NCBI GenBank assembly: GCA_964423505.1
Contig: CAYREX010000006.1
Span: 930 to 64,929 of the forward strand
Origin: an uncultured bacterium
Lineage (GTDB): Bacteria > Fermentibacterota > Fermentibacteria > Fermentibacterales > JCC-6
DNA length: 64,000 nucleotides
Direction: 5' to 3'
Positions 1 to 64,000 of this stretch are shown here, piece after piece. How positions within the stretch are numbered: position 1 is the first letter of the stretch; each line of letters begins with the position of its first letter. The notes under the pieces were generated by a model that was given only the letters and a program-made list of their open reading frames with translations, did no database searches and was not told where the DNA came from. The translations under genes were made by a program, and so were the position numbers.

Positions 1-15
1 GGAAAGGAGAATGAA

Positions 16-423
16 ATGCAAGGGCTACTCAAATGGGTAATGATCATGATGATCAGTACAATCGTATTTGCTGGGGAGGTTTCGGACAGCGTAACCTTCA
101 ATACAGTTCAGAATGCGCCCACCGGTTTCACATCCTGGGTGTTCTACTGGTCTATGCCTGAGATTGATCCGGATGCTACCCTAGAGTACATTGTTCTCCA
201 ACCGGATGGAGATGAGTACTACCGCATGACGGTACCCGGTACTACTCCGGCAGGGCAAGGGATACGCTCAGATTTCTATGAGGGTTTCGCAGGAGGTAAC
301 CCTGAAGTTCTCTATGGCACTGACATTCAGATCATGTTCACGGTGGACAAAGGGACTATCCAATTCCTGGACGATGCATCGTATCACTTTGAATTCACGG
401 AAACTATTGATGCCATCAGATAG
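16..423 (+). CDS. Hypothetical exported protein (cassette 1), 135 aa
   Basis: ORF with RBS ggaaaggagaat preceding the ATG. Hydrophobic signal-like N-terminus MQGLLKWVMIMMISTIVFAG. No recognisable family. An attC-like element follows immediately. Confidence 0.5.
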   Translation: MQGLLKWVMIMMISTIVFAGEVSDSVTFNTVQNAPTGFTSWVFYWSMPEIDPDATLEYIVLQPDGDEYYRMTVPGTTPAGQGIRSDFYEGFAGGNPEVLYGTDIQIMFTVDKGTIQFLDDASYHFEFTETIDAIR

Positions 424-432
424 GGACTGCCG

Positions 433-507
433 AACAACTGCATGAACCATCTACGAGCGGAGCTGCTTGATCCAGGTGGTCGTAATGGTTATGCAGAGCG
501 TTGTGTG
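433..507 (+). repeat. attC-like recombination site (cassette 1 end)
   Basis: AACAACTGCATGAACCA...TGGTTATGCAGAGCGTTGTGT is an imperfect inverted repeat with unpaired bases; left end AAC, right end GTT. Highly similar copies at 1401-1476 and 2375-2448. Confidence 0.55.
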
Positions 508-657
508 GTAGGCACGGCGTCGGCTGAGAACAGAGAACAACAGGAAAACAGGCACATAGGAAATCGGGCCCAACGGACAGAAAAAGCCGCCGCCGTGAAG
601 AACAGAAAAACGGACAAATAGGGCAGAACGGACAGCAGCAGAGGAGACAGAGCCCAC
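508..657 (+). repeat. Conserved ~150-bp non-coding cassette, copy 1 of 3
   Basis: Purine-rich on the top strand (gagaacagagaacaacaggaaaacagg...aaaaagccgccgccgtgaagaacag). Bounded by attC-like sites on both sides. Near-identical copies at 1477-1625 and 2449-2592. Confidence 0.6.
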
Positions 658-731
658 AACCACAGCATGAACCAGTCGCGGAGCTGAACTCTTCGTCCTG
701 GCATCCACGCTGGTTATGCTGAGCGTTGACC
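658..731 (+). repeat. attC-like site (end of non-coding cassette 2)
   Basis: AACCACAGCATGAACCAG...CTGGTTATGCTGAGCGTTGAC, an imperfect palindrome ending in GTT. Confidence 0.5.
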
Positions 732-753
732 CTCAGAAAACGGTAGGGCGTTC

Positions 754-782
754 TTGACAAAGTGTAGCCAATAGGCTACACT
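754..782 (+). promoter_or_regulatory. Promoter with palindromic operator upstream of the higB-like toxin gene
   Basis: TTGACA at 754-759, a 17-nt spacer, then TACACT at 777-782. The perfect palindrome GTGTAGCC-AATA-GGCTACAC (762-781) overlaps the spacer and the -10. The ATG at 789 makes the mRNA near-leaderless. Confidence 0.5.
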
Positions 783-788
783 ATACAT

Positions 789-1079
789 ATGATAGAGATT
801 CGGAAGACCGAGGATTTCTCGAAGTGGCTTGATCGGCTGAGAGACATCCGTGCACGAGCACGCATTCTTGCCAGGATCAAGCGACTTGAATGCGGACTCG
901 TAGGTGATGCCAAGCCGGTTGGCGAGGGTGTATCAGAACTGCGGATCGACTACGGTCCCGGATACAGGGTCTACTTCAAGAAACATGGGAAGAACCTGGT
1001 TATCCTATTGGCCGGTGGTGACAAGCGAACACAGAGCAAGGATATTGAGAAGGCATTGCGCCTGGCGCGAGAGCTATAG
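789..1079 (+). CDS. higB: Type II toxin, addiction-module killer protein (HigB-like, RelE/ParE superfamily), 96 aa
   Basis: Translation DFSKWLDRLRDIRARARILARIKRLECGLVGDAKPVGEGVSELRIDYGPGYRVYFKKHGKNLVILLAGGDKRTQSKDIEKA matches the conserved killer-protein family pattern (...RL..G..GD.KPVGEGV.ELRI..GPGYR.YF...G..LVILL.GGDK.TQ..DI). Confidence 0.8.
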   Translation: MIEIRKTEDFSKWLDRLRDIRARARILARIKRLECGLVGDAKPVGEGVSELRIDYGPGYRVYFKKHGKNLVILLAGGDKRTQSKDIEKALRLAREL

Positions 1080-1089
1080 GAGAAGAACC

Positions 1090-1389
1090 ATGAGCAAGAC
1101 CAGAACAACTCGCTTCGAAATCGCGGAGCATCTTCGGACTCCTGAGGAAATGGCCGCATACCTTGAAGCTTGCCTTGAGGAGTCCAACGGTGATGCGGCT
1201 TTCGTGGCAAAGGCACTCGGAGATATTGCACGAGCAAAAGGAATGACACAGGTTGCTCGAGATGCAGGCCTCTCCAGAGAAAGCTTGTATAAGGCACTGT
1301 CGGGTGAGCGTACCCCTGGATTCGATACAATCCTGAAGGTAGTGCATGCCCTCGGGATGGAGCTGCACGCAGCTCCGCTTCATAACTGA
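1090..1389 (+). CDS. higA: Type II antitoxin, HTH addiction-module antidote protein (HigA-like), 99 aa
   Basis: ATG at 1090, 11 nt after the toxin stop. Translation FEIAEHLRTPEEMAAYLEACLEE...ALGDIARAKGMTQVARDAGLSRESLYKALSGERTPGFDTILKVVHALGM matches the antidote-protein family. Toxin-first gene order is typical of HigBA. Confidence 0.8.
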   Translation: MSKTRTTRFEIAEHLRTPEEMAAYLEACLEESNGDAAFVAKALGDIARAKGMTQVARDAGLSRESLYKALSGERTPGFDTILKVVHALGMELHAAPLHN

Positions 1390-1400
1390 GAAGAAGGGTC

Positions 1401-1476
1401 AACAACTGCATGAACCAGGCAACGGGGCAGGAGTGAACGATCATGAGTCCCGTGCTGGTTATGCAGAGCGTTGACG
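1401..1476 (+). repeat. attC-like site (end of higBA cassette)
   Basis: AACAACTGCATGAACCAGG...CTGGTTATGCAGAGCGTTGACG; same family as 433-507. Confidence 0.55.
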
Positions 1477-1625
1477 AGTAGGCACGGTGGCGTCTGAGAA
1501 CAGAGAGCAAGGAAACCGGGCACAAAGGAAATCGGGCCCATAGAACAAAAAAGCCGCCACCGTGAAGAACAGGAAATAGAAACCGGACAACAGGACAGCG
1601 GCAGAACAGAGGAGATAGTTTCGCC
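1477..1625 (+). repeat. Conserved ~150-bp non-coding cassette, copy 2 of 3
   Basis: Aligns by eye with 508-657 and 2449-2592, with a few substitutions and indels. Confidence 0.6.
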
Positions 1626-1698
1626 AACAATGGGCTGTAGCAGAATTGCGCCTGGTAGTGGCGATCGTCTCGCAATCAGCTAAGCCCAAGCGTTAGGT
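1626..1698 (+). repeat. attC-like site ending in the canonical core GTTAGGT
   Basis: AACAATGGGCTGTAGCAG...CAGCTAAGCCCAAGCGTTAGGT. Arms are imperfectly complementary. The right end matches the GTTRRRY core site exactly, 4 bp before the ATG at 1702. Confidence 0.6.
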
Positions 1699-1701
1699 GA
1701 T

Positions 1702-2376
1702 ATGGAATCGACTTGGTGGAGAGAGTTCGCAGAGAGGAAAATCCGTACTACCGCTTGCATTGCTGAGAATTGCCAAGGAACATATGGAGATGTTGTTCTC
1801 CTCTTATCCGCGGTGATTTCCGCAATGGCAGCAGAATGCTGGCCTGGACGATCAATTGACAAGAAACGCTATCTGCAGTTACTGGCTCAGTACGCACCCG
1901 CAACAAAAATGATCAGCACCCCAAGGCTATGTGCATTCCTGAGTTCCCAGAAAAAACATGACCAGGAGATGCGCATTCGCAACCAGTACCCGAACATCCC
2001 GAATGATGGTCGGATTGTACTCGGGCCTGAGATCGACCACAATGAGGATGAGATATTACGGATACAGGGACTAGATATCGATCTCTCAGATCTCAGAGAG
2101 TGCTCGTATGCAGCAATTCTTTATCGTGATCTGAGAACAAGTTACACGCACGAATACAAGATTGGTGATCATACAGATTGCATAAGGATGACCAGCTCGA
2201 CCGAGCCTTGTGTTTCGTACACAAACATGTTGGGGAAAAGCACTAGGCAGATCCACTTCCCATTGAGACTAATTGCGGATATCACTAAGCAGTGTGCGAT
2301 TTCAGTTGATCAGCTCAATGGGACACTGCCAAGGGAGCGGCCAGAGACTTGGTGGATTGACGGAGGGAACACCTAA
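1702..2376 (+). CDS. Hypothetical cassette protein, 224 aa, no recognisable family
   Basis: ORF starts 4 bp after the attC core. Its TAA stop lies inside the next attC, where ACCTAAC fits the RYYYAAC inverse core. No motif recognised. Confidence 0.5.
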   Translation: MESTWWREFAERKIRTTACIAENCQGTYGDVVLLLSAVISAMAAECWPGRSIDKKRYLQLLAQYAPATKMISTPRLCAFLSSQKKHDQEMRIRNQYPNIPNDGRIVLGPEIDHNEDEILRIQGLDIDLSDLRECSYAAILYRDLRTSYTHEYKIGDHTDCIRMTSSTEPCVSYTNMLGKSTRQIHFPLRLIADITKQCAISVDQLNGTLPRERPETWWIDGGNT

Positions 2377-2448
2377 CAACTGCATGAACCATCTACGAGC
2401 AGAGCTGATTGTCCTGGGTGGTCGTAATGGTTATGCAGAGCGTTATGG
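2375..2448 (+). repeat. attC-like site
   Basis: ACCTAAC-AACTG-CATGAACCA...TGGTTATG-CAGAGC-GTTATGG. The R''/L''...L'/R' architecture is visible, with one unpaired base. Confidence 0.6.
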
Positions 2449-2592
2449 AGTAGGCACGGCGGCGTCTGAGAACAGAGAACAGAGAAATCGGGCACATAGG
2501 ACAATCGGGCCCATAGAATAAAAAGCCGCCGCCGTGAAGAACAGAAAACGGACAACCGGACAACGGCAGCAGCAGAGGAGACAGAGTCCATA
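2449..2592 (+). repeat. Conserved ~150-bp non-coding cassette, copy 3 of 3
   Basis: Same element as 508-657 and 1477-1625. Confidence 0.6.
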
Positions 2593-2655
2593 ACAATCGA
2601 ATAGAGCAGACTGCTGGGCATTGATCAGGGTAGCAGCTCATTCGAAGCGTTATCT
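2593..2655 (+). repeat. attC-like site
   Basis: ATAACAATCGAAT...ATTCGAAGCGTTATCT; arms imperfectly complementary, AAC...GTT ends. Confidence 0.5.
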
Positions 2656-2678
2656 ATTAGAAGAATGGGGTACATTAG

Positions 2679-3488
2679 GTGAAGAAAATCCTCCTAAACG
2701 ATATTCTGCAAATGGGTCACTTGGACAAAGTGAAGATACGTTTTAACATGAACAATAAGGACATATGGAATCCGATTGAGTTGTTCAAATCCGGGGAAAT
2801 TGAAGAACTTCTAAATGGCCACTATTGGAACTATTCGAAAAAATCCTACAAGCATGGACAAATCACTGTGGGATTCATTCGCCTAGAGCAAGCTGACCTT
2901 TGGTTGCTCTTTCATGTTGGAGTGATTACGAAGGATCTTAACATTCTCAATGGTATCGGCTACGAGTACGAAACACTGCCTGAGTATGAGAAGTATCTTG
3001 GTCGACTTATCATTCGCTTCAAAAACAAGGCAACAAATCTGATTCGTAATGCAAAATCAGTAATTGATGATTGTGAAGTACTCCATATCCTTCCTAACAC
3101 CTTTGAAAATGATATCTTCCCTGGATATGATAAGGTAGACTTGTCTTGGAATGAGTTAAGTAGTGCAACAAGAAAAGAGGTATGGATAACAGCTTTGCAG
3201 AATCAAAAGGGCGTCTATCTGATCACCGATTCATCAAATGGGAAAATGTATGTTGGTTCCGCGTACGGAGATAGAATGCTACTTGGTCGTTGGAAGTCTT
3301 ATGCAAAGACAGGACATGCTGGCAATTCTGAGTTGAGAGATTTGAGCTTCGAGCATATCAAGGAGCATTTTCGTTTTTCAATATTGGAGATATTCAAGTC
3401 TACAACCGATGATAAAACAATACTTGGACGTGAGCAGTGGTGGAAACGAATTTTACTCACACGAGAATTTGGATACAACAGAAATTAA
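2679..3488 (+). CDS. Cassette protein with a C-terminal GIY-YIG nuclease domain and an uncharacterised ~175-aa N-terminal domain, 269 aa (GTG start)
   Basis: C-terminal KGVYLITDSSNGKMYVGSAYGDRMLLGRWKSYAKTGHAGNSEL...FRFSILEIF...REQWWKRILLTREFGYN fits the GIY-(9-11)-YIG, R, H, E, N nuclease signature. Codons are very AT-rich, giving the lowest GC in the window. Confidence 0.7.
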   Translation: MKKILLNDILQMGHLDKVKIRFNMNNKDIWNPIELFKSGEIEELLNGHYWNYSKKSYKHGQITVGFIRLEQADLWLLFHVGVITKDLNILNGIGYEYETLPEYEKYLGRLIIRFKNKATNLIRNAKSVIDDCEVLHILPNTFENDIFPGYDKVDLSWNELSSATRKEVWITALQNQKGVYLITDSSNGKMYVGSAYGDRMLLGRWKSYAKTGHAGNSELRDLSFEHIKEHFRFSILEIFKSTTDDKTILGREQWWKRILLTREFGYNRN

Positions 3489-3516
3489 TAAATTAGGTTT
3501 AGAGAAAATCTTAGAT

Positions 3517-3592
3517 AACAACAAAATGCAGCAGTACTGCGCTAGAAAATGAGAGTCAAGTTTTCGCAGTCTGCTGATTTTGGATGTTCTGC
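3517..3592 (+). repeat. attC-like site (AT-rich variant)
   Basis: AACAACAAAATGCAGCAGTACTGCG...CGCAGTCTGCTGATTTTGGATGTTCTGC. Arms are complementary with indels; AAC...GTT ends. Confidence 0.55.
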
Positions 3593-3606
3593 AGAAAGAA
3601 ATGGGA

Positions 3607-3641
3607 TTGACGAATGTATATGATGGAGATATACATCTAGC
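3607..3641 (+). promoter_or_regulatory. Promoter/operator of brnTA cassette
   Basis: TTGACG at 3607-3612, a 17-nt spacer containing the inverted repeat GTATAT..ATATAC, then -10 TATACA. The ATG at 3642 follows closely. Confidence 0.45.
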
Positions 3642-3944
3642 ATGGTGAAACCTCGCGACCGACTGAAAGAATGCACAGGGTTCGAGTGGGATGATGGGAA
3701 TGCGACCAAGAACTGGGAGAAGCACGAAGTATCGCAGTCTGAGTGCGAGCAGGTGTTCTTCAACAGACCACTCATCCTCCGAAGGGATACGAAGCATTCA
3801 GATCGTGAAGCCAGGTATTACGTTCTTGGCAATACCGATGCCAAGCGGCTTCTCTTCGTGGTTTTCACGATACTAGGTGAAAAGATCAGAGTAATATCCG
3901 CAAGGGACATGACCGAGCGGGAAGAGCAGAGGTATCAGAAATGA
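3642..3944 (+). CDS. brnT: BrnT-family type II toxin (DUF497 ribonuclease toxin), 100 aa
   Basis: GFEWDDGNATKNWEKHEVSQSECEQVF...RYYVLG...LLFVVFT...IRVISARDMTEREEQRY matches the BrnT pattern FEWD..K...N..KHG..F.E....F......R..A...ER. Confidence 0.8.
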   Translation: MVKPRDRLKECTGFEWDDGNATKNWEKHEVSQSECEQVFFNRPLILRRDTKHSDREARYYVLGNTDAKRLLFVVFTILGEKIRVISARDMTEREEQRYQK

Positions 3945-4225
3945 GGAAGATGAAAAAGATCCCGAGATTCAAGACGGAGCAGGAGGAAAGGGAGTTCTGG
4001 CGAACTCACGATTCCAGTGAGTATCTCCACTGGGACAATGCTGCCGAGGTCACCCTGGCCAAGCTGAAGCCCTCTACTAAGACGATATCGCTGCGTCTAC
4101 CGGAATCGATGATTGAGGAACTCAAGATCCTCGCAAACAAGCAGGACATCCCTTACCAGTCGCTTCTGAAAGTGTTTCTTGCAGAGCGACTTGATGAGGA
4201 ACTTGAGGCGATCAGAGCACATTGA
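3941..4225 (+). CDS. brnA: BrnA-family antitoxin (CopG/RHH-like), 94 aa
   Basis: ATGA overlap with brnT. KTISLRLPESMIEELKILANKQDIPYQSLLKVFLAERL matches the BrnA C-terminal ITLRL....YQ..L pattern. Confidence 0.8.
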   Translation: MRKMKKIPRFKTEQEEREFWRTHDSSEYLHWDNAAEVTLAKLKPSTKTISLRLPESMIEELKILANKQDIPYQSLLKVFLAERLDEELEAIRAH

Positions 4226-4228
4226 TGC

Positions 4229-4305
4229 AGAACAAGCGCCTGCAGCGGCATTACGGTCTGGGGTAGAGGAAGGCCATCGCAATCCGCTGAGCCTATGTGT
4301 TCACC
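4229..4305 (+). repeat. attC-like site (second sequence family)
   Basis: GAACAAGCGCCTGCAGCGG...CCGCTGAGCCTATGTGTTCACC; imperfect inverted repeat. A similar element lies at 5506-5580. Confidence 0.5.
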
Positions 4306-4358
4306 AGATTGACATAAACGAAAATACGTACGATATTCCGTACGGATGGAGGTGCGGG

Positions 4359-4601
4359 ATGACCAACGTAACTGTCACGGAAGCAAGGAAGAGGCTGTAC
4401 AAGCTGCTGGATGAGGTTGCACAGTCTCATGAACCTGTGCAGATCGCCGGCAAGCGGAACTCGGCTGTTCTTGTCGGGGAAGAGGACTGGAGGGCGATCC
4501 AGGAGACACTCTATCTGACCAGTATTCCTGGCATGCGGCAGTCGATACAGGAGGGCATAGCCACTCCGGTAGATGAATGTGACGAGGAGCTTGACTGGTG
4601 A
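4359..4601 (+). CDS. yefM: YefM/Phd-family antitoxin, 80 aa
   Basis: MTNVTVTEARKRLYKLLDEVAQSHEPVQIAGKRNSAVLVGEEDWRAIQETLYL is the classic Phd/YefM fold signature. RBS ggaggtg upstream. A TTGACA promoter (4309-4314) with a CCGTACGG palindrome also lies upstream. Confidence 0.8.
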   Translation: MTNVTVTEARKRLYKLLDEVAQSHEPVQIAGKRNSAVLVGEEDWRAIQETLYLTSIPGMRQSIQEGIATPVDECDEELDW

Positions 4602-4861
4602 CATGGCGGATCGTGTTCACCAAACAGGCAAGAAGAGATGCGAAGAAACTGGCCAGTTCAGGTCTGAGAGATAAGGCGGAGATCCTGCTCCAGCTGCTTT
4701 CAGATGATCCCTTCAGAACTCCGCCGCCCTATGAAAAACTGATTGGTGACCTGGCTGGTGCCTGTTCAAGGAGAATCAATATCCAACACAGGCTTGTGTA
4801 CCAGGTTCTTCAAGATCAGCGAACCGTCAAGGTCCTGCGAATGTGGACCCATTATGAATGA
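4598..4861 (+). CDS. yoeB: YoeB/Txe-family toxin, 87 aa (GTG start overlapping the yefM stop)
   Basis: ...LAGACSRRINIQHRLVYQVLQDQRTVKVLRMWTHYE matches the YoeB/Txe motif SRRI...HRLVY.V. Confidence 0.8.
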   Translation: MTWRIVFTKQARRDAKKLASSGLRDKAEILLQLLSDDPFRTPPPYEKLIGDLAGACSRRINIQHRLVYQVLQDQRTVKVLRMWTHYE

Positions 4862-4866
4862 TGGTG

Positions 4867-4942
4867 AACAACTGCATGAACCAGGCAGCGGGGCGGAGCT
4901 GATCTAACGTGTATCCTGTGCTGGTTATGCTGAGCGTTCTGC
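4867..4942 (+). repeat. attC-like site
   Basis: AACAACTGCATGAACCAGG...CTGGTTATGCTGAGCGTTCTGC. Confidence 0.55.
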
Positions 4943-4956
4943 TGTAAGATAGGAAC

Positions 4957-4985
4957 TTGACAGTGCCCTACATTGTAGCTACGAT
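4957..4985 (+). promoter_or_regulatory. Promoter/operator of second brnTA cassette
   Basis: TTGACA at 4957-4962, a 17-nt spacer with the palindrome CTACA-T-TGTAG, then TACGAT at 4980-4985. Confidence 0.5.
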
Positions 4986-5011
4986 ATGCACATTAAAGCA
5001 CTACATTTCGA

Positions 5012-5275
5012 ATGGGATCCCAACAAGGAACTCAGAACCTCGAGAAGCACGGAATCACATTCAAGGAAGCAAGCAGTGTTTTCTATGACGAATGGGCGGT
5101 TGAGTTCTACGATGATGAGCATTCGGAGTGGGAGAACCGATGCCTGATGCTCGGCCTCAGTGCTCGACTCCGGTTGCTCCTCGTCTGTCATTGCAGCAGA
5201 GAGGAAGAGTCGGTGATCCGGATCATCTCCGCCCGGAAAGCGACAGAGAATGAAGCTAGGCAGTACCGGAGGTGA
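5012..5275 (+). CDS. brnT: BrnT-family toxin paralog (DUF497), 87 aa
   Basis: LEKHGITFKEASSVFYDEW...NRCLMLG...VIRIISARKATENEARQY is the BrnT signature. It is divergent from the 3642 copy, so it is not a recent duplicate. Confidence 0.75.
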   Translation: MGSQQGTQNLEKHGITFKEASSVFYDEWAVEFYDDEHSEWENRCLMLGLSARLRLLLVCHCSREEESVIRIISARKATENEARQYRR

Positions 5276-5279
5276 AACC

Positions 5280-5495
5280 ATGAAGGACGAGTACGATCTC
5301 TCGAAGATGAAATCCCGTAGGAATCCCTATGCCAAGCGCCTGAAGAAACAGATCACGCTTCGCCTGCAGCCGGAGATCATCGAGTACTTCAAGGCCTTGT
5401 CAGAGAAAATCGACATACCTTACCAGAGTCTGATCAACCTATACCTGCTGGATTGCGTGAATCATCATCGTGAACTGAAGATGGACTGGACATAG
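5280..5495 (+). CDS. brnA: BrnA-family antitoxin paralog, 71 aa
   Basis: RBS ggagg upstream; KKQITLRLQPEIIEYFKALSEKIDIPYQSLINLYLLDCV. Confidence 0.75.
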   Translation: MKDEYDLSKMKSRRNPYAKRLKKQITLRLQPEIIEYFKALSEKIDIPYQSLINLYLLDCVNHHRELKMDWT

Positions 5496-5505
5496 AAGAG
5501 AGGGC

Positions 5506-5580
5506 AGAACAAGCGGCTGCTGCGGTATCGCGCAGGGGTAGGTAGACCAGGGCGCAATCCGCTGAGCCTTCATGTTCGCT
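5506..5580 (+). repeat. attC-like site (second family)
   Basis: GAACAAGCGGCTGCTGCGG...CCGCTGAGCCTTCATGTTCGCT. Confidence 0.5.
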
Positions 5581-5598
5581 CCCATAACGGAAGGACGT

Positions 5599-5630
5599 CT
5601 TGACGTTATGACGTTATGGCTACATGATTC
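5599..5630 (+). promoter_or_regulatory. Putative promoter with tandem direct repeat operator
   Basis: TTGACG at 5599-5604 followed by an ACGTTATG-ACGTTATG tandem repeat; the -10 is unclear. The downstream RBS gaaaggagaat-ATG is identical to the one before the 16..423 ORF. Confidence 0.35.
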
Positions 5631-5651
5631 CTCTGGAAGGAAAGGAGAATC

Positions 5652-5885
5652 ATGTCTGATCTGACGAAAAGGGCTACTGTCTACCTTGATCCTGCGCTAC
5701 ACCGGGCACTGCGACTCAAGTCCGTAGAGACTTCAAGATCCATATCGGAACTGATCAACGATGCCATTCGAGAAGAACTGGCAGAGGACGCGGATGATCT
5801 GGCCGTCTTCCGTGCACGGATTGACGAGCCCACCGTAACGTTCGAGGCCTTCGTTGAAGGACTGAAGCGTGATGGCAGGCTATAG
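5652..5885 (+). CDS. Ribbon-helix-helix antitoxin (CopG/RelB/ParD-like), 77 aa
   Basis: RATVYLDPALHRALRLKSVETSRSISELINDAIREEL is an RHH DNA-binding motif. It overlaps the downstream toxin gene. Confidence 0.7.
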   Translation: MSDLTKRATVYLDPALHRALRLKSVETSRSISELINDAIREELAEDADDLAVFRARIDEPTVTFEAFVEGLKRDGRL

Positions 5886-6129
5886 GATTCTTATCCGGAA
5901 ATCGGTTCGGAAGGATCTTGATGGAATCCCGAAGAAGGATGTGCAGCGAATCGTCAAGGCAATCAGCAGTCTAGCCGAGGATCCGCGGCCGAGGCAATCC
6001 AAGAAGTTATCCGGAGAAGAGAAGTACAGGCTTCGGTGCGGATCTTACCGGGTGCTCTACGAGATTCTGGACAAAGAGCTGGTTGTGTACATCGTTCGAG
6101 CCCGGCATCGTAGAGACGCATATAGATAG
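5872..6129 (+). CDS. RelE/ParE-family type II toxin, 85 aa
   Basis: YRILIRKSVRKDLDGIPKKDVQRIVKAISSLAEDPRP...YRLRCGSYRVLYEILDKELVVYIVRARHRRDAY matches the RelE/ParE fold pattern. Confidence 0.75.
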   Translation: MAGYRILIRKSVRKDLDGIPKKDVQRIVKAISSLAEDPRPRQSKKLSGEEKYRLRCGSYRVLYEILDKELVVYIVRARHRRDAYR

Positions 6130-6135
6130 AGAGCG

Positions 6136-6180
6136 AACAACAGCATGCAGTAGGCAACCTGCTGATGCTGAGAGTGTCGA
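6136..6180 (+). repeat. Degenerate terminal attC-like element at the array/core junction
   Basis: AACAACAGCATGCAGTAGG..CCTGCTGATGCTG is a partial palindrome. No clean GTT right end. The GC-rich core sequence begins just after. Confidence 0.35.
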
Positions 6181-6280
6181 CTCGCTTGACCACTGGCGTG
6201 ACATCCGGTCCGGAGCTCGAGAGGTCTGTGGGTACTCATCGCCGGCGACGGATGGAGGCGGTCCTGAGGACCGCTGCGCT

Positions 6281-6790
6281 TCAGCGCTTGTAGCCTATCC
6301 TGTGGAGAAGCTCTATGCGGTTCTGGCGGTCCTCGTCTATCTCCACCGCCTGGGGTGGCTCGCCGTCTATCACGCCGAGGACGCCTCCGCCCTGGTCGGT
6401 CCTGGCCCTGATGACCTGGAGCGGGTTGGCGGTGGCGCAGAAGATGCGGCAGACCTCCTGGGTCTGCTTGATGCGGTTCAGGACCTGGATGGGGTAGGTC
6501 CCGTGGAGGACGATGAGGAAGGTGTGGCCGCAGGCGAGGTCGAGGATGTTCCTCTCGGCTATCTGCCGCAGCTCCAGGTCGGTGCCGTCGCTCCGTACCA
6601 GCCTGGGGCCGGAGGCCTCGGCGAAGGCGATTCCGAAGGCCGCGCCGGGGACGGCGGTGGCGATGGCCTCGTAGAGGTCCTCGACGGTCTTGATGAAGTG
6701 GGACTGGCCGAGGATGACGTTGCAGCCCTCGGGGAAGTCCAGCGGGACTACATCCAGGTCTATCGTGCCGGTCGTCTCGATTCCGTTCAT
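6281..6790 (-). CDS. Adenosine-specific kinase-like protein (DUF355 family), 169 aa
   Basis: Size and overall pattern resemble the small adenosine-specific kinase family. RBS ggaggag upstream. The assignment is tentative. Confidence 0.4.
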   Translation of the reverse strand: MNGIETTGTIDLDVVPLDFPEGCNVILGQSHFIKTVEDLYEAIATAVPGAAFGIAFAEASGPRLVRSDGTDLELRQIAERNILDLACGHTFLIVLHGTYPIQVLNRIKQTQEVCRIFCATANPLQVIRARTDQGGGVLGVIDGEPPQAVEIDEDRQNRIELLHRIGYKR

Positions 6791-6809
6791 GTCTCCTCCG
6801 CGGGTGCTT

Positions 6810-8228
6810 CTAGTAGCGCCTGCGCTTCCTGGCCGAGGGGATGCCCAGGTCGGCGCGGTAGTTGGCCACGGTCCGGCGCTTGACCTCCATGCCCGCCTCC
6901 GCTAGGAGCTCGGCGAGCTTCGCGTCGGAGAGCGGGGCCTTCTTGTCCTCGTCCTCTATCAGCATCCTGAGCTCCTCCTTCACGGTCCTGCTGGAGACGG
7001 TGCCGCTCTCGGCGGGCACGCCCCGGGAGAAGAAGAAGCGCATCTCGTGTATGCCCTTGGGCGACTGGACGTACTTGCCGTTGATGGCCCGGCTTATGGT
7101 GGACTGGTTGTAGCCCAGGGCGTCGGCGACGTTCTGGAGGGTGAGGGGCCTCAGGTCCTCTATGCCGTTCTCGAAGAAGCCGGCCTGGTAGTCCGCCAGG
7201 AAATCCCCTATGCGGGTGACCGTCTCCTGGCGCTGCATGATGGAGCGGATGAACCAGGAGGCGCGCTGGAACTTCTTCTTGACGTACTCCCTGGCGTCGT
7301 CTGAGGAGCTGGGGGACTCCAGTATGCGTCGGTTCCTGGCGGAGATGGAGAGGGTGGGGAAGCGGTTGTCGTTCAGGGTGGCGACGAACCTGTCCCCCAC
7401 CCTGGTGATGATGATGTCCGGGATGACCGCGGCGTTGCTGCCGGAGTGGAAGATTCCGCCGGGCCAGGGGTTCAGCCGGGAGACGGCGTCCAGCGCCTCC
7501 TGGACCCGCTGGGGGGTCTCCCCCAGGGCCTCGGCAATGGCCCTTATCCTGTGCTCGGCCATCTCGTAGAAGTAGTCGGAGACCATCCTGCGCTCCACGC
7601 TGCCCTCGTCGTAGCCCAGCCGCTCCAGCTGCAGGTCCAGCGCCTCGGAGACGGTGCCGGAGCCGACGCCTACCGGGTCCATCTCCCTGACCACCTCCAG
7701 GGCCCTGCGTAGCAGCTCCCTGTCCCCCTCCCACCCGGCCTCCAGCTCGTACTCCGGGAGGGAGAGCAGGCCGTGGTGGTCCAGGGAGTAGACGACGTAG
7801 ATGACAGCCTCCTCCAGGTCCCTGCGGAGGTTCAGGTCGTAGACCTGCTCAAGCAGGTGCTCGTAGAGGGTCTTCTCGGCCACCGGCTCCGGGGTCCAGG
7901 GCTCGTCGTCCTCGCTCCAGGTGGCCGAGGGGCCCTCGCCGGTGTGCTCCTCTATCTTCCGGAGGATGTCCAGCGGGTCGCTCTCCTCGCTGTCGCTCCT
8001 GGAGGGCTCCTCGTCCCAGTCGCTCTCCTCGGCCTCCGCCTCGGTCTCCTGGGTCTCCTCCCGCTCCTGCTCCAGTAGGGGGTTCTCCTGGAGCTCCTGG
8101 GAGATGAGGTTCTCCAGCTCCTGAGAGGGGAGCTGGAGTATCTCCAGGGCCTGGCGTATCTTCTGGGTGAGGACCAGCTTCTGGGTCTGGGCCAGCCTGG
8201 CCTGCTGCTGAAGCTTCATCCTCGGCAT
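6810..8228 (-). CDS. rpoN: RNA polymerase sigma-54 factor RpoN
   Basis: C-terminal RpoN box RRTVANYR, an HTH and a core-binding region. Start placed at MPRMKLQQQARLAQTQKL, the conserved N-terminus. The upstream Arg/Gly-rich extension of the ORF is rejected. Confidence 0.9.
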   Translation of the reverse strand: MPRMKLQQQARLAQTQKLVLTQKIRQALEILQLPSQELENLISQELQENPLLEQEREETQETEAEAEESDWDEEPSRSDSEESDPLDILRKIEEHTGEGPSATWSEDDEPWTPEPVAEKTLYEHLLEQVYDLNLRRDLEEAVIYVVYSLDHHGLLSLPEYELEAGWEGDRELLRRALEVVREMDPVGVGSGTVSEALDLQLERLGYDEGSVERRMVSDYFYEMAEHRIRAIAEALGETPQRVQEALDAVSRLNPWPGGIFHSGSNAAVIPDIIITRVGDRFVATLNDNRFPTLSISARNRRILESPSSSDDAREYVKKKFQRASWFIRSIMQRQETVTRIGDFLADYQAGFFENGIEDLRPLTLQNVADALGYNQSTISRAINGKYVQSPKGIHEMRFFFSRGVPAESGTVSSRTVKEELRMLIEDEDKKAPLSDAKLAELLAEAGMEVKRRTVANYRADLGIPSARKRRRY

Positions 8229-8230
8229 CT

Positions 8231-8965
8231 CTAGAGCCTGAACCTCTCTCCCAGGTATATCTTCCTCGCCTCCGGGTCCTCCGCCAGCTCGGTGGCGGAG
8301 CCTGAGATGAGAATCCTCCCGTCGTACATGATATACGCCCTGTCGGTTATCTCCAGGGTCTCCCGGACGTTGTGGTCGGTGATGAGTATGCCCAGCCCCT
8401 TCTCCCTGAGGCCGCCGACGATGGACTGTATGTCGGCGACGGCTATGGGGTCTATGCCTGCGAACGGCTCGTCGAGGAGCAGGAATGCCGGGTTGGTGAC
8501 CAGCGCCCTCGCTATCTCCACCCTCCTGCGCTCGCCGCCGGAGAGGGTGTAGGCCTTCTGGGTCCTGACCCGCTCTATGCCCAGCTCCCCCAGGAGCTGA
8601 TCGCACCTCCGCCTCCGCTCCCTGCGGCCCAGGCCGGTGGTCTCCAGGATGCTCATGAGGTTGTCCTCGACGGTCATCTTGCGGAAGACGCTGGACTCCT
8701 GCGGGAGGTAGCCTATCCCGAGCCTGCAGCGCCTGTACATGGGCAGCCTGGTTATCGGCCTCTCGTCCAGGAAGACCTCACCCTCGTCCGGGCGGATGAA
8801 GCCTACTATCTGGTTGAAGGTGGTGGTCTTGCCGGCGCCGTTCGGACCTAGGAGGCCGACCACCTCCCCCCTGGCGACGGAGACGGAGACCCTGTCCACC
8901 ACCGCCCTGCGGCGGTAGCGCTTCACCAGGTCGCTCGTCCTGAGAACCCTCGGCCCTTCCGGCAT
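8231..8965 (-). CDS. lptB: LPS export ABC transporter ATP-binding protein LptB
   Basis: Walker [12 protein letters not shown], signature [15 protein letters not shown], and a position immediately upstream of rpoN. Start at [13 protein letters not shown]. Confidence 0.9.
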
Positions 8966-10014
8966 CAGATGGAGCCCTCCCTGTAGCTGTAGGTCCCCGA
9001 CACGGTGCCGCTGACCCTGATGAGCCCGACGGAGCCGTCCTCGAAGCCTATCTCGAAGAGGTCGCCCCGGACCGTGTTCATCTCCTCCCGGGCGGCGGCC
9101 TCCCCCCCGCTGTCCACCGTGAGGCTGGCCGCTCCCCAGATGGAGATGGAGTCCGGCTCCTCGTCGGTGAAGGCGAAGTAGGCGCTCTCCGAGTCGAACC
9201 ATGTCTCCGAGGGGGGCGATACGCCGTCGTCCAGGAAGTGCCCGCTGGCGGCCCCCTCCACCCGGACGGTGGAGCGGCCGCTCCCCTCGTCCATGGTCAG
9301 CTCCATCCAGTCGCCGGAGAGCTCACCGTCCGGTGTGGTGAGCACCGGGGAGCCGAACAGCTCGAACCGCTCGTCGTTCCCCATGTAGATCAGGTACTCC
9401 GCCGTGGCGGTCAGCTCCCGGGCGGGCATGAGAACAAGGGCGTCGCCCTGGGCCTCGGCCCTGTTGCTGTCCGGCAGGAACTCCAGCCTGTCGGCGGTGA
9501 CCGTGAGGCTGTCGCCGTCCTCCACCCTGCGAAGTACCGGGTCGACGGTGACGAAGAGGCTGCCCCTCTCCCTGTCGTACATGGCGTACTCCCCCTCGAC
9601 GGTTCCGAGCCAGGGGCCGGTCATCACCACCGAGTCGGTGGCAACGGCCTTGCCGGAGCTGCGGAAGTAGACCACCTCCCTCGCCTCCACCACGCTCTCC
9701 CCGTCGGTGAGGGTGACGTTGCCGGTCATGGTCATGATGCCGGTCTCCCGGCTGTACTCCAGCATGTCGGAGGTGCCCGAGAGGGTATCCGTCACCACCT
9801 CGACGTTCGAGTGGAAGACGGCGTCGCCGGCCTGCTGCCAGACGGTGCCGGAGTCGGAGGTGACGGTGACCTCTCCGTCGGTGACGGAGACGTTGCCCCA
9901 CATGTCCAGCCTGACCTCTCCCCCCTCCAGCTCAACCCCGGTGGCCCGGTCGGCGGAGACGGTGTAGACGTCCTGCGAGGCCAGCAGGGCGGCGGCCAGC
10001 AGCAGCTCAGTCAA
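8965..10014 (-). CDS. lptA: LptA/OstA-like periplasmic protein (tandem OstA N-terminal-like beta-jellyroll)
   Basis: Signal peptide and a repetitive beta-rich sequence. Position between lptC-like and lptB matches the conserved lptC-lptA-lptB order. Confidence 0.5.
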
Positions 10015-10573
10015 TCTCCAGCTCCCCGGTGCGGACCGCGGTGAAGTCCTCCTCTATGTCCACTCCCTCGGCGGCGTCCAGGCCGGTGTCCAGGTCCACG
10101 TCCCTGCCGGAGAGGACCGTCCAGCCGACGGAGTCGGGGACGGTGAGCACCACCAGGCAGTCGCTGTGCATTATCCCGAGGCTGTCTATCCAGATTATCT
10201 CCTCGGTCTCCATGTGCCTGTCGTCGTTGGTCTCGGCCTGGACGTCGCCCCATATCCGAAGCAGGCCGGAGCCGAGCTCCACCCGGCCCGAGTCGCCGGT
10301 GAGGACCGTGGTGGGGATGTCCTCCTCGAAGAAGGTGAGGTCGACCACGGAGAGGACCACCACGCTGTCTCCGTCGCCGTAGACCGCTCTCTCGCTCTCC
10401 AGCAGCCAGGCCCTCTCCCCCAGCTCGGACTGGACCAGGACGAAGTCGCTCACCACCTGGCCGGGGCCCTCCTCCGGGTCCATCTCCACCGGCTCGCCGC
10501 TACCGCACGACGTCGCCAGGAGCAGGGCGGTGAGCCCAGCGGCGATGTATCCAGACCCACTGCTCGGGATCAT
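10007..10573 (-). CDS. lptC: LptC-like lipoprotein
   Basis: Lipobox LLLATSCGSG, ~188 aa, synteny upstream of lptA. Confidence 0.4.
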   Translation of the reverse strand: MIPSSGSGYIAAGLTALLLATSCGSGEPVEMDPEEGPGQVVSDFVLVQSELGERAWLLESERAVYGDGDSVVVLSVVDLTFFEEDIPTTVLTGDSGRVELGSGLLRIWGDVQAETNDDRHMETEEIIWIDSLGIMHSDCLVVLTVPDSVGWTVLSGRDVDLDTGLDAAEGVDIEEDFTAVRTGELEID

Positions 10574-11408
10574 CCCTTATCCAGCCCTCCATCCGGCGGC
10601 TCGCGCGTGCCGTCAGCTCCAGCGGGGCGTCGGGGCCGGTGAGCCCCTCCGTCTCCAGCTCTCCGTCTATCTCCAGGATGTAGCTCAGGTCCTCCCTCCG
10701 CGCTATGTGGAGGGTGAGGACCGGGACCCCGAAGCGTAGGGCGATGCGGGCGGGCCCCAGCGGGGTCCTGGCCGGCACGCCCAGGAACCTGACGAAGCCG
10801 CTCTCGGCGCCCCTCGTGTCCTGGTCGATCAAGATACCAACGGCGGTCCCGGCCCGCAACAATCCCATGAGCCTTGCGGTGCCGGATCCCCGGTCAACCA
10901 CCGCCGCGCCCTGCCCCCTCCGGAGGTCGTCCATCATGGCGGAGACGTCCGGGTGCGAGAGCCTGCGGCCGACGACCCCGACCGGGTGGCCGAGGAGGGC
11001 CACCGCCCTGGGGATGAGCTCCCAGGAGGAGTAGTGGGCGGTGAGGGCCAGGCAGCCGCGTCCCCTCTCCAGCGCCCCGGCCATGTGCTCCTCTCCCCGG
11101 ACCTCCACCAGCTCCCGGAAGAAGCCGTCCGGCCGGCCCGTCAGGTGGAGGAAGTCCAGCACGCCGAAGAGGATGCTCCTGAGCACCTGGAAGTCGGTGG
11201 CCTCCAGGCCGAGCGGCTCCATGACCGTCCGCCTGTGCCTCCGCATGGTGCGCAGGCTGCGGGAGGGTAGTGCCGAGGCGGGGGCGGCCATGGCGCCGGA
11301 GAGCTCCCAGAGCTCCTCCCTGCGGAGCGACCTGGCGGTCCTCACCAGCAGTCGCGCCACCGCCGGGGAGAGGGCGTGGCGGAGGCGGCGGAGGGGGATG
11401 CGGGACAT
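10500..11408 (-). CDS. Lipid A biosynthesis acyltransferase (LpxL/HtrB lysophospholipid acyltransferase family)
   Basis: Overall length and pattern of late lipid A acyltransferases (HYSSWE, and an ILIDQD region) and its position in the Kdo/Lpt cluster. The start is uncertain. Confidence 0.55.
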   Translation of the reverse strand: MSRIPLRRLRHALSPAVARLLVRTARSLRREELWELSGAMAAPASALPSRSLRTMRRHRRTVMEPLGLEATDFQVLRSILFGVLDFLHLTGRPDGFFRELVEVRGEEHMAGALERGRGCLALTAHYSSWELIPRAVALLGHPVGVVGRRLSHPDVSAMMDDLRRGQGAAVVDRGSGTARLMGLLRAGTAVGILIDQDTRGAESGFVRFLGVPARTPLGPARIALRFGVPVLTLHIARREDLSYILEIDGELETEGLTGPDAPLELTARASRRMEGWIRDDPEQWVWIHRRWAHRPAPGDVVR

Positions 11409-11414
11409 GTGGGG

Positions 11415-12377
11415 CTAGGCCGGGCCGGCCCTGAGGACGTCGTGGAGGTAGATTATCCCCACCGGGATGCGCTCCCCGTCCACGGCTATCAGGGAGGTCA
11501 CGCCGGCGTCCTCCATCCGGGAGACGGCTACGGCGGCGGGGTCCTTCGGCGAGCAGACCAGGGGGTCCGGAACCAGGACCTCGGAGAGCCGGAGGTTCAG
11601 GATGTCGGCCCTGTCGCGCATGAGCCTGCCCAGGTCGCCGTACACGAAGATGCCTTCCAGCCGGCCCTCCCCGTCCACGGTCATGCAGACGCCCCTGTGG
11701 GTGGTCATCGCCTCCACGGCCTCGGTCAGGGGGGAATCCGCTGGCACGACCGGCAGCGGGGGGCCGACCATCAGGTCGGAGACCCGGAGGAGGAGCTTCC
11801 TGCCCAGCACGCCTCCCGGGTGCACCCTGGCGAAGTCGTCGGGCGAGAAGTCGTGCATGCGGAGCAGGGCCATGGCCAGGGCGTCGCCCAGGGCCATCAT
11901 GGAGGTGGTGCTGGCGGTGGGGGCCAGGTCGTAGGGGCAGGCCTCCTGTCCCTCCGGGAGCCCGAGGACGACGTCCGCCGCCCTGCCCAGGACCGAGTCC
12001 GGGGCGCAGGTGATGGCTATCATCGGTATGGAGAGCCGCCTGAAGGACGGCAGGAGGGCGGCCATCTCCGGCGTCTCCCCGCTCTTGGAGAGGAGCAGCA
12101 CCACGTCCCCACGGGCAAGTATGCCGAGGTCGCCGTGGGCGCCCTCGCCGGCGTGCAGGAAGTGGGCCGGGGTGCCGGTGCTGGTCATGGTGGCGGCTAT
12201 CTTCCGGGCCACCAGCCCGGACTTGCCCACTCCGCAGACCACCAGCTTGCCCGGGGCCGCCGCGATCGTCTCCACCGCACGGGGAAAGCTCTCCTCCACC
12301 AGCCCGGCGGTCTCCCTTATCCAGCCCGCCTCTATCTCCAGGACCCGGAGCGCCTCGGCGTAAGGGTCGACGGTCAC
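11415..12377 (-). CDS. kdsD: Arabinose-5-phosphate isomerase KdsD/KpsF (SIS + tandem CBS domains)
   Basis: SIS-domain motifs (VVCGVGKSGLVARKIAATM) followed by CBS-like repeats; coupled to kdsC. Confidence 0.85.
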   Translation of the reverse strand: MTVDPYAEALRVLEIEAGWIRETAGLVEESFPRAVETIAAAPGKLVVCGVGKSGLVARKIAATMTSTGTPAHFLHAGEGAHGDLGILARGDVVLLLSKSGETPEMAALLPSFRRLSIPMIAITCAPDSVLGRAADVVLGLPEGQEACPYDLAPTASTTSMMALGDALAMALLRMHDFSPDDFARVHPGGVLGRKLLLRVSDLMVGPPLPVVPADSPLTEAVEAMTTHRGVCMTVDGEGRLEGIFVYGDLGRLMRDRADILNLRLSEVLVPDPLVCSPKDPAAVAVSRMEDAGVTSLIAVDGERIPVGIIYLHDVLRAGPA

Positions 12378-12856
12378 GGCAGCATCCCTATCACCTCGGC
12401 CACCGCGCCCCGTCCTCCCGGGGCCTCCGCCACTATGTCGCAGGCCTCCATGACCTCCGGATGGGCGTCGGCCGGGCAGGCGGAGACGCCGGCCATGAGC
12501 ATGGCCGGGAGGTCGAGCCTGCCGTCGCCCATGAAGAGCGCCTCATCCGGTGCGATGCCCAGCAGGCCGCAGAGGTCCCGGAGCGCATCGTCCTTGGCCG
12601 CGGCGCCCAGGCAGAGCAGCTCGATGCCGAGGTCCCGGGCCCGCCTCCTGGTGGCGGGGAAGTCCCTGAAGGAGACAAGGGCGACCGGCATGCCGGCATC
12701 GATGAGCTCCATCACCGCGGCGCCGTCCCTGGCGCCGAAGCGCTGGTGGACGCCGTCAGGGCCGTAGACGAGGCCGCCGTCGGTAAGGGTGCCGTCGACA
12801 TCCAGGGCCACCAGCCGCACACGGGCCAGCCGCTCCCTCAGCTCCTCAGTCGCCAT
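12374..12856 (-). CDS. kdsC: 3-deoxy-D-manno-octulosonate 8-phosphate phosphatase KdsC (HAD family)
   Basis: HAD motif LVALDVDGTLTDG, ~160 aa, synteny. Confidence 0.8.
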   Translation of the reverse strand: MATEELRERLARVRLVALDVDGTLTDGGLVYGPDGVHQRFGARDGAAVMELIDAGMPVALVSFRDFPATRRRARDLGIELLCLGAAAKDDALRDLCGLLGIAPDEALFMGDGRLDLPAMLMAGVSACPADAHPEVMEACDIVAEAPGGRGAVAEVIGMLP

Positions 12857-13616
12857 GCCTGCCCTCCCAGTGGTCGAGGGAGCCGCGGACTAGACGGTCC
12901 AGCCCGGGCAGGTCGAGCATCACCGCGCTGTCGCTCAGCGCCTCGCCCGGCCTCGGGTGAGCCTCCGCGAAGATGCCGTCCACCCCCCATGCGGCTCCCG
13001 CCCTGGCCAGCCGGAGCGCCGGGGAGCGGTCGCCGCCGCTCTCCGGGGAGCCGGTGGAGGGGCGCTGGAGTGAGTGGGTCACGTCCAGGACTACCCTGTC
13101 GGCCAGTCCGGCCATGACGTCCAGGCTCCTCAGGTCCACCACGAGGTCGCCGTAGCCGAAGAAGGTGCCCCTCTCGGTGAGCCAGACCTCCGGGCAGCCG
13201 CCGCGCCTGAGCTTCTCCGCGGCGCCGGCCATGCCGCCGGGAGCCATGAACTGGCCCTTCTTGACGTTGACCGGCAGGCCGGTGGCGCCGGCCGCCTCCA
13301 GCAGGGAGGTCTGCCTGCAGAGGAAGGCTGGCACCTGCAGGACGTCGACCGCCTCCGCGGCTGCCTCCGCCTGCCCGGGCAGGTGCACGTCGGTGATGGT
13401 CCGCACTCCGGTCTCGCGGCGCACCGCCCGGAGGATGTCCAGGCCGGCATCGAGGCCCGGCCCCCTGTAGGTGCCGGCGCTGGAGCGGTTGTCCTTCAGG
13501 AAGGAGCCCTTGAAGACCCAGTCCACCGGCCGGTCCAGCCCGGAGAAGAGCCGGGAGGCGTGCCGGGCCACCTCCATGGCCACATCCATGGACTCGAGGC
13601 TGCACGGCCCGACCAC
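12846..13616 (-). CDS. kdsA: 2-dehydro-3-deoxyphosphooctonate aldolase KdsA
   Basis: Strong KDO8P synthase signature throughout (GPCSLES, FKGSFLKDNRSS, and a DVTHSLQ region). Confidence 0.9.
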   Translation of the reverse strand: MVGPCSLESMDVAMEVARHASRLFSGLDRPVDWVFKGSFLKDNRSSAGTYRGPGLDAGLDILRAVRRETGVRTITDVHLPGQAEAAAEAVDVLQVPAFLCRQTSLLEAAGATGLPVNVKKGQFMAPGGMAGAAEKLRRGGCPEVWLTERGTFFGYGDLVVDLRSLDVMAGLADRVVLDVTHSLQRPSTGSPESGGDRSPALRLARAGAAWGVDGIFAEAHPRPGEALSDSAVMLDLPGLDRLVRGSLDHWEGRHGD

Positions 13617-13629
13617 GAACAGCGGCGGC

Positions 13630-14367
13630 CTACTCCCCGGTGTCGAAATGCCGCACCGCCCTCTCCAGGTCCTCCGGGGTGTCCACCCCGATGCCTTCGA
13701 AGTCGCCCTGCGCCACCAGCAGGGCGATCCCGGCCTCCATCCACGCCAGCTGCTCCAGGCTCTCCGCCCTCGAGAGCCGGGTGGGAGGGCTCTCCGCGCA
13801 GGCCTTCAGCGACTCGGGCGTGAAGCAGTATACGCCGATGTGCTCCAGGAAGCACGAGGCGCCGCCGGGTACCGGCGAGCGGGAGAAGCGGAGCGCCCTG
13901 CCGGAGTCGCCGAGGGCGACCTTCACGGAGCCGGCGTCGGTCTCGGCGCCGGGCGGCGCCGGCCTGGCCAGGGTGCCGACCGCCGGAGCCTCGGACTCGA
14001 GCGGCAGCGAGAGGAGGGCGTCCAGCCAGTGACGGGCGACCATGGGCTCGTCGCCCTGCACGTTCACTATGCGTCCGCCCGGACGGCCCAGGCTCTCCCA
14101 TGCCATGAAGACCCGCTCGGTGCCCGAGCCCGCCGGGCCGGTGAGGACCGCCTCGAAGCCGTCCGCCTCCGCCACCCGGGCTATGTCTTCGTAGTCGGTT
14201 GCCAGGACCACGCGATCGAGGCCGCAGCGGGAGAGCGCACGTAGCACCCTGAGCACCAGCGGGACCCCGGCGACGTCCAGCAGCGGCTTCCCGGGGAGCC
14301 TGACGGACCCCCTCCTCGCCGGCACTATAGCTACGGAGGCGGGGGCGGCTCTCAGTCCCCCAGCCAT
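13630..14367 (-). CDS. kdsB: 3-deoxy-manno-octulosonate cytidylyltransferase KdsB
   Basis: IVPARRGSVRLPGKPLLDVAGVPL and a QGDEP motif. Internal start at MAGGLRAAPASVAIVPAR is chosen; the 474-aa upstream extension is rejected. Confidence 0.8.
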   Translation of the reverse strand: MAGGLRAAPASVAIVPARRGSVRLPGKPLLDVAGVPLVLRVLRALSRCGLDRVVLATDYEDIARVAEADGFEAVLTGPAGSGTERVFMAWESLGRPGGRIVNVQGDEPMVARHWLDALLSLPLESEAPAVGTLARPAPPGAETDAGSVKVALGDSGRALRFSRSPVPGGASCFLEHIGVYCFTPESLKACAESPPTRLSRAESLEQLAWMEAGIALLVAQGDFEGIGVDTPEDLERAVRHFDTGE

Positions 14368-15440
14368 CTCTCCGATGTCCAGAGACCCAGGTAGACGGTG
14401 GTCTCCTCCCTGTCGTCGCCCTCCTCGGTCCAGTACTGGTAGCCTACGGCCACGTCCAGGCCGGCGCTGCCGCCGCCGAAGACGTAGCCGGCGCCCAGGG
14501 TGAAGGCGTTCGCCCCGTCCCGCCAGAGGCCGCTCACCCGGTTGTAGCCGGCCCTGGCCGACAGGCCGGCGGGGAGCAGGACCTCGGTGCCGGCGGAGAG
14601 GACGGTACCCCCGTCCATCCGGTTGCCGGCTATGTTGAGGGCCTTCCGGGCGAAGAGGTCTACGCCGAGCAGAACACGCGGGTGGGGCCTCAGGGAGAGG
14701 CCGGTGGTCAGCTCGCCCGGCACGGTGTAGTCGATGGTGGTCGTGTCCTCGCCGGTACCGGAGTAGTCGCGGAGCACCCTGATGTCGGCGCTCCTGTCGG
14801 TCGTGACCGAGAAGCCGAGGCCGACGGGGCCGAGCCTGGCGGAGAGACCGGCGACGGCGCCCCACGCCTGCTCGAAGGTCGCGTCGTCGCGGTAGACGGT
14901 GTTCACCGGGACCGGCGGCTCCGGGTCCGGCTCGGTGAGCACGACGTCGGATACGATGGAGCCGGAGGTGGCCCTGCCGCCCAGGGAGACGGCGAGCCAG
15001 TCGCTGGCGATGAGCGAGAGGCCGAGGTATGTCTCCGTGAGACCGCCCCGCCACTCCAGCTCGCCCGCGTAGTCCTCGAAGGCCATCCCGGCATCCTCGC
15101 TTACCCGGCTGCGTCCGTCCAGCGCCCCCTGCAGCCTGAGGCCGAGGGGAAGGGCCATCTGGGCGCTGACCTCCGGGAAGCCGAGGACCCCGTCCCTGGC
15201 CGGGACGTCGCCGTCGCCGTACATGCCGGCGAAGCCGATGCCGGTGACGCCGGTCCAGGCGGACGCGGCCGGGTTCAGTATGGAGACGGTGGTGGTGTCG
15301 CGGATGCCGGCGCAGATTCCTCCCATGGCGTAGCTCCTCGGTCCCAGCGGCAGTATCTCGTCGCCGGTGCCGCCCGGCGGCGGGACGAAGCCGGGAAAGG
15401 AGCCGGCGGACGCCAGGAGCAGCACGAGCAGAGCGTTCAT
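14352..15440 (-). CDS. Putative outer-membrane beta-barrel protein, 362 aa
   Basis: Signal peptide; Gly/aromatic-rich alternating pattern typical of OM barrels. Family unknown. Confidence 0.4.
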   Translation of the reverse strand: MNALLVLLLASAGSFPGFVPPPGGTGDEILPLGPRSYAMGGICAGIRDTTTVSILNPAASAWTGVTGIGFAGMYGDGDVPARDGVLGFPEVSAQMALPLGLRLQGALDGRSRVSEDAGMAFEDYAGELEWRGGLTETYLGLSLIASDWLAVSLGGRATSGSIVSDVVLTEPDPEPPVPVNTVYRDDATFEQAWGAVAGLSARLGPVGLGFSVTTDRSADIRVLRDYSGTGEDTTTIDYTVPGELTTGLSLRPHPRVLLGVDLFARKALNIAGNRMDGGTVLSAGTEVLLPAGLSARAGYNRVSGLWRDGANAFTLGAGYVFGGGSAGLDVAVGYQYWTEEGDDREETTVYLGLWTSERWLGD

Positions 15441-15531
15441 ATCCGGTAGACCTCCCGTGAGAGCCGTTGCCGCGACAGGCCCCGACGTGGGATGTAGCCC
15501 GCTGCGGGTCGCGTGTTCCAGCGGGGGGCGC

Positions 15532-16923
15532 TCATAGCTCCAGCACGTCCCCCCTGTCCGGGACGAAGGGCCGCCTGCCCAGCCTCTCCTCTATCCTGCC
15601 GGCCAGGGTCTCCTGCTGCTCCGGCTCGCCGTGGACCAGCACGATGGCCTCGGCGTCGCCTCCAACCGTGGCGGCGTACTCCACCAGCTCGTCCGAGTCG
15701 GCGTGGGAGGAGAAGCCGTCGACCGTCTCCACGTCGCATTCGACGGTGTACTCCTCACCGTAGATGCGAACCTCCCTCTCGCCGTCGCGGAGCCTCCTGC
15801 CCAGGGTGTGCCTGGCCATGAAGCCGACTATCAGGACGGTGTTGTCCGGGTTGCCGACGTTGTTCTTCAGGTGGTGCAGTATTCGTCCGTTCTCGCACAT
15901 GCCAGAGGCGGAGATAATGACCATGGGCTCGTGCATGCCGTTGAGCGACTTGGACTCAGGGACGCTCTGGACGAAGTGGAGCCCGTCGAACTGGAAGGGT
16001 CCGTTGCCCGAGTGAAGGAGGTCCCGGGTCTCGGAGTCGTAGCATGTCGGGTGCAGCTTGTAGACCTCGGTGGCGTCGAAGGAGAGCGGCGAGTCGACGA
16101 AGACCGGCACGTGGGGGATGGTGCCGTCCACCAGGAGGCTGTTGATGTAGAAGAGGACCTCCTGCGTCCGGTCGACGCTGAAGGAGGGGATTATGACCTT
16201 CCCGCCCCGCTTGAACGTCCTGTCCAGCACCTGACCGAAGAGGCCGAGCGCCTCCCCCTCCGGCTCGTGGTTCCGGCCGCCGTAGGTGCTCTCCATTATG
16301 AGCACGTCCGCCCTTGCGGAGAGGTCAGGGTCCCTCAGGATGGGCCTCTCGCTCCTGCCGAGGTCGCCGGTGAAGACCACGGTCCGGTCCCTCCCGCGCT
16401 CCCTCACGGTGAGCTCCACCTGGGCGGAGCCGAGGATGTGCCCGGCGTCAAGGAAGCGGAGGGAGGCGCCTCCGTCTATCTCGATGCTCCTGCCGTAGGG
16501 GATGGACATGAACCGCTCCATGGTCTCGGTCACGTCCTCCTTGTCGTAGAGAGGGACCAGCGGCTCGAGGCCGTCACGCTCCCGCTTCCTGTTGACGTAC
16601 TCGATGTCGCTCTGCTGTATGTGAGCGCTGTCCGGCAGCATGACGGCGGCCAGGTCCATGGTGGCGGCGGTGCTGACTATCATGCCGTCGTACCCCCGCT
16701 TGACCAGCGTGGGCAGGTTGCCGGAGTGGTCGATGTGCGCGTGGGAGAGCACGACGGAGTCGACCGACCCGGGCGGCACGGGCATCTGCCTGTTGAGCCT
16801 GTCGCATTCCTTCCTGTGCCCCTGGAAGAGGCCGCAGTCGAGCATTATGCGCCCGTTCCCGGTGTCGACCACGTGCCTGGAGCCGGTGACCTCGCCGGCA
16901 GCCCCGTAGAAGCCTATCCTCAT
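15532..16923 (-). CDS. MBL-fold beta-CASP family RNA-metabolising hydrolase
   Basis: Metallo-beta-lactamase motif LSHAHIDHSGNLP near the N-terminus followed by a beta-CASP region. Start at MRIGFYGAAGEVTGS. Confidence 0.75.
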   Translation of the reverse strand: MRIGFYGAAGEVTGSRHVVDTGNGRIMLDCGLFQGHRKECDRLNRQMPVPPGSVDSVVLSHAHIDHSGNLPTLVKRGYDGMIVSTAATMDLAAVMLPDSAHIQQSDIEYVNRKRERDGLEPLVPLYDKEDVTETMERFMSIPYGRSIEIDGGASLRFLDAGHILGSAQVELTVRERGRDRTVVFTGDLGRSERPILRDPDLSARADVLIMESTYGGRNHEPEGEALGLFGQVLDRTFKRGGKVIIPSFSVDRTQEVLFYINSLLVDGTIPHVPVFVDSPLSFDATEVYKLHPTCYDSETRDLLHSGNGPFQFDGLHFVQSVPESKSLNGMHEPMVIISASGMCENGRILHHLKNNVGNPDNTVLIVGFMARHTLGRRLRDGEREVRIYGEEYTVECDVETVDGFSSHADSDELVEYAATVGGDAEAIVLVHGEPEQQETLAGRIEERLGRRPFVPDRGDVLEL

Positions 16924-17087
16924 CGCGAATCCTTCCTGCTCGGTGCAGGGCCGAACATGATTCCGCAGGTCCCCGGCTGCAAGCCGGGAACCACCTGGGC
17001 GTTGTGGACTTTCCCCTCCTGTACATATAGATTCGTTTCGTTGCAGTAGCATACACGTTACATGATGATGCGGATGAGGAGGATCCG

Positions 17088-18818
17088 ATGAGACTTGCTG
17101 CGGTATTGGCTCTCGCCGTTCTCGCCATGGCGGCGGCGGACACCGTCCTGTCGAGGGTGAACGACGCCCTCGAGGCCGGTGAGATAACGACCGACCAGGC
17201 TGTCCGCTACCTGTGGGACAGCATCCACGACAGGAGCTCGCTTCCCGCCGACCTCGCCGAGGGTGCGGTGGAGGTACCCTGCGGCACTGCCACCATGGAC
17301 AGGATATCCGTCCTCCTCGACGACTGCACCGTTCCGGTCCGCGAGGAGATGCTGGACATCCTCTCCAGGCCTGACGTCGGCGACCCGGAGTACACCTACG
17401 ACACCCCCGACGGCAACTTCAAGATCCACTGGACCGACACCGGCATCAACGCCACCACCCAGAACTGGGTGGAGACCATAGGCGAGGGCATGGAGTACGC
17501 CTGGGAGCAGGAGTGCAACGTCCTCGACTGGGACGAGCCGCCCTCGGACCTGGGCCTCGGCGGCGACGAGAGGCTCGACGTCTACATCCTGCACCTCGAG
17601 GGGGGGGTCATCGGATGGTGCTCCAACGCGGGCAACCCGCCCGACCCGAGCACCCCCGAGAACGACTACGCCAGCCACATAGCCATGAGCAACAGCGAGA
17701 GCTGGGGCACCCTCCAGATACAGTCCACCTGCGCGCATGAGTTCAAGCACGCCATCCAGAACGGCTACGAGGCCGCCGAGCCTAGCTGGTTCAAGGAGAA
17801 CTGCGCCACCTGGATGGAGTACATGGTCGGATACCCCACGTACGCCTCCTACCTCCACGGCGGCGACAACTGTCTCCGCAGGCCCTGGTACGACATCAGG
17901 ACCATGGACGAGGGCCTCTACGAGTACGGCGCTACCCCCTGGCCCATGTACATGGCCGAGAGGTGCTCCGGGAACGAGACAGTCAGGCTCGTCTGGGAGG
18001 AGGCCGCCTCGGTGGTCGGCGCCGATATAATGGCGGCGATAGACAGGGCCGCCCAGGCGGAGGGCATGAGCTTCATGGAGTGGCTCGCAGAGTACGCCGC
18101 CTGGAGGTGGTTCACCGGCAACAACGCCAGCGACAACTACTACCCGATAGGGGAGTGCTCCCTCTGGACTCCGGGTCCCTACACCTTCGCCTACCACACC
18201 TTCGACGCGGCCGACCTGCCGGTCAGCGGCGACGAGGGCGTCTACAGGCCGGAGACCTACGGCCACCACTGGATATGGGTTGACGTCAGCGGCTTCTCCG
18301 ACTGGATAACCTTCGACTTCGACGGCCGGGACAACTTCCCCTGGCACGTGGGGGTCATCTCCACCAACGCAGACCACACGACCACCCAGTTCCAGTGGCA
18401 CGAGGTGGACAACACCGGCGCCACCATATCGCTCGGCGCCGCGACCGAAGGGTGGGACGACGTGGTCTTCTACGTACAGCCCACCTACGAGACCACCCTC
18501 TACATGACCTACGACTTCACCATCGAGGCACAGACCGGCGTCGGGAGCGGCCCCGCCTTCGACATCGAGATGACGCCTGCCTCCAACCCGATTGCCAGCG
18601 GCCAGGCGATTGACGTCAGCATCCCCACCGCCGGCCGGACCACCCTGAACGTCTACGACATGAGCGGACGGATGGTGCAGAGCATCTACTCCGGCCAGCT
18701 CCCGGAGGGCGAGAGCAGCCTTGTCTGGGACGCCGGGAACCTCTCCTCGGGCACCTACTTCCTGATGCTGAGCGCGCCGGGCGGCGGGCTCACCAGCCAG
18801 GTCGTCCTCTCCAACTAG
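17088..18818 (+). CDS. Secreted HEXXH zinc metallopeptidase with T9SS-type C-terminal sorting domain, 576 aa
   Basis: Signal peptide, HEFKH zinc-binding motif, and a C-terminal ~70 aa LNVYDMSGRMVQSIYSGQLPEGESSLVWDAGNLSSGTYFLML...VVL resembling a T9SS/FlgD-Ig-like sorting domain. RBS gaggagg upstream. Confidence 0.65.
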   Translation: MRLAAVLALAVLAMAAADTVLSRVNDALEAGEITTDQAVRYLWDSIHDRSSLPADLAEGAVEVPCGTATMDRISVLLDDCTVPVREEMLDILSRPDVGDPEYTYDTPDGNFKIHWTDTGINATTQNWVETIGEGMEYAWEQECNVLDWDEPPSDLGLGGDERLDVYILHLEGGVIGWCSNAGNPPDPSTPENDYASHIAMSNSESWGTLQIQSTCAHEFKHAIQNGYEAAEPSWFKENCATWMEYMVGYPTYASYLHGGDNCLRRPWYDIRTMDEGLYEYGATPWPMYMAERCSGNETVRLVWEEAASVVGADIMAAIDRAAQAEGMSFMEWLAEYAAWRWFTGNNASDNYYPIGECSLWTPGPYTFAYHTFDAADLPVSGDEGVYRPETYGHHWIWVDVSGFSDWITFDFDGRDNFPWHVGVISTNADHTTTQFQWHEVDNTGATISLGAATEGWDDVVFYVQPTYETTLYMTYDFTIEAQTGVGSGPAFDIEMTPASNPIASGQAIDVSIPTAGRTTLNVYDMSGRMVQSIYSGQLPEGESSLVWDAGNLSSGTYFLMLSAPGGGLTSQVVLSN

Positions 18819-18888
18819 CCAGCCGATTCAAGAGGCGGGGCGGGCAGCCGCCCGTCCCGCCCTCCGACAAACGAAGAGGAAGGAGCCC

Positions 18889-20592
18889 ATGAAGGCTACC
18901 GTACTGCTTGCGGCGGCTCTGGCCCTGGCGACGGGTACCGTCGCGGCCGACACCTCCATGCAGCGGATAATGGACGCTCTGGAGGAGGGCAGGCTCGACG
19001 CCGAGTCGGCGTCGGAGCTGCTCGTGCTCAGCGTGACCGACCCCTCCGCCCTTCCCGGAGAGTACGTCGAGGGGACCGAGCCGGCCCCCAGCGGCACCCC
19101 GGCCATGCTCCAGGCCTACAGGCTCAACCCGGACATGAGGGCCAACAGGCCTAATCTCAGCGGTCCGGAGTACACCCTCACCTCCCCTGACGGACACTTC
19201 CTCGTCCACTGGACCGACCAGGGGGCCGACGCCACCAATCAGTCTTACGCCGAGGGCATAGCCGAGGCCGCCGACTACTCCTGGCAGGTCGAGTGCGACG
19301 AGATGGGCTTCTTCGAGCCGCCGCCCGACGCCGGGGTGGGAGGCAACGACCTCTACGACATCTACATCATGAACATAGGTCCGCTGGGATACACCAGCGG
19401 CGCCGGCGAGTTCCAGCCGCCGGACAGCACCCACGACTGCAGCGCCAGCCACATCGTCATGTGCAGGGGCCTCCAGACCGGGCAGCGCAACTGCACCGTC
19501 TCGCACGAGTTCGCCCATGCCATACAGATGTCCTACGACTACAACGAGCCCATCTGGTTCATGGAGAACTGCGCCGTCTGGGCGGAGGAGCAGGTCTACC
19601 CGGAGGTGAACGACTACGTCAACTACCTCCACGGCGGCGACAACCCGCTCCGCAAGCCCTGGTGGGACATAAGGGACAGCGGCGGCAGCCTCTACCACTA
19701 CGGTGGGGTGCTCTGGGCGATGTACATGTCGCAGAGGCTGGACGACACCGACGTCATCCGGCAGGTCTGGCAGTACTGCGCCGACACCAGGGGCATGAAC
19801 ATGATGGAGGCCCAGGAGGACATGTTCGCCGACCACGGCATGCTCTGGGAGGACGCCTTCATGGAGTACGGCCTTTGGCGCTGGTTCACGGCGGGCAACT
19901 GGTTCTCCGGCTGCGGCCTGTACTTCGACGAGGCGCCTCTCTGGACTCCCGGTCCCTACGTGTTCTCCTACCACCAGATAAGCTCCCTGCCCGCCACCGG
20001 CGACGAGGGAGTCTACTTTCCGGAGAGGTTCGGCATAGCCTGGATACAGGTCGATCTGACCGACTACCAGGACGGCTGGGTCAAAATGGACTTCGACGGC
20101 CGCGACTACTTCGAGTGGAACCTCGGGGCCATCATGTGGGACGAGGGAGAGGACTGGCAGTTCGCCTGGTACGACTGCGACGGGACCACCGGCGACAAGA
20201 CCGTCTCGGTCGACGCCTCCGGGTGGGACTACGTGGTCTTCTTCCCCGCCTTCATCTCCGAGTCCAGCCTCGACCACACATACGACTTCGAGATCACCTA
20301 CGAGAGCGGCGCCCCCGGCGGGGAGACCCCGCGGGACATATCCGTCGCTCCCGCCTCCAACCCGGCGCGTCCGGGGACCGAGCTGAGCTTCTCGGTGCCG
20401 GCCGCCTGCAGGGCGACCCTCCTCGTCTACGACGCATCCGGCAGGGTCGTCGACTCCCTCTTCGACGGCGAGGTGGCCGCCGGCAGCCACAGCGTGAGCT
20501 GGGAGGCCGAGGGGCTCTCCACCGGCTCCTACTTCCTCACCCTCCATGCCGGCAACGCCGCCACCGGGACAAGGGTGGTCCTCACCAGGTAG
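18889..20592 (+). CDS. Paralogous secreted HEXXH zinc metallopeptidase with T9SS-type C-terminal domain, 567 aa
   Basis: Collinear with the upstream protein (TSPDGHFLVHWTDQGADATNQSY..., HEFAH motif, same C-terminal domain). Confidence 0.65.
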   Translation: MKATVLLAAALALATGTVAADTSMQRIMDALEEGRLDAESASELLVLSVTDPSALPGEYVEGTEPAPSGTPAMLQAYRLNPDMRANRPNLSGPEYTLTSPDGHFLVHWTDQGADATNQSYAEGIAEAADYSWQVECDEMGFFEPPPDAGVGGNDLYDIYIMNIGPLGYTSGAGEFQPPDSTHDCSASHIVMCRGLQTGQRNCTVSHEFAHAIQMSYDYNEPIWFMENCAVWAEEQVYPEVNDYVNYLHGGDNPLRKPWWDIRDSGGSLYHYGGVLWAMYMSQRLDDTDVIRQVWQYCADTRGMNMMEAQEDMFADHGMLWEDAFMEYGLWRWFTAGNWFSGCGLYFDEAPLWTPGPYVFSYHQISSLPATGDEGVYFPERFGIAWIQVDLTDYQDGWVKMDFDGRDYFEWNLGAIMWDEGEDWQFAWYDCDGTTGDKTVSVDASGWDYVVFFPAFISESSLDHTYDFEITYESGAPGGETPRDISVAPASNPARPGTELSFSVPAACRATLLVYDASGRVVDSLFDGEVAAGSHSVSWEAEGLSTGSYFLTLHAGNAATGTRVVLTR

Positions 20593-20673
20593 GACCCGAG
20601 GAGCAGCGCAGCGCGATGAGGGGGGCCGCACCGGCCCCCCTCCCTCAGCATCCCGGGACTCGGCCGGCGGACC

Positions 20674-21831
20674 CTACATCTCGCGCACCCCTATGAGGTC
20701 GCCGTCCGGGCCGTACACCATCCTCCTGGAGGTGCAGCCGTGGACGGTGCTCACCGCGGGCGCGCCGTCCCCGTCCATGTAGCTCTCCACCTCCACCCTG
20801 CCCATGCCGTCGTACTGCAGGTCCATCGCGCTGCAGCCGTGCAGGGGGCTCTCCACCGGCTCGCCGTCAGGGTCGAACCAGGAGACCCGGACGGGGCTCC
20901 CCGAAGGGCCGAGGACCCGCCGGACCGAGCCGATGCCCTCCACGGTGGCCACCGGCTCCCCTTCACCGTCACGGTAGGTCTCCACCACAACCTCGCCCCC
21001 GGGGCCGTACTCCAGCAGGATCCGGTGAACGCCGAGGCCGGGGTGCAGCGCGGGGCTGCCGTCCGGCGCCTCGCAGGCGACGGAGACGGCCCTGCCCAGA
21101 GAGTCGAGGGTCCTTCTGAGGACGGCGTACCCGAGGGCCGGCGGCGCCACCGGCAGGCTGTCGGCGTCCAGGTAGGCAACGGTTACCGGGAGCTCGCCGT
21201 CGCCGTACTCCAGGACCACCCTGGCGTAGCCGGAGTCGGGGCTGGTGAGCGGCTCCCCCTCCGGGCCGCGCATGACCCTCTCCACCACCCGGCCCAGGCT
21301 GTCGGCCCGGATGAGCAGCGACCAGCAGCCGGCAGCCGGGCTGTAGACCGGCTCGCCGGCCGCGTCCAGGTAGCTCACGCTGGTGCCGCCCCCCCTCCTC
21401 TCCACCAGCATGGCGGCGCATCCGGTCACCTCCGAGGTCATCGGGCTGCCGGAGGCGTCCAGGCAGGTCTCCCTGACGGTCCTGCCCAGGGAGTCCAGCT
21501 CCAGTGCGACCCCGGCGCATCCGAACACCGAGCTGGTGCACGGCTCGTCCGACCCGCCGTAGAAATCCAGGGAGACCAGCCTCCCCTCCCCGTCGTAGCC
21601 GTAGTCGACCCTGACGCAGGCGCCCTCCGTATCCACCCTCCTGGCGGGGGGCGGGTCGTAGACCCTTCGGACGATGTTGCCGGAGCTGTCCCGGGTGAAC
21701 CTGATGTCGCCGGTCACGAAGCCCTCCGCAGGCGGGGCCGGCTCCCCCGGGCCGCCGCATGACAGCGCCAGGAGCGCCGGCGCGAGCGCGGCCAGCTGCC
21801 GAAGGTACGGAGCACTCCACCCGACCCGCAT
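20674..21831 (-). CDS. YD-repeat lipoprotein, 385 aa
   Basis: Lipobox LLALSCGG; repeated units with VRVDYGYDGEGRLVS-type YD motifs and D.LGR spacing. Confidence 0.5.
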   Translation of the reverse strand: MRVGWSAPYLRQLAALAPALLALSCGGPGEPAPPAEGFVTGDIRFTRDSSGNIVRRVYDPPPARRVDTEGACVRVDYGYDGEGRLVSLDFYGGSDEPCTSSVFGCAGVALELDSLGRTVRETCLDASGSPMTSEVTGCAAMLVERRGGGTSVSYLDAAGEPVYSPAAGCWSLLIRADSLGRVVERVMRGPEGEPLTSPDSGYARVVLEYGDGELPVTVAYLDADSLPVAPPALGYAVLRRTLDSLGRAVSVACEAPDGSPALHPGLGVHRILLEYGPGGEVVVETYRDGEGEPVATVEGIGSVRRVLGPSGSPVRVSWFDPDGEPVESPLHGCSAMDLQYDGMGRVEVESYMDGDGAPAVSTVHGCTSRRMVYGPDGDLIGVREM

Positions 21832-21989
21832 CCTCTCCTCCTCCCGTTACGTTGAGGTTGACCGGTCTCCAGGTGCCAACGATTGCGAGGAGCGGACCGC
21901 ACAGCAAGTCGGGATGCCGCCCGACGCGGCTGCAGGTATATTCAGGGCCGTCTGTCCAGGACAGTCGCGTCATCCGCGGAGGAGGAACC

Positions 21990-22802
21990 GTGACCAGAGC
22001 CAACCTGCGGCGGGTCATCCGCCTGCCGGCGGCAGCGCTGGTGCTCGTCATGCTGGGCTCCTGCGGCAGCGGGACGGAGGAGCCGACCATCACCCTGGAG
22101 GTTTCCCCATCCGCCGGCACGGTGCTGCTGGTCCTGACCGGACTGGAGCCCTCCCCCGCCCTCCCCTGGTCGCTCTCCGGCCTCGCACCCCGGCTCGCCG
22201 CGGGCATGCTGGCCCTCTCGAAGGATGGCCAGACCGACGTGGCGGCAGGGCTGGTCGAGTCCGCAGGGGAGGCGGGGCTGCTGCTGGCTCTGGTGGACAC
22301 GGAGCTGCCCGGCGGCATCGTCGGTGCGGGCGGCAGGGAGGACATGATCCTGGAGACCGGGCCCGACGGGTTGCCCCGGAGCACCCCGGACGTGCTGCAG
22401 GAGGAGGCCGGAGAGAGCTGGAGCACGGTGGCCGGAAGGCACGCCGCGCTGCGCGAGCTGATGCTGACCTACCGGCCGGACCTGATGGTCATTACCGATG
22501 ATACCGGGACCGGACGGGCGGCACGGACGGCCTGCAGCCTCTGGACACGGGGCACGCTGCTCGACTCGCTGAGCCTCGTGGTGCTGTCGCCCCCCTCGGG
22601 CAGGTACCGCGGCTGGGCGGTCCTCGGCGGTCCCGCGGTGACCGGGGGCAGACCGGTGGGGCTGACGACCGGAAGCCTGCTCACGACCGTTGAGCTGATG
22701 CTGGACCTGGAGTGGAGGGGGAGGCTGCCGGACCACCCGCCGGCGCTCTCCGTGCTCTCCCTCGGGACGGCCGGCTCCCTGGAGGGGGAGGGAGCGGAAT
22801 GA
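21990..22802 (+). CDS. Hypothetical lipoprotein (GTG start), ~270 aa
   Basis: RBS ggaggagga then GTG; lipobox LVLVMLGSCGSG. Stop overlaps the next gene start (ATGA). Confidence 0.4.
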   Translation: MTRANLRRVIRLPAAALVLVMLGSCGSGTEEPTITLEVSPSAGTVLLVLTGLEPSPALPWSLSGLAPRLAAGMLALSKDGQTDVAAGLVESAGEAGLLLALVDTELPGGIVGAGGREDMILETGPDGLPRSTPDVLQEEAGESWSTVAGRHAALRELMLTYRPDLMVITDDTGTGRAARTACSLWTRGTLLDSLSLVVLSPPSGRYRGWAVLGGPAVTGGRPVGLTTGSLLTTVELMLDLEWRGRLPDHPPALSVLSLGTAGSLEGEGAE

Positions 22803-24973
22803 GCCCGAGACGTTCCCTCTCGCGCCTGGTGGAGCGCGTAGCGGCCATCGAGGCCTCCGCCGGCTCCCTGCTGGCGCTCTTCGTGTTCACGGTGGTCCTG
22901 CGCAACCTCCTGGAGTCCGCCCAGGTCGGCACGGTCTTCCCGCCGGCGGCGTTCGCCTTCCACTTCCCCATAGCCTACGTCTTCCCGATGCTGGGGATCA
23001 CCGCGGTGATGCAGGCCATGTCCGGCTATCCTGCCGGGAAGCTCCTGAAGCTGATGGTCTTCGCATGGACCCTGACGCTCCTCCCCCCCGTGCTGGACGT
23101 CCTCATGGGGACCGATTCGGCCATCGGCTACTTCCCCCTCTCCCGCACCAACGTCGGCAGCTTCCTGCTCGGCTTCTTCGACCCGTCGGTGGAGCTGCCG
23201 GGCACTACGGCGGGCATAAGGATAGAGGCGGCGCTCGGATGCGTGCTGGCCGGCTTCTTCTCCTGGGCGGTGGCCCGGAGCAGGCCGGTGCTCCGGGGAG
23301 TGCTGACCACCCTTTTGCTGGCCCCTCTCTTCCTAGTCTTCTTCACCTGGCCCAACCTGGTCCACCTCGCCCTGGGCGGGCTATTCCCCCACACGGAGAC
23401 CGCGCAGGAGATGTACCAGTGGCACGCAGCCACGGCGCCGGACCTCACCGGCTCCTTCCACTACACCATCTTCATAGTGGACCTGCTGCCGGTCACCCTG
23501 CTCGTCGGCTGGTTCCTGCGCCGGATCCTGCCCCGGGAGACCGGGGAGGCGGCCCGCCGGCTCGCAGGGCGTCCCTGGGCGCTGCTGCTGCCGGTGGCGG
23601 GAGCCGCCGCAGCCCTCACCTCCATGGGTGGACACCTGACCTTTGCCGACGCTACGGACGTGGCCGGAGCGCTCCTCGCAGGTCTGCTCCTGGCCGTCGC
23701 CATGAGGTCGCGGGGGACTGTGGGGACCGTCGTACGCGTACTGGCGCTGGCGGCGGCGGCAGCGGTCGGGTGGCCCGTGCTGGTCCTGGCTGCGCTCGCC
23801 ATGGCCGCGATGGGCCTTCCCGGGCCGGCACAGCTCCGGGAGGGATTGACCGGGGTCCTTCTCCTGCTGGTTCCGGCGGCTACCGCCGGGCTCTCCTGGA
23901 GTCCTTCAGCCCTGCCGGCAGTCCTTCTGGCGGCGGCAGCACTGGCCCTGCCTCCGGCGACGCTCCGGGCAGCCTCCGCGGTGGCCGCCGTAGTCGTCTC
24001 TTTCCTGCTGCCCACCGGCGGGAGGACCGCCCGGGCCGAGCACTACGAAGGCCTGGTGGACGCCCTGAACCGGAACGGCATGCAGGACCTGGCGCTCCCG
24101 GCGGCCTCCAGGAGCGCCGCCGGTGGAGGCGGCATGCTCGATTTGGCCAGGGCGGAGCTGGAGTCCGGCTCCCTCCCCAGGGCCAGGTGGGCGTGGGAGG
24201 CGGCCACACGTGAGGGAGAGCTGAGCGGCGACGCGCTGAGGGCGGGCGTGAACCTCGCCTTCGTACAGGGGCGCACCGGGGCGATGGACAGCCTCGTTGC
24301 CCTGGGCGGGGACGAGCTGGCTGCGGAGAGCGGCCTTGCGGGGCTGCTGCTGGGCAGGGCGGCCCAGGCCGGCGACACCGCCACGGTTGGCCGGCTGCTC
24401 TCGGAGGTCGGCCCGGACCCGAGGCTGCTCCATGCATACTCGGTCGCCCTCTCCGAGCTGGGCGAGCTGCAGGAGGCCGCGGACTGGGCCGTTGCGGCCG
24501 CCTCCCACCCGGAAGCGGGACCGGCCCACCTGTCGTGGGCCATCGGCCTCGCGGGCGAGGCGGGGCTCGACCCGGACTCGGTCTACGCCGAGGGTGCGGA
24601 GAGGTTCCCGGGCTCCGTACAGCTCATGACCGCCAGGCTGATGGCTTCCGTGACCACCGGCGCGCCTGACAGGCCGGACCTCCTGGAGGCAGTCCTCGCC
24701 CTCGAGCCGGCCTCGCCCCGGGTACTCAGGGCCGGCGCGGCCTGGCTGCTCTCCGCGGGGATGCCGGACAGCGCCCTGGCGCTGGCGGAGAGGGCGGTGG
24801 CGAGTACGCCCGAGCCGGACCCGGCGCTCCTCCTGCTGCTGTGCGAGTCGGCCTCCGCCGCCGGCGACTCCGCCGCGCTCGAGTCGGCCACGAGGTACGC
24901 CGCCACCCTCTACCCCCGTCTGTTCGGCGGCGGGCAGGCCGGTGAGGGGGAGGCCGGGGGGAGCGGCGAATGA
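22799..24973 (+). CDS. Polytopic membrane protein with C-terminal TPR repeats (putative GT-C family glycosyltransferase)
   Basis: Many hydrophobic helices over the first ~430 aa, then TPR-like Ala/Leu-rich repeats. Translationally coupled to flanking genes. Confidence 0.45.
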   Translation: MSPRRSLSRLVERVAAIEASAGSLLALFVFTVVLRNLLESAQVGTVFPPAAFAFHFPIAYVFPMLGITAVMQAMSGYPAGKLLKLMVFAWTLTLLPPVLDVLMGTDSAIGYFPLSRTNVGSFLLGFFDPSVELPGTTAGIRIEAALGCVLAGFFSWAVARSRPVLRGVLTTLLLAPLFLVFFTWPNLVHLALGGLFPHTETAQEMYQWHAATAPDLTGSFHYTIFIVDLLPVTLLVGWFLRRILPRETGEAARRLAGRPWALLLPVAGAAAALTSMGGHLTFADATDVAGALLAGLLLAVAMRSRGTVGTVVRVLALAAAAAVGWPVLVLAALAMAAMGLPGPAQLREGLTGVLLLLVPAATAGLSWSPSALPAVLLAAAALALPPATLRAASAVAAVVVSFLLPTGGRTARAEHYEGLVDALNRNGMQDLALPAASRSAAGGGGMLDLARAELESGSLPRARWAWEAATREGELSGDALRAGVNLAFVQGRTGAMDSLVALGGDELAAESGLAGLLLGRAAQAGDTATVGRLLSEVGPDPRLLHAYSVALSELGELQEAADWAVAAASHPEAGPAHLSWAIGLAGEAGLDPDSVYAEGAERFPGSVQLMTARLMASVTTGAPDRPDLLEAVLALEPASPRVLRAGAAWLLSAGMPDSALALAERAVASTPEPDPALLLLLCESASAAGDSAALESATRYAATLYPRLFGGGQAGEGEAGGSGE

Positions 24974-26463
24974 GGGCGGCAGCATGGCGGGAGCATGTCC
25001 CGCTGCTGCTCATCGCCGCCCTGTACGCCGTCTGGTCATGGGTCTCCGGGCCGCCGGTCTTCGACTCCCTCGACGGCACGGAGTTCGTGATATGCGCCCG
25101 GGGGCTGGAGATACCCCACCCTCCGGGATACCCGCTGTTCGTCTTCCTCCTCAGGGCGGCCACCGCCATCCTGCCCTGCCCGGTGATCGACTACTCCTGC
25201 GTGCGGGTGGTGACCACGCTGCTTGCAGCGATGGGCCTTCTGGCGGCCCGGGCGGCGCTGCGCGAGCTGGGGCTCGGGCGGGTCGCCAGCACCGGCGGCG
25301 CGCTGCTGTTCTACACGCTTGCCCCGGTGGCCTCGCAGACCAACATCGTGGAGATACACGGCATGGCGATGCTGCTGGCATTCGCCGCCGTCGCCCTGCG
25401 GAGCAGCAGGCTCGGGCCGTACGCGTTCTCCCTCTCCGTCTTCGGAGGGCACCCGGTCTCCGCGCTGCTGCTGCCGCTGGTCCTGACCAGGCGCTTCCGG
25501 GAGAGGTGGGCGGTGCTCGCCGCAATACCGGCGAGCCTGTGGCTCTTCGTCCCCATCCGGGCCACCTTCCCCGCCCTGAGCCACTACTCCTACCCGGCCA
25601 GCCTTGACCTGCTGGGGAGGTACATGGGGCTCTATGGCCCGAGGCTGGACGCTCCGGGGCTCCGGAACCTCTCTGTGATGCTGAAGGACCTGGGGCTCGT
25701 GAGCGGCGGTGCCCTGCTCGGGCTCATCGCCGGAGGAGGCAGGTGGAGGCCCAGGGCGGCAGCCGGCTCTCTGCTCGGTCTCCTGTTCGTCTCATCCTAC
25801 AACATCGTCGACATAGACAGCCTGCTCTGGATCCCCCTGCTGCCCCTGAGCGTCTGGGCGGCGGCAGGTCTGGAGGGGCTCCTGCGGAGGGGGAGGGCGG
25901 GAAGGGCGGCCGCTGCGGTCCTGGTCGCGGCCTCGGTGGCGGCCGGCTCGGTCGGCGCCTGGCGGGGCGGGGACGTATCCGCCTCCCTCCTCTCCAGGGA
26001 CATGCTGAGGGGCGTGGGCTACAGGGGCGCCTACTGTACAGTCGGCTTCGTGACCTTCCACACCGCCTACCTGATGGATGTGGAGGACCGGAGACCGGAC
26101 ATCATACCCCTTGACACCTACGAGTGCTACTACAGGCTGCCCCCGCCGGACTCCCTCCCTCCGGAGATAGCGGGCAGGACGGTATTCACCACCAGGGGCT
26201 GGGAGCAGGACAGGATGAAGCTGGCCGGCATGCTCTTCACCTCGGACACCATGTCGGTGGACTGGGAGATGTTCGACATCTTCCGGCGGGACCACGACAT
26301 ACCGGACGGCTACGCCAGCGACGCAGTGGCCGAGGTATGGGCGCGCAGGGCGATACAGACAGAGGACCCGATGCTCCGGGACAGCTTCGAGAAGCGGGCC
26401 ATGGACTACGCCGTCTCCCCGCTGGCCACCCGGCGGATACAGATCATCCTTGAGACGCTCTGA
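24970..26463 (+). CDS. DUF2723/TMEM260-like GT-C fold membrane protein (putative O-mannosyltransferase-like glycosyltransferase)
   Basis: N-terminal DGTEFV...HPPGYPLF motif characteristic of DUF2723/TMEM260 proteins; polytopic; ATGA coupling to the upstream gene. Confidence 0.5.
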   Translation: MRAAAWREHVPLLLIAALYAVWSWVSGPPVFDSLDGTEFVICARGLEIPHPPGYPLFVFLLRAATAILPCPVIDYSCVRVVTTLLAAMGLLAARAALRELGLGRVASTGGALLFYTLAPVASQTNIVEIHGMAMLLAFAAVALRSSRLGPYAFSLSVFGGHPVSALLLPLVLTRRFRERWAVLAAIPASLWLFVPIRATFPALSHYSYPASLDLLGRYMGLYGPRLDAPGLRNLSVMLKDLGLVSGGALLGLIAGGGRWRPRAAAGSLLGLLFVSSYNIVDIDSLLWIPLLPLSVWAAAGLEGLLRRGRAGRAAAAVLVAASVAAGSVGAWRGGDVSASLLSRDMLRGVGYRGAYCTVGFVTFHTAYLMDVEDRRPDIIPLDTYECYYRLPPPDSLPPEIAGRTVFTTRGWEQDRMKLAGMLFTSDTMSVDWEMFDIFRRDHDIPDGYASDAVAEVWARRAIQTEDPMLRDSFEKRAMDYAVSPLATRRIQIILETL

Positions 26464-28849
26464 CGACCGGAGCGTGACCGCCGCCAGGGTCGCCCTCGCG
26501 GTGGTCTGCCTGCTCTACTGCCTGACGCCGATACACAACGGCAACTTCTTCTGGCACCTGAGGAACGGCGAGGACATCCTGGACACCGGCGTCATCCGGA
26601 CGGAGGACCCCTTCACCTGGACCGCCGAGGGCTGTCACTGGCTGCAGCAGGAGTGGCTGTCGGAGGTCCTCTTCGCAGCGTCCTACCGGGTGGGCGGCGA
26701 GGCGGGGCCCATACTCCTGAAGGGGCTGGCCGTGATGGCGGCGGTCCTCCTGGCCACGGGTGCCGCCGGAAGGCTCGGTGCCGGCTGGAAGGGAGTCGTC
26801 CTCGTCGGCGTCGCCTGGCTGGCGCTCGCACAGGGGCGCTGGGTGGTCAGGCCGCACGTGCTCACGATCCTGATGTTCAGCCTCTACCTCTACCTCACCG
26901 CCAGGGGCACGGGGGGGCTGCTCCGGTCGCTGCTGGTCTTCGTCCCGCTGCAGGTGGTCTGGGTGAACCTCCACGCCGGCTTCATGGCCGGCTGGTTCCT
27001 CCTTGCCATCCCGGTTGGAGGTGCGCTCCTGGAGAGGCGCCCCCGGGAGGCGCTGCGTCGGGGTGCGGTGCTCTCCGGGGCCGTGCTGGCCAGCGGCCTG
27101 CACCCCAACGGCTTCGAGTCCATCACGTACCTGACCGACTTCCTCTCGAGGCCGCTCTTCAGGCAGACCATCAGGGAGTGGTGGAGCCCGTTCCACCCGA
27201 TGTTCGACCCGGCGCACGCCATCGCCCCGTTCGCGGTGGGGCTGGTGCTCGTCCTGCTGGCCACCTGGGCGGTGGTTCTCCTCGGGCGCCGGAGGATGGA
27301 CCCTCCCAGGATGCTCGGGCTGCTCCTGCTCTCCGCGGCCACCCTGACCACCAGCAGGAACATCGACCTGCTGGCCATGGCCGCCGTCGCATGGGTGGCA
27401 CCGCTGGTCCCGGCCAGGAGGATACCCGCAGCGGTACCGATCGTACTCCTCGCCGCGGCGGCGGCAGTACCGCCCGTCCTCGGGGTGCCAAGGGGGTTCG
27501 GCCCGCCGAGGAGCATGGGCCTGGGGGTGGACTGGGACATCTACCCGGACGGCCTGGCCGACTTCCTGGAGGAGAACCCCGCCCTGCTGGACCTGCGCGT
27601 CCTCAACTCCAACGAGATATCCGGCTACCTGGAGTACCGCTTCGGCGAGCGGCTGCCGCTCTACATGGACGGCAGGTGCCACCTCTACCCGCAGGAGCTG
27701 TACGCGGAGTACATCGCGCTCACCAGGGCCCCGGACCTGTCGCTGGCATCCTACCAGATGGAGGTCGTGTCGGAGAGGGGCTTCGGGCTGGCGCTCCTGG
27801 ACCATCCCCGGAGCGAGGGATCGGTGGCCTACCTGCTGGCGACCCTCCCTGGCTGGAGGGCGGTCTACTGGGACGAGCTGACCGTCGCCTACGCGAGGGA
27901 GCCGGTGCCTCCCGGCGTTCCCACCGCCGGCCTGGAGACGGTCGACCCGCTGCTTCCGGGGGACCTCCTGGAGCGGCCGCTCCACTCGCTGCCGGCTCCC
28001 ATGCTCGAGTCGGAGCTGCTGCCGGCGGCAGGGCTCGGATGGGAGCCGGCCATAACGGCCTCGTCGGCACTGCTCCTCAGGGACTCCTCGGATTGCTCCG
28101 GCTACCGGGCCGGGCTGCTGCCGGACTCCTCGCGGGAGGCGCTCCTCTCCGCTCTCGCGGGGGAGCCGCCCCGCTCGACCGACCCGAGGCTCCTGACGGT
28201 CAGGTGCTGGGCGCTCTGCCGGCAGGGCCTCGCGGAACAGGCGCTGGAGGCGGCCGAAGCCTCCGGGGACGACGCCCTGCTCACCTCCGCCCGGGTGCTG
28301 GCGGGCCTGCCTGCGGAGCCGGGGTCGCAGCCGCCGCCGGTGGTACCCTCCGGCGCGTGGGGACGCTACGCCGACGGCAGCGCCTCCCCGGCGGAGTCGC
28401 TGGCGGTGATGGTATCCTCTCTGGCGGCCTGCGGCCGTCTGCAGGAGTCTGTAGGCTCCGCCGACGCCCTGCTGGACGGTCCGGCGGGAGCGGAGCCCTG
28501 GACCCTCTGCTGCGCCGGTCGGACGCTGGCTCTGGCCGGCGACCGGGAGGGGGCGCTCTCCGCCCTGGACAGGGCACTCGGCCTCTCGGCCAACCCCTAC
28601 ACCCTCACCCTGGCCGGGAGCGTGCTCGGCATGCTGGGCGAGCACGGTGAGGCGGTCCCACTGCTCCGCAGCGCCGTCGAGATGGCCCCCGGCCTGGACC
28701 GCTCCAGGCTGGAGCTGGCCGAGGCGCTCTGGAGGAGCGGACGGATCGCCGAGGCTGCCGCTCACTACCGAACCCTCCGGGAAAGGGGTTATCTTCCCGA
28801 GTCCTCCGCCCTGCGGATGCGCTGGGCCGAGGCGCTGGCCGGCGGCTGA
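26450..28849 (+). CDS. Polytopic membrane protein with C-terminal TPR repeats (GT-C glycosyltransferase-like), 799 aa
   Basis: About 11 TM helices followed by a ~350 aa TPR region (GEHGEAVPLLRSAVEMAP...). Start overlaps the upstream stop. Confidence 0.45.
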   Translation: MRRSDDRSVTAARVALAVVCLLYCLTPIHNGNFFWHLRNGEDILDTGVIRTEDPFTWTAEGCHWLQQEWLSEVLFAASYRVGGEAGPILLKGLAVMAAVLLATGAAGRLGAGWKGVVLVGVAWLALAQGRWVVRPHVLTILMFSLYLYLTARGTGGLLRSLLVFVPLQVVWVNLHAGFMAGWFLLAIPVGGALLERRPREALRRGAVLSGAVLASGLHPNGFESITYLTDFLSRPLFRQTIREWWSPFHPMFDPAHAIAPFAVGLVLVLLATWAVVLLGRRRMDPPRMLGLLLLSAATLTTSRNIDLLAMAAVAWVAPLVPARRIPAAVPIVLLAAAAAVPPVLGVPRGFGPPRSMGLGVDWDIYPDGLADFLEENPALLDLRVLNSNEISGYLEYRFGERLPLYMDGRCHLYPQELYAEYIALTRAPDLSLASYQMEVVSERGFGLALLDHPRSEGSVAYLLATLPGWRAVYWDELTVAYAREPVPPGVPTAGLETVDPLLPGDLLERPLHSLPAPMLESELLPAAGLGWEPAITASSALLLRDSSDCSGYRAGLLPDSSREALLSALAGEPPRSTDPRLLTVRCWALCRQGLAEQALEAAEASGDDALLTSARVLAGLPAEPGSQPPPVVPSGAWGRYADGSASPAESLAVMVSSLAACGRLQESVGSADALLDGPAGAEPWTLCCAGRTLALAGDREGALSALDRALGLSANPYTLTLAGSVLGMLGEHGEAVPLLRSAVEMAPGLDRSRLELAEALWRSGRIAEAAAHYRTLRERGYLPESSALRMRWAEALAGG

Positions 28850-28912
28850 CGCCGGCGGCCCCTGATGCGACGCGCTTGACACGATGACGGACGGACCGAT
28901 CGGAGAAACCTG

Positions 28913-30451
28913 ATGTCGATGATAAAGAGGATGGTCAGCGACTTCCTCGCCAGGCTCGCGCGAAAGCGCGAGGGCGGCGGCGAGGGGGCCATCGAGAAGC
29001 AGAGGAAGAAGGGGAAGCACACCGCACGGGAGCGGGTCGAGATGCTGCTGCTCGACGAGGACAGCTTCCTGGAGATAGACCTCTTCGTCGAGCATACCGC
29101 CAGGGACTTCGGGATGGACCGGAAGGAGCTGGCTGGCGACGGCGTCATAACCGGCTACGGCAGGGTGGCGGACAGGCCGGTCGCGGTCTTCGCCCAGGAC
29201 TTCACCGTTGCCGGAGGCTCGCTGGGAAGGGCTCACGCCAAGAAGATAACCAAGGTCATGGACGTGGCCGCGGAAGGACTAATGCCCCTGGTGGGGATAA
29301 ACGACTCGGGCGGGGCGAGGATACAGGAGGGCGTCGAGTCGCTCTGCGGCTACGGCGAGATATTCTACAGGAACACCAGGCTGAGCGGCGTGGTACCCCA
29401 GATATCGGTGATACTCGGCCCATGCGCCGGCGGCGCGGTCTACTCCCCGGCCCTCACCGACTTCGTCTTCGTGGTCGACAGGATATCCAACATGTTCATC
29501 ACCGGCCCGCAGGTGATCAAGACGGTGCTGGGCGAGGAGGTGACCCAGGAGGAGCTGGGCGGCGCCAGGACCCAGACATCCATAACCGGCAACGCCCACT
29601 TCTACGCGGAGAGCGAGCCGGAGGCCTTCGACCAGGTGAAGAGGCTGCTCTCCTTCCTGCCCGCCAGCTGCTACGAGCTCCCCCCGCATCACAGGCCGGT
29701 CCCGCCGATTCGTCCGCTGGGCGACGACGTGATACCGGACGACCGCCGGGAGGCCTACAGCGTCAGGGACATCATCCGCGGCATCGTCGACGCCTCTGAC
29801 TTCTTCGAGGTGAGCGAGGGCTGGGCGAGGAACATAGTCACCGGCTTCGCCAGGCTGGGCGGCAGGACCGTGGGCGTGATAGCGAACCAGCCCCGGGTGC
29901 TGGCCGGCGTGCTGGACGTGGACGCGTCGGACAAGGCGGCCCGCTTCATACGCTTCTGCGACAGCTTCAACATCCCGCTGCTGACCTTCGTGGACACGCC
30001 CGGATACCTGCCGGGGGTCGACCAGGAGCACGCCGGGGTCATAAGGCACGGGGCGAAGCTCCTCTTCGCCTACTCCGAGGCGACCGTGCCGAAGCTGACC
30101 GTGATAATGCGGAAGGCCTACGGCGGGGCCTACATCGCCATGTGCAGCCGCCACCTGGGCGCCGACTTCGTCGTCTCCTGGCCCTCGGGCGAGATAGCGG
30201 TCATGGGTCCGGAGGGCGCCGCCAACATCATCTTCCGCAGGGAGATACAGGCCGCCGAGGACCCGGAGCAGTGCCGCCGGGAGAAGGTGGCGGAGTACGA
30301 GGAGAAGTTCTCCAACCCGTACGTCGCCGCCGCCAGGGGGTACGTCGACACCATCGTCAGCTCCGGCGGCACGAGGGACGTCCTGCTGCAGGCGCTGGAG
30401 GTGGTCGGCACCAGGACCGCCGGGCCCAAGCACGGCAACATACCCCTCTAG
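28913..30451 (+). CDS. Acyl-CoA carboxylase carboxyltransferase subunit (propionyl-CoA carboxylase beta / methylmalonyl-CoA decarboxylase alpha family)
   Basis: Full-length match to the carboxyltransferase pattern (KGKHTARERVEMLLDEDSF, GVITGYGRV, VAVFAQDFTV). Confidence 0.9.
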   Translation: MSMIKRMVSDFLARLARKREGGGEGAIEKQRKKGKHTARERVEMLLLDEDSFLEIDLFVEHTARDFGMDRKELAGDGVITGYGRVADRPVAVFAQDFTVAGGSLGRAHAKKITKVMDVAAEGLMPLVGINDSGGARIQEGVESLCGYGEIFYRNTRLSGVVPQISVILGPCAGGAVYSPALTDFVFVVDRISNMFITGPQVIKTVLGEEVTQEELGGARTQTSITGNAHFYAESEPEAFDQVKRLLSFLPASCYELPPHHRPVPPIRPLGDDVIPDDRREAYSVRDIIRGIVDASDFFEVSEGWARNIVTGFARLGGRTVGVIANQPRVLAGVLDVDASDKAARFIRFCDSFNIPLLTFVDTPGYLPGVDQEHAGVIRHGAKLLFAYSEATVPKLTVIMRKAYGGAYIAMCSRHLGADFVVSWPSGEIAVMGPEGAANIIFRREIQAAEDPEQCRREKVAEYEEKFSNPYVAAARGYVDTIVSSGGTRDVLLQALEVVGTRTAGPKHGNIPL

Positions 30452-30463
30452 CGGAAGGCTGCT

Positions 30464-30781
30464 ATGTCCGAGAGCGAAGAGCGCCTGGGCAGGCTGAGGA
30501 TAGACGACACGGAGTACAGGACGGAGGTCCCGGAGGGCAGCATCGGCCGCTCACGGGGCGTCGCCGACCCGAGGAAGGTGAGGGCCTTCATACCGGGGAC
30601 CATCGTGGAGGTCCGGGCCGCCGCGGGCGAGCGCGTCGCCCGGGGGGACGTGCTCCTCCTGCTGGAGGCCATGAAGATGTACAACGAGGTCTGCGCCGAG
30701 GTGGACGGGACCGTGGCCGAGGTCCACGTCCGTCCCGGGGAGAGGGTGGCCAAGGACCAGCTCCTGGCGGAGCTGAGCTGA
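30464..30781 (+). CDS. Biotin-requiring protein / biotin carboxyl carrier subunit
   Basis: Biotinyl-lysine motif LLEAMKMYNEV in a ~105 aa protein immediately after the carboxyltransferase. Confidence 0.8.
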   Translation: MSESEERLGRLRIDDTEYRTEVPEGSIGRSRGVADPRKVRAFIPGTIVEVRAAAGERVARGDVLLLLEAMKMYNEVCAEVDGTVAEVHVRPGERVAKDQLLAELS

Positions 30782-30865
30782 CCGCCTGCCCGCAGGGGGT
30801 GCAGAAGGACCGCCCGGCGCCGGAGGGCGCCGGGCGGTCGTCCATGCGGGGCTGTCCGCCGCGGG

Positions 30866-32161
30866 CTACTCCTGACCGGAGCCGTACTGCTCGGCCTTCT
30901 CCATGGCCTCGATGGCCTCGTTCCTCATGCCGAGCCTGCTGTACGTGCTGGCCAGCAGCTCCCAGTACCTGGCGTTCTCAGGAGCGAACTGCAGGGCGGT
31001 CTCCAGGGCCTCGGCGGCCTCCTCGTCCTGCTCCAGCCTGTTGTAGCAGGCGAACTGCGTGTAGTAGACGGAGGCGAGCTCGTCGGGGCTGAGCCCCTCT
31101 ATCCCCAGGGTCTCGCCCAGCCTCTCCAGCGCCTGCTCGTACTCCTCCATGGCGAACCTGACGTTGGCCATGGTGGCGAGTATCAGGTAGTCGTCGCCGA
31201 TGATCTCCCTGGCGGCCTGCAGCTCCGCTATGGCCTCCTGCATCTCCTCCATCTCCATGAGCGCGTAGCCCTTGGAGACGAGCATGTTCGCCCTCAGCTC
31301 GTCGGCCTCGGCCTGGTCCAGCCAGCCCTCGCTCACGCCCACCTCTATCTGCGTCAGGGCCTCGTCGAAGGTCTCGATGGCGGCGTCGTACTCCCCCTCG
31401 AGCATGTAGCTCTCGGCTACGGCCTCCAGGGCGTCGACGTTCGTGGGGTCTATGTCCAGGGCGGCCATGTACTGGTCGCGGGCCTGCTGGAGCAGCTCCG
31501 CAGGCTGGTCCGGCGACTGCTGGGCCATCATGCTGAGGACGCTGCCGGCGTTGTAGTGGGCCTGGAGGGTGGTGAGAGTGACCATGTCCAGGTCCTGGGC
31601 GTAGTACTCGTAGGTCATCGGGTCGTCGGCGTCCTCCAGCTGCGCCTCCAGCTCCGTCATGAGCTCCGCGCCCTTGTCCGCCGCCGAGAGGAACCTCTCG
31701 AGGGCCGCGTCGAGGTCGGAGTTCATGTTCAGCTCGACGTCGCCGAGCATCAGGTCGAAGTTCGGCCTCCCGGGGATTATGGCGTTGCCGGTCTCCAGCA
31801 GGTCCACCGCCTCCGTGACCTCGCCGTCGCCGAGCAGCGTCCCCGCGGCGTTGAAGAAGGTGAACCAGTAATCGGACATGTCGTGCTCGCCCGGAGCCAG
31901 CTCGTGGGCGGTCTGGAGGGAGCGCGCCGACTCGACCCAGTCGCTGAGGCTGGCCTCGGCCCGGCCCTTCCAGTACCAGAGCTCGGCGTCAAGCGAGTCG
32001 CCGGTGGCGATGAGGCTGTCCGCGAGATGGACCGCCGCCTGGTACTCGTTGTTCTGCATGTGGACCTTGATGCCGGTCACTATGGGCGACTGGCATGCCG
32101 TGAGTGCGGCGATCGCCGTCAACGCCAGGGGGATTGCCCAGCGTATGCTCTTTCTCTGCAT
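30866..32161 (-). CDS. TPR-repeat lipoprotein
   Basis: Lipobox LTACQS; multiple TPR-like repeats (AxxxYxxA/G spacing). Confidence 0.6.
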   Translation of the reverse strand: MQRKSIRWAIPLALTAIAALTACQSPIVTGIKVHMQNNEYQAAVHLADSLIATGDSLDAELWYWKGRAEASLSDWVESARSLQTAHELAPGEHDMSDYWFTFFNAAGTLLGDGEVTEAVDLLETGNAIIPGRPNFDLMLGDVELNMNSDLDAALERFLSAADKGAELMTELEAQLEDADDPMTYEYYAQDLDMVTLTTLQAHYNAGSVLSMMAQQSPDQPAELLQQARDQYMAALDIDPTNVDALEAVAESYMLEGEYDAAIETFDEALTQIEVGVSEGWLDQAEADELRANMLVSKGYALMEMEEMQEAIAELQAAREIIGDDYLILATMANVRFAMEEYEQALERLGETLGIEGLSPDELASVYYTQFACYNRLEQDEEAAEALETALQFAPENARYWELLASTYSRLGMRNEAIEAMEKAEQYGSGQE

Positions 32162-32308
32162 CGGGTTGTCCTCCGTTCACTGGCCCCCCTGCCGATGCCG
32201 GGGGCCGATGGGTAATTCAGCTAGGAAATCTAGCCGATTCGGGGGCGAGGTCAATATTGACTTCGGCCGCTTCCCTCTGCAGCGTATGCATCCGTCGGCG
32301 GAGGTAAT

Positions 32309-32782
32309 ATGCCCTCGATCATTGCGATAGCCTACCTTCTCATGGGCCAGCTGGCCGTCTCGGCCAGCGTGGGCCTCGGTCCGGGCGAGTCCCCGGGGGA
32401 TCTCCCGAGGGAGGCGTCGGTCCTCATAGACCGCCAGACCATCGTCTTCCTGGAGAACGGCCGGGAGGTCAACCTGGCCCTGGTCTCGACGGGCAGGACC
32501 GGCTACGACACGCCGGAGGGGGAGTTCAGCGTCCTCTACAGGCGCCGGTCTCCGGTATCCAGCACCTACAACGTCAGGATGCCCTACTGGCTCTGCATAC
32601 ATCCCACGGGACAGATAGGCCTCCACCAGACCTTCCGCAGCGGCACCAACAACCTGGGCACCAGGCAGTCGCACGGCTGCATAAGGATGGGCGAGACCAC
32701 CGCCAGCTGGAGCTACGACTGGCTGAGGGTCGGCTCCCGTGTGAGGGTGCAGGGCGAGGGCCCCAGGCTCCCGGGCAGCTAG
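32309..32782 (+). CDS. L,D-transpeptidase (YkuD domain)
   Basis: Catalytic motif SHGCIRM and the preceding YkuD pattern. Confidence 0.8.
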   Translation: MPSIIAIAYLLMGQLAVSASVGLGPGESPGDLPREASVLIDRQTIVFLENGREVNLALVSTGRTGYDTPEGEFSVLYRRRSPVSSTYNVRMPYWLCIHPTGQIGLHQTFRSGTNNLGTRQSHGCIRMGETTASWSYDWLRVGSRVRVQGEGPRLPGS

Positions 32783-32785
32783 CGG

Positions 32786-33817
32786 CTAGACCAGCTCCGG
32801 GCGCTCCCTCTCCAGCGTGGCCACCACCTTGCGGAGCTCCTGCGCCCTGGCGTCGGACATCACGAGGGTGACGTCCCCGGTGCGGACCACCGAGAGGCCG
32901 CTGACACCGAGCAGGACCGTGAGGCCCTCCTCGCTCCAGACGGTGCAGTCCCCGCTCTCCAGCGACAGGACCTCTCCCCTCCCTGCGCCGCACCGCCTGG
33001 CCGCGGGCCAGTCGCCGGCGTCGTCCCACGCGAACCGGGCAGGTACGACCGCCACCCTCTCCGACCGCTCCATCACCCCGTAGTCAATGGAGACGGCATC
33101 GAGTCGCTCCCATGCCTCCCGCTCCGGCCTCCTGTCCGGGCCGAGCCCCGAAAGGCCCCGGCGGAGCCCGGGAAGGTAGCGCTCCAGCTCCTCCAGGACC
33201 ACCCCGGCCCTGAACACGAAGATGCCGGCGTTCCAGAGGTAGCCGCCGTCGGAGAGAAGCCTGGCGGCCGTCGAGGCGTCCGGCTTCTCCAGGAAGCGGG
33301 ACACCCTGTACGTCCCCTCGAGGACCTCTTCGCCCACCTCGATGTAGCCGTACCCGGTGGCGGGCCTGTCCGGCTGCACGCCGAGGGTCACCATGCGACC
33401 GCCCATAGCCGCGCCCACCGCCGAGGCGAGGTCCTCGGCGAACGTCTCGACGTCGGGCACGATGTGGTCCGAGGGGAGGACGGCCATCGGGGCGGCCCCG
33501 CCCGCCCTCTCCGAGACGGTACCGGCCGCCCAGCCGATGCAGGCGGCGGTGTTCCTGCCCGAGGGCTCCAGCAGGACGTTCCGTGCCGGGAGCTCCGGCA
33601 GCTGATCCCGTACAAGACCGTCGTAGCGCTCCCCGGTCACCACCAGCGTCCTCTCCGGCGGGCAGAGCCGCCGGACCCTGTCAGCGGTGGCCTGTATCAT
33701 CGTCCTGCCGCAGCCGGTCAGGTCGAGGAACTGCTTCGGCCTCTCCCGCGTGGAGACCGGCCAGAACCTGGTTCCCCTCCCTCCCGCCATTATCACGCAG
33801 TGAAGATCACTCATCAA
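32786..33817 (-). CDS. manC: Mannose-1-phosphate guanylyltransferase
   Basis: N-terminal VIMAGGRGTRFWPVSTRERPKQF nucleotidyltransferase motif. Confidence 0.85.
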   Translation of the reverse strand: MMSDLHCVIMAGGRGTRFWPVSTRERPKQFLDLTGCGRTMIQATADRVRRLCPPERTLVVTGERYDGLVRDQLPELPARNVLLEPSGRNTAACIGWAAGTVSERAGGAAPMAVLPSDHIVPDVETFAEDLASAVGAAMGGRMVTLGVQPDRPATGYGYIEVGEEVLEGTYRVSRFLEKPDASTAARLLSDGGYLWNAGIFVFRAGVVLEELERYLPGLRRGLSGLGPDRRPEREAWERLDAVSIDYGVMERSERVAVVPARFAWDDAGDWPAARRCGAGRGEVLSLESGDCTVWSEEGLTVLLGVSGLSVVRTGDVTLVMSDARAQELRKVVATLERERPELV

Positions 33818-34690
33818 TCCCTCCTATGGCGTAGGCGAGGGCGCCCCCCTCCCCTTCCAGGAGCACCTCCCCCCCCTCCAGGTCGGCGACGATGCAGGCC
33901 GGCGCCACCGCCCCTCCCCCGGCGGCCCCGGAGGCGTGCGTGGCGGAGCCGGAGACGAGGAAGAGCGCACCGCCGGGCGGCAGCGATGCCGTCCCGGAGG
34001 TCACGGCCTCCAGGGTGTAGGAGGCACATCCGGGGATGCGGCCGAGGGGGGTCCAGTCCCGGCCGGCCTCAACCGGCCTGCCGCCTGCGCCCCAGTCTAT
34101 CGCGGCGAGTGACTCCTCGACGTGCAGGCGCCTGGCCCTGCCGTCGGCACCGGTCCTGTCCCAGTCGTAGAGCCTGTAAGTCACGTCCGTGTTGGTCTGG
34201 ACCTCCAGGACCGAGACCCCGGGGCCGAGGGAGTGCAACGTACCCGGAGGGACGTGGACGATGTCGCCGGGGGCAAGCGGCCGGCGGAGGAGGACCTCCT
34301 CCGTCCCGCCCCGCTCCACCGCCTCCATGAGCTCCCTCCGGCCGACGCCCTCACGGAGCCCCCCCATCATCCAGGCGTCCGTCGCGGCCTCCAGGACTAT
34401 CCACGTCTCCTCCTTCATGGGCGGTCTACGGTCCCTTCCGGGGTGCACCTGCACCGAGAGGCGGTCGGCGGTGTGAAGGGTCTTCACCAGTAGCGGGTAC
34501 CGCCCGCCGCCGGGCAGCAGCCCCCGGGACACCAGGCCGGCCGCGTCCGTCTCCGGCCCGCCCCCGAGCGGGGTGAGAGGGGAGGAGCCCTCGTCGTCGT
34601 CGTAGAGCCACCAGATCTCGCCGACCGGCGCATCCCCGCCGGGGAGCGCCCCCCATATCCTCTGAACCCTCCTCGGGGAGGCCAGGTATA

Positions 34691-34694
<4 letters not shown>
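33807..34694 (-). CDS. Type I phosphomannose isomerase-like protein
   Basis: QVHP motif (LSVQVHPGRD) and cupin-like layout; adjacent to manC. Confidence 0.6.
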
Positions 34695-35400
<706 letters not shown>

Positions 35401-35404
<4 letters not shown>

Positions 35405-36303
35405 CCCATCTCCGTCATCCTGAGGACCGCCTTCAGGGCAGCCTCGCTGACCTCGCGGGGCAGCTCCACCCGGCCGGTCATGCCCTCCAGGCAGGCGAGG
35501 ACCTTCTCCGGCGTGGTCACCTTCATGTCCTCGCACCTTATCCCGCCCGCAGCCCTGAACCGGCGGTCGGGGAAGAGGGTCTCGAGCCTGTGGACCATCC
35601 CGGCCTCGGTCCCTATGACGAACCGGGCCGCGCCGGACTCGCGCACGCGGCGTATCATCCCACCGGTGCCCATCACCCCGCTGGCCATCTCCCACGCCTC
35701 CGGCGGGGTCTCGGGATGCACCAGCACCTCGGCGTCGGGCCATTCCCGCCGCGCACTCTCCAGGTCTTCGAGGTCCATACCCGCGTGCGGATCGCAGGCG
35801 CCCTGCCAGAGGTGGACGGTCCTCTCCGTGCGGCGGGAGACGAAGGTGCCCAGGTTCCGGTCCGGGCCGAATATCACCTCCTCCGAGGGCACCGCCGAGA
35901 CGACCTCGACGGCGTTGGCGGAGGTGCAGCAGGCGTAGCTCATGGCCTTGGCCTCCGCCGGCGAGTTGACGTACATGACCGTGAGCGCCTCCGGGTGCTC
36001 AAGCTGCATCCGGGCCAGGTCCCCGGTATCCACGCAGTCGGCCAGCACGCAGCCGGCCTCCGGCTCCGGCATGAGGACCGTCTTCGAGGGGGAGAGGATG
36101 CTGGCGGTCTCCGCCATGAAGCGGACCCCGCAGAGGACGATGACCTCCTCCCGGGCCGACGCGGCCCTCCTGCTCAGCTCCAGGGAGTCCCCGACATGGT
36201 CTGCCAGAGCCTGGATGTCCGGGGGCTGGTAGCTGTGAGCGAGTATCACGGCGCCCCGCTCTCTCCTCAGGTCCTCTATCCCGGCGGCTGCTTTCCCGAT
36301 CAT
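35401..36303 (-). CDS. nadA: Quinolinate synthase NadA
   Basis: Internal start MIGKAAAG; NadA pattern throughout (ILAHSYQ, GVRFMAETA, LVHPE). Confidence 0.9.
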
Positions 36304-37281
36304 CCGGCGCTCCCTTCCCAGCTCTCGACGATGCCGGCGCACAGCACCTCGTCCGACTGATATAAGACGCACACCTGACCGCCTGCAACGGCGCTGACGG
36401 GCCGATCGAAGGTCACCCGGAGCCCCCCGCCGAGCCACTCGGCGAGGGCCGGGCTGGGCTGCCCCCCCGACGTCAGGACCGCCTCCGCGCGGAAGGCTCC
36501 CTCCCCGGCCCCGGAGAGCCTGTTGACCCCGCGGAGCATGCAGCCGGTGCGGAGGAGGTCTGGAGCGGGGCCGACGCTCACGGTGCGGGAGCCGGGGTCC
36601 GTCGACAGGACGTAGAGGGGCTCCCGGAAGCCGGGCAGCGAAGCCCTCATCCCCACGGTGGGCCAGGCTGCGCGGACGGTGCCCAGGGGCCTCCCGTCGC
36701 GGTCTACAGCCAGGTGCTCCGCCGGGGCATCCGGCCGGGGGAAGCAGAGGTCCATGCTCTCCCTCTCCCGGAAGGGCAGGCCCCGGGCGTCGGCCATCCG
36801 CCTGACCTCCTCCTTTCTCATGCAGCCCAGCGGGAGCCATGTCCTCCGCAGGGTCTCCGCCTCCACCAGCGAGAGGAAGTAGCTCTGGTCCTTCCGGCGG
36901 CTCAGGGCACGACGCAGGGGAGGGGAGCCGGCCCTCGCGTAGTGGCCGGTGACGAGCACCTCGTCCCGGCCCAGCATGCCCGAGGGGATGGCGAGCTTCA
37001 CGGAGGCGTTGCAGAGGGCGCAGGGGTTCGGGGTGCCGCCGGAGAGCCATGTCTCCCTCGAGGGAGCGGCCACCCGGAGCTCGAACGCCGCGGCGGCCTC
37101 CACCACCTCCAGCCGGATGCCCAGCGCCCCGGCTGCGGCGGCGGCCTCCACCGGCGCTCCCTCCCCCTGCATGTCCAGGAAGCAGGCCCTGACCCTGCCG
37201 AGCCTCTCCACGGCCAGGGCGGCGGCCAGGACAGAGTCGACGCCGCCGGAGAGGGCCACCAGCGCCGATGACGCCGTCAGA
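36300..37281 (-). CDS. mnmA: tRNA-specific 2-thiouridylase MnmA
   Basis: PP-loop ALSGGVDS near the N-terminus and a CxxC region. The exact non-ATG start is uncertain. The 830-aa ORF extension overlaps gpmI and is rejected. Confidence 0.75.
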
Positions 37282-38827
37282 GGAAGAGGCTCTCCGATGT
37301 CATCTCCGGCGGCTTCGGCAGCCCCAGGAGCTCGAGAACCGTGGGCGCCACGTCCGAGAGGATTCCACGGGACCTCAGCCTCCTTTCCCGGGCATCCGCC
37401 GCGACGTAGATGAGCTCCACGGGGTTCGTGGAGTGGCTGGTCTGGACCGAGCCGCCGGCCTCCCGCATCTGCTCGGCGTTGCCGTGGTCCGCGGTCACGA
37501 GGAGCCTGGCACCGGCTTCGAGCAGCTTCGGGACCAGCCTGCCCAGGCAGCGGTCCACCGTCTCCACCGCCCTGACGGCGGCATCGAAGACCCCCGTGTG
37601 ACCGACCATGTCGCAGTTGGCGTAGTTGACCAGGACGAATGCGTAGTCCATCTCCTCCATGCGCCGGAGGAGCTCGTCCGTGACCCGCTCCGCCTCCATC
37701 TCCGGGTGGCTGGCGTAGGAGGAGGCGTCTATGCCGCTGGTCACCTCCACCTGGTCCTCCCCGGGGAAGGGCTCTGTGGACTTGCCGTTGAAGAAGCTGG
37801 TGACGTGCCGGAACTTCTGCGTCTCCGATATCCGAAGCTGCCTCAGCCCCGCCTTCGAGAGGACCTCGCCCAGGATGCCGTCCATGCCGCCGGCTCCGGA
37901 GATGGGGCTTACGATGTAGCTGTCGAAGCCGTCGTAGTACCTGGTGAGGCCCACGTAGAGCAGGTCCGGCACCGGCTCGGCCTCCCCGGGGTAATCGTCG
38001 CGCATGAAGGCCTTTGTCAGCTGGATGGCCCTGTCCTGCCTGTAGTTGGTGTGCAGCACGGTGTCGCCCGGCTCCATTCCCCGGTACCATCGCATGCGCG
38101 TGGGCGGGACGTACTCGTCGAACATCTCCTCCCCGTCCGGGGTCCTGTCGGAGCCGTAGGAGCTCTCGATGGCCTTCAACGGGTCGTCGGCCACGCGTCC
38201 CCGGCCATGGGCGATGCAGTCGTAGGCCATGTCGGTGAGGCGCCAGCTCCTGGAGCGGTCCATCCCGTAGTACCGCCCCATCATGGTGCCGAGCCTGCAG
38301 CCGCCCACCGCGGAGGCGGCCTCCAGCAGCCCCTCCATGTAGCCCACCGAGCTCCTGGGCGGCGTGTCCCTGCCGTCCAGGAAGGGGTGGAGCACTATGG
38401 AGCCCTCCGGATACTCGCTCCTGGCGCGGCGCATGAAGGCGAAGAGGTGGTCCTGGTGCGCGTGCACCCCCTCGTCCTGGAGGAGGCCGAGCAGGTGAAG
38501 GGTGGAGCGGTTCTCCCTCCAGGTGGAGACCAGCCGCCGCCAGGCTGGGGAATCCCAGATCGAGCCGCCCTCGATGCCGTCGTTCACCCGGGTCAGCTCC
38601 TGCTTCACGACCCTTCCGGCGCCCATGTTCAGGTGGCCCACCTCGCTGGACCCCTGGAAGCCCTCCGGCAGCCCGACGGCCCTGCCGGCTGCGTCCAGCA
38701 CGGTTACGGGGTACTCCGCTCGGAGCCGGTCGGTCACCGGCGTCCCGGCGGCGGCAACGGCGTTCCCCGCCTTCGAGTCCGATATGCCCCATCCGTCCCG
38801 CACGACGACTACTACCGGCTTCGGCAT
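37277..38827 (-). CDS. gpmI: 2,3-bisphosphoglycerate-independent phosphoglycerate mutase
   Basis: N-terminal PVVVVVRDGWGISDS and full-length iPGM similarity. Confidence 0.9.
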   Translation of the reverse strand: MPKPVVVVVRDGWGISDSKAGNAVAAAGTPVTDRLRAEYPVTVLDAAGRAVGLPEGFQGSSEVGHLNMGAGRVVKQELTRVNDGIEGGSIWDSPAWRRLVSTWRENRSTLHLLGLLQDEGVHAHQDHLFAFMRRARSEYPEGSIVLHPFLDGRDTPPRSSVGYMEGLLEAASAVGGCRLGTMMGRYYGMDRSRSWRLTDMAYDCIAHGRGRVADDPLKAIESSYGSDRTPDGEEMFDEYVPPTRMRWYRGMEPGDTVLHTNYRQDRAIQLTKAFMRDDYPGEAEPVPDLLYVGLTRYYDGFDSYIVSPISGAGGMDGILGEVLSKAGLRQLRISETQKFRHVTSFFNGKSTEPFPGEDQVEVTSGIDASSYASHPEMEAERVTDELLRRMEEMDYAFVLVNYANCDMVGHTGVFDAAVRAVETVDRCLGRLVPKLLEAGARLLVTADHGNAEQMREAGGSVQTSHSTNPVELIYVAADARERRLRSRGILSDVAPTVLELLGLPKPPEMTSESLFL

Positions 38828-39867
38828 CCGCCTGTCACCTCCACTCCCCCGCCATCGACCACCCGGCCGGCGACGAAGGCGGCCTCGCCCGCCTCGCGGA
38901 GAACCGACAGCGCGAAGTCGGCCTCCTCTCCGGGGACTACCGCCAGCATGCCGGCACCGAGGTTGAACACCCTCTCCATCTCGGCCTCGTCCACCTCGCC
39001 GAGCCTGCGGATGAGCCGGAAGACCGGCGGCTCCTCCCAGGATCGCTCGACGACCGCGCCGCAGCCGCCGGGAAGCACCCTGGAGAGGTTGCCGGCGAGG
39101 CCGCCTCCGGTGACGTGGGCGAGCCCCCGCACCATCCGGTGCCCGAGCAGCTCCCCCACCGGGGCCAGGTAGCTCCTGTGGACGGCCAGCAGCGCGTCCG
39201 CGACGCTCTCGCCGCCGAGGTCGTCCGGCCTCTCCTCCGGCCGGAGACCGGCGGTCTCGAAGAGCACCCTCCTGGCCAGGGAGTAGCCGTTGGTGTGGAG
39301 CCCGGAGGAGGGCAGGCCGATGACGGCGTCCCCCGGCCTGATGCCGGAGCCGTCGACGATTCTGTCGTGCTCAACCATGCCCACCACCGTGCCGGCGAGG
39401 TCGTAGTCCCCCTCGGCGTAGAAGCCGGGCATCTCCGCTGTCTCGCCTCCCAGGAGCGCGCAGCCGTTCTCCCGGCAGGCCGCCGCCAGCCCCTCCACCA
39501 GCTCCGAGACCACACCGGAGGAGAGCCTTCCGCAGGCGATGTAGTCCAGGAAGAAGAGCGGTTCCGCCCCCTGCACCAGGATGTCGTTCACGCAGTGGTT
39601 GACCAGGTCACGCCCGACGGTCCCGTAGCGGCCGGTCATCGAGGCCACCTTCATCTTCGTGCCCACTCCGTCGGTGCTGGCCGCCAGCACCGGGTTCTCC
39701 ATCCCGGAGAGGTGCGGTCGGAAGAGCCCCCCGAAGCTGCCGACGTCCGAGAGGACCCTGCCGTCGAAGGTGGAGCGGACGCTCTCACGTATCAGTGAGA
39801 CCGCCCTCCCGGCCTCCTCCAGGTCGACGCCGCTCTCCCGGTAGGTCCCCGGCATCAGAGGCACCAC
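38812..39867 (-). CDS. purM: Phosphoribosylformylglycinamidine cyclo-ligase PurM
   Basis: AIR synthetase pattern (YRESGVDLEEAG, and a HVTGGGL region). Confidence 0.9.
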   Translation of the reverse strand: MVPLMPGTYRESGVDLEEAGRAVSLIRESVRSTFDGRVLSDVGSFGGLFRPHLSGMENPVLAASTDGVGTKMKVASMTGRYGTVGRDLVNHCVNDILVQGAEPLFFLDYIACGRLSSGVVSELVEGLAAACRENGCALLGGETAEMPGFYAEGDYDLAGTVVGMVEHDRIVDGSGIRPGDAVIGLPSSGLHTNGYSLARRVLFETAGLRPEERPDDLGGESVADALLAVHRSYLAPVGELLGHRMVRGLAHVTGGGLAGNLSRVLPGGCGAVVERSWEEPPVFRLIRRLGEVDEAEMERVFNLGAGMLAVVPGEEADFALSVLREAGEAAFVAGRVVDGGGVEVTGGCRSR

Positions 39868-40772
39868 TCGCCCAGCTGGTTGGTGGAGAGGAAGTACTCG
39901 AGGCGCTCGTCTATGCCGTCCCTGGTCAGCTCCCTGAGGTTGGTGACCCCGAAGCCGCTCACGGCGTAGCTGGCGTTCACCGATCCGTAGGCCAGCCCCT
40001 TCTTCACCAGCTGGTGGTCCAGCGGCCTGTCGCAGCCGGATATGTATCCGAGCATCCCGGAGGCGAAGGTGTCCCCGGCGCCGGTCGGGTCAACTATGCT
40101 GCGGAGGGGGAAGGCGGGGAGGTTGAACAGGCCCTCCCGGTCGAAGACCATGGCTCCGGCGGCGCCCATCTTCACCACGGCGTAGGAGGGGCCCTGGTCC
40201 AGCAGGAAGTCCGCCGCCTCGAAGAGGTTGGACCTCCTGGAGAGCTGCCTGGCCTCCGAGCTGTTCACGAACACGATGTCGACCCTGTGCAGGACGTCCA
40301 GCACCCGGTCCCGCTTCTGGTCTATCCAGAGGTTCATCGTGTCCACGGCGATCCACCTCGGGTCGCTCACCTGGTCGAGGACGCTCAGCTGCAGCTCCGG
40401 GTCTATGTTGGCCAGGAAGACGCACTCCGTCCTGTCGTAGCCCTCCGGTATGCTGGGGGAGAAGCTGGCGAAGACTCCCAACTCCGTCCTGACCGTCCTG
40501 GCGTCGCCGAAGTCGGGACCGTAGACGCCCTCCCACCTGAAGGTGGGCCCCTGACCGGTTGCCAGGCCCCTCACGTCGATGCCCCGCTCGGCGAGGAAGC
40601 GCTTCTCCGGCATGGGGAAGTCCGGCCCGACAACGCCGACCACCCTTACGATGTCGTAGCAGGAGGCGCCCAGGGAGAAGTAGACGGCGGAGCCGCCCAG
40701 CGTCTCCTCCACCTTCCCCGCGGGGGTCGTGAGGGTGTCCAGAGCTACTGAGCCAACGACCAAGAGTGCCAT
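39855..40772 (-). CDS. PfkB-family carbohydrate kinase
   Basis: PfkB signature DPTGAGDTFASG near the C-terminus. Confidence 0.75.
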   Translation of the reverse strand: MALLVVGSVALDTLTTPAGKVEETLGGSAVYFSLGASCYDIVRVVGVVGPDFPMPEKRFLAERGIDVRGLATGQGPTFRWEGVYGPDFGDARTVRTELGVFASFSPSIPEGYDRTECVFLANIDPELQLSVLDQVSDPRWIAVDTMNLWIDQKRDRVLDVLHRVDIVFVNSSEARQLSRRSNLFEAADFLLDQGPSYAVVKMGAAGAMVFDREGLFNLPAFPLRSIVDPTGAGDTFASGMLGYISGCDRPLDHQLVKKGLAYGSVNASYAVSGFGVTNLRELTRDGIDERLEYFLSTNQLGEWCL

Positions 40773-40793
40773 GTCCTCCCGCCTTTCCGGCGC

Positions 40794-42497
40794 TTACATC
40801 CTCTCGGGGGCGCAGACCCCCAGAATACCGAGCACGTCCGCCACTGTCCTCCTGCAGGCCTCGCAGAGCAGGAGCCTGGCGGAGGAGACCTCCGGGGCGC
40901 CCGGGTCGACGACCCTGACGTCCTGGTAGAACCGATGGAAGCCGGTGGCCAGCTCGGCGAGCAGCTCGGTGAGCCTGTGGGGCTCCAGCGCCGCGGCTGC
41001 CGCGGCAACCCTCGGCGGCACCGACTCCAGCTGGCGCATGAGCTCCCTCTCCCTGGGGCCGTCCAGCAGCCGGGCCAGCTCCGGGGCCTCCGCCTCCTCT
41101 CCGGGGAGGCCTATGCCGGCCTCCTCGGCGGTCCTCAGTATCCCGCTTATCCGGGCATGCGCGTACTGGACGTAGTAGACCGGGTTCTCCTCCGACTGGC
41201 TCCGGGCCAGGTCCAGGTCGAACTCCATGTGCGCCTCGGCCCTCCTTGTCAGGAAGAGGTAGCGGGTCACGTCCACCGAGCCCACCTCCTCCACCAGTCC
41301 GCGCAGTGTGACGAACTCCCCTGCCCTGGTGGACATCTTCACCTGCCTGCCCTCGCGCACCAGGGTGACGAACTGGTGTATGACCACCCGGAGCCTCTCC
41401 GCCTCCTCCGGTCTGAGTGCGGAGACCACCGCGGTCACGTCCCTGCTGGTGTCGATGTGGTCGGAGCCGAAGACGTCCACCGAGAGGTCGTATCCCCGGC
41501 CCAGCTTCTCCAGGTGGTAGGCGATGTCGGGCATCCTGTAGGTGTACTCGCCGCTCTCCCTCCTGACCACCCTGTCCTCTGGCCTTCCCAGGGCGGTCAG
41601 CCGGAGCCAGAGCTTGCCGGAGCCGGAAGGCTCCTCGTAGACCAGTCCTCCCGGGTGCCCGGGAAGCTCCCGGAGCTCGTGAAGGGTCCGCTCCACCGCT
41701 CCCGGTATCAGCTCGCTCTCCCTGAAGTACCGGTCGAAACGGATACCCAGCAGCTCCAGGTCCCCCTCGATGCTCTCCATGGCCCTCTCGGTGGCCACCC
41801 GCCGGAACAGCTCCCGGTCCCGCTCCCGGTCGAGGCCGGACCCGCGGGCCTCCAGGAGCTCTTCGGCCCAGGCGGAGACGTAGGAGCCCTCGTACCCTCC
41901 CTCGGGTACCGGGACGTCCTCTCCGAGGAGCTGACGGTACCGTGCGGCCAGCGAGAGGCCGAGCAGCCTCGTCTGCCTTCCGGCGTCGTTGTAGTAGTAC
42001 TCCCTCTCCACCTCCCAGCCGACGGCCTCCAGAAGGCCGGATATGGCCTCACCCAGGACGGCCTGCCTGCAGTGCCCGACGGTGAGGGGGCCGGTGGGGT
42101 TGGAGCTGACGAACTCCACCAGGGCCCTTCGGCCCTCTCCGGCGGCGGGGAGCATCGGCCGGAGGCCGTCGACGGCCAGACGGGCGGCCGTGCCGGCCAG
42201 GTACGGAAGCGAGAGCCTGATGTTCAGGAAGCCCGGTCCGTCGACGGTGGCCGATGCCACCGCATCGGTGGCCACCGAGAGGGCGTCACGCATCAGGCCG
42301 GCTATCTCCCGGGGTGGCCGCCGCACCTGCGAGGCGAGCCTCAGGGCCGTCGCGGAGGAGAGGTCGCCGAGCTCCAGGTTGTCGGAGGCGGCGACCTCCG
42401 GCGGACCGGAGGGGATGTCATCTCCCCAGCGCTCCCGGAGCGCCCGCTGCAGGACCTCGGCGAGCAGCCGCCTCAGGCCTGTCGGTGAAGGGTTCAA
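40794..42497 (-). CDS. argS: Arginine--tRNA ligase
   Basis: Class I motifs SSNPTGPLTVGHCR (HIGH-like) and KMSTR, and a DALR-type C-terminus. Confidence 0.9.
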   Translation of the reverse strand: MNPSPTGLRRLLAEVLQRALRERWGDDIPSGPPEVAASDNLELGDLSSATALRLASQVRRPPREIAGLMRDALSVATDAVASATVDGPGFLNIRLSLPYLAGTAARLAVDGLRPMLPAAGEGRRALVEFVSSNPTGPLTVGHCRQAVLGEAISGLLEAVGWEVEREYYYNDAGRQTRLLGLSLAARYRQLLGEDVPVPEGGYEGSYVSAWAEELLEARGSGLDRERDRELFRRVATERAMESIEGDLELLGIRFDRYFRESELIPGAVERTLHELRELPGHPGGLVYEEPSGSGKLWLRLTALGRPEDRVVRRESGEYTYRMPDIAYHLEKLGRGYDLSVDVFGSDHIDTSRDVTAVVSALRPEEAERLRVVIHQFVTLVREGRQVKMSTRAGEFVTLRGLVEEVGSVDVTRYLFLTRRAEAHMEFDLDLARSQSEENPVYYVQYAHARISGILRTAEEAGIGLPGEEAEAPELARLLDGPRERELMRQLESVPPRVAAAAAALEPHRLTELLAELATGFHRFYQDVRVVDPGAPEVSSARLLLCEACRRTVADVLGILGVCAPERM

Positions 42498-42853
42498 GTG
42501 GCCTCGTCGCCTTCGTCGGGGAAATCGAGCCTCGGGACGTCGCTCCAGAGCATCTCCAGGGCGTAGTACGCCCGCCTGTCCGGCAGGAAGATGTGCACCA
42601 CCAGCTCTATCAGGTCGATGAGTATCCAGCTGCCCTCGTCGTATCCCTCCACGTGGTGCCTGGAGAGCCCGGTCTCCTTCGCCGCCCGCTGCACGCTGTC
42701 AGCCATGGCCCTGGCCTGTATCCTGTTCTCCGCGGTGGCTATCAGGAAGATGTCCATGGTAAGCGGCATCCCGCTCATGTCCAGCGCCACCACGTCCCGC
42801 CCGTGCAGCTCGTGAAGGGCACGCACGATCCTCTCGAGGACCTCGTCAGCCAA
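42494..42853 (-). CDS. rsfS: Ribosome silencing factor RsfS (Iojap)
   Basis: Size and pattern ALHELHGRDVVALDMSGM..DIFLIATA. Confidence 0.85.
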   Translation of the reverse strand: MADEVLERIVRALHELHGRDVVALDMSGMPLTMDIFLIATAENRIQARAMADSVQRAAKETGLSRHHVEGYDEGSWILIDLIELVVHIFLPDRRAYYALEMLWSDVPRLDFPDEGDEAT

Positions 42854-42867
42854 GCGTCACCTCCAGA

Positions 42868-43386
42868 CTAGAGCCCCGCGGGTGGGTCCGCGGCGAAATC
42901 CTGTCCCAGGCAGACGGTCACCTCGACCTCGGGGTCCTCCCGGACCTCCCAGACCACACGGGTCTCCGGCAGCCCCAGCGCGCCGGCTATCTCCCGGGCG
43001 GCGGTAAGGTCCCTCACGTGGGATACTATCACGCTCTCGTAGTAGGGCTTCCAATCGGTGTCCGACGGCTCGCCAGGGGCGACCACGGTCATGCCGATAT
43101 CGCCGGCACCGAGGATGTAGCGCTGCGTCCGTCCGGCCAGGCCGTCCTCCATGGTCCCGTTCAGCACCAGCATGCGCACCGTGTCCGGCAGGGCGGGCTG
43201 CGGCTCTCCACCGATCTCGGGGGAGGCGGCCGCCGTATCCGCCTCCGGCTCCGCCGCCCCCTCCGCCGGCCCGGCCGGCTCCTCCCCCGCACCCGGGGGG
43301 GGTACGAGGACCGTAAGGGCTATCACCCCGAGGGCCACCGCCGCTATGGCCCAGCGCCAGGGGAAGCCGCCGCGTCCGCCGCTCAT
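42868..43386 (-). CDS. LytR_C-domain-like membrane-anchored protein
   Basis: N-terminal TM segment, a Pro/Ala/Glu linker, and a C-terminal region resembling the LytR C-terminal domain. Start at MSGGRGG. Confidence 0.4.
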   Translation of the reverse strand: MSGGRGGFPWRWAIAAVALGVIALTVLVPPPGAGEEPAGPAEGAAEPEADTAAASPEIGGEPQPALPDTVRMLVLNGTMEDGLAGRTQRYILGAGDIGMTVVAPGEPSDTDWKPYYESVIVSHVRDLTAAREIAGALGLPETRVVWEVREDPEVEVTVCLGQDFAADPPAGL

Positions 43387-43889
43387 CGGTCCCCTCCCGC
43401 ATCGCCGAAGAAGGGGACGAGGGTCTCGTAGCTCTCCTCCAGCATCCTGGAGAGGACCCTCGTCTGGGCCACGGACGTCATGAAGTTCACGTCGCCCGGC
43501 CACCTGGGCAGCACGTGGAGGTGGAGGTGGCCCTCTATGCCGGCGCCGGCGCAGGAGCCGATGTTCCAGCCGCCGTTGATCCCCTCGCAGCCGAGACCCT
43601 CGGCCAGGGCCCTCTCGCAGTTGCAGAGGAGCTCGGTGACCGTGCGCGACTCCTCCGGGGTGAGGCTGCTCATGTCCGGCAGGTGACGGGTGCAGACCAC
43701 CATCATGTGACCGTCTATGTAGGGGTAGCGGTTGAGGACGACGAAGGCGCCGGCCTCCCTCCGGAGAACGTAGTTGGGTCGGTCCAGCTCCGGTGAGCCG
43801 GCTATCCCGCAGAGGACGCATCCCTCCCGCCGGTCGCCGTCTATGTACTCCCTGCGCCAGGGCGCCCAGAGCCTGCCGGGGCCGCTCAA
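43383..43889 (-). CDS. HIT-family protein (GalT/Ap4A-phosphorylase-like)
   Basis: HIT motif GHLHLHVLPR and N-terminal LWAPWRREY. Proposed TTG start overlaps the upstream stop (TTGA); the in-ORF upstream ATG is an alternative. Confidence 0.65.
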   Translation of the reverse strand: MSGPGRLWAPWRREYIDGDRREGCVLCGIAGSPELDRPNYVLRREAGAFVVLNRYPYIDGHMMVVCTRHLPDMSSLTPEESRTVTELLCNCERALAEGLGCEGINGGWNIGSCAGAGIEGHLHLHVLPRWPGDVNFMTSVAQTRVLSRMLEESYETLVPFFGDAGGDR

Positions 43890-44842
43890 GCGTCCCCCCC
43901 GCCGGCAAGGACCGTGTAGGGGGCCAGCACCGTTCCCGGGCCGACATCCGCCTTCTCGACGATGCATCCGTCCATTATCCTGCAGCCGTCACCGACGGAG
44001 GTCCCGCCGGAGAGCCTGACGCCCCTTCCAACGTAGACGTCGCGGCCTATCTCGACGCCCTCCTCTATCCATACCGAGCCGGGGTCCGGGATGGTGACGC
44101 CGGCCCGCATGTGCCCCTCCAGCACCCGCAGCCGGAGGCAGTCGGTGGCCTCGGCCAGCTGGACCCGGTCGTTGACGCCGCTGACCTCCCGCCAGTCATC
44201 CGCCAGCACCGCGGCACACCTTGTCCCGGTATCCCGTGCGGCCACCACCGCGTCGGTCAGGTAGTACTCACCCTGGTCGTTGTCGCTGCCTATCATCCCG
44301 AGCAGGCCCGGCAGCAGGTCTCCGCCGAAGGACATGATGCCGGTGTTGACCTCCTGGACCTGTCGCTGGGACGGGGTGGCGTCACGCTCCTCCACTATGC
44401 AGGAGAGGAGACCGTTCTCCCTGATTATCCTGCCGTAGCCGGTCGGGTCGGGCGGCTTCATGGTAAGAACCGCCAGACCGGCGCCGAGGGAGGTCCTGCG
44501 CTCCTCCAGCAGCTCTATGGTGCCGCTCTCCACCAGGGGGACGTCTCCGAGGAGGACGACTACCGGCCCCTCCCCGAGCGAGTCGATGGCGCAGGAGACC
44601 GCGTGGGCCGTACCGAGCTGCTCCTCCTGCACCGCCCACTCCGCTCCCTCGCTCTCCACGAGGGGGATGATCAGCTCGCGTCCGTGGCCGACGACGACGA
44701 CCACCCTCTCGAGGCCGGCCGCCCGCGCACCGGATATCACCCGGGAGATCATGGGTCTTCCCAGGACGGGATGCATGACCTTGGGGAGGTCCGATCTCAT
44801 CCGCCTGCCCTGGCCCGCGGCCAGGATGACGCAGCTGCTCAA
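43886..44842 (-). CDS. GlmU-like N-acetylglucosamine-1-phosphate uridylyltransferase, short form (318 aa)
   Basis: ILAAGQGRRMRSDLPKVMH, LGTAHA, and GEYYLTD motifs of the GlmU N-domain. Only the first turns of the left-handed beta-helix are present; the acetyltransferase region is truncated. Confidence 0.65.
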   Translation of the reverse strand: MSSCVILAAGQGRRMRSDLPKVMHPVLGRPMISRVISGARAAGLERVVVVVGHGRELIIPLVESEGAEWAVQEEQLGTAHAVSCAIDSLGEGPVVVLLGDVPLVESGTIELLEERRTSLGAGLAVLTMKPPDPTGYGRIIRENGLLSCIVEERDATPSQRQVQEVNTGIMSFGGDLLPGLLGMIGSDNDQGEYYLTDAVVAARDTGTRCAAVLADDWREVSGVNDRVQLAEATDCLRLRVLEGHMRAGVTIPDPGSVWIEEGVEIGRDVYVGRGVRLSGGTSVGDGCRIMDGCIVEKADVGPGTVLAPYTVLAGGGDA

Positions 44843-45198
44843 CTGTCCAGCAGCCTGGGCGAGAGGTTCTCCCCGTCGGCCACGACGACCTTTGGCGAGG
44901 GGACCTCGTCATCCCGGTCGAGCCAGACGAACTGCAGGACGATGCAGCGGTCGCCGGGGCATACGAGCCTGGCCGCCGCGCCGTTTATGCAGACGGTCCC
45001 GCTGCCCCTCTCACCCTCTATCACGTAGGTCTCGAAGCGGCTGCCGGTGTCCAGGTCGGCCACCAGAACCCTCTCCCACGGCCTTATGCCGGAGATGTCC
45101 AGCAGGTCCGGGTCCAGGGTGATGGAGCCGACGTAGTCCAGGTCGGCGCCGGTTATCACCATCCTGTGGAGCTTCGCTCCCAAGTAGCACCTGAGCAA
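44839..45198 (-). CDS. panD: Aspartate 1-decarboxylase
   Basis: MLRCYLGAKLHRMVITGADLDYVGSITLD is the PanD N-terminus with the Gly-Ser self-cleavage site. Confidence 0.9.
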   Translation of the reverse strand: MLRCYLGAKLHRMVITGADLDYVGSITLDPDLLDISGIRPWERVLVADLDTGSRFETYVIEGERGSGTVCINGAAARLVCPGDRCIVLQFVWLDRDDEVPSPKVVVADGENLSPRLLDS

Positions 45199-45199
45199 G

Positions 45200-46072
45200 T
45201 CAGTCCTCCTCCGGAGGTCCCTCTCCGAGGACCATGTTGTCTATTAGCCTCGTGCCGCCGACGAAGGCGGCCACGGCGATTATGCAGCCGCTCGTGGCCT
45301 TCTCAACCGGCACCATGTCGTCCGGCGAGACGACCTCGGCGTACTGCACGCGGAGGAGCGGGGCCTCACCGAGGACGTCCAGGAGCTCGCGCCTGAGGGC
45401 GGAGGACCGGCGAACGCCGTAACGGTAGGCCGCACAGGCCCGGAGGAGCCCCCGGTGAAGGGCCGCGGCCTGCACCCTCTCCTCCCCCCGAAGATAGCTG
45501 TTGCGGGAGCTCATAGCCAGACCGTCCGGCTCCCGGACGATGGGCGCGGGGACTATCCGGACGCCCATCCGGAGGTCCCGGACCATCCGCCGGACAGCGG
45601 CCAGCTGCTGGGCGTCCTTCATGCCGAAGACCGCCGCGGTCGGCCTCACGATGCCGAAGAGAACGGCGCACACGGTGGTCACTCCGTCGAAGTGGCCCGA
45701 CCGGTACCTCCCGCAGAGACCATCCGTGAGCCCGGATACGCTGACCGTGGTGCTGAAGCCGGGCGGATAGACCTCCTCGGCGGGAGGCGCCAGGAGAAGG
45801 TCCGCACCGGCCGCGCCGAGCAGCTCCCTGTCCCGCTCGAGGTCGCGGGGGTAGCTCTCCAGGTCCTCCCCCTCGCAGAACTGGGTCGGGTTCACGAAGA
45901 CCGAGACGACCGTCCGGTCGCAGAGCCGCACCGCCTTCTCGACCAGGCTGAGGTGGCCCTCGTGCAGGGCGCCCATGGTCGGCACCAGCGCGACGGTCAG
46001 CCGCTCATCCCTCCAGCCCTCGGCGACCCTACCGGCGTGGTCGCAGCTTCGGGTCAGCTCGGGGAGGGCCAA
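45200..46072 (-). CDS. panC: Pantoate--beta-alanine ligase
   Basis: VPTMGALHEGHLSL HIGH-type motif and full-length similarity. Confidence 0.9.
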   Translation of the reverse strand: MALPELTRSCDHAGRVAEGWRDERLTVALVPTMGALHEGHLSLVEKAVRLCDRTVVSVFVNPTQFCEGEDLESYPRDLERDRELLGAAGADLLLAPPAEEVYPPGFSTTVSVSGLTDGLCGRYRSGHFDGVTTVCAVLFGIVRPTAAVFGMKDAQQLAAVRRMVRDLRMGVRIVPAPIVREPDGLAMSSRNSYLRGEERVQAAALHRGLLRACAAYRYGVRRSSALRRELLDVLGEAPLLRVQYAEVVSPDDMVPVEKATSGCIIAVAAFVGGTRLIDNMVLGEGPPEED

Positions 46073-46073
46073 C

Positions 46074-46721
46074 TCACCCTCCGTCCATCCTGGGCACGTA
46101 GGTGCTGACCCCGCCCCTGTGCCCCTCTATGGCCGCAAGGAGGCCGGCCAGGTCCCCTCTCCGCTCCCTGAAGTCGGCGTGGTCTGTGTTCACGACGAGG
46201 GTAGGGTGCCTCCGCGCCCGGAAGAAGTAGTCGTTGTAGGCGTCGGTGAGCCGCTCCAGGTACGAGCGGCTGATGTCGGTCTCGTACGGGCGCCCCCTGC
46301 CGTATATCCTCTGAAGCAGCGAGTCGCAGGATGCCTGGAGGTATACGACCAGGTCGGGCATCGGTATCTCGCCCGCCAGTATGGTGGAGAGCCTGTCGTA
46401 GAGGGAGAACTCGTCCTCCGAAAGGTTGATTGAGGCGAAGATGCGGTCCTTGGCGAACATGTAGTCGGCCACCGCCCTGCTCCTGAAGAGGTCCAGCTGG
46501 GCGAGCTCGCGCTGCTGCCTGAAGCGGCTGAGCATGAAGAATATCTGGGTCTGGAAGGCCCAGGTCTCCCGGTCACGGTAGAACCTGGGCAGGAAGGGGT
46601 TCTCCTCCACCTCCTCCAGGACCGGCTCCGCCTCCCAGAGCGATGCCAGTATCCTGCAGAGGGTGGTCTTGCCGACGCCTATCGGGCCCTCGACTACGAC
46701 GTACCTCAGCTCTCCCCCCAT
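46074..46721 (-). CDS. Deoxynucleoside kinase
   Basis: P-loop GPIGVGKTT and the dNK pattern; start at MGGELRY. Confidence 0.75.
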   Translation of the reverse strand: MGGELRYVVVEGPIGVGKTTLCRILASLWEAEPVLEEVEENPFLPRFYRDRETWAFQTQIFFMLSRFRQQRELAQLDLFRSRAVADYMFAKDRIFASINLSEDEFSLYDRLSTILAGEIPMPDLVVYLQASCDSLLQRIYGRGRPYETDISRSYLERLTDAYNDYFFRARRHPTLVVNTDHADFRERRGDLAGLLAAIEGHRGGVSTYVPRMDGG

Positions 46722-47221
46722 GCCTCCCCTCCCAGCCGGATGCCTACCGGCTCCGGCGTGACCGGGTCGGGGCACGTGCCGACCAGGCTCTCCGGGGTTG
46801 CCCCCAGCACCGGCAGCTCGCCCTCCCAGACCTCGGAGAGGGGGAGGAGGACGAAGAGCCTGCGGGCGATGCCGGGGTGGGGCAGGACCAGCTCCTCCGT
46901 ATCGACCCGGGTCCCGCCGAGGAGCAGCAGGTCGACGTCCATCCTGCGGGCATCGCCCCGCTTCCTGACCGGGGAGCCGAGTCGGCGCTCGACCGCCCTG
47001 CACAGATCGAGGAGCTCCATGGCGCTCCCGCCGTACCGCCCTGCGGCCACGGCGTTGAGGAAGCTCCCCCCGGAGGCCCCCTCCGCAGGAGGGCCCTCCC
47101 AGACGCGGGAAAAGACCGGACCAGACTCGAGCGGCCAGGAGGCGATGGCCTCTGCTGCGCGGCGCATGGCGGCCTCCCTCTCCCCCAGGTTGCTGCCCAG
47201 GGCGACTGCGAACTCAGCCAT
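46706..47221 (-). CDS. folK: 2-amino-4-hydroxy-6-hydroxymethyldihydropteridine pyrophosphokinase
   Basis: AVALGSNLG N-terminus and HPPK pattern. Start could alternatively be the upstream ATG at 47242. Confidence 0.8.
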   Translation of the reverse strand: MAEFAVALGSNLGEREAAMRRAAEAIASWPLESGPVFSRVWEGPPAEGASGGSFLNAVAAGRYGGSAMELLDLCRAVERRLGSPVRKRGDARRMDVDLLLLGGTRVDTEELVLPHPGIARRLFVLLPLSEVWEGELPVLGATPESLVGTCPDPVTPEPVGIRLGGEAWGES

Positions 47222-47591
47222 CCCCCCCCTCTCCCCCGGCAAGCGTGACCGACGCGCAGCCCACGCGGAGGCGGGTCGGCGGGAAGGGCTTCGTGACCTT
47301 CACCGTCCACCTCCCCGGGAACGAGGCGCAGAGCGAGTCCAGCGCCGCGCGGGCGAGGTCCTCCACGTACTCGTAGGTATCGCCCTCCAGCGGCAGGAGC
47401 CGCTCGCAGACCGCCCCGTAGTCCACGAGGGGGCCCGAGGGGGATGGCGGACCCTTCCAGGTCAGGTCAAGTGGCACGTCCCTCGGGTAGACCCTCTCGG
47501 AGGGGGCAACGCCCAGCCTCACCCGGAGGAGAAGGGAGCGCAGCTCCAGCCTGGCGGCGGCCTCCCTCAATCCGAGTCCCTCCGGAGCCAT
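47214..47591 (-). CDS. folB: Dihydroneopterin aldolase
   Basis: ~125 aa FolB-like pattern (GV...ER); coupled to folK. Confidence 0.75.
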   Translation of the reverse strand: MAPEGLGLREAAARLELRSLLLRVRLGVAPSERVYPRDVPLDLTWKGPPSPSGPLVDYGAVCERLLPLEGDTYEYVEDLARAALDSLCASFPGRWTVKVTKPFPPTRLRVGCASVTLAGGEGGDG

Positions 47592-48787
47592 CCGGCGATC
47601 CTGCCGCTGCGGAGCTCTCGCTGCTCAAGCCTGCCCAGGGCCTTCAGTATGTCCTCCTCCGGGACGGTCAGGGCGAACCTCACGTAGCCCTCCCCGTAGG
47701 TCCCGAAACCGCTCCCGGGGGTGACCACTATGCCCGCACCCGAGATAAGTCGGGAGGCGAACTTCATCGAGTCGGTCCCCCTGGGGAGGGCGACCCACAC
47801 GTAGAAGGTGGCCGGCGACTCGAACACGTCCCAGTCGAGGCGGCGCAGGCCGTCTGTCAGCAGCTCCCTCCTCCTGCGGAAGGCCTCCAGGAAGGAGGGG
47901 TCGTAGCCGTCCATGGCGGAGGCGGCAGCACGCTGGACGGCGGTGAAGACGCCGGAGTCCAGGTTCTCCTTCGCTGTCATGAAGGTCCTGATCAGTCGGC
48001 TCCCGCCGGCTACGAAGCCTACCCGCCAGCCGGTCATGTTGAAGGTCTTGGAGAGGCTGTGCATCTCCAGGCAGACCTCCGGGGCTCCCGGCAGGGAGAG
48101 GAAGGAGGCTGGTGCCCCTCCGTCGAACCTCACGTGGCTGTAGGCGGCGTCGCTGACCAGGAGGATGTCCTCCGTCCTGGCGAAGTCGACCAGCCGCTCC
48201 ATCCATGCGCGGTCCAGTACCGCCCCGGTGGGGTTGTTCGGGTAGTTCACGAACATCACCCTGGCGGAGGCGATCACCCGCCTGTCCAGCTTCCAGGGCT
48301 CGGGGGCGAAACGGTTCTCCCGCAGCAGGGGCATGTCGACCGGCACGGCGCCGGCCAGTATGGAGGCTGCCCTGTAGACCGGATACCCGGGGTTGGGCAC
48401 CAGCACCACGTCGCCCGGGTTGCAGAAGAAGAGGGGCACATGGGCCAGTCCCTCCTTGGAGCCGATGACCGAAGCCAGGTCCAGCCCGCCTTCGGTCTCG
48501 ACCCCGAACTGCGAGGACATCCACCTCGAGGCGGCGTCGAGGAACTCTCCGCATCCCCTTCCGCTGGGGTACCTGTGGCACTCCGGGTCCGCCACCGCCT
48601 CCCTGGCGGCCTCTACGACCGCCGGCGGAGTCGGCAGGTCCGGGTCGCCTATCCCGAAGTCGAGCAGCTCGGCGCCGCGGCCGGAGGCGGCCGCCTTCTG
48701 CCTGTCCAGCTCGGCGAACAGGTATGGGGGCAGCATCCCCACGCGCTCGGATGCTGATATGACCACTCTCCTGGGGCTCCTTGCCAT
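47567..48787 (-). CDS. Class I/II PLP-dependent aminotransferase (LL-diaminopimelate/aspartate aminotransferase-like)
   Basis: LPPYLFAELD N-terminal motif; PLP lysine region SLSKTFNMTGWRVG. Confidence 0.8.
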   Translation of the reverse strand: MARSPRRVVISASERVGMLPPYLFAELDRQKAAASGRGAELLDFGIGDPDLPTPPAVVEAAREAVADPECHRYPSGRGCGEFLDAASRWMSSQFGVETEGGLDLASVIGSKEGLAHVPLFFCNPGDVVLVPNPGYPVYRAASILAGAVPVDMPLLRENRFAPEPWKLDRRVIASARVMFVNYPNNPTGAVLDRAWMERLVDFARTEDILLVSDAAYSHVRFDGGAPASFLSLPGAPEVCLEMHSLSKTFNMTGWRVGFVAGGSRLIRTFMTAKENLDSGVFTAVQRAAASAMDGYDPSFLEAFRRRRELLTDGLRRLDWDVFESPATFYVWVALPRGTDSMKFASRLISGAGIVVTPGSGFGTYGEGYVRFALTVPEEDILKALGRLEQRELRSGRIAGWLRRDSD

Positions 48788-48918
48788 CGATGCCTCCGTT
48801 CCCGGTCTTCCTCCGGGAGAATATACAAACGCCCGGCCGGGCCGGCAGAGCGCGCCCCTTCCCGATCCGCCTCCCCGCGGGCATATTAGACTGGACTTCT
48901 CTGAATCGGCGGTGAGGT

Positions 48919-49872
48919 ATGAGGGTGGAGCGCTGCAGGGGACTCCAGATATTCGAGGGCATGGACCTCGGGACGTTGCAGCCCATGCTGGAGCGCCTCC
49001 GCGAGGTCAGGCTCGAGGAGGGAGAGGTCCTCCTCGTCAGGGGGCGGCGGAACACCAGCCTCTACGTGCTTCTCTCCGGGAAGCTGGGCATACACCTCCA
49101 GTCCGTCTCCGACCCGCCGCTCACCCACATAGAGAAGGGCGAGTGCGTCGGCGAGCTGTCCGTCATAGGAGACGACAGGACGACCGCCTTCGTCGTGGCC
49201 GCCTCCGACTGCGAGCTGCTGGAGATACCGAGGGACCGGCTCTGGGAGATGGTGGCGGCGGCCCCGCTGGTGGCGAGGAACCTCCTGCTGATACTCTCAC
49301 TCAGGATGCGGCTCACCAACAGGGCGATAACGGACGCCGAGAAGCGGCGTGAGCTCTTCGAGAGATGCGCCAGGAGGGACGCCCTGACCGGCCTCTACAA
49401 CAGGAGGCACCTGGACGACGTCCTGCAGGAGCACGCATGCGCCGTCGCCGGCGGGGCGGCCCCTTTCTCCCTGGCCATGCTGGACGTCGACCACTTCAAG
49501 CGCTACAACGATACGAACGGCCACACGTGCGGCGACTGCGCCCTGAGGACGGTGGCCGGGGCTCTCTCCGACAACGTCCGCGAGGGTGACGTCGCCGCCA
49601 GGTACGGCGGCGAGGAGTTCGCGGTGGTTATGCCGGCGACGGGGCTCGAGGAGGCGGTAGGCGTCGCCGAGCGACTCCGCCTTGGCGTTGCGGAGACCTC
49701 GGTCTCCGGGGAGGACGGCAGGGAGCTGCCCGGGGTCACCGTCTCCGTGGGGGTCTGCCGGAGCAGGCCCGGGGAGGACGTCTGCGAGACCGTTGCCAGA
49801 GCCGACGGGGCGCTGTACGGGGCCAAGCGGTCCGGCAGGAACCGGGTCTGCGTCGAGGACGGCGGCGCCTGA
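48919..49872 (+). CDS. Cyclic-nucleotide-binding domain protein fused to a GGDEF diguanylate cyclase
   Basis: N-terminal cNMP-binding fold (GECVGELS), and a C-terminal GGDEF domain with an intact RYGGEEF active site and RxxD-type region. Confidence 0.85.
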   Translation: MRVERCRGLQIFEGMDLGTLQPMLERLREVRLEEGEVLLVRGRRNTSLYVLLSGKLGIHLQSVSDPPLTHIEKGECVGELSVIGDDRTTAFVVAASDCELLEIPRDRLWEMVAAAPLVARNLLLILSLRMRLTNRAITDAEKRRELFERCARRDALTGLYNRRHLDDVLQEHACAVAGGAAPFSLAMLDVDHFKRYNDTNGHTCGDCALRTVAGALSDNVREGDVAARYGGEEFAVVMPATGLEEAVGVAERLRLGVAETSVSGEDGRELPGVTVSVGVCRSRPGEDVCETVARADGALYGAKRSGRNRVCVEDGGA

Positions 49873-49975
49873 GGCCGGGCCTTCGGGCGGCCGGGCACAT
49901 GGACAGAGGAACCGGTTCACCATATATGATGTTCTAACTCATGTCAGAGCAACCTCCTGCGAAAGGAATCCGAAG

Positions 49976-52417
49976 ATGAGAGCAATGCCTCTGGTCGCGC
50001 TGCTCCTGCCCGCCATGGCCCTGGCGGCGTGGGTCGACCTCGGCATCGAGGGCACCGACCACGCCGTCCTGGAGGTGGTGGAGTCCACCCCGACCGGGAT
50101 GGTGGTCGAGCTCACCGTCCCCGGCATCGAGATGACGGAGCGGGAGGAGGGCGGCATCGACTACACCATCCTGGGCATGCCCGGGGCCACCTCCACCGCG
50201 CTGGACGAGGGATACCCGATGTTCCCGAAGGTATCCTTCCTCGCGGCGCTCCCCGAGAGCCCTTCCGTGACCGCCACGGTCGAGGCCGTGAGCAGCACCA
50301 CCGTCGGGGCCGTTACCCCCTGGCCCATGCAGCCGATCCAGCCGGACGACGCGAGGGAGCCGGCGCCCTTCACGGTGGTCCCCTCCGCCTACACCTCCGG
50401 CCGGTACCCGCTCGACGCCGTACAGCACACCGTCGACGGCGTCCTCAGGGGAGTGACCGTCGGCAGGTTCACCCTCAACCCGGTCGGCTGGGACCCGGTG
50501 ACCGGAGAGCTGACCGTAGCCTCCCGGATGCGTGTCCGGATAGACTTCGGCGGCACCGCCACGGTCGAACCCAGGCTCTACTCCCGGTTCTGGGCGCCCA
50601 CCTTCCGGCAGTCCATCCTGAACGCCGGTGTCCTGGGCGAGCCGCAGAGGTCGATGGCGGCCCGGGCCGACGGCTACATCGTCGCGCGGACCATGGAGGA
50701 GGCCGTGGACATAGACGGCGCCGACCTGCTGGTGTTGGCCGGCGACGACTTCGTCGACACGATGATGGACGACTTCCTCACCGCCAAGCACGAGCAGGGC
50801 TACCTGACTGCGGTGGTGGCCGCCGGCAGCTGGAGCTCCTCGCAGATAATGAGCTACGTCCAGACCGCCTACGACACCTGGGAGGTTCCCCCCTCCTTCC
50901 TTCTCACCGTTGGCGACGGGCCGCAGCTCGCCCCCCACTACCAGTCCTCCACCGGGACCTACGGCGACAACCGCTACTGCTGCGTCGACGGCTCCGACTA
51001 CATGGCGGACATCTACAACGGCCGCTTCTGCTCCCCCACCGACTTCTACCCCCACATCGAGGAGAAACAGCTTGACTGGCAGTTCGACCCGCTGATGGAC
51101 TCCGACTTCTGGAACACCCTGCTCTGCGCCGGCATGCTCCAGACCTACGGCGGAAACACCTCCGCCAGGTGGTTCCTCTACACCTGCGAGGTGGTCCACG
51201 ACACCTACGAGGACATCTACGGCAAGACCGCCCTCAGGTGCTACATGACGGACGCCACCGTGGACCCGCCCTACTACTACCGCGACGACCTCCCCTCCCA
51301 CGGGGGGATGGTGCCTTCGGAGATAACCTTCGACGGCGTTACGGAGGACGTGACCAACGCCGTGAACGACGGGGTCTTCCTCATCCAGCACCGGGACCAC
51401 GGCAGCATCAGCGGCTGGTCGGAGCCCCCCTACTACACCTCCGACCTGAACGACCTGTCCAACGGCGACAGGACCCCCATGGTGATGAGCTTCAACTGCA
51501 GCACCGGCAACTTCTACTCCAACACCTCCTTCGCCGAGAGCTTCGCCAGGATGGAGGGTGGCGCGGTCATGGTCTACGCCGCGGTCAACACCTCCTACAG
51601 CTACTTCAACGACTACGTGGTCTACGGCAGCTACTGCAGCTTCAACGACGACTTCGTCTCCCCCCCCTACAGCTACACCAACCCCTCCGGCGGCTACCTC
51701 GCCGGGCAGGCGCTCCTGGCCGGCAAACTGGAGATGCAGACCGCCGCCCCCTACAATCCCTACGGCAGCTGGCAGGGCTACGCAGAGAAGACCTGGGACC
51801 TCTTCCTGGTCTTCGGCGACCCGACCATGGACATGAGGACGGCGGTGCCCGAGGCTCTCTCCGTGACTGCGCCGGGCAACCTCCCCGCCGGCTCCACCGA
51901 GGCCACCTTCCAGGTGAGCATGCCCGGGGAGGACGTGGTCGAGGGCGCGCTGGTCTGCCTCCGCAAGGAGGACGAGGAGGTATGGGTCAGCGGCGTCACC
52001 GACGCCTCCGGCTCGGTCACCCTCACCTTCGATCCGATAGCCTCCGCAACGGAGATGGAGTGGATGGTCACCGCTCACAACGCGCTCCCCGAGGAGGGGG
52101 TCATCAACGGCGTGGGCGTCGCCGGCGGTACCGGGGCGGTGATAGGCCGCGTGGGCACGCCGTTCCCCAACCCGAGCCTCGGCAGCGTCACCTTCCCGGT
52201 GACGATGGGCGGCACCGGCGACTTCGACCTGACCGTCTACGACCTGAGCGGCCGCTCCGTGGCCACCGTGCACAGCGGAGAGCTGGCCGCAGGATCCCAC
52301 CAGCTGGTCTGGGACGGCACATCCGGCGGCGCCCCGGCGCCCGCCGGCGTCTACCTGGCCAGGTTCGGCGGCCCCGGAGGGGCCTCCGGTACCTTCACGG
52401 TGGTGCTCACGAGGTAG
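49976..52417 (+). CDS. Gingipain-family (C25) cysteine peptidase with T9SS-type C-terminal sorting domain, 813 aa
   Basis: Signal peptide; catalytic His in LIQHRDHGS and Cys in SFNCSTGNF. The C-terminal DLTVYDLSGRSVATVHSGELAAGSHQLVWDG...GVYLARF...VVL domain is the same type as on the two metallopeptidases. Confidence 0.7.
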   Translation: MRAMPLVALLLPAMALAAWVDLGIEGTDHAVLEVVESTPTGMVVELTVPGIEMTEREEGGIDYTILGMPGATSTALDEGYPMFPKVSFLAALPESPSVTATVEAVSSTTVGAVTPWPMQPIQPDDAREPAPFTVVPSAYTSGRYPLDAVQHTVDGVLRGVTVGRFTLNPVGWDPVTGELTVASRMRVRIDFGGTATVEPRLYSRFWAPTFRQSILNAGVLGEPQRSMAARADGYIVARTMEEAVDIDGADLLVLAGDDFVDTMMDDFLTAKHEQGYLTAVVAAGSWSSSQIMSYVQTAYDTWEVPPSFLLTVGDGPQLAPHYQSSTGTYGDNRYCCVDGSDYMADIYNGRFCSPTDFYPHIEEKQLDWQFDPLMDSDFWNTLLCAGMLQTYGGNTSARWFLYTCEVVHDTYEDIYGKTALRCYMTDATVDPPYYYRDDLPSHGGMVPSEITFDGVTEDVTNAVNDGVFLIQHRDHGSISGWSEPPYYTSDLNDLSNGDRTPMVMSFNCSTGNFYSNTSFAESFARMEGGAVMVYAAVNTSYSYFNDYVVYGSYCSFNDDFVSPPYSYTNPSGGYLAGQALLAGKLEMQTAAPYNPYGSWQGYAEKTWDLFLVFGDPTMDMRTAVPEALSVTAPGNLPAGSTEATFQVSMPGEDVVEGALVCLRKEDEEVWVSGVTDASGSVTLTFDPIASATEMEWMVTAHNALPEEGVINGVGVAGGTGAVIGRVGTPFPNPSLGSVTFPVTMGGTGDFDLTVYDLSGRSVATVHSGELAAGSHQLVWDGTSGGAPAPAGVYLARFGGPGGASGTFTVVLTR

Positions 52418-52516
52418 CCCCCGCAACGCTTGATGGGTCCCGCGTCCGACAGGGCGCGGGGCCCTGCAACCCTCCCGGGCCGTGACCCCGCCAGCTCCGC
52501 GGCATATGGTAAACGG

Positions 52517-54877
52517 ATGAATACACGGTACGACCGGGAGGCCGGGCGTCTGACCACCGGCATCGGCGACCTGATAGCCTGGGCGAGGCTGCCCGACACC
52601 CTGGTCCCCGACGGCGGCGGTGCGCCGGACTTGCAGGCCAGGCAGAGGGTGCATTCCGCCTACCAGAGGCGCCTGGCCGCCGGCGGGTTCGACGTCGAGG
52701 TGCCGCTCTCCCTGGAGCTGGAGGTCCTCGGCATCACCTTCGACCTGCGGGGCAGGGCCGACCTCGTCAGGCGGACGGCATCAGGCATCGAGCTCATCGA
52801 GGTGAAGACCGCCTCCCGCCGGCCCGACCCGGGTCATCCCATGCTGACCCGCTCACGGCACGTGCTGCAGCTCTACTTCTACCTGCAGGCCCTCGCCGGC
52901 GACGTCCCCGTGAGCGCCGCGCTGGTCTACCTCTCGATGGACGGGAGCCCACCGGGCGAGCAGAGGGTCGACATCGACCCGGACGACCCGCTCGTGGAGG
53001 AGGCCTGGTCGGAGATGCTGGAATGGACCGCCCGGACCCTCCTCGCGGAGGAGGCGCGGAGGAGGGAGCAGGAGCGGGCGTTGGGCGGCGATATCTTCCC
53101 CTACGAGGCGCGGAGGCCCGGCCAGGAGCAGATGACCGCCGCGGTACGCGGAGCCCTGTCGGCCGGCCGGAACCTGATGCTGCAGGCTCCCACGGGCACC
53201 GGCAAGACCGCCGCCGTGCTCGAGGGTGCGCTCCGGGCGGTACTTCCCGATAGGGGCGTCCTCTTCTTCCTGACCGCCAAGGGCACGCAGAGGCACATGG
53301 CTGAGGAGACGGTCCGACTGACGGCGGAGAGGGGCCTCCCCCTCCGGGCGGTCACCCTCACCGCCAGGGAGCGTGTCTGCATGCGGGGCAGGCCCAGGTG
53401 CCTCCCGGACGACTGTCCCTGGGCGGAGCGCTTCGGGGAGAGCGTCCGCGCCTCCGGCGTCCGGGAGGAGCTGCTCGGGGAGACGGTCGTCGGACGGGAG
53501 GAGCTGGTGCGCGCAGCGGAGCGCTCCGGCGCATGCCCCTTCGAGCTGGGGCTCTGCATGACCGGCCATGCGGACATCGTGGTATGCGACTACAACTACG
53601 TGTTCGACCCCCACGTCTACCTGAGGCGCTTCTTCGGGGAGCCTGCCGCCGCCTCCCGGTGCCGCCTCCTGATGGACGAGGCGGCCAACCTGCCGGAGAG
53701 GGCCAGGGACTGGTTCTCCCCCACCGTCTCCCGCTCCCTCGTGGAGCGGCTGCTGAGGGAGGGCGGAGGCGGCCATGCCCGTCTCCTCGCCCCCCTCCTG
53801 GAGCCCTGGCTGGCACGCCTCCGCGAGTGGGAGGCCCTTCTCGCGGATGATGGGGACGGCCGGAGAGAGATGCTGCTGCCGGACGATACGCCGCTTCCTC
53901 TCTCGGAGGAGGGCTGGATGGAGGTCCTGGCATCGGCCGAGGACCCCTCCATGGACCTGATGGAGATGGCCCTGGCCGTCTTCGACATGTCCAGGATAGA
54001 CGGACCGGGAGACGACAGGTACCACCTGGTGCTGGACGCCGGCGAGGACGACCTGTCGGTGCAGTGGTTCTGCAGCGACCCTTCCCTGCAGCTGTCCGAG
54101 AGGGTGGGCTCCTGCTCCGGTTGCGTCGCCTTCTCGGCGACCCTGGAGCCCATGGACCACTACCGCCCACTGCTGGGCCTGCCGGAGGATACCCCCGGCG
54201 TGAGTGTCCCCTACCCCTTCCCGCCGGAGAACCTGGGCGTATGGCTGGACAGGACCGTGGACACCCGCTACCGGAGGCGGGAGGCCACCCTGGACGCTCT
54301 GTGCTCCCGGCTGGTCCAGCTGCTGGATGCGGTACCGGGAGCATGGCTCGTCTTCATGCCCTCCTTCGGCTACCTCCGCAACCTGCGTGAGCTGCTGGAG
54401 GGGGCGGGTGTGCCGGTCCTGGCCCAGGAGAGGGCGATGGCCCCGGAGATGCGCGAGCGGTTCCTCTCGAAGCTCTCCTCATGGGAGGGTGCGGCGCTCA
54501 CGGTCTCCGGCGGCATCTTCTCCGAGGGGGTGGACATAAGGAGCGACAGCCTGCGGGGAGCCGTCGTGGCCGGCCCATCGCTGCCCGGTGTGGATCTCAG
54601 GCGGAGGCTGCTCTCCGAGCGCTACGAGTCGACCGGCAGGAGCGGCTTCCTGCACGCATGGGCCATCCCGGGCATGACCCGGGTCGTCCAGGCCGCCGGC
54701 AGGCTGGTCAGGAGCGGTACCCAGAGGAGGGCCCTCGTGCTGGCCGGCGACAGGTTCGCCTGCCGCCCCTACCTCGGGCTGCTGCCGAAGCACTGGTTCG
54801 GCGAGGAGGGCCTCCCGGTACTCGGACGGGACGTCGACGGGATAGTCCGCTTCTTCCGGGAGGAGGGCGGGAGATAA
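52517..54877 (+). CDS. PD-(D/E)xK nuclease domain fused to a DinG/XPD-family Fe-S DNA helicase, 786 aa
   Basis: N-terminal ~200 aa with a D..(ELIEVK) nuclease triad and QLYFYL. Helicase has Walker A LQAPTGTGKT, a four-Cys cluster (CMRGRPRC..C..W and a GACPFELGLC region) between motifs I and II, DEAAN box, and motif VI QAAGRLVR. Confidence 0.75.
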   Translation: MNTRYDREAGRLTTGIGDLIAWARLPDTLVPDGGGAPDLQARQRVHSAYQRRLAAGGFDVEVPLSLELEVLGITFDLRGRADLVRRTASGIELIEVKTASRRPDPGHPMLTRSRHVLQLYFYLQALAGDVPVSAALVYLSMDGSPPGEQRVDIDPDDPLVEEAWSEMLEWTARTLLAEEARRREQERALGGDIFPYEARRPGQEQMTAAVRGALSAGRNLMLQAPTGTGKTAAVLEGALRAVLPDRGVLFFLTAKGTQRHMAEETVRLTAERGLPLRAVTLTARERVCMRGRPRCLPDDCPWAERFGESVRASGVREELLGETVVGREELVRAAERSGACPFELGLCMTGHADIVVCDYNYVFDPHVYLRRFFGEPAAASRCRLLMDEAANLPERARDWFSPTVSRSLVERLLREGGGGHARLLAPLLEPWLARLREWEALLADDGDGRREMLLPDDTPLPLSEEGWMEVLASAEDPSMDLMEMALAVFDMSRIDGPGDDRYHLVLDAGEDDLSVQWFCSDPSLQLSERVGSCSGCVAFSATLEPMDHYRPLLGLPEDTPGVSVPYPFPPENLGVWLDRTVDTRYRRREATLDALCSRLVQLLDAVPGAWLVFMPSFGYLRNLRELLEGAGVPVLAQERAMAPEMRERFLSKLSSWEGAALTVSGGIFSEGVDIRSDSLRGAVVAGPSLPGVDLRRRLLSERYESTGRSGFLHAWAIPGMTRVVQAAGRLVRSGTQRRALVLAGDRFACRPYLGLLPKHWFGEEGLPVLGRDVDGIVRFFREEGGR

Positions 54878-54929
54878 GGAAGGGGACGACGCCGAGGCGT
54901 CGTCCCCGCAGTACCGGGCGGTGCCGGTG

Positions 54930-55334
54930 CTACTCGGTTCCGGGCTCCTCCTCTACGGGAGGCTCCTCGGCGGGAGGCTCCTCCACGGGAGGCTCCTCGA
55001 CCGGGGGCTCCTCGCCCTCGGGCCTGTCGGGCTCCGGCCTGTCGGGCTCGGGCCTGTCGGGCACCGGGCGCTCACCCTCCGGACGCTCGCCCTCCGGACG
55101 CTCGCCCTCGGGGCGCTCACCCTCCGGCCTCTCACCCTCCGGCCTCTCACCCTCCGGACGCTCACCCTCCGGACGCTCGTCCTCGGGCATCTCGCCCTCC
55201 GGGCGCTCGTCCTCGGGGGTCACCTCGGTGTCGCCGTCATCGGCCGGCGTGGGCTCCTCGCCCTCGCCTCCGCCGCATGCAGCGAAAAGAGCAACAAGGG
55301 CGGAGAGGAAGAGCAGCGTAAGGACTTTCCTCAT
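54930..55334 (-). CDS. Pro/Glu-rich tandem-repeat lipoprotein, 134 aa
   Basis: Lipobox LFAACGG, then (ERPEG)x9, (DRPEP)x3, and (EEPPV)x4 repeats encoded by 15-bp tandem DNA repeats. RBS ggag upstream. Confidence 0.6.
   Translation of the reverse strand: MRKVLTLLFLSALVALFAACGGGEGEEPTPADDGDTEVTPEDERPEGEMPEDERPEGERPEGERPEGERPEGERPEGERPEGERPEGERPVPDRPEPDRPEPDRPEGEEPPVEEPPVEEPPAEEPPVEEEPGTE
55020..55215. repeat. 15-bp tandem DNA repeat tract (about 9 + 3 units) inside the lipoprotein gene
   Basis: Repeated ggacgctcgccctcc and ggcctctcaccctcc units on the top strand, in frame. Confidence 0.7.
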
Positions 55335-55422
55335 CTCGTCTCCTTTCGTTTTCTCGACCTCGGTCGAATAAACATAACCGCCTCGTGGTCGAGGCATTGC
55401 TTCCCGCATACTTAACGCGATA

Positions 55423-56346
55423 CTATCTCCGTTCGAGTCCCTTCGTCAAGCCTGACCCGAGCCTGCCTGTATTGCGGAAATGCAGCTTCACCGTGCCCCT
55501 CAGTGCCTCCATCCCCCCAGCCGCGAGGAGCCTCCCGGCAACCCTGTCCGCCTCCCGGCCGGAGCCGGCGGGCAGCCTGACGCCCAGCCTTCCGGAGGCC
55601 TCCTCCATCCAGCGGTCGTATGCAGCCCTGGCCAGTATGGACGCGGCGGCGACCACCACGTCCGACTCGCCCCGGACCGGCAGCTCGAGGCGGTATGCGC
55701 CTTCGGGCATGTGCGGTGCTATCCTCTCCCTCCGGCAGAACCTGTCGACGACCACGACCTCCGGCTCGCAGCCGCTCTCCAGGAGGGCCCCCACCGCTCT
55801 CCCGTGGGCCTGGGCGAGCATGTCCAGGCTGTTGCGGCCCTCGCTCCGAAGCTCCTCGAAGCGCCTGTTGTACTCCTCCGGCTCGATGACCACCAGGGAT
55901 GACTCCAGCTCCCTCTCTCCCATCAGCCCGGCGAGCTCGGCCAGCCTCCGCCTCTCCAGGGTCTTGGAGTCACGGACCCCAAGCCTCCTGAGCCCGGCGG
56001 CCGCGTCCTCCCCGGCGTAGACGGCACACACGGTCAGGGGACCGATGTAGTCGCCCTTGCCGGCCTCGTCGCCGCCTATTCGCGCCCCTCCCCGCGGCTG
56101 CTCCGCCGGCTCCCCCCGGACGAGGCCGAGAGCCCTCTCCTGCAGCGAGGCATCCCCACCGGCCGGGACGACCGACAGACCCTTCCTCCGGGAGTGATAG
56201 AGGTTGACCCCGCACTCGACGCAGCCGTCCGAGAGGGTCAGACGGATGCCGTTCTCCAGGAGCCTCCGGCCGGATACGGCTATCCCCCCCCGGGCGAGGA
56301 GCCGCTCGATGCGGGCGGCCTCGCCCCGGAGCTCGGCGGATATCAC
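55423..56346 (-). CDS. rnhC: Ribonuclease HIII
   Basis: About 90-aa N-terminal domain followed by the RNase HII/HIII catalytic motif IGGDEAGKGDYIGPLTV; length 307 aa. Confidence 0.75.
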   Translation of the reverse strand: MISAELRGEAARIERLLARGGIAVSGRRLLENGIRLTLSDGCVECGVNLYHSRRKGLSVVPAGGDASLQERALGLVRGEPAEQPRGGARIGGDEAGKGDYIGPLTVCAVYAGEDAAAGLRRLGVRDSKTLERRRLAELAGLMGERELESSLVVIEPEEYNRRFEELRSEGRNSLDMLAQAHGRAVGALLESGCEPEVVVVDRFCRRERIAPHMPEGAYRLELPVRGESDVVVAAASILARAAYDRWMEEASGRLGVRLPAGSGREADRVAGRLLAAGGMEALRGTVKLHFRNTGRLGSGLTKGLERR

Positions 56347-57188
56347 TCGTACTCCGGCTCCCAGACCTCGAAGCCGGGGTTGGCGACTTCGATAGGCGTC
56401 CCGGTGGTGTACTCCTCCAGCACGCAGGTTATCTCGCCTATGACTATGGCGCTGGTCATCAGTACCGGCATGTGGCGCTCGTCGTCGGTGAGCCAGACGT
56501 ACAGCTCACCCTGCTGGTCGAAGAGACCCTCGGAGGCCAGCATCGGCTGGACCATCACGCAGTCGAACTCGCCGGCGGGCACCCTTATCCTGTCCCTCTC
56601 GTGGACCACCACCCTGAGAGGGTAGTTGTCGTTGTCCACGTGGCAGTCAAGGTGGAAGACGTCCCCCGGCTCCAGAGGAAGCGTCCTGGAGACGTAGAAG
56701 CAGCTGAGGACGTCCAGCGAATGGGGCGGCATCTCCACGACCTCCTCCTCGTCGTCGTCCGCCTCGGGGTAGTAGACCAGCCCCATGTCCTGGTCGAAGA
56801 AGACCTCCTCCTCGTGCTGGTAGTTGCCCTCCTCCAGGTCCTTCCTGAAGTAGAGGGTGTGCATCTGGACCACGTCCAGCAGCGCCTCGTTCAGGTCGTT
56901 CACCCGGAAGAAGGTGCTGAAGGTCGGATTGGAGAGGGCAGTTGCGGTTATCCTGTATGCCAGCAGCCCCTCGTACTCCTCCGGGCCGCCCACCTCCATC
57001 ACGGCGGTCCCGGCCTTGATTAGACCGTACTCGACGCTGAACTCAAGCCTCTCCCCGGGTCCGAAGGCCTCGTTCCGCACGTACCTGGGCTCGCTGGCCG
57101 CGGCGCACGCGGTGTCGGGCGACGCCTCCTCCGTGGAGGGTACCTGCATCAGGACCGCGAGGCCGAGGACGAGGGCTCCAGTGAACAT
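56343..57188 (-). CDS. Hypothetical exported protein (DUF3108-like), 281 aa
   Basis: Signal peptide; no catalytic motif recognised. Translationally coupled (ATGA) to rnhC. Confidence 0.4.
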   Translation of the reverse strand: MFTGALVLGLAVLMQVPSTEEASPDTACAAASEPRYVRNEAFGPGERLEFSVEYGLIKAGTAVMEVGGPEEYEGLLAYRITATALSNPTFSTFFRVNDLNEALLDVVQMHTLYFRKDLEEGNYQHEEEVFFDQDMGLVYYPEADDDEEEVVEMPPHSLDVLSCFYVSRTLPLEPGDVFHLDCHVDNDNYPLRVVVHERDRIRVPAGEFDCVMVQPMLASEGLFDQQGELYVWLTDDERHMPVLMTSAIVIGEITCVLEEYTTGTPIEVANPGFEVWEPEYE

Positions 57189-57365
57189 ATGGACAGCTCC
57201 CCTCTCCCTGTGACTGTGCCTTCCGCAGCTCTACTCCCGGAGTCCTCCCCCGGTTCCCCGGTGCCGGTCGGGAGCGCTCGTGTTATCGTTCCGGTGCCGC
57301 CGGCCGCGGCGCCTCCCGCGGCGCGGCCGCTCGGTGCACGATACGCAGGGGAAGGGCCTGGGACA

Positions 57366-58538
57366 ATGCCGCACTCAGCTTCGCAGCGCCTCAGGGAGAT
57401 CGAGATGCCGCCGGTCGCGGCGGTCCGGGAGAGGGTGGCCGCGCTCCGGGCCGATGGCCGGAGGGTCATAGGCATGGGGCAGGCGGTTCCCTGGACCGGA
57501 CCTCCCCGGGAGGCGCTCTCGGAGCTGGCCGGGATGCTGCAGCACCCGGAGATGCACAGGTACAGCCCCGACCAGGGCCTGCCCGGGCCGCTCCGGGCTC
57601 TTGCCGGCGATTTGCGGGAGCGGAGGGGCATAGAGACGGACCCGGACGGTGAGCTCCACCTGACCTGCGGGGCGAGCCAGGCCTTCCTGGGAGCGCTCCT
57701 GGCCGCGGTGCCCCACGGCGGAAGCGTGACCGTCATCGAGCCCTACTACTTCGACCATGTCTTCGCCATACGCTTCTGCGGCATCGGCATGAGGAGCGTC
57801 AGGATGGAGGAGGGACCGCGATGGGAGCTGCCCTGGGAGGAGCTCGAGAGCGCGGTGGCATCTACCGACGCCCTGGTGCTGGTGGACCCCGGCAACCCGA
57901 CCGGCTCGGTCCTGGACGACGACGGGATGCGGCGGGTAGTCGGCATGACCCGGGAGCTGGGCAGCTTCCTGATACTGGACGAGACATACGAGCGGTTCAG
58001 GTTCGACCGCCGGAGCGCCCACCCGTGGGTCGCCCGCCGGGAGCCGCACGTCCTGACGATCGGCAGCTTCTCCAAGAGCCTGGGGATGGCCGGATGGCGC
58101 CTGGGCTACCTCTTCGGCGACGCCGGCATGCTGGAGCAGGCGCTGAAGGTCCAGGACTCGGTGGTCATCTGTCCCCCGGTCGCCTCCCAGGTGCTCCTGG
58201 AGCTCTCCCTCCGGCACCCGGCGTGGGCCGAAGAGCTCTCGAAGGGAGTCGAGATGAGGAGGGACCTCTGCAGGGAGGCGCTCCGGGGATGCGAGGGGCT
58301 GGAGTGGCGCGGCGCCGAGGGGGCGTTCTTCACCCTGGCCCGGAGCAGGACCGGCATGACGGACCTGGATGCGGCCATGCACCTGATAGAGGCCCACGGC
58401 CTGGCAGCCATACCGGGCAGCGCCTTCGGGGAGGCCGGAAGCGGACACCTGAGGCTCAGCTTCGGCTGCCTCCCGGAGGAGGAGCTGGAGCCGGCGATGC
58501 GGGCCCTGGCCGGGGTCAGCTTCCCTTCCCGGCCCTGA
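57366..58538 (+). CDS. Class I/II PLP-dependent aminotransferase
   Basis: PLP-lysine motif SFSKSLGMAGWRLGY. Internal ATG start chosen at MPHSASQ. Confidence 0.75.
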   Translation: MPHSASQRLREIEMPPVAAVRERVAALRADGRRVIGMGQAVPWTGPPREALSELAGMLQHPEMHRYSPDQGLPGPLRALAGDLRERRGIETDPDGELHLTCGASQAFLGALLAAVPHGGSVTVIEPYYFDHVFAIRFCGIGMRSVRMEEGPRWELPWEELESAVASTDALVLVDPGNPTGSVLDDDGMRRVVGMTRELGSFLILDETYERFRFDRRSAHPWVARREPHVLTIGSFSKSLGMAGWRLGYLFGDAGMLEQALKVQDSVVICPPVASQVLLELSLRHPAWAEELSKGVEMRRDLCREALRGCEGLEWRGAEGAFFTLARSRTGMTDLDAAMHLIEAHGLAAIPGSAFGEAGSGHLRLSFGCLPEEELEPAMRALAGVSFPSRP

Positions 58539-59022
58539 GCAGCCTGCCGTAGCACGTCCTCGCCTCGAGCATGAACCGGTCGAATACCCCGGAGGCAAAG
58601 TCGGGGAAGCTGTGGTCCGGGGCGGCGAACCGTCCGAACCGGTACCTGAGCACCGTGTGCGCCCAGACGCCCCGGCCCATGTAGAGCTTGTCCGGAGCCT
58701 CCTTGAAGCTGGCCAGCACCAGCTTGCCGTGGTCCATGTACCCGGGGTCCAGGTTCACCGTTCTGGAGCCGCCCCTCGCGAAGCGCTCCTCCAGTCCCGC
58801 GCACCGGAGCTTGATTCCGGGCAGCTCCTCCGGCCCGACTGCGTGCCGGAAGCAGAGCCAGCGCCTCTGGAGGCCGGGCCCCATCTCCGGCTCGTAGTAG
58901 TCGGTGGCGTCGAAGGGGTAGTCGCAGCTCTCCAGGGCGACCGGACCGAGCATCCGGGAGAGGGCTTCCCTGGCACGCTCGAAAGGAGCCCCGGGGGGCC
59001 GAAGGACGCTGACCACGGCCAT
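58516..59022 (-). CDS. Hypothetical protein (168 aa), coupled to upstream NAT-like gene
   Basis: Internal start MAVVSVLRPP overlaps the stop of the upstream gene (ATGA). No family recognised. Confidence 0.35.
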   Translation of the reverse strand: MAVVSVLRPPGAPFERAREALSRMLGPVALESCDYPFDATDYYEPEMGPGLQRRWLCFRHAVGPEELPGIKLRCAGLEERFARGGSRTVNLDPGYMDHGKLVLASFKEAPDKLYMGRGVWAHTVLRYRFGRFAAPDHSFPDFASGVFDRFMLEARTCYGRLLRAGKGS

Positions 59023-59837
59023 CACCCTCGGTCCCTCTCGCCCGGCTCCCTCTCCGCCTCCGCCTCCGTCTCTCTCTTCCGGCATCTCACCTCCTCGAGC
59101 CTGGCCAGGGCCGCGGCGGTGACCGCCGGGGCCAGCCCGAAGCGCTCCCTCACGAGGCCGGGGACGTCGGTGCGGAGCTTCTCGTTCCTGCTCCCTGAGG
59201 CGGAGGTCAGCCTGAGGTTCCGTCCCCGGGCGTAGAGCCTCTCCCCCTCCCTCCGCGCACCGAGCTGAGGCACCCGCATGCCGGCGGCCGAGAAGGAGCG
59301 CACCCAGTGCTCCTCCAGCTCCGTCCTCGAGACCGGCCGGAGCGACAGCGAGTACCGGAGCTTCCACTCCGGACCCGCTCCCCCCCGGGTATGAAGCTCC
59401 AGCCTCTCCCCCGAGCCGTCCGGGCGCCACTGCATCGTCTGCCCCGGCAGCTCCAGGAGCGGCGCTCCGCCGCCATCCAGCCGCACCGGCTCGGGGACCA
59501 GGTAGCCCGGATCCGCCAGGTAGCTGCAGCCTTCGGCGCCGACCACCAGGGCGCAGTGGAGGTCCCTCCCGCTGCGCATGTCAGCCATGTGGAAGGTGCA
59601 GCTGTACCCCCTGGCGGTGAGCAGCCGCTCCAGCGTAGCCACCAGGGAGAAACAGGTTCCTCCGGTGCCGGAGAGCCGGTAGCCGCGAAGCACCTCCTCC
59701 GGTGACCTCATGGCAGCCGGTCCCTCGCCCCTCTCGGCCACTGCGAGTATCTTGGTGAGGTTCTCCCAGGGCACCCGGGAGAAGGAGCGCACGACTTCCT
59801 CCATCTCTCCGGCGCCCGGTCCCCGGTGCCTTGCCAT
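59022..59837 (-). CDS. Arylamine N-acetyltransferase-like protein
   Basis: VPWENLTKIL resembles the NAT PFENL motif; GTGGTCFSL resembles the NAT catalytic Cys motif (GGxCxxxN). Start could be the internal ATG at 59804. Confidence 0.45.
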   Translation of the reverse strand: MARHRGPGAGEMEEVVRSFSRVPWENLTKILAVAERGEGPAAMRSPEEVLRGYRLSGTGGTCFSLVATLERLLTARGYSCTFHMADMRSGRDLHCALVVGAEGCSYLADPGYLVPEPVRLDGGGAPLLELPGQTMQWRPDGSGERLELHTRGGAGPEWKLRYSLSLRPVSRTELEEHWVRSFSAAGMRVPQLGARREGERLYARGRNLRLTSASGSRNEKLRTDVPGLVRERFGLAPAVTAAALARLEEVRCRKRETEAEAEREPGERDRG

Positions 59838-59896
59838 GCGGCCCTCCCGCTCGCTGCGTGGGGTGCGGTCGGTCTGTCCAGAAGGAGGAAACGGTA

Positions 59897-60844
59897 ATGC
59901 GGAAGACCCGGATGCGCAAGCTCTCCGCCTTCTACCGGGAGACCTTCGGCGTCCGGGTCCACAAGGTCGGCCTGGTCTGCGGCTTCGGCTGCCCCGGCAG
60001 GGAGCCTCTCTCGCCCGCCGGCGCCTGCTCCTTCTGCCATCCGCTGGCCTCCCTCCCCGCCACCTGGAGGCCTGGCATGTCGCTGGCGGAGCAGCTCGAG
60101 GAGGGGATGAGGGTGGTGGGCAGGAGGTACTCCCCGGGCGCCTTCATCGCCTACCTCCAGGACGGCAGCGCCACCTGGCCCGACGCGGCCGGGCTGGAGG
60201 AGGCGGCGGAGGAGGTCCTCAGCCTGAGCGGGGAGAGGCTCGTCGGGATAGCCCTGTGCACCAGGCCGGACTGCCTCGGCCCGGAGGCGGTCGATGTAGT
60301 GCGGAGGCTCTCACGTCGGACCTGGCTCCAGGTGGAGGTGGGGGTCCAGACCTGGAGCGCCGGGGCGCTGGAGCGCACCTGCCGCGGCCACGGCCCGGGC
60401 GCTTCGACCGAGGCCCTCGGCAGGCTCTCCGGCACAGGCGCCCACGTGGTGGCCCAGCTCGTGATCGGGCTGCCCGGGTCGAGCCCCCCGGACGTCGCCG
60501 CGGACGCCCGGGAGCTCGCGCGGTCGAACGCCAACGGCGTCAAGCTCCACAACCTCCACGTGGTCAGGGGAACGCGCCTCGAGGAGGAATGGAGGCGGGG
60601 AGAGGTCCGGCTGCAGACCATGGAGGAGTACGCGAACGACGTAGTCCGCTTCCTGGAGAGGGTGCCGCCCGGGGTCGTCGTCCACAGGCTCACCGGCGAA
60701 GCCCCCCGCGATATGACCGCTGCACCGGAATGGTCTCTCCGCAAGGGCGAGGTCCTCCGCCGGATAGAGGAGATCATGGCAGCGCGGGACACCCGGCAGG
60801 GGAAGCTCCACGGCTCCCCGGTGGAAGCTCGCGGAGGGGGCTGA
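59897..60844 (+). CDS. Radical SAM protein, TIGR01212 family
   Basis: Perfect RBS aggaggaaacggtaATG. N-terminal LVCGFGCPG...CSFCHP cysteine pattern of this radical-SAM subfamily. Confidence 0.8.
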   Translation: MRKTRMRKLSAFYRETFGVRVHKVGLVCGFGCPGREPLSPAGACSFCHPLASLPATWRPGMSLAEQLEEGMRVVGRRYSPGAFIAYLQDGSATWPDAAGLEEAAEEVLSLSGERLVGIALCTRPDCLGPEAVDVVRRLSRRTWLQVEVGVQTWSAGALERTCRGHGPGASTEALGRLSGTGAHVVAQLVIGLPGSSPPDVAADARELARSNANGVKLHNLHVVRGTRLEEEWRRGEVRLQTMEEYANDVVRFLERVPPGVVVHRLTGEAPRDMTAAPEWSLRKGEVLRRIEEIMAARDTRQGKLHGSPVEARGGG

Positions 60845-60934
60845 GCGTTGCGCCCGGAGGCGGTCGCTCGTAGATTATGATGGCATAGGCCCATTGGCAT
60901 TAATGCCCCAGCCGCACACTTCCCGGAGGTCCCC

Positions 60935-62302
60935 TTGATACGCAGGAGCACCATCGCAGACCTCTTGGCCGGAGCCCCGTCCGACCGGCCGGTAACCGTC
61001 ATGGGATGGGTGCGCACGGCCAGGCGCTCCAAGAACGTCGCCTTCGCCGAGATAACCGACGGCAGCCCGGCCGGTCCGCTCCAGGCCGTCTTCGACAGGA
61101 GCGTCTTCACTGACGAAGAGCTGGCCGGGCTGACCACAGGGGCCTGCGTGAGCGTGACCGGCCGCCTCACCCCCTCCCCCGGCGGCGAGCAGGAGCTGGA
61201 GCTCCGGTCGGATTCGCTTGAGGTGCTAGGTCCGGCGCCGGACGACTACCCGCTCCAGAAGAAGCGGCACTCGCTGCAGTTCCTCAGGAGGATGCCGCAC
61301 CTGAGGCCGAGGACCAACACGGTGGGCGCCGCCCTCAGGATGAGCCACCACCTGAGCATGGCCATCCACCGCTTCTTCGACTCGGAGGGCTTCTACTACG
61401 TCCACGCTCCGGTAATCACCTCCAGCGACGCCGAGGGCGCCGGAGAGGCGTTCACCGTAACAACCCTCGAGGACGGCCCGGGCGAGGAGGGCTGGGAGGG
61501 CGACTACTTCGGCCGGAGGGCCTACCTCACCGTCAGCGCGCAGCTGGAGGCTGAGCCGCTGGCACTGGCGCTGGGCAAGGTCTACACCTTCGGCCCCACC
61601 TTCCGCGCCGACCCGTCTGACACGAGGCTACATTCCGCCGAGTTCTGGATGGTGGAGCCGGAGATGGCCTTCCACGACCTGGAGGACTGCATGGGCCTCG
61701 CCGAGCGGATGCTCGCGTCCGTGGCATCTGCGGTTCGCGAGAGGTGCCCCTCGGAGCTGGCCTTCTTCCGCCGCTTCTACGCCGAGGACCTGGACGACAG
61801 GCTCGCGATGCTGGAGCGGGGCGGTTTCCGGCGCATCAGCTACGAGAGCGTCCTCGGCCTCCTCGCCGGTGAGGAGGAGCGCTTCGAGAGCGTCCCCTCG
61901 TGGGGGGACGACCTGATGACCGAGCACGAGCGCTACCTGACGGAGGAGCGCTTCGGCGGGCCGGTCTTCGTCACCGACTTCCCCACGACGCTGAAGCCCT
62001 TCTACATGAGGCTCGGCGACGACGGCCGCACCGTGGCCGGCGCCGACCTCCTGCTCCCCTGCGTAGGCGAGGCCGTCGGTGCCAGCCAGAGGGAGGAGAG
62101 GCTGGGGCTGCTCGAAGAGCGGGCCCGGCAGAGGGGTGTTGACGTATCCAGGTACGAATGGTACTTCGACCTCAGGAGGTGGGGCTCCGCCCCTCACTCG
62201 GGCTTCGGCCTCGGCTTCGAGAGGCTGCTCCTCTTCCTGAGCGGCATGGAGAACATAAGGGACGTGGTCCCCTTCCCGAGGACGAAGGGTCACCTCTACT
62301 GA
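60935..62302 (+). CDS. asnS: Asparagine--tRNA ligase
   Basis: Class IIb pattern including FRADPSDTRLHSAEFWMVEPEMAF and the C-terminal GFGLGFERLL. Apparent TTG start. Confidence 0.85.
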   Translation: MIRRSTIADLLAGAPSDRPVTVMGWVRTARRSKNVAFAEITDGSPAGPLQAVFDRSVFTDEELAGLTTGACVSVTGRLTPSPGGEQELELRSDSLEVLGPAPDDYPLQKKRHSLQFLRRMPHLRPRTNTVGAALRMSHHLSMAIHRFFDSEGFYYVHAPVITSSDAEGAGEAFTVTTLEDGPGEEGWEGDYFGRRAYLTVSAQLEAEPLALALGKVYTFGPTFRADPSDTRLHSAEFWMVEPEMAFHDLEDCMGLAERMLASVASAVRERCPSELAFFRRFYAEDLDDRLAMLERGGFRRISYESVLGLLAGEEERFESVPSWGDDLMTEHERYLTEERFGGPVFVTDFPTTLKPFYMRLGDDGRTVAGADLLLPCVGEAVGASQREERLGLLEERARQRGVDVSRYEWYFDLRRWGSAPHSGFGLGFERLLLFLSGMENIRDVVPFPRTKGHLY

Positions 62303-62387
62303 CGCAACGATGACTGCATGAAAGCATGAGAGAGAGCAGGGATAACGCAACAGGGGCCCGGCAGGGCCCGGCGGACGGAGGAGTCTG

Positions 62388-64000
62388 ATGGAGCGGAGTA
62401 TGATAACCATCGACGGCAACGAGGCCGCCGCGAGGATAGGCCACAGGCTGAGCGAGGTGGTGGCCATATATCCCATCACCCCCTCGAGCCCGATGGGGGA
62501 GCACGCCGACGCCTGGTCCTCGCAGGGCAGGACCAACATCTGGGGCACGGTCCCCCTCGTTCAGGAGATGCAGAGCGAGGGCGGCGCCGCCGCAGCGGTC
62601 CACGGCGCCCTCCAGACCGGAGGCCTGACCACGACCTTCACCGCCTCGCAGGGCCTCCTGCTCATGATACCCTCGATGTACAAGATAGCCGCCGAGCTGA
62701 CGCCGGCGGTCTTCCACGTCTCCGCCAGGAGCCTCGCCTGCCAGGCCCTCTCCATCTTCGGCGACCACAGCGACGTGATGGCTGTCAGGCAGACCGGGTT
62801 CGGCCTGCTGGGCAGCGCCTCCATCCAGGAGGTAATGGACCTGGCGGTGATAGCTCACGCATCCGCGCTGAGGTCGCGCATCCCGTTCGTGCACTTCTTC
62901 GACGGCTTCCGCAGCAGCCACGAGATACAGAAGATAGAGCAGGTCTCCGACGAGACCCTCAGGGCCATGATCGATGACGAGCTCGTCCTCGCGGTCAGGT
63001 CCAGGGCGCTGGACCCGAACCACCCGGTGGTCAGGGGCACCAGCCAGAACCCGGACGTCTACTTCCAGGGCAGGGAGACGGTGAACCCCTACTACATGGC
63101 CGCCCCGGGCATCGTCCAGGACGCCATGGACAGGTTCGCCGAGCTCACCGGCCGCAGCTACCACCTCTTCGACTACGTGGGGCACGCGGAGCCGGAGACC
63201 GTGGTCGTACAGATGACCTCCGGATGCGAGACCGCTCACGAGACCGTGGAGTACCTGAACGACCAGGGCGCCGCCACCGGCCTCGTCAAGGTGCGGCTCT
63301 ACAGGCCCTGGGACGGCAAGGCCTTCATGGAGGCCCTCCCGGAGAGCGTCCGGAACATCGCCGTCCTGGACAGGACGAAGGAGCCGGGCGGCCCCGGCGA
63401 GCCGCTCTACCTGGACGTGGCCACCACGCTCAGGGAGAACGGCCGGGACGACGTCAGGCTGGTGGGCGGCCGCTACGGCCTCTCCAGCAAGGAGTTCAAC
63501 CCGGCGATGGTCAAGGCCGTCATCGACAACGCCGCCTCGGAGGAGCCGAAGAACCACTTCACCGTCGGCATCGAGGACGACGTCACCCACACCTCCCTGG
63601 AGGTGGGCGACCTCTGCCTCCGCTCACCGGGCACCATCCAGTGCGTCTTCTTCGGCCTGGGCTCCGACGGAACGGTGGGCGCCAACAAGAACAGCATCAA
63701 GATAATCGGCGAGGAGACCGACAACTACGCCCAGGGCTACTTCGTGTACGACTCCAAGAAGGCGGGCGCCAGGACCGTCAGCCACCTGAGGTTCGGCCCG
63801 GAGCCCATCAAGCAGACCTGCCTGGTCTCCAGCGCCGACTTCGTGGCCTGCCACCAGGACATCTTCCTGGAGAAGTACGACATCCTGGGCTACGCCGCCG
63901 AGGGCGCCACCTTCCTCCTGAACAGCCCGTTCGAGAAGGACGAGGTATGGGACCATCTGCCCAGGCAGGTACAGGAGCAGATGATAGAGAAGAAGCTCCG
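62388..64000 (+). CDS. por: Pyruvate:ferredoxin (flavodoxin) oxidoreductase, N-terminal part (3' end outside the window)
   Basis: Starts MERSMITIDGNEAAARIGHRLSEVVAIYPITPSSPMGE after RBS ggacggagg. The frame stays open to the window edge. This ORF is absent from the supplied track because it has no in-window stop. Confidence 0.85.
   Translation, partial: MERSMITIDGNEAAARIGHRLSEVVAIYPITPSSPMGEHADAWSSQGRTNIWGTVPLVQEMQSEGGAAAAVHGALQTGGLTTTFTASQGLLLMIPSMYKIAAELTPAVFHVSARSLACQALSIFGDHSDVMAVRQTGFGLLGSASIQEVMDLAVIAHASALRSRIPFVHFFDGFRSSHEIQKIEQVSDETLRAMIDDELVLAVRSRALDPNHPVVRGTSQNPDVYFQGRETVNPYYMAAPGIVQDAMDRFAELTGRSYHLFDYVGHAEPETVVVQMTSGCETAHETVEYLNDQGAATGLVKVRLYRPWDGKAFMEALPESVRNIAVLDRTKEPGGPGEPLYLDVATTLRENGRDDVRLVGGRYGLSSKEFNPAMVKAVIDNAASEEPKNHFTVGIEDDVTHTSLEVGDLCLRSPGTIQCVFFGLGSDGTVGANKNSIKIIGEETDNYAQGYFVYDSKKAGARTVSHLRFGPEPIKQTCLVSSADFVACHQDIFLEKYDILGYAAEGATFLLNSPFEKDEVWDHLPRQVQEQMIEKKL

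Follow-up and report, generated by a model that had tools for sequence, protein, structure and literature searches.

The Gene and Its Surroundings

The gene studied here, which very probably encodes an EndoDinG protein, lies on the plus strand at positions 52517 to 54877 of the 64-kb window, the term used below for the whole stretch of DNA that was analyzed. The ORF runs from an ATG at 52517 to the end of the stop codon at 54877 and encodes 786 amino acids; its delineation draws on the ORF call, the N-termini of homologues, and a match to the DinG protein of Finegoldia magna (FmaDinG). A longer version of the ORF begins at an alternative TTG at 52430. The N-termini of all 16 aligned homologues start at the ATG position, indicating that the ATG, which was also the start given in the original prediction, is correct, and the TTG was rejected because the 29-residue extension is absent from every aligned homologue. 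The upstream neighbor encodes a C25 (gingipain-type) peptidase with a propeptide and a C-terminal FlgD-Ig domain, and the downstream neighbor is a small, repeat-rich lipoprotein-like gene convergent to the EndoDinG gene, which agrees with the secreted protease and lipoprotein first described as its flanks. A GC-rich hairpin with a perfect 11-bp stem is located 5 nt past the EndoDinG stop codon (positions 54882 to 54907, assigned to neither strand) and is likely to be a shared terminator for both convergent genes. A promoter scan upstream of the EndoDinG gene found no sigma-70-like site. The minus strand carries an RNase HIII gene at positions 55423 to 56346, ∼550 bp downstream of the EndoDinG gene, called from a match to TIGR00716 (E 2.5e-37) whose 128.8 bits are under the cutoff of 161.2. 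DUF3108 and aminotransferase genes complete the near neighborhood, and the other genes of the window are housekeeping genes, including those for sigma-54, LptA, a lipid A acyltransferase, ArgRS, and PurM. Rfam and tRNA scans of the 64-kb window returned no Rfam element and no tRNA.

The N-terminal Nuclease Domain

The PD-(D/E)XK endonuclease domain comprises approximately residues 1–189 (positions 52517 to 53083, plus strand), as delineated from Pfam and the AlphaFold secondary structure. A domain search of the N-terminal region, named beforehand as a check, matched Pfam PDDEXK_1 over residues 47–184 (E 1.3e-9) with 38.8 bits, above the cutoff of 22, and the model shows the secondary structure order beta-alpha-beta(3)-alpha-beta(2), with a long helix after it at residues 158–189. 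The motif order is D82...G-I-E-L-I-E95-V-K97 and then Q118-L-Y-F-Y122-L, so that both the D-x(n)-E-L-I-E-V-K triad and the QLYFYL stretch that had been read from the sequence are present. The metal-ligand residues H46 and E61 (positions 52652 to 52699, plus strand) align with FmaDinG H40 and E54. The core PD-(D/E)XK triad and the substrate-binding arginine are contained in R80-x-D82 and E95-V-K97 (positions 52754 to 52807, plus strand), corresponding to FmaDinG R73, D75, E88, and K90, and Q118-L-Y-F-Y122 (positions 52868 to 52882, plus strand) is the QxxxY motif of RecB/Cas4-like nucleases, with Q and Y invariant. All six of the FmaDinG nuclease residues (H40/E54/R73/D75/E88/K90) are identical here (H46/E61/R80/D82/E95/K97), and alanine mutants of FmaDinG at each of them lose nuclease activity (PMC13650095).

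Other DinG subgroups have pseudo-nuclease N-terminal domains (pExoDinG; PMC11981726), and the N-terminal domain could by analogy be a degenerate, non-catalytic accessory module in a protein that is a helicase only. We regard this as extremely improbable, as H46, E61, D82, E95, K97, Q118, and Y122 are invariant in 80 of 80 full-length relatives from at least eight phyla and the equivalent FmaDinG residues are needed for nuclease activity. Loss of the D, E, and K residues among homologues had been proposed as the mark of a non-catalytic domain; with these residues retained throughout, the nuclease reading stands. Residues 1–190 contain no cysteine, as read from the translation, and the nuclease domain therefore has no Cas4-type Fe-S staple.

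The Helicase Core and Fe-S Domain

Motif I (Walker A) is APTGTGKT at residues 224–231 (positions 53186 to 53209, plus strand), identified from invariant columns, with G229, K230, and T231 invariant in 81 of 81 loci. The Fe-S domain follows at positions 53378 to 53536 (plus strand), inside the DEAD_2 match, and accounts for the four cysteines originally noted between motifs I and II. These residues, C288, C295, C300, and C340, are a canonical CCCC motif and the predicted Fe-S ligands; they align with FmaDinG C282, C289, C294, and C333 and are found in 80 of the 81 loci. Motif II (Walker B), D387-E-A-A-N391 (positions 53675 to 53689, plus strand), is a clade-specific DEAA variant of DEAH and the one local peculiarity of the protein. 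The D and E are invariant in all 81 loci, and D387 aligns with FmaDinG D378, the site of an ATPase-dead mutant, whereas position 390 is H in 77 of the 81 loci and A only in the three Fermentibacterota loci. DEAA in place of DEAH could change the coupling between ATP hydrolysis and unwinding. The Arch domain region is placed between motifs II and III at approximately residues 402–535 (positions 53720 to 54120, plus strand); these boundaries are estimates, supported by a Pfam HBB match at residues 499–585 and by a helical bundle at residues 406–493 of the model. Motif III is SATL (residues 540–543). Motor domain 2, delineated by Helicase_C_2 at residues 599–760 (positions 54311 to 54796, plus strand; Pfam E 1.1e-22) and by invariant columns, holds motif V, GGIFSEGVD (residues 665–673), and motif VI, QAAGRLVR (residues 725–732). 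Among the aligned homologues and loci, invariance extends from Walker A and the D and E of motif II to motifs III, V, and VI. The overall Pfam architecture is PDDEXK_1 + DEAD_2 + HBB + Helicase_C_2, with DEAD_2 matching residues 284–406 at 38 bits (cutoff 21) and Helicase_C_2 matching at 81 bits (cutoff 25). The domain searches, motifs, and fold support the domain assignment made in the original prediction, in which a PD-(D/E)XK (Cas4/RecB-like) nuclease is joined to an Fe-S helicase of the XPD/DinG type.

Similarity to FmaDinG and the EndoDinG Subgroup

The pairing of these two domains had at first been considered a less familiar one. However, it has already been named as the "EndoDinG" subgroup by Cheng 2025 (PMC11981726), and a crystal structure (PDB 9KQH) and biochemistry are available for FmaDinG from Li et al. 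2026 (PMC13650095). A phmmer search matched residues 43–760 to FmaDinG (9kqh_A) with an E-value of 8.9e-83 and ∼31% identity. The AlphaFold2 model (pLDDT 92.4, pTM 0.92) has the same entry as its best PDB match in Foldseek (E 2.2e-56 over 779 columns, TM 0.71/0.75), followed by archaeal XPD (3.6e-30), E. coli DinG (1.9e-22), and S. aureus DinG (1.4e-19); CasDinG appears at 2.5e-17 or weaker, and DdmD is also among the weaker fold matches. The protein has five domains in common with FmaDinG and the EndoDinG subgroup, namely the PD-(D/E)XK N-terminal domain, MD1, Fe-S, Arch, and MD2, as well as the nuclease catalytic residues, the Fe-S cysteines, Walker A and B, and most of the DNA-track residues. 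Within the DNA track, FmaDinG K249, R578, F698, R733, and P677 are identical here, and K278 and K280 are replaced by R.

The two proteins differ in that identity is limited to ∼31%, the Fermentibacterota protein is ∼40 residues longer, and motif II is DEAA here and DEAH in FmaDinG. The DNA-contacting residues of the Arch domain also differ, with FmaDinG D475/F478/K482 corresponding to E483/L486/D490 in a gapped and variable region where the alignment is uncertain. These three contacts have been reported as EndoDinG-specific for FmaDinG (PMC11981726; PMC13650095). They are a reported property of FmaDinG and lie outside the defining features of the subgroup. Fermentibacterota is absent from the orders listed for the subgroup.

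Taken with the conserved residues, the sequence and fold matches make it very probable that the gene, part of a Fermentibacterota (Candidatus Aegiribacteria-like) chromosome, encodes an EndoDinG orthologue within the XPD/DinG-like superfamily-2 helicases, and its mechanism is proposed by homology to FmaDinG. Because the design already has a name and a crystal structure and occurs widely, the protein is best described as an ordinary new EndoDinG member from a little-studied phylum. The related statement that DinG of Firmicutes carries a DnaQ-like exonuclease instead is incomplete, as many Bacillota, among them Bacillus, Paenibacillus, Clostridia, and Finegoldia, also have the PD-(D/E)XK form (PMC13650095).

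Comparison with Other DinG, XPD, and Nuclease Families

The best matches outside EndoDinG are to archaeal and eukaryotic XPD (Rad3; Thermoplasma acidophilum, PDB 4A15 and 9P55), with E-values of ∼1e-25 for sequence and 3.6e-30 for fold, and the top NCBIfam match is rad3 (TIGR00604) at 103 bits, under its 247-bit cutoff. XPD has the same four-domain Fe-S helicase core but has no nuclease domain and acts in TFIIH/NER contexts, which are absent here. ExoDinG (Staphylococcus aureus/Bacillus DinG, PDB 8ZEF) likewise joins an N-terminal nuclease to a DinG-like helicase and has the same coupled nuclease-helicase logic. In contrast to the PD-(D/E)XK domain here, the ExoDinG nuclease is a DnaQ-like 3′-5′ exonuclease (DEDD/DnaQ fold), its Fe-S domain is a pseudo-FeS, and the fold match is much weaker (E 1.4e-19); the protein scores 44 bits against the cutoff of 548 for TIGR01407 and 31 against 789 for NF005981. 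The E. coli-type DinG model NF008729 (42 bits, cutoff 598) and the YoaA model NF053712 (81 bits, cutoff 680) were similarly far from their thresholds, and a phmmer search with E ≤ 0.01 did not recover E. coli DinG.

The nuclease domain belongs with those of Cas4 and AddB/Dna2/Exo5 in the PD-(D/E)XK subfamily described by Pfam PDDEXK_1 and has their QxxxY motif, with a weak direct match to Cas4 SSO0001 (PDB 4IC1, E 1e-3). AddAB and Dna2 also resemble the protein in their helicase-plus-nuclease logic. The Fe-S staple of these nuclease domains is missing here, however, and the sole Fe-S cluster is predicted in the helicase. The CRISPR context of Cas4 is absent, and the Cas4 model TIGR00372 scores 13 bits, under its cutoff of 65.

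Distribution and Genomic Context

At least 593 EndoDinG loci were found in species-representative genomes, in a range that includes Fermentibacterota, Acidobacteriota, Latescibacterota, Aminicenantes, Desulfobacterota, many Bacillota, and Asgard archaeal MAGs, which widens the distribution of EndoDinG well past the six orders given in the literature. The Fermentibacterota orthologues (40–52% identity) occupy one conserved block with the order aminotransferase ... EndoDinG, small gene, RNase HIII, DUF3108, aminotransferase, DUF4416, radical SAM, tRNA synthetase. Neighboring genes were surveyed by clustering the ORFs of 83 loci and their 8-kb flanks in an all-against-all BLAST comparison, and no neighbor conserved across phyla was found among them. 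The broadly recurring clusters consist only of the EndoDinG gene and its antisense shadow ORFs, and the remaining clusters represent multi-copy families of a generic kind (ABC ATPases, histidine kinases, GGDEF proteins) or reflect lineage-level synteny.

The adjacency to RNase HIII is seen again in the five Fermentibacterota loci examined. E. coli DinG has been linked to the removal of R-loops. These points would fit an R-loop or RNA-DNA hybrid enzyme that works with the adjoining RNase HIII on transcription-replication conflicts, a reading that we nevertheless consider quite improbable. The two genes are convergent, with another gene and the hairpin between them, and are therefore not co-transcribed, and their adjacency is part of the larger synteny block and is missing outside Fermentibacterota. 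In addition, DNA is a much better substrate than RNA for cleavage by FmaDinG (PMC13650095).

The PADLOC profile PDLC01439 ("typeIV_DinG; CAS-IV-A associated") matches residues 192–761 with an E-value of 3e-90, as might be expected of a defense effector, either a CRISPR type IV CasDinG-like protein or a DdmD-like helicase-nuclease that destroys incoming plasmid or phage DNA. The weaker fold matches to DdmD and CasDinG and the few homologues on phage and plasmid records point the same way. CasDinG (Csf4) has an XPD-like 5′-3′ helicase core as well; its Fe-S module, however, is a pseudo-FeS without cysteines (PMC13650095), whereas all four cysteines are kept here, and its fold match is weak. The curated Csf4 model TIGR03117 scores 22 bits, far below its cutoff of 400, and matches to the other Csf4 models of PADLOC are confined to the Walker A region (E ∼1e-4). 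TRF and direct-repeat scans of the 64-kb window found no CRISPR array, and cas genes, including cas1 and cas2, were absent from the 30 window ORFs scanned against Pfam. The CRISPR type IV reading suggested by PDLC01439 was rejected for lack of an array, cas genes, and a curated Csf4 match. Against a defense function more generally, the flanks are housekeeping genes conserved across the phylum Fermentibacterota, and the survey of orthologue neighborhoods, also named beforehand as a check, revealed no defense association and no recurrent defense gene cluster among the 83 loci. Among 50,697 phage records only 3, and among 72,556 plasmid records only 2, hold a match that spans 80% or more of the query, and many other phage and plasmid matches involve the helicase part only or are on megabase replicons; a mobile-element origin was rejected because full-length matches are so few. 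The single ordinary-size plasmid examined, from Legionella, has its homologue inside a DNA-repair cluster of LigD, Ku, a GIY-YIG nuclease, UmuD and a Y-family polymerase, and an SRAP peptidase. In view of this evidence, a defense effector is very improbable. A further association with repair is found in six Lachnospiraceae loci, where the EndoDinG gene comes immediately after the TIGR03916/TIGR03915 pair, which is labeled "putative DNA repair."

Proposed Mechanism and Role

EndoDinG has been characterized as a Mn2+-preferring DNA endonuclease coupled to ATP-dependent 5′-3′ unwinding (PMC11981726; PMC13650095), and residue conservation suggests the same activities for the Fermentibacterota protein. 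By homology to FmaDinG, the two RecA-like motor domains would bind a 5′ single-stranded tail and translocate 5′-3′ with ATP, and the [4Fe-4S] and Arch domains would separate the duplex. The DNA would be fed to the N-terminal PD-(D/E)XK domain for endonucleolytic cutting, with H46, E61, D82, and E95 as presumed metal ligands and K97 as the presumed catalytic lysine. These steps would together allow the nuclease to reach and degrade duplex regions by way of ATP-driven unwinding.

The role of the EndoDinG protein is less certain. The protein is likely to act in the repair or processing of chromosomal DNA, for instance in resection or in removing damaged or branched DNA, and is unlikely to serve in immunity. 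Because no neighbor is conserved across phyla, the repair role draws on a few lineage-specific associations and the absent defense context. The context leans to repair over defense in the housekeeping synteny, the TIGR03915/TIGR03916 linkage in Lachnospiraceae, and the Ku/LigD/UmuD cluster on the Legionella plasmid. Among the roles suggested originally, end resection or DNA processing agrees with the biochemistry that has been published, defense finds no support in the context, and R-loop processing gains slight support at best. For Fermentibacterota, where DEAA is fixed and the gene is inherited vertically within a housekeeping block, one could also speculate that the coupling of ATP hydrolysis to unwinding was re-tuned and that EndoDinG is the main DNA-end or fork-processing machine of the phylum, replacing AddAB/RecBCD-type enzymes in these anaerobes, although we consider this improbable.

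"EndoDinG-family Fe-S helicase-endonuclease" is a suitable name for the protein in place of "hypothetical" or "PD-(D/E)XK nuclease family protein," and the value beyond annotation is small. For annotation, caution is warranted with the PADLOC "typeIV_DinG" profile, which strongly matches non-CRISPR EndoDinG proteins. PDLC01439 is an "associated" helicase profile, separate from the core Csf4 models.

Identification of the Window Protein as an EndoDinG

A single long ORF on the forward strand ends at position 54877. The mechanical ORF opens at a TTG at 52430, a start that was ruled out because the N termini of all 16 aligned homologues coincide with the ATG at 52517, indicating that the predicted gene model of 52517–54877 (+, 786 amino acids) is correct. 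The protein contains every sequence element named in the original prediction, including the nuclease motif (D82, then G-I-E-L-I-E95-V-K97 and Q118-L-Y-F-Y122-L) and four cysteines, at residues 288, 295, 300, and 340. Walker A (APTGTGKT, residues 224–231), motif II (residues 387–391), and motif VI (QAAGRLVR, residues 725–732) are likewise present. Pfam matches comprise PDDEXK_1 (residues 47–184, 38.8 bits against a cutoff of 22, E 1.3e-9), DEAD_2 (284–406), HBB (499–585), and Helicase_C_2 (599–760, E 1e-22), and at the sequence level the predicted nuclease-helicase fusion is real and far above chance.

The single outstanding sequence match in the PDB is 9kqh_A ("DNA 5'-3' helicase," 748 amino acids; E 8.9e-83), which aligns over query residues 43–760, so that the N-terminal nuclease region is included in the match. 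This entry is the crystal structure of the Finegoldia magna DinG, FmaDinG (Li et al. 2026, PMC13650095), presented by its authors as the first structural and biochemical characterization of "EndoDinGs," defined as DinG-like helicases in which a PD-(D/E)XK nuclease domain sits at the N terminus and the Fe-S domain is canonical; the name of this subgroup comes from Cheng 2025 (PMC11981726). The experimentally validated residues of FmaDinG were placed on the window protein by HMMER alignment. The nuclease residues H40, E54, R73, D75, E88, and K90 correspond to H46, E61, R80, D82, E95, and K97 and are all identical, the Fe-S ligands C282, C289, C294, and C333 correspond to C288, C295, C300, and C340, and the Walker B residue D378, the site of the ATPase-dead mutant, corresponds to D387. 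Along the DNA track, K249, R578, F698, R733, and P677 are retained as K255, R588, F711, R746, and P690, with conservative changes of K278 and K280 to R284 and R286. In contrast, the Arch-domain DNA contacts D475, F478, and K482 are not conserved (E483, L486, and D490), and overall identity between the two proteins is about 31%.

AlphaFold2, given an alignment of 52 sequences, produced a confident model (mean pLDDT 92.4, pTM 0.92). Foldseek against the PDB ranked FmaDinG (9kqh_A) first (E 2.2e-56, 779 aligned columns, TM 0.71/0.75), followed by archaeal XPD (E 3.6e-30), Escherichia coli DinG (E 1.9e-22), Staphylococcus aureus ExoDinG (E 1.4e-19), and CasDinG (E 2.5e-17 or weaker). By sequence, XPD/Rad3 is a closer relative of the helicase core than E. 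coli DinG is: among NCBIfam models, rad3 (TIGR00604) scores best, although below its cutoff, and a phmmer search of the PDB at E ≤ 0.01 did not retrieve E. coli DinG. The sequence and the modeled fold together identify the window protein as an EndoDinG in full architecture, fold, and catalytic residues, supporting the proposed combination of a PD-(D/E)XK nuclease with an Fe-S helicase. The pairing had been considered less familiar, but the family has already been named (PMC11981726), solved structurally (PMC13650095), and is widespread; the window gene is a new, uncharacterized member from a phylum not listed before.

FmaDinG is an Mn2+-preferring endonuclease and an ATP-dependent 5'-3' helicase that requires a 5' single-stranded tail; its nuclease digests into duplex thanks to ATP hydrolysis, and in the authors' model the motor domains feed DNA to the N-terminal nuclease center via a gate helix (PMC13650095). 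By analogy, the window protein would be an Mn2+-preferring endonuclease that unwinds 5'-3' from a 5' single-stranded tail in an ATP-dependent manner, with ATP hydrolysis allowing nuclease digestion into duplex and the motor domains passing DNA through a gate helix to the nuclease center.

Conservation and Distribution

Neither of two homologue alignments, one of 17 and one of 52 sequences, shows any change at E61, R80, D82, E95, K97, Q118, or Y122; H46 is invariant in the smaller alignment and conserved to at least 90% in the larger. Of 81 loci from species-representative genomes of many phyla, 80 are full-length and all 80 carry the H, E, D, E, K, Q, and Y nuclease residues, the remaining sequence being cut by a contig end. 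This is the opposite of what would have refuted the original prediction, namely a non-catalytic N-terminal domain lacking D/E/K residues in homologues. The four Fe-S cysteines are present in 80 of the 81 loci. In a Lactiplantibacillus xiangfangensis homologue (L041:7890–10265) all four are replaced, by R, L, N, and D, and every nuclease catalytic residue is retained, so that, as judged from its sequence, this lactic acid bacterium has a naturally occurring pseudo-FeS form of EndoDinG.

Motif II of the window protein reads DEAAN (53675–53689, residues 387–391) rather than DEAHN. DEAA is fixed in the window protein and ten Fermentibacterota homologues; among the 81 loci it is confined to the three from Fermentibacterota (L003 and L004 among them), with histidine in 77 and asparagine in one, the Aminicenantes locus L007 (DEAN). 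The motif II histidine of other DExH helicases is implicated in coupling ATPase activity to unwinding, and the DEAA variant may therefore merit a mutant.

The identical protein is present in NCBI and Logan, and relatives at 40–52% identity are labeled Candidatus Aegiribacteria, Fermentibacteria, or Sabulitectum, which places the window in a Fermentibacterota genome of roughly 70% GC. With each species represented by a single genome, a scan gave at least 593 confirmed EndoDinG loci, with hosts including Bacillus, Paenibacillus, Clostridia, Lachnospiraceae, Tissierellia, Desulfobacterota, Acidobacteriota, Latescibacterota, Aminicenantes, Myxococcota, and two Asgard archaeal MAGs. The architecture is common, with a range far wider than the six orders in which EndoDinGs were listed (PMC13650095). 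Phage and plasmid records very seldom carry a full-length homologue (3 of 50,697 and 2 of 72,556, respectively). EndoDinG is described as a bacterial family, yet the Asgard contigs, from a Candidatus Heimdallarchaeota MAG (L057, 5672–7840) and a Promethearchaeia MAG (L068, 8001–10205), hold complete EndoDinG-like genes in which no catalytic residue is missing; these may reflect transfer or mis-binning.

Genomic Context

The helicase core is hit by the PADLOC profile PDLC01439 ("typeIV_DinG; CAS-IV-A associated") with an E value of 3e-90. This label was ruled out because true Csf4 models barely match the protein, the Fe-S cysteines that CasDinG lacks (PMC13650095) are kept, and no cas genes or CRISPR arrays lie near the gene. 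With PDLC01439, proteins of the EndoDinG family or XPD-like proteins would probably be wrongly annotated as CRISPR-associated.

The gene is monocistronic, with a C25 peptidase gene ending 100 bp upstream of its start codon and a perfect 11-bp hairpin after its stop codon. Downstream, and all convergent with it, lie a small repeat-rich lipoprotein-like gene, RNase HIII, and DUF3108. Three long-contig Fermentibacterota orthologues, L003, and L004 share the backbone seen in the window. An aminotransferase lies some way upstream of EndoDinG, which is followed by the small gene, RNase HIII, DUF3108, in some cases a glycosyltransferase, then a second aminotransferase, DUF4416, N-acetyltransferase, radical SAM, and tRNA synthetase, with variation limited to the upstream peptidase genes. 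From this backbone, EndoDinG looks like a vertically inherited core gene in Fermentibacterota. The remaining window genes are housekeeping (sigma-54, LptA, lipid A acyltransferase, KdsD-like, beta-CASP RNase, carboxyltransferase, iPGM, PurM, and ArgRS), and scans of the 64 kb found neither CRISPR arrays nor tRNAs nor Rfam elements.

An unbiased clustering that took in every ORF at 83 loci revealed no neighbor conserved across phyla. In six Blautia/Lachnospiraceae loci (L028, L033, L043, L050, L060, and L077), a TIGR03916 ("DNA modification/repair radical SAM") and TIGR03915 ("putative DNA repair") pair lies directly upstream, 90–1750 bp from the helicase gene and on the same strand, with TIGR03915 immediately adjacent in most; this arrangement may be an operon tying the family to a predicted repair cassette. 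On the Legionella sainthelensi conjugative plasmid pLA01-117_113k (L086, 6800–10778 and flanks), a homologue with intact nuclease motifs shares 8 bp with a gene encoding a DnaQ-like exonuclease fused to a GIY-YIG nuclease, and both lie within a cluster of LigD, Ku, UmuD with a Y-family polymerase, and an SRAP (SOS-response-associated) peptidase. These two lineage-specific associations point to repair, and from genomic context we infer a role in chromosomal DNA repair or processing rather than immunity.

The lipoprotein-like gene (54930–55340, −) encodes a signal peptide ending in LFAAC and consists almost entirely of 15-nt tandem repeats encoding acidic pentapeptides (ERPEG, DRPEP, and EEPPV); small genes without a Pfam match occupy its position at other Fermentibacterota loci (L083, L085, and L001). 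The RNase HIII-like gene (55423–56346, −) scores 128.8 bits, below the NCBIfam cutoff of 161.2, has about 85 N-terminal residues outside the RNase_HII Pfam match, and has the same placement with respect to EndoDinG at all Fermentibacterota loci examined. Three secreted-protein genes on the forward strand share a C-terminal FlgD-Ig-like domain: the adjacent 17031–18818 and 18772–20592 (about 600 amino acids each, one of them DUF6055) and the C25 gingipain-type peptidase gene at 49976–52417. In Fermentibacterota, this shared domain may serve generally in sorting or anchoring.
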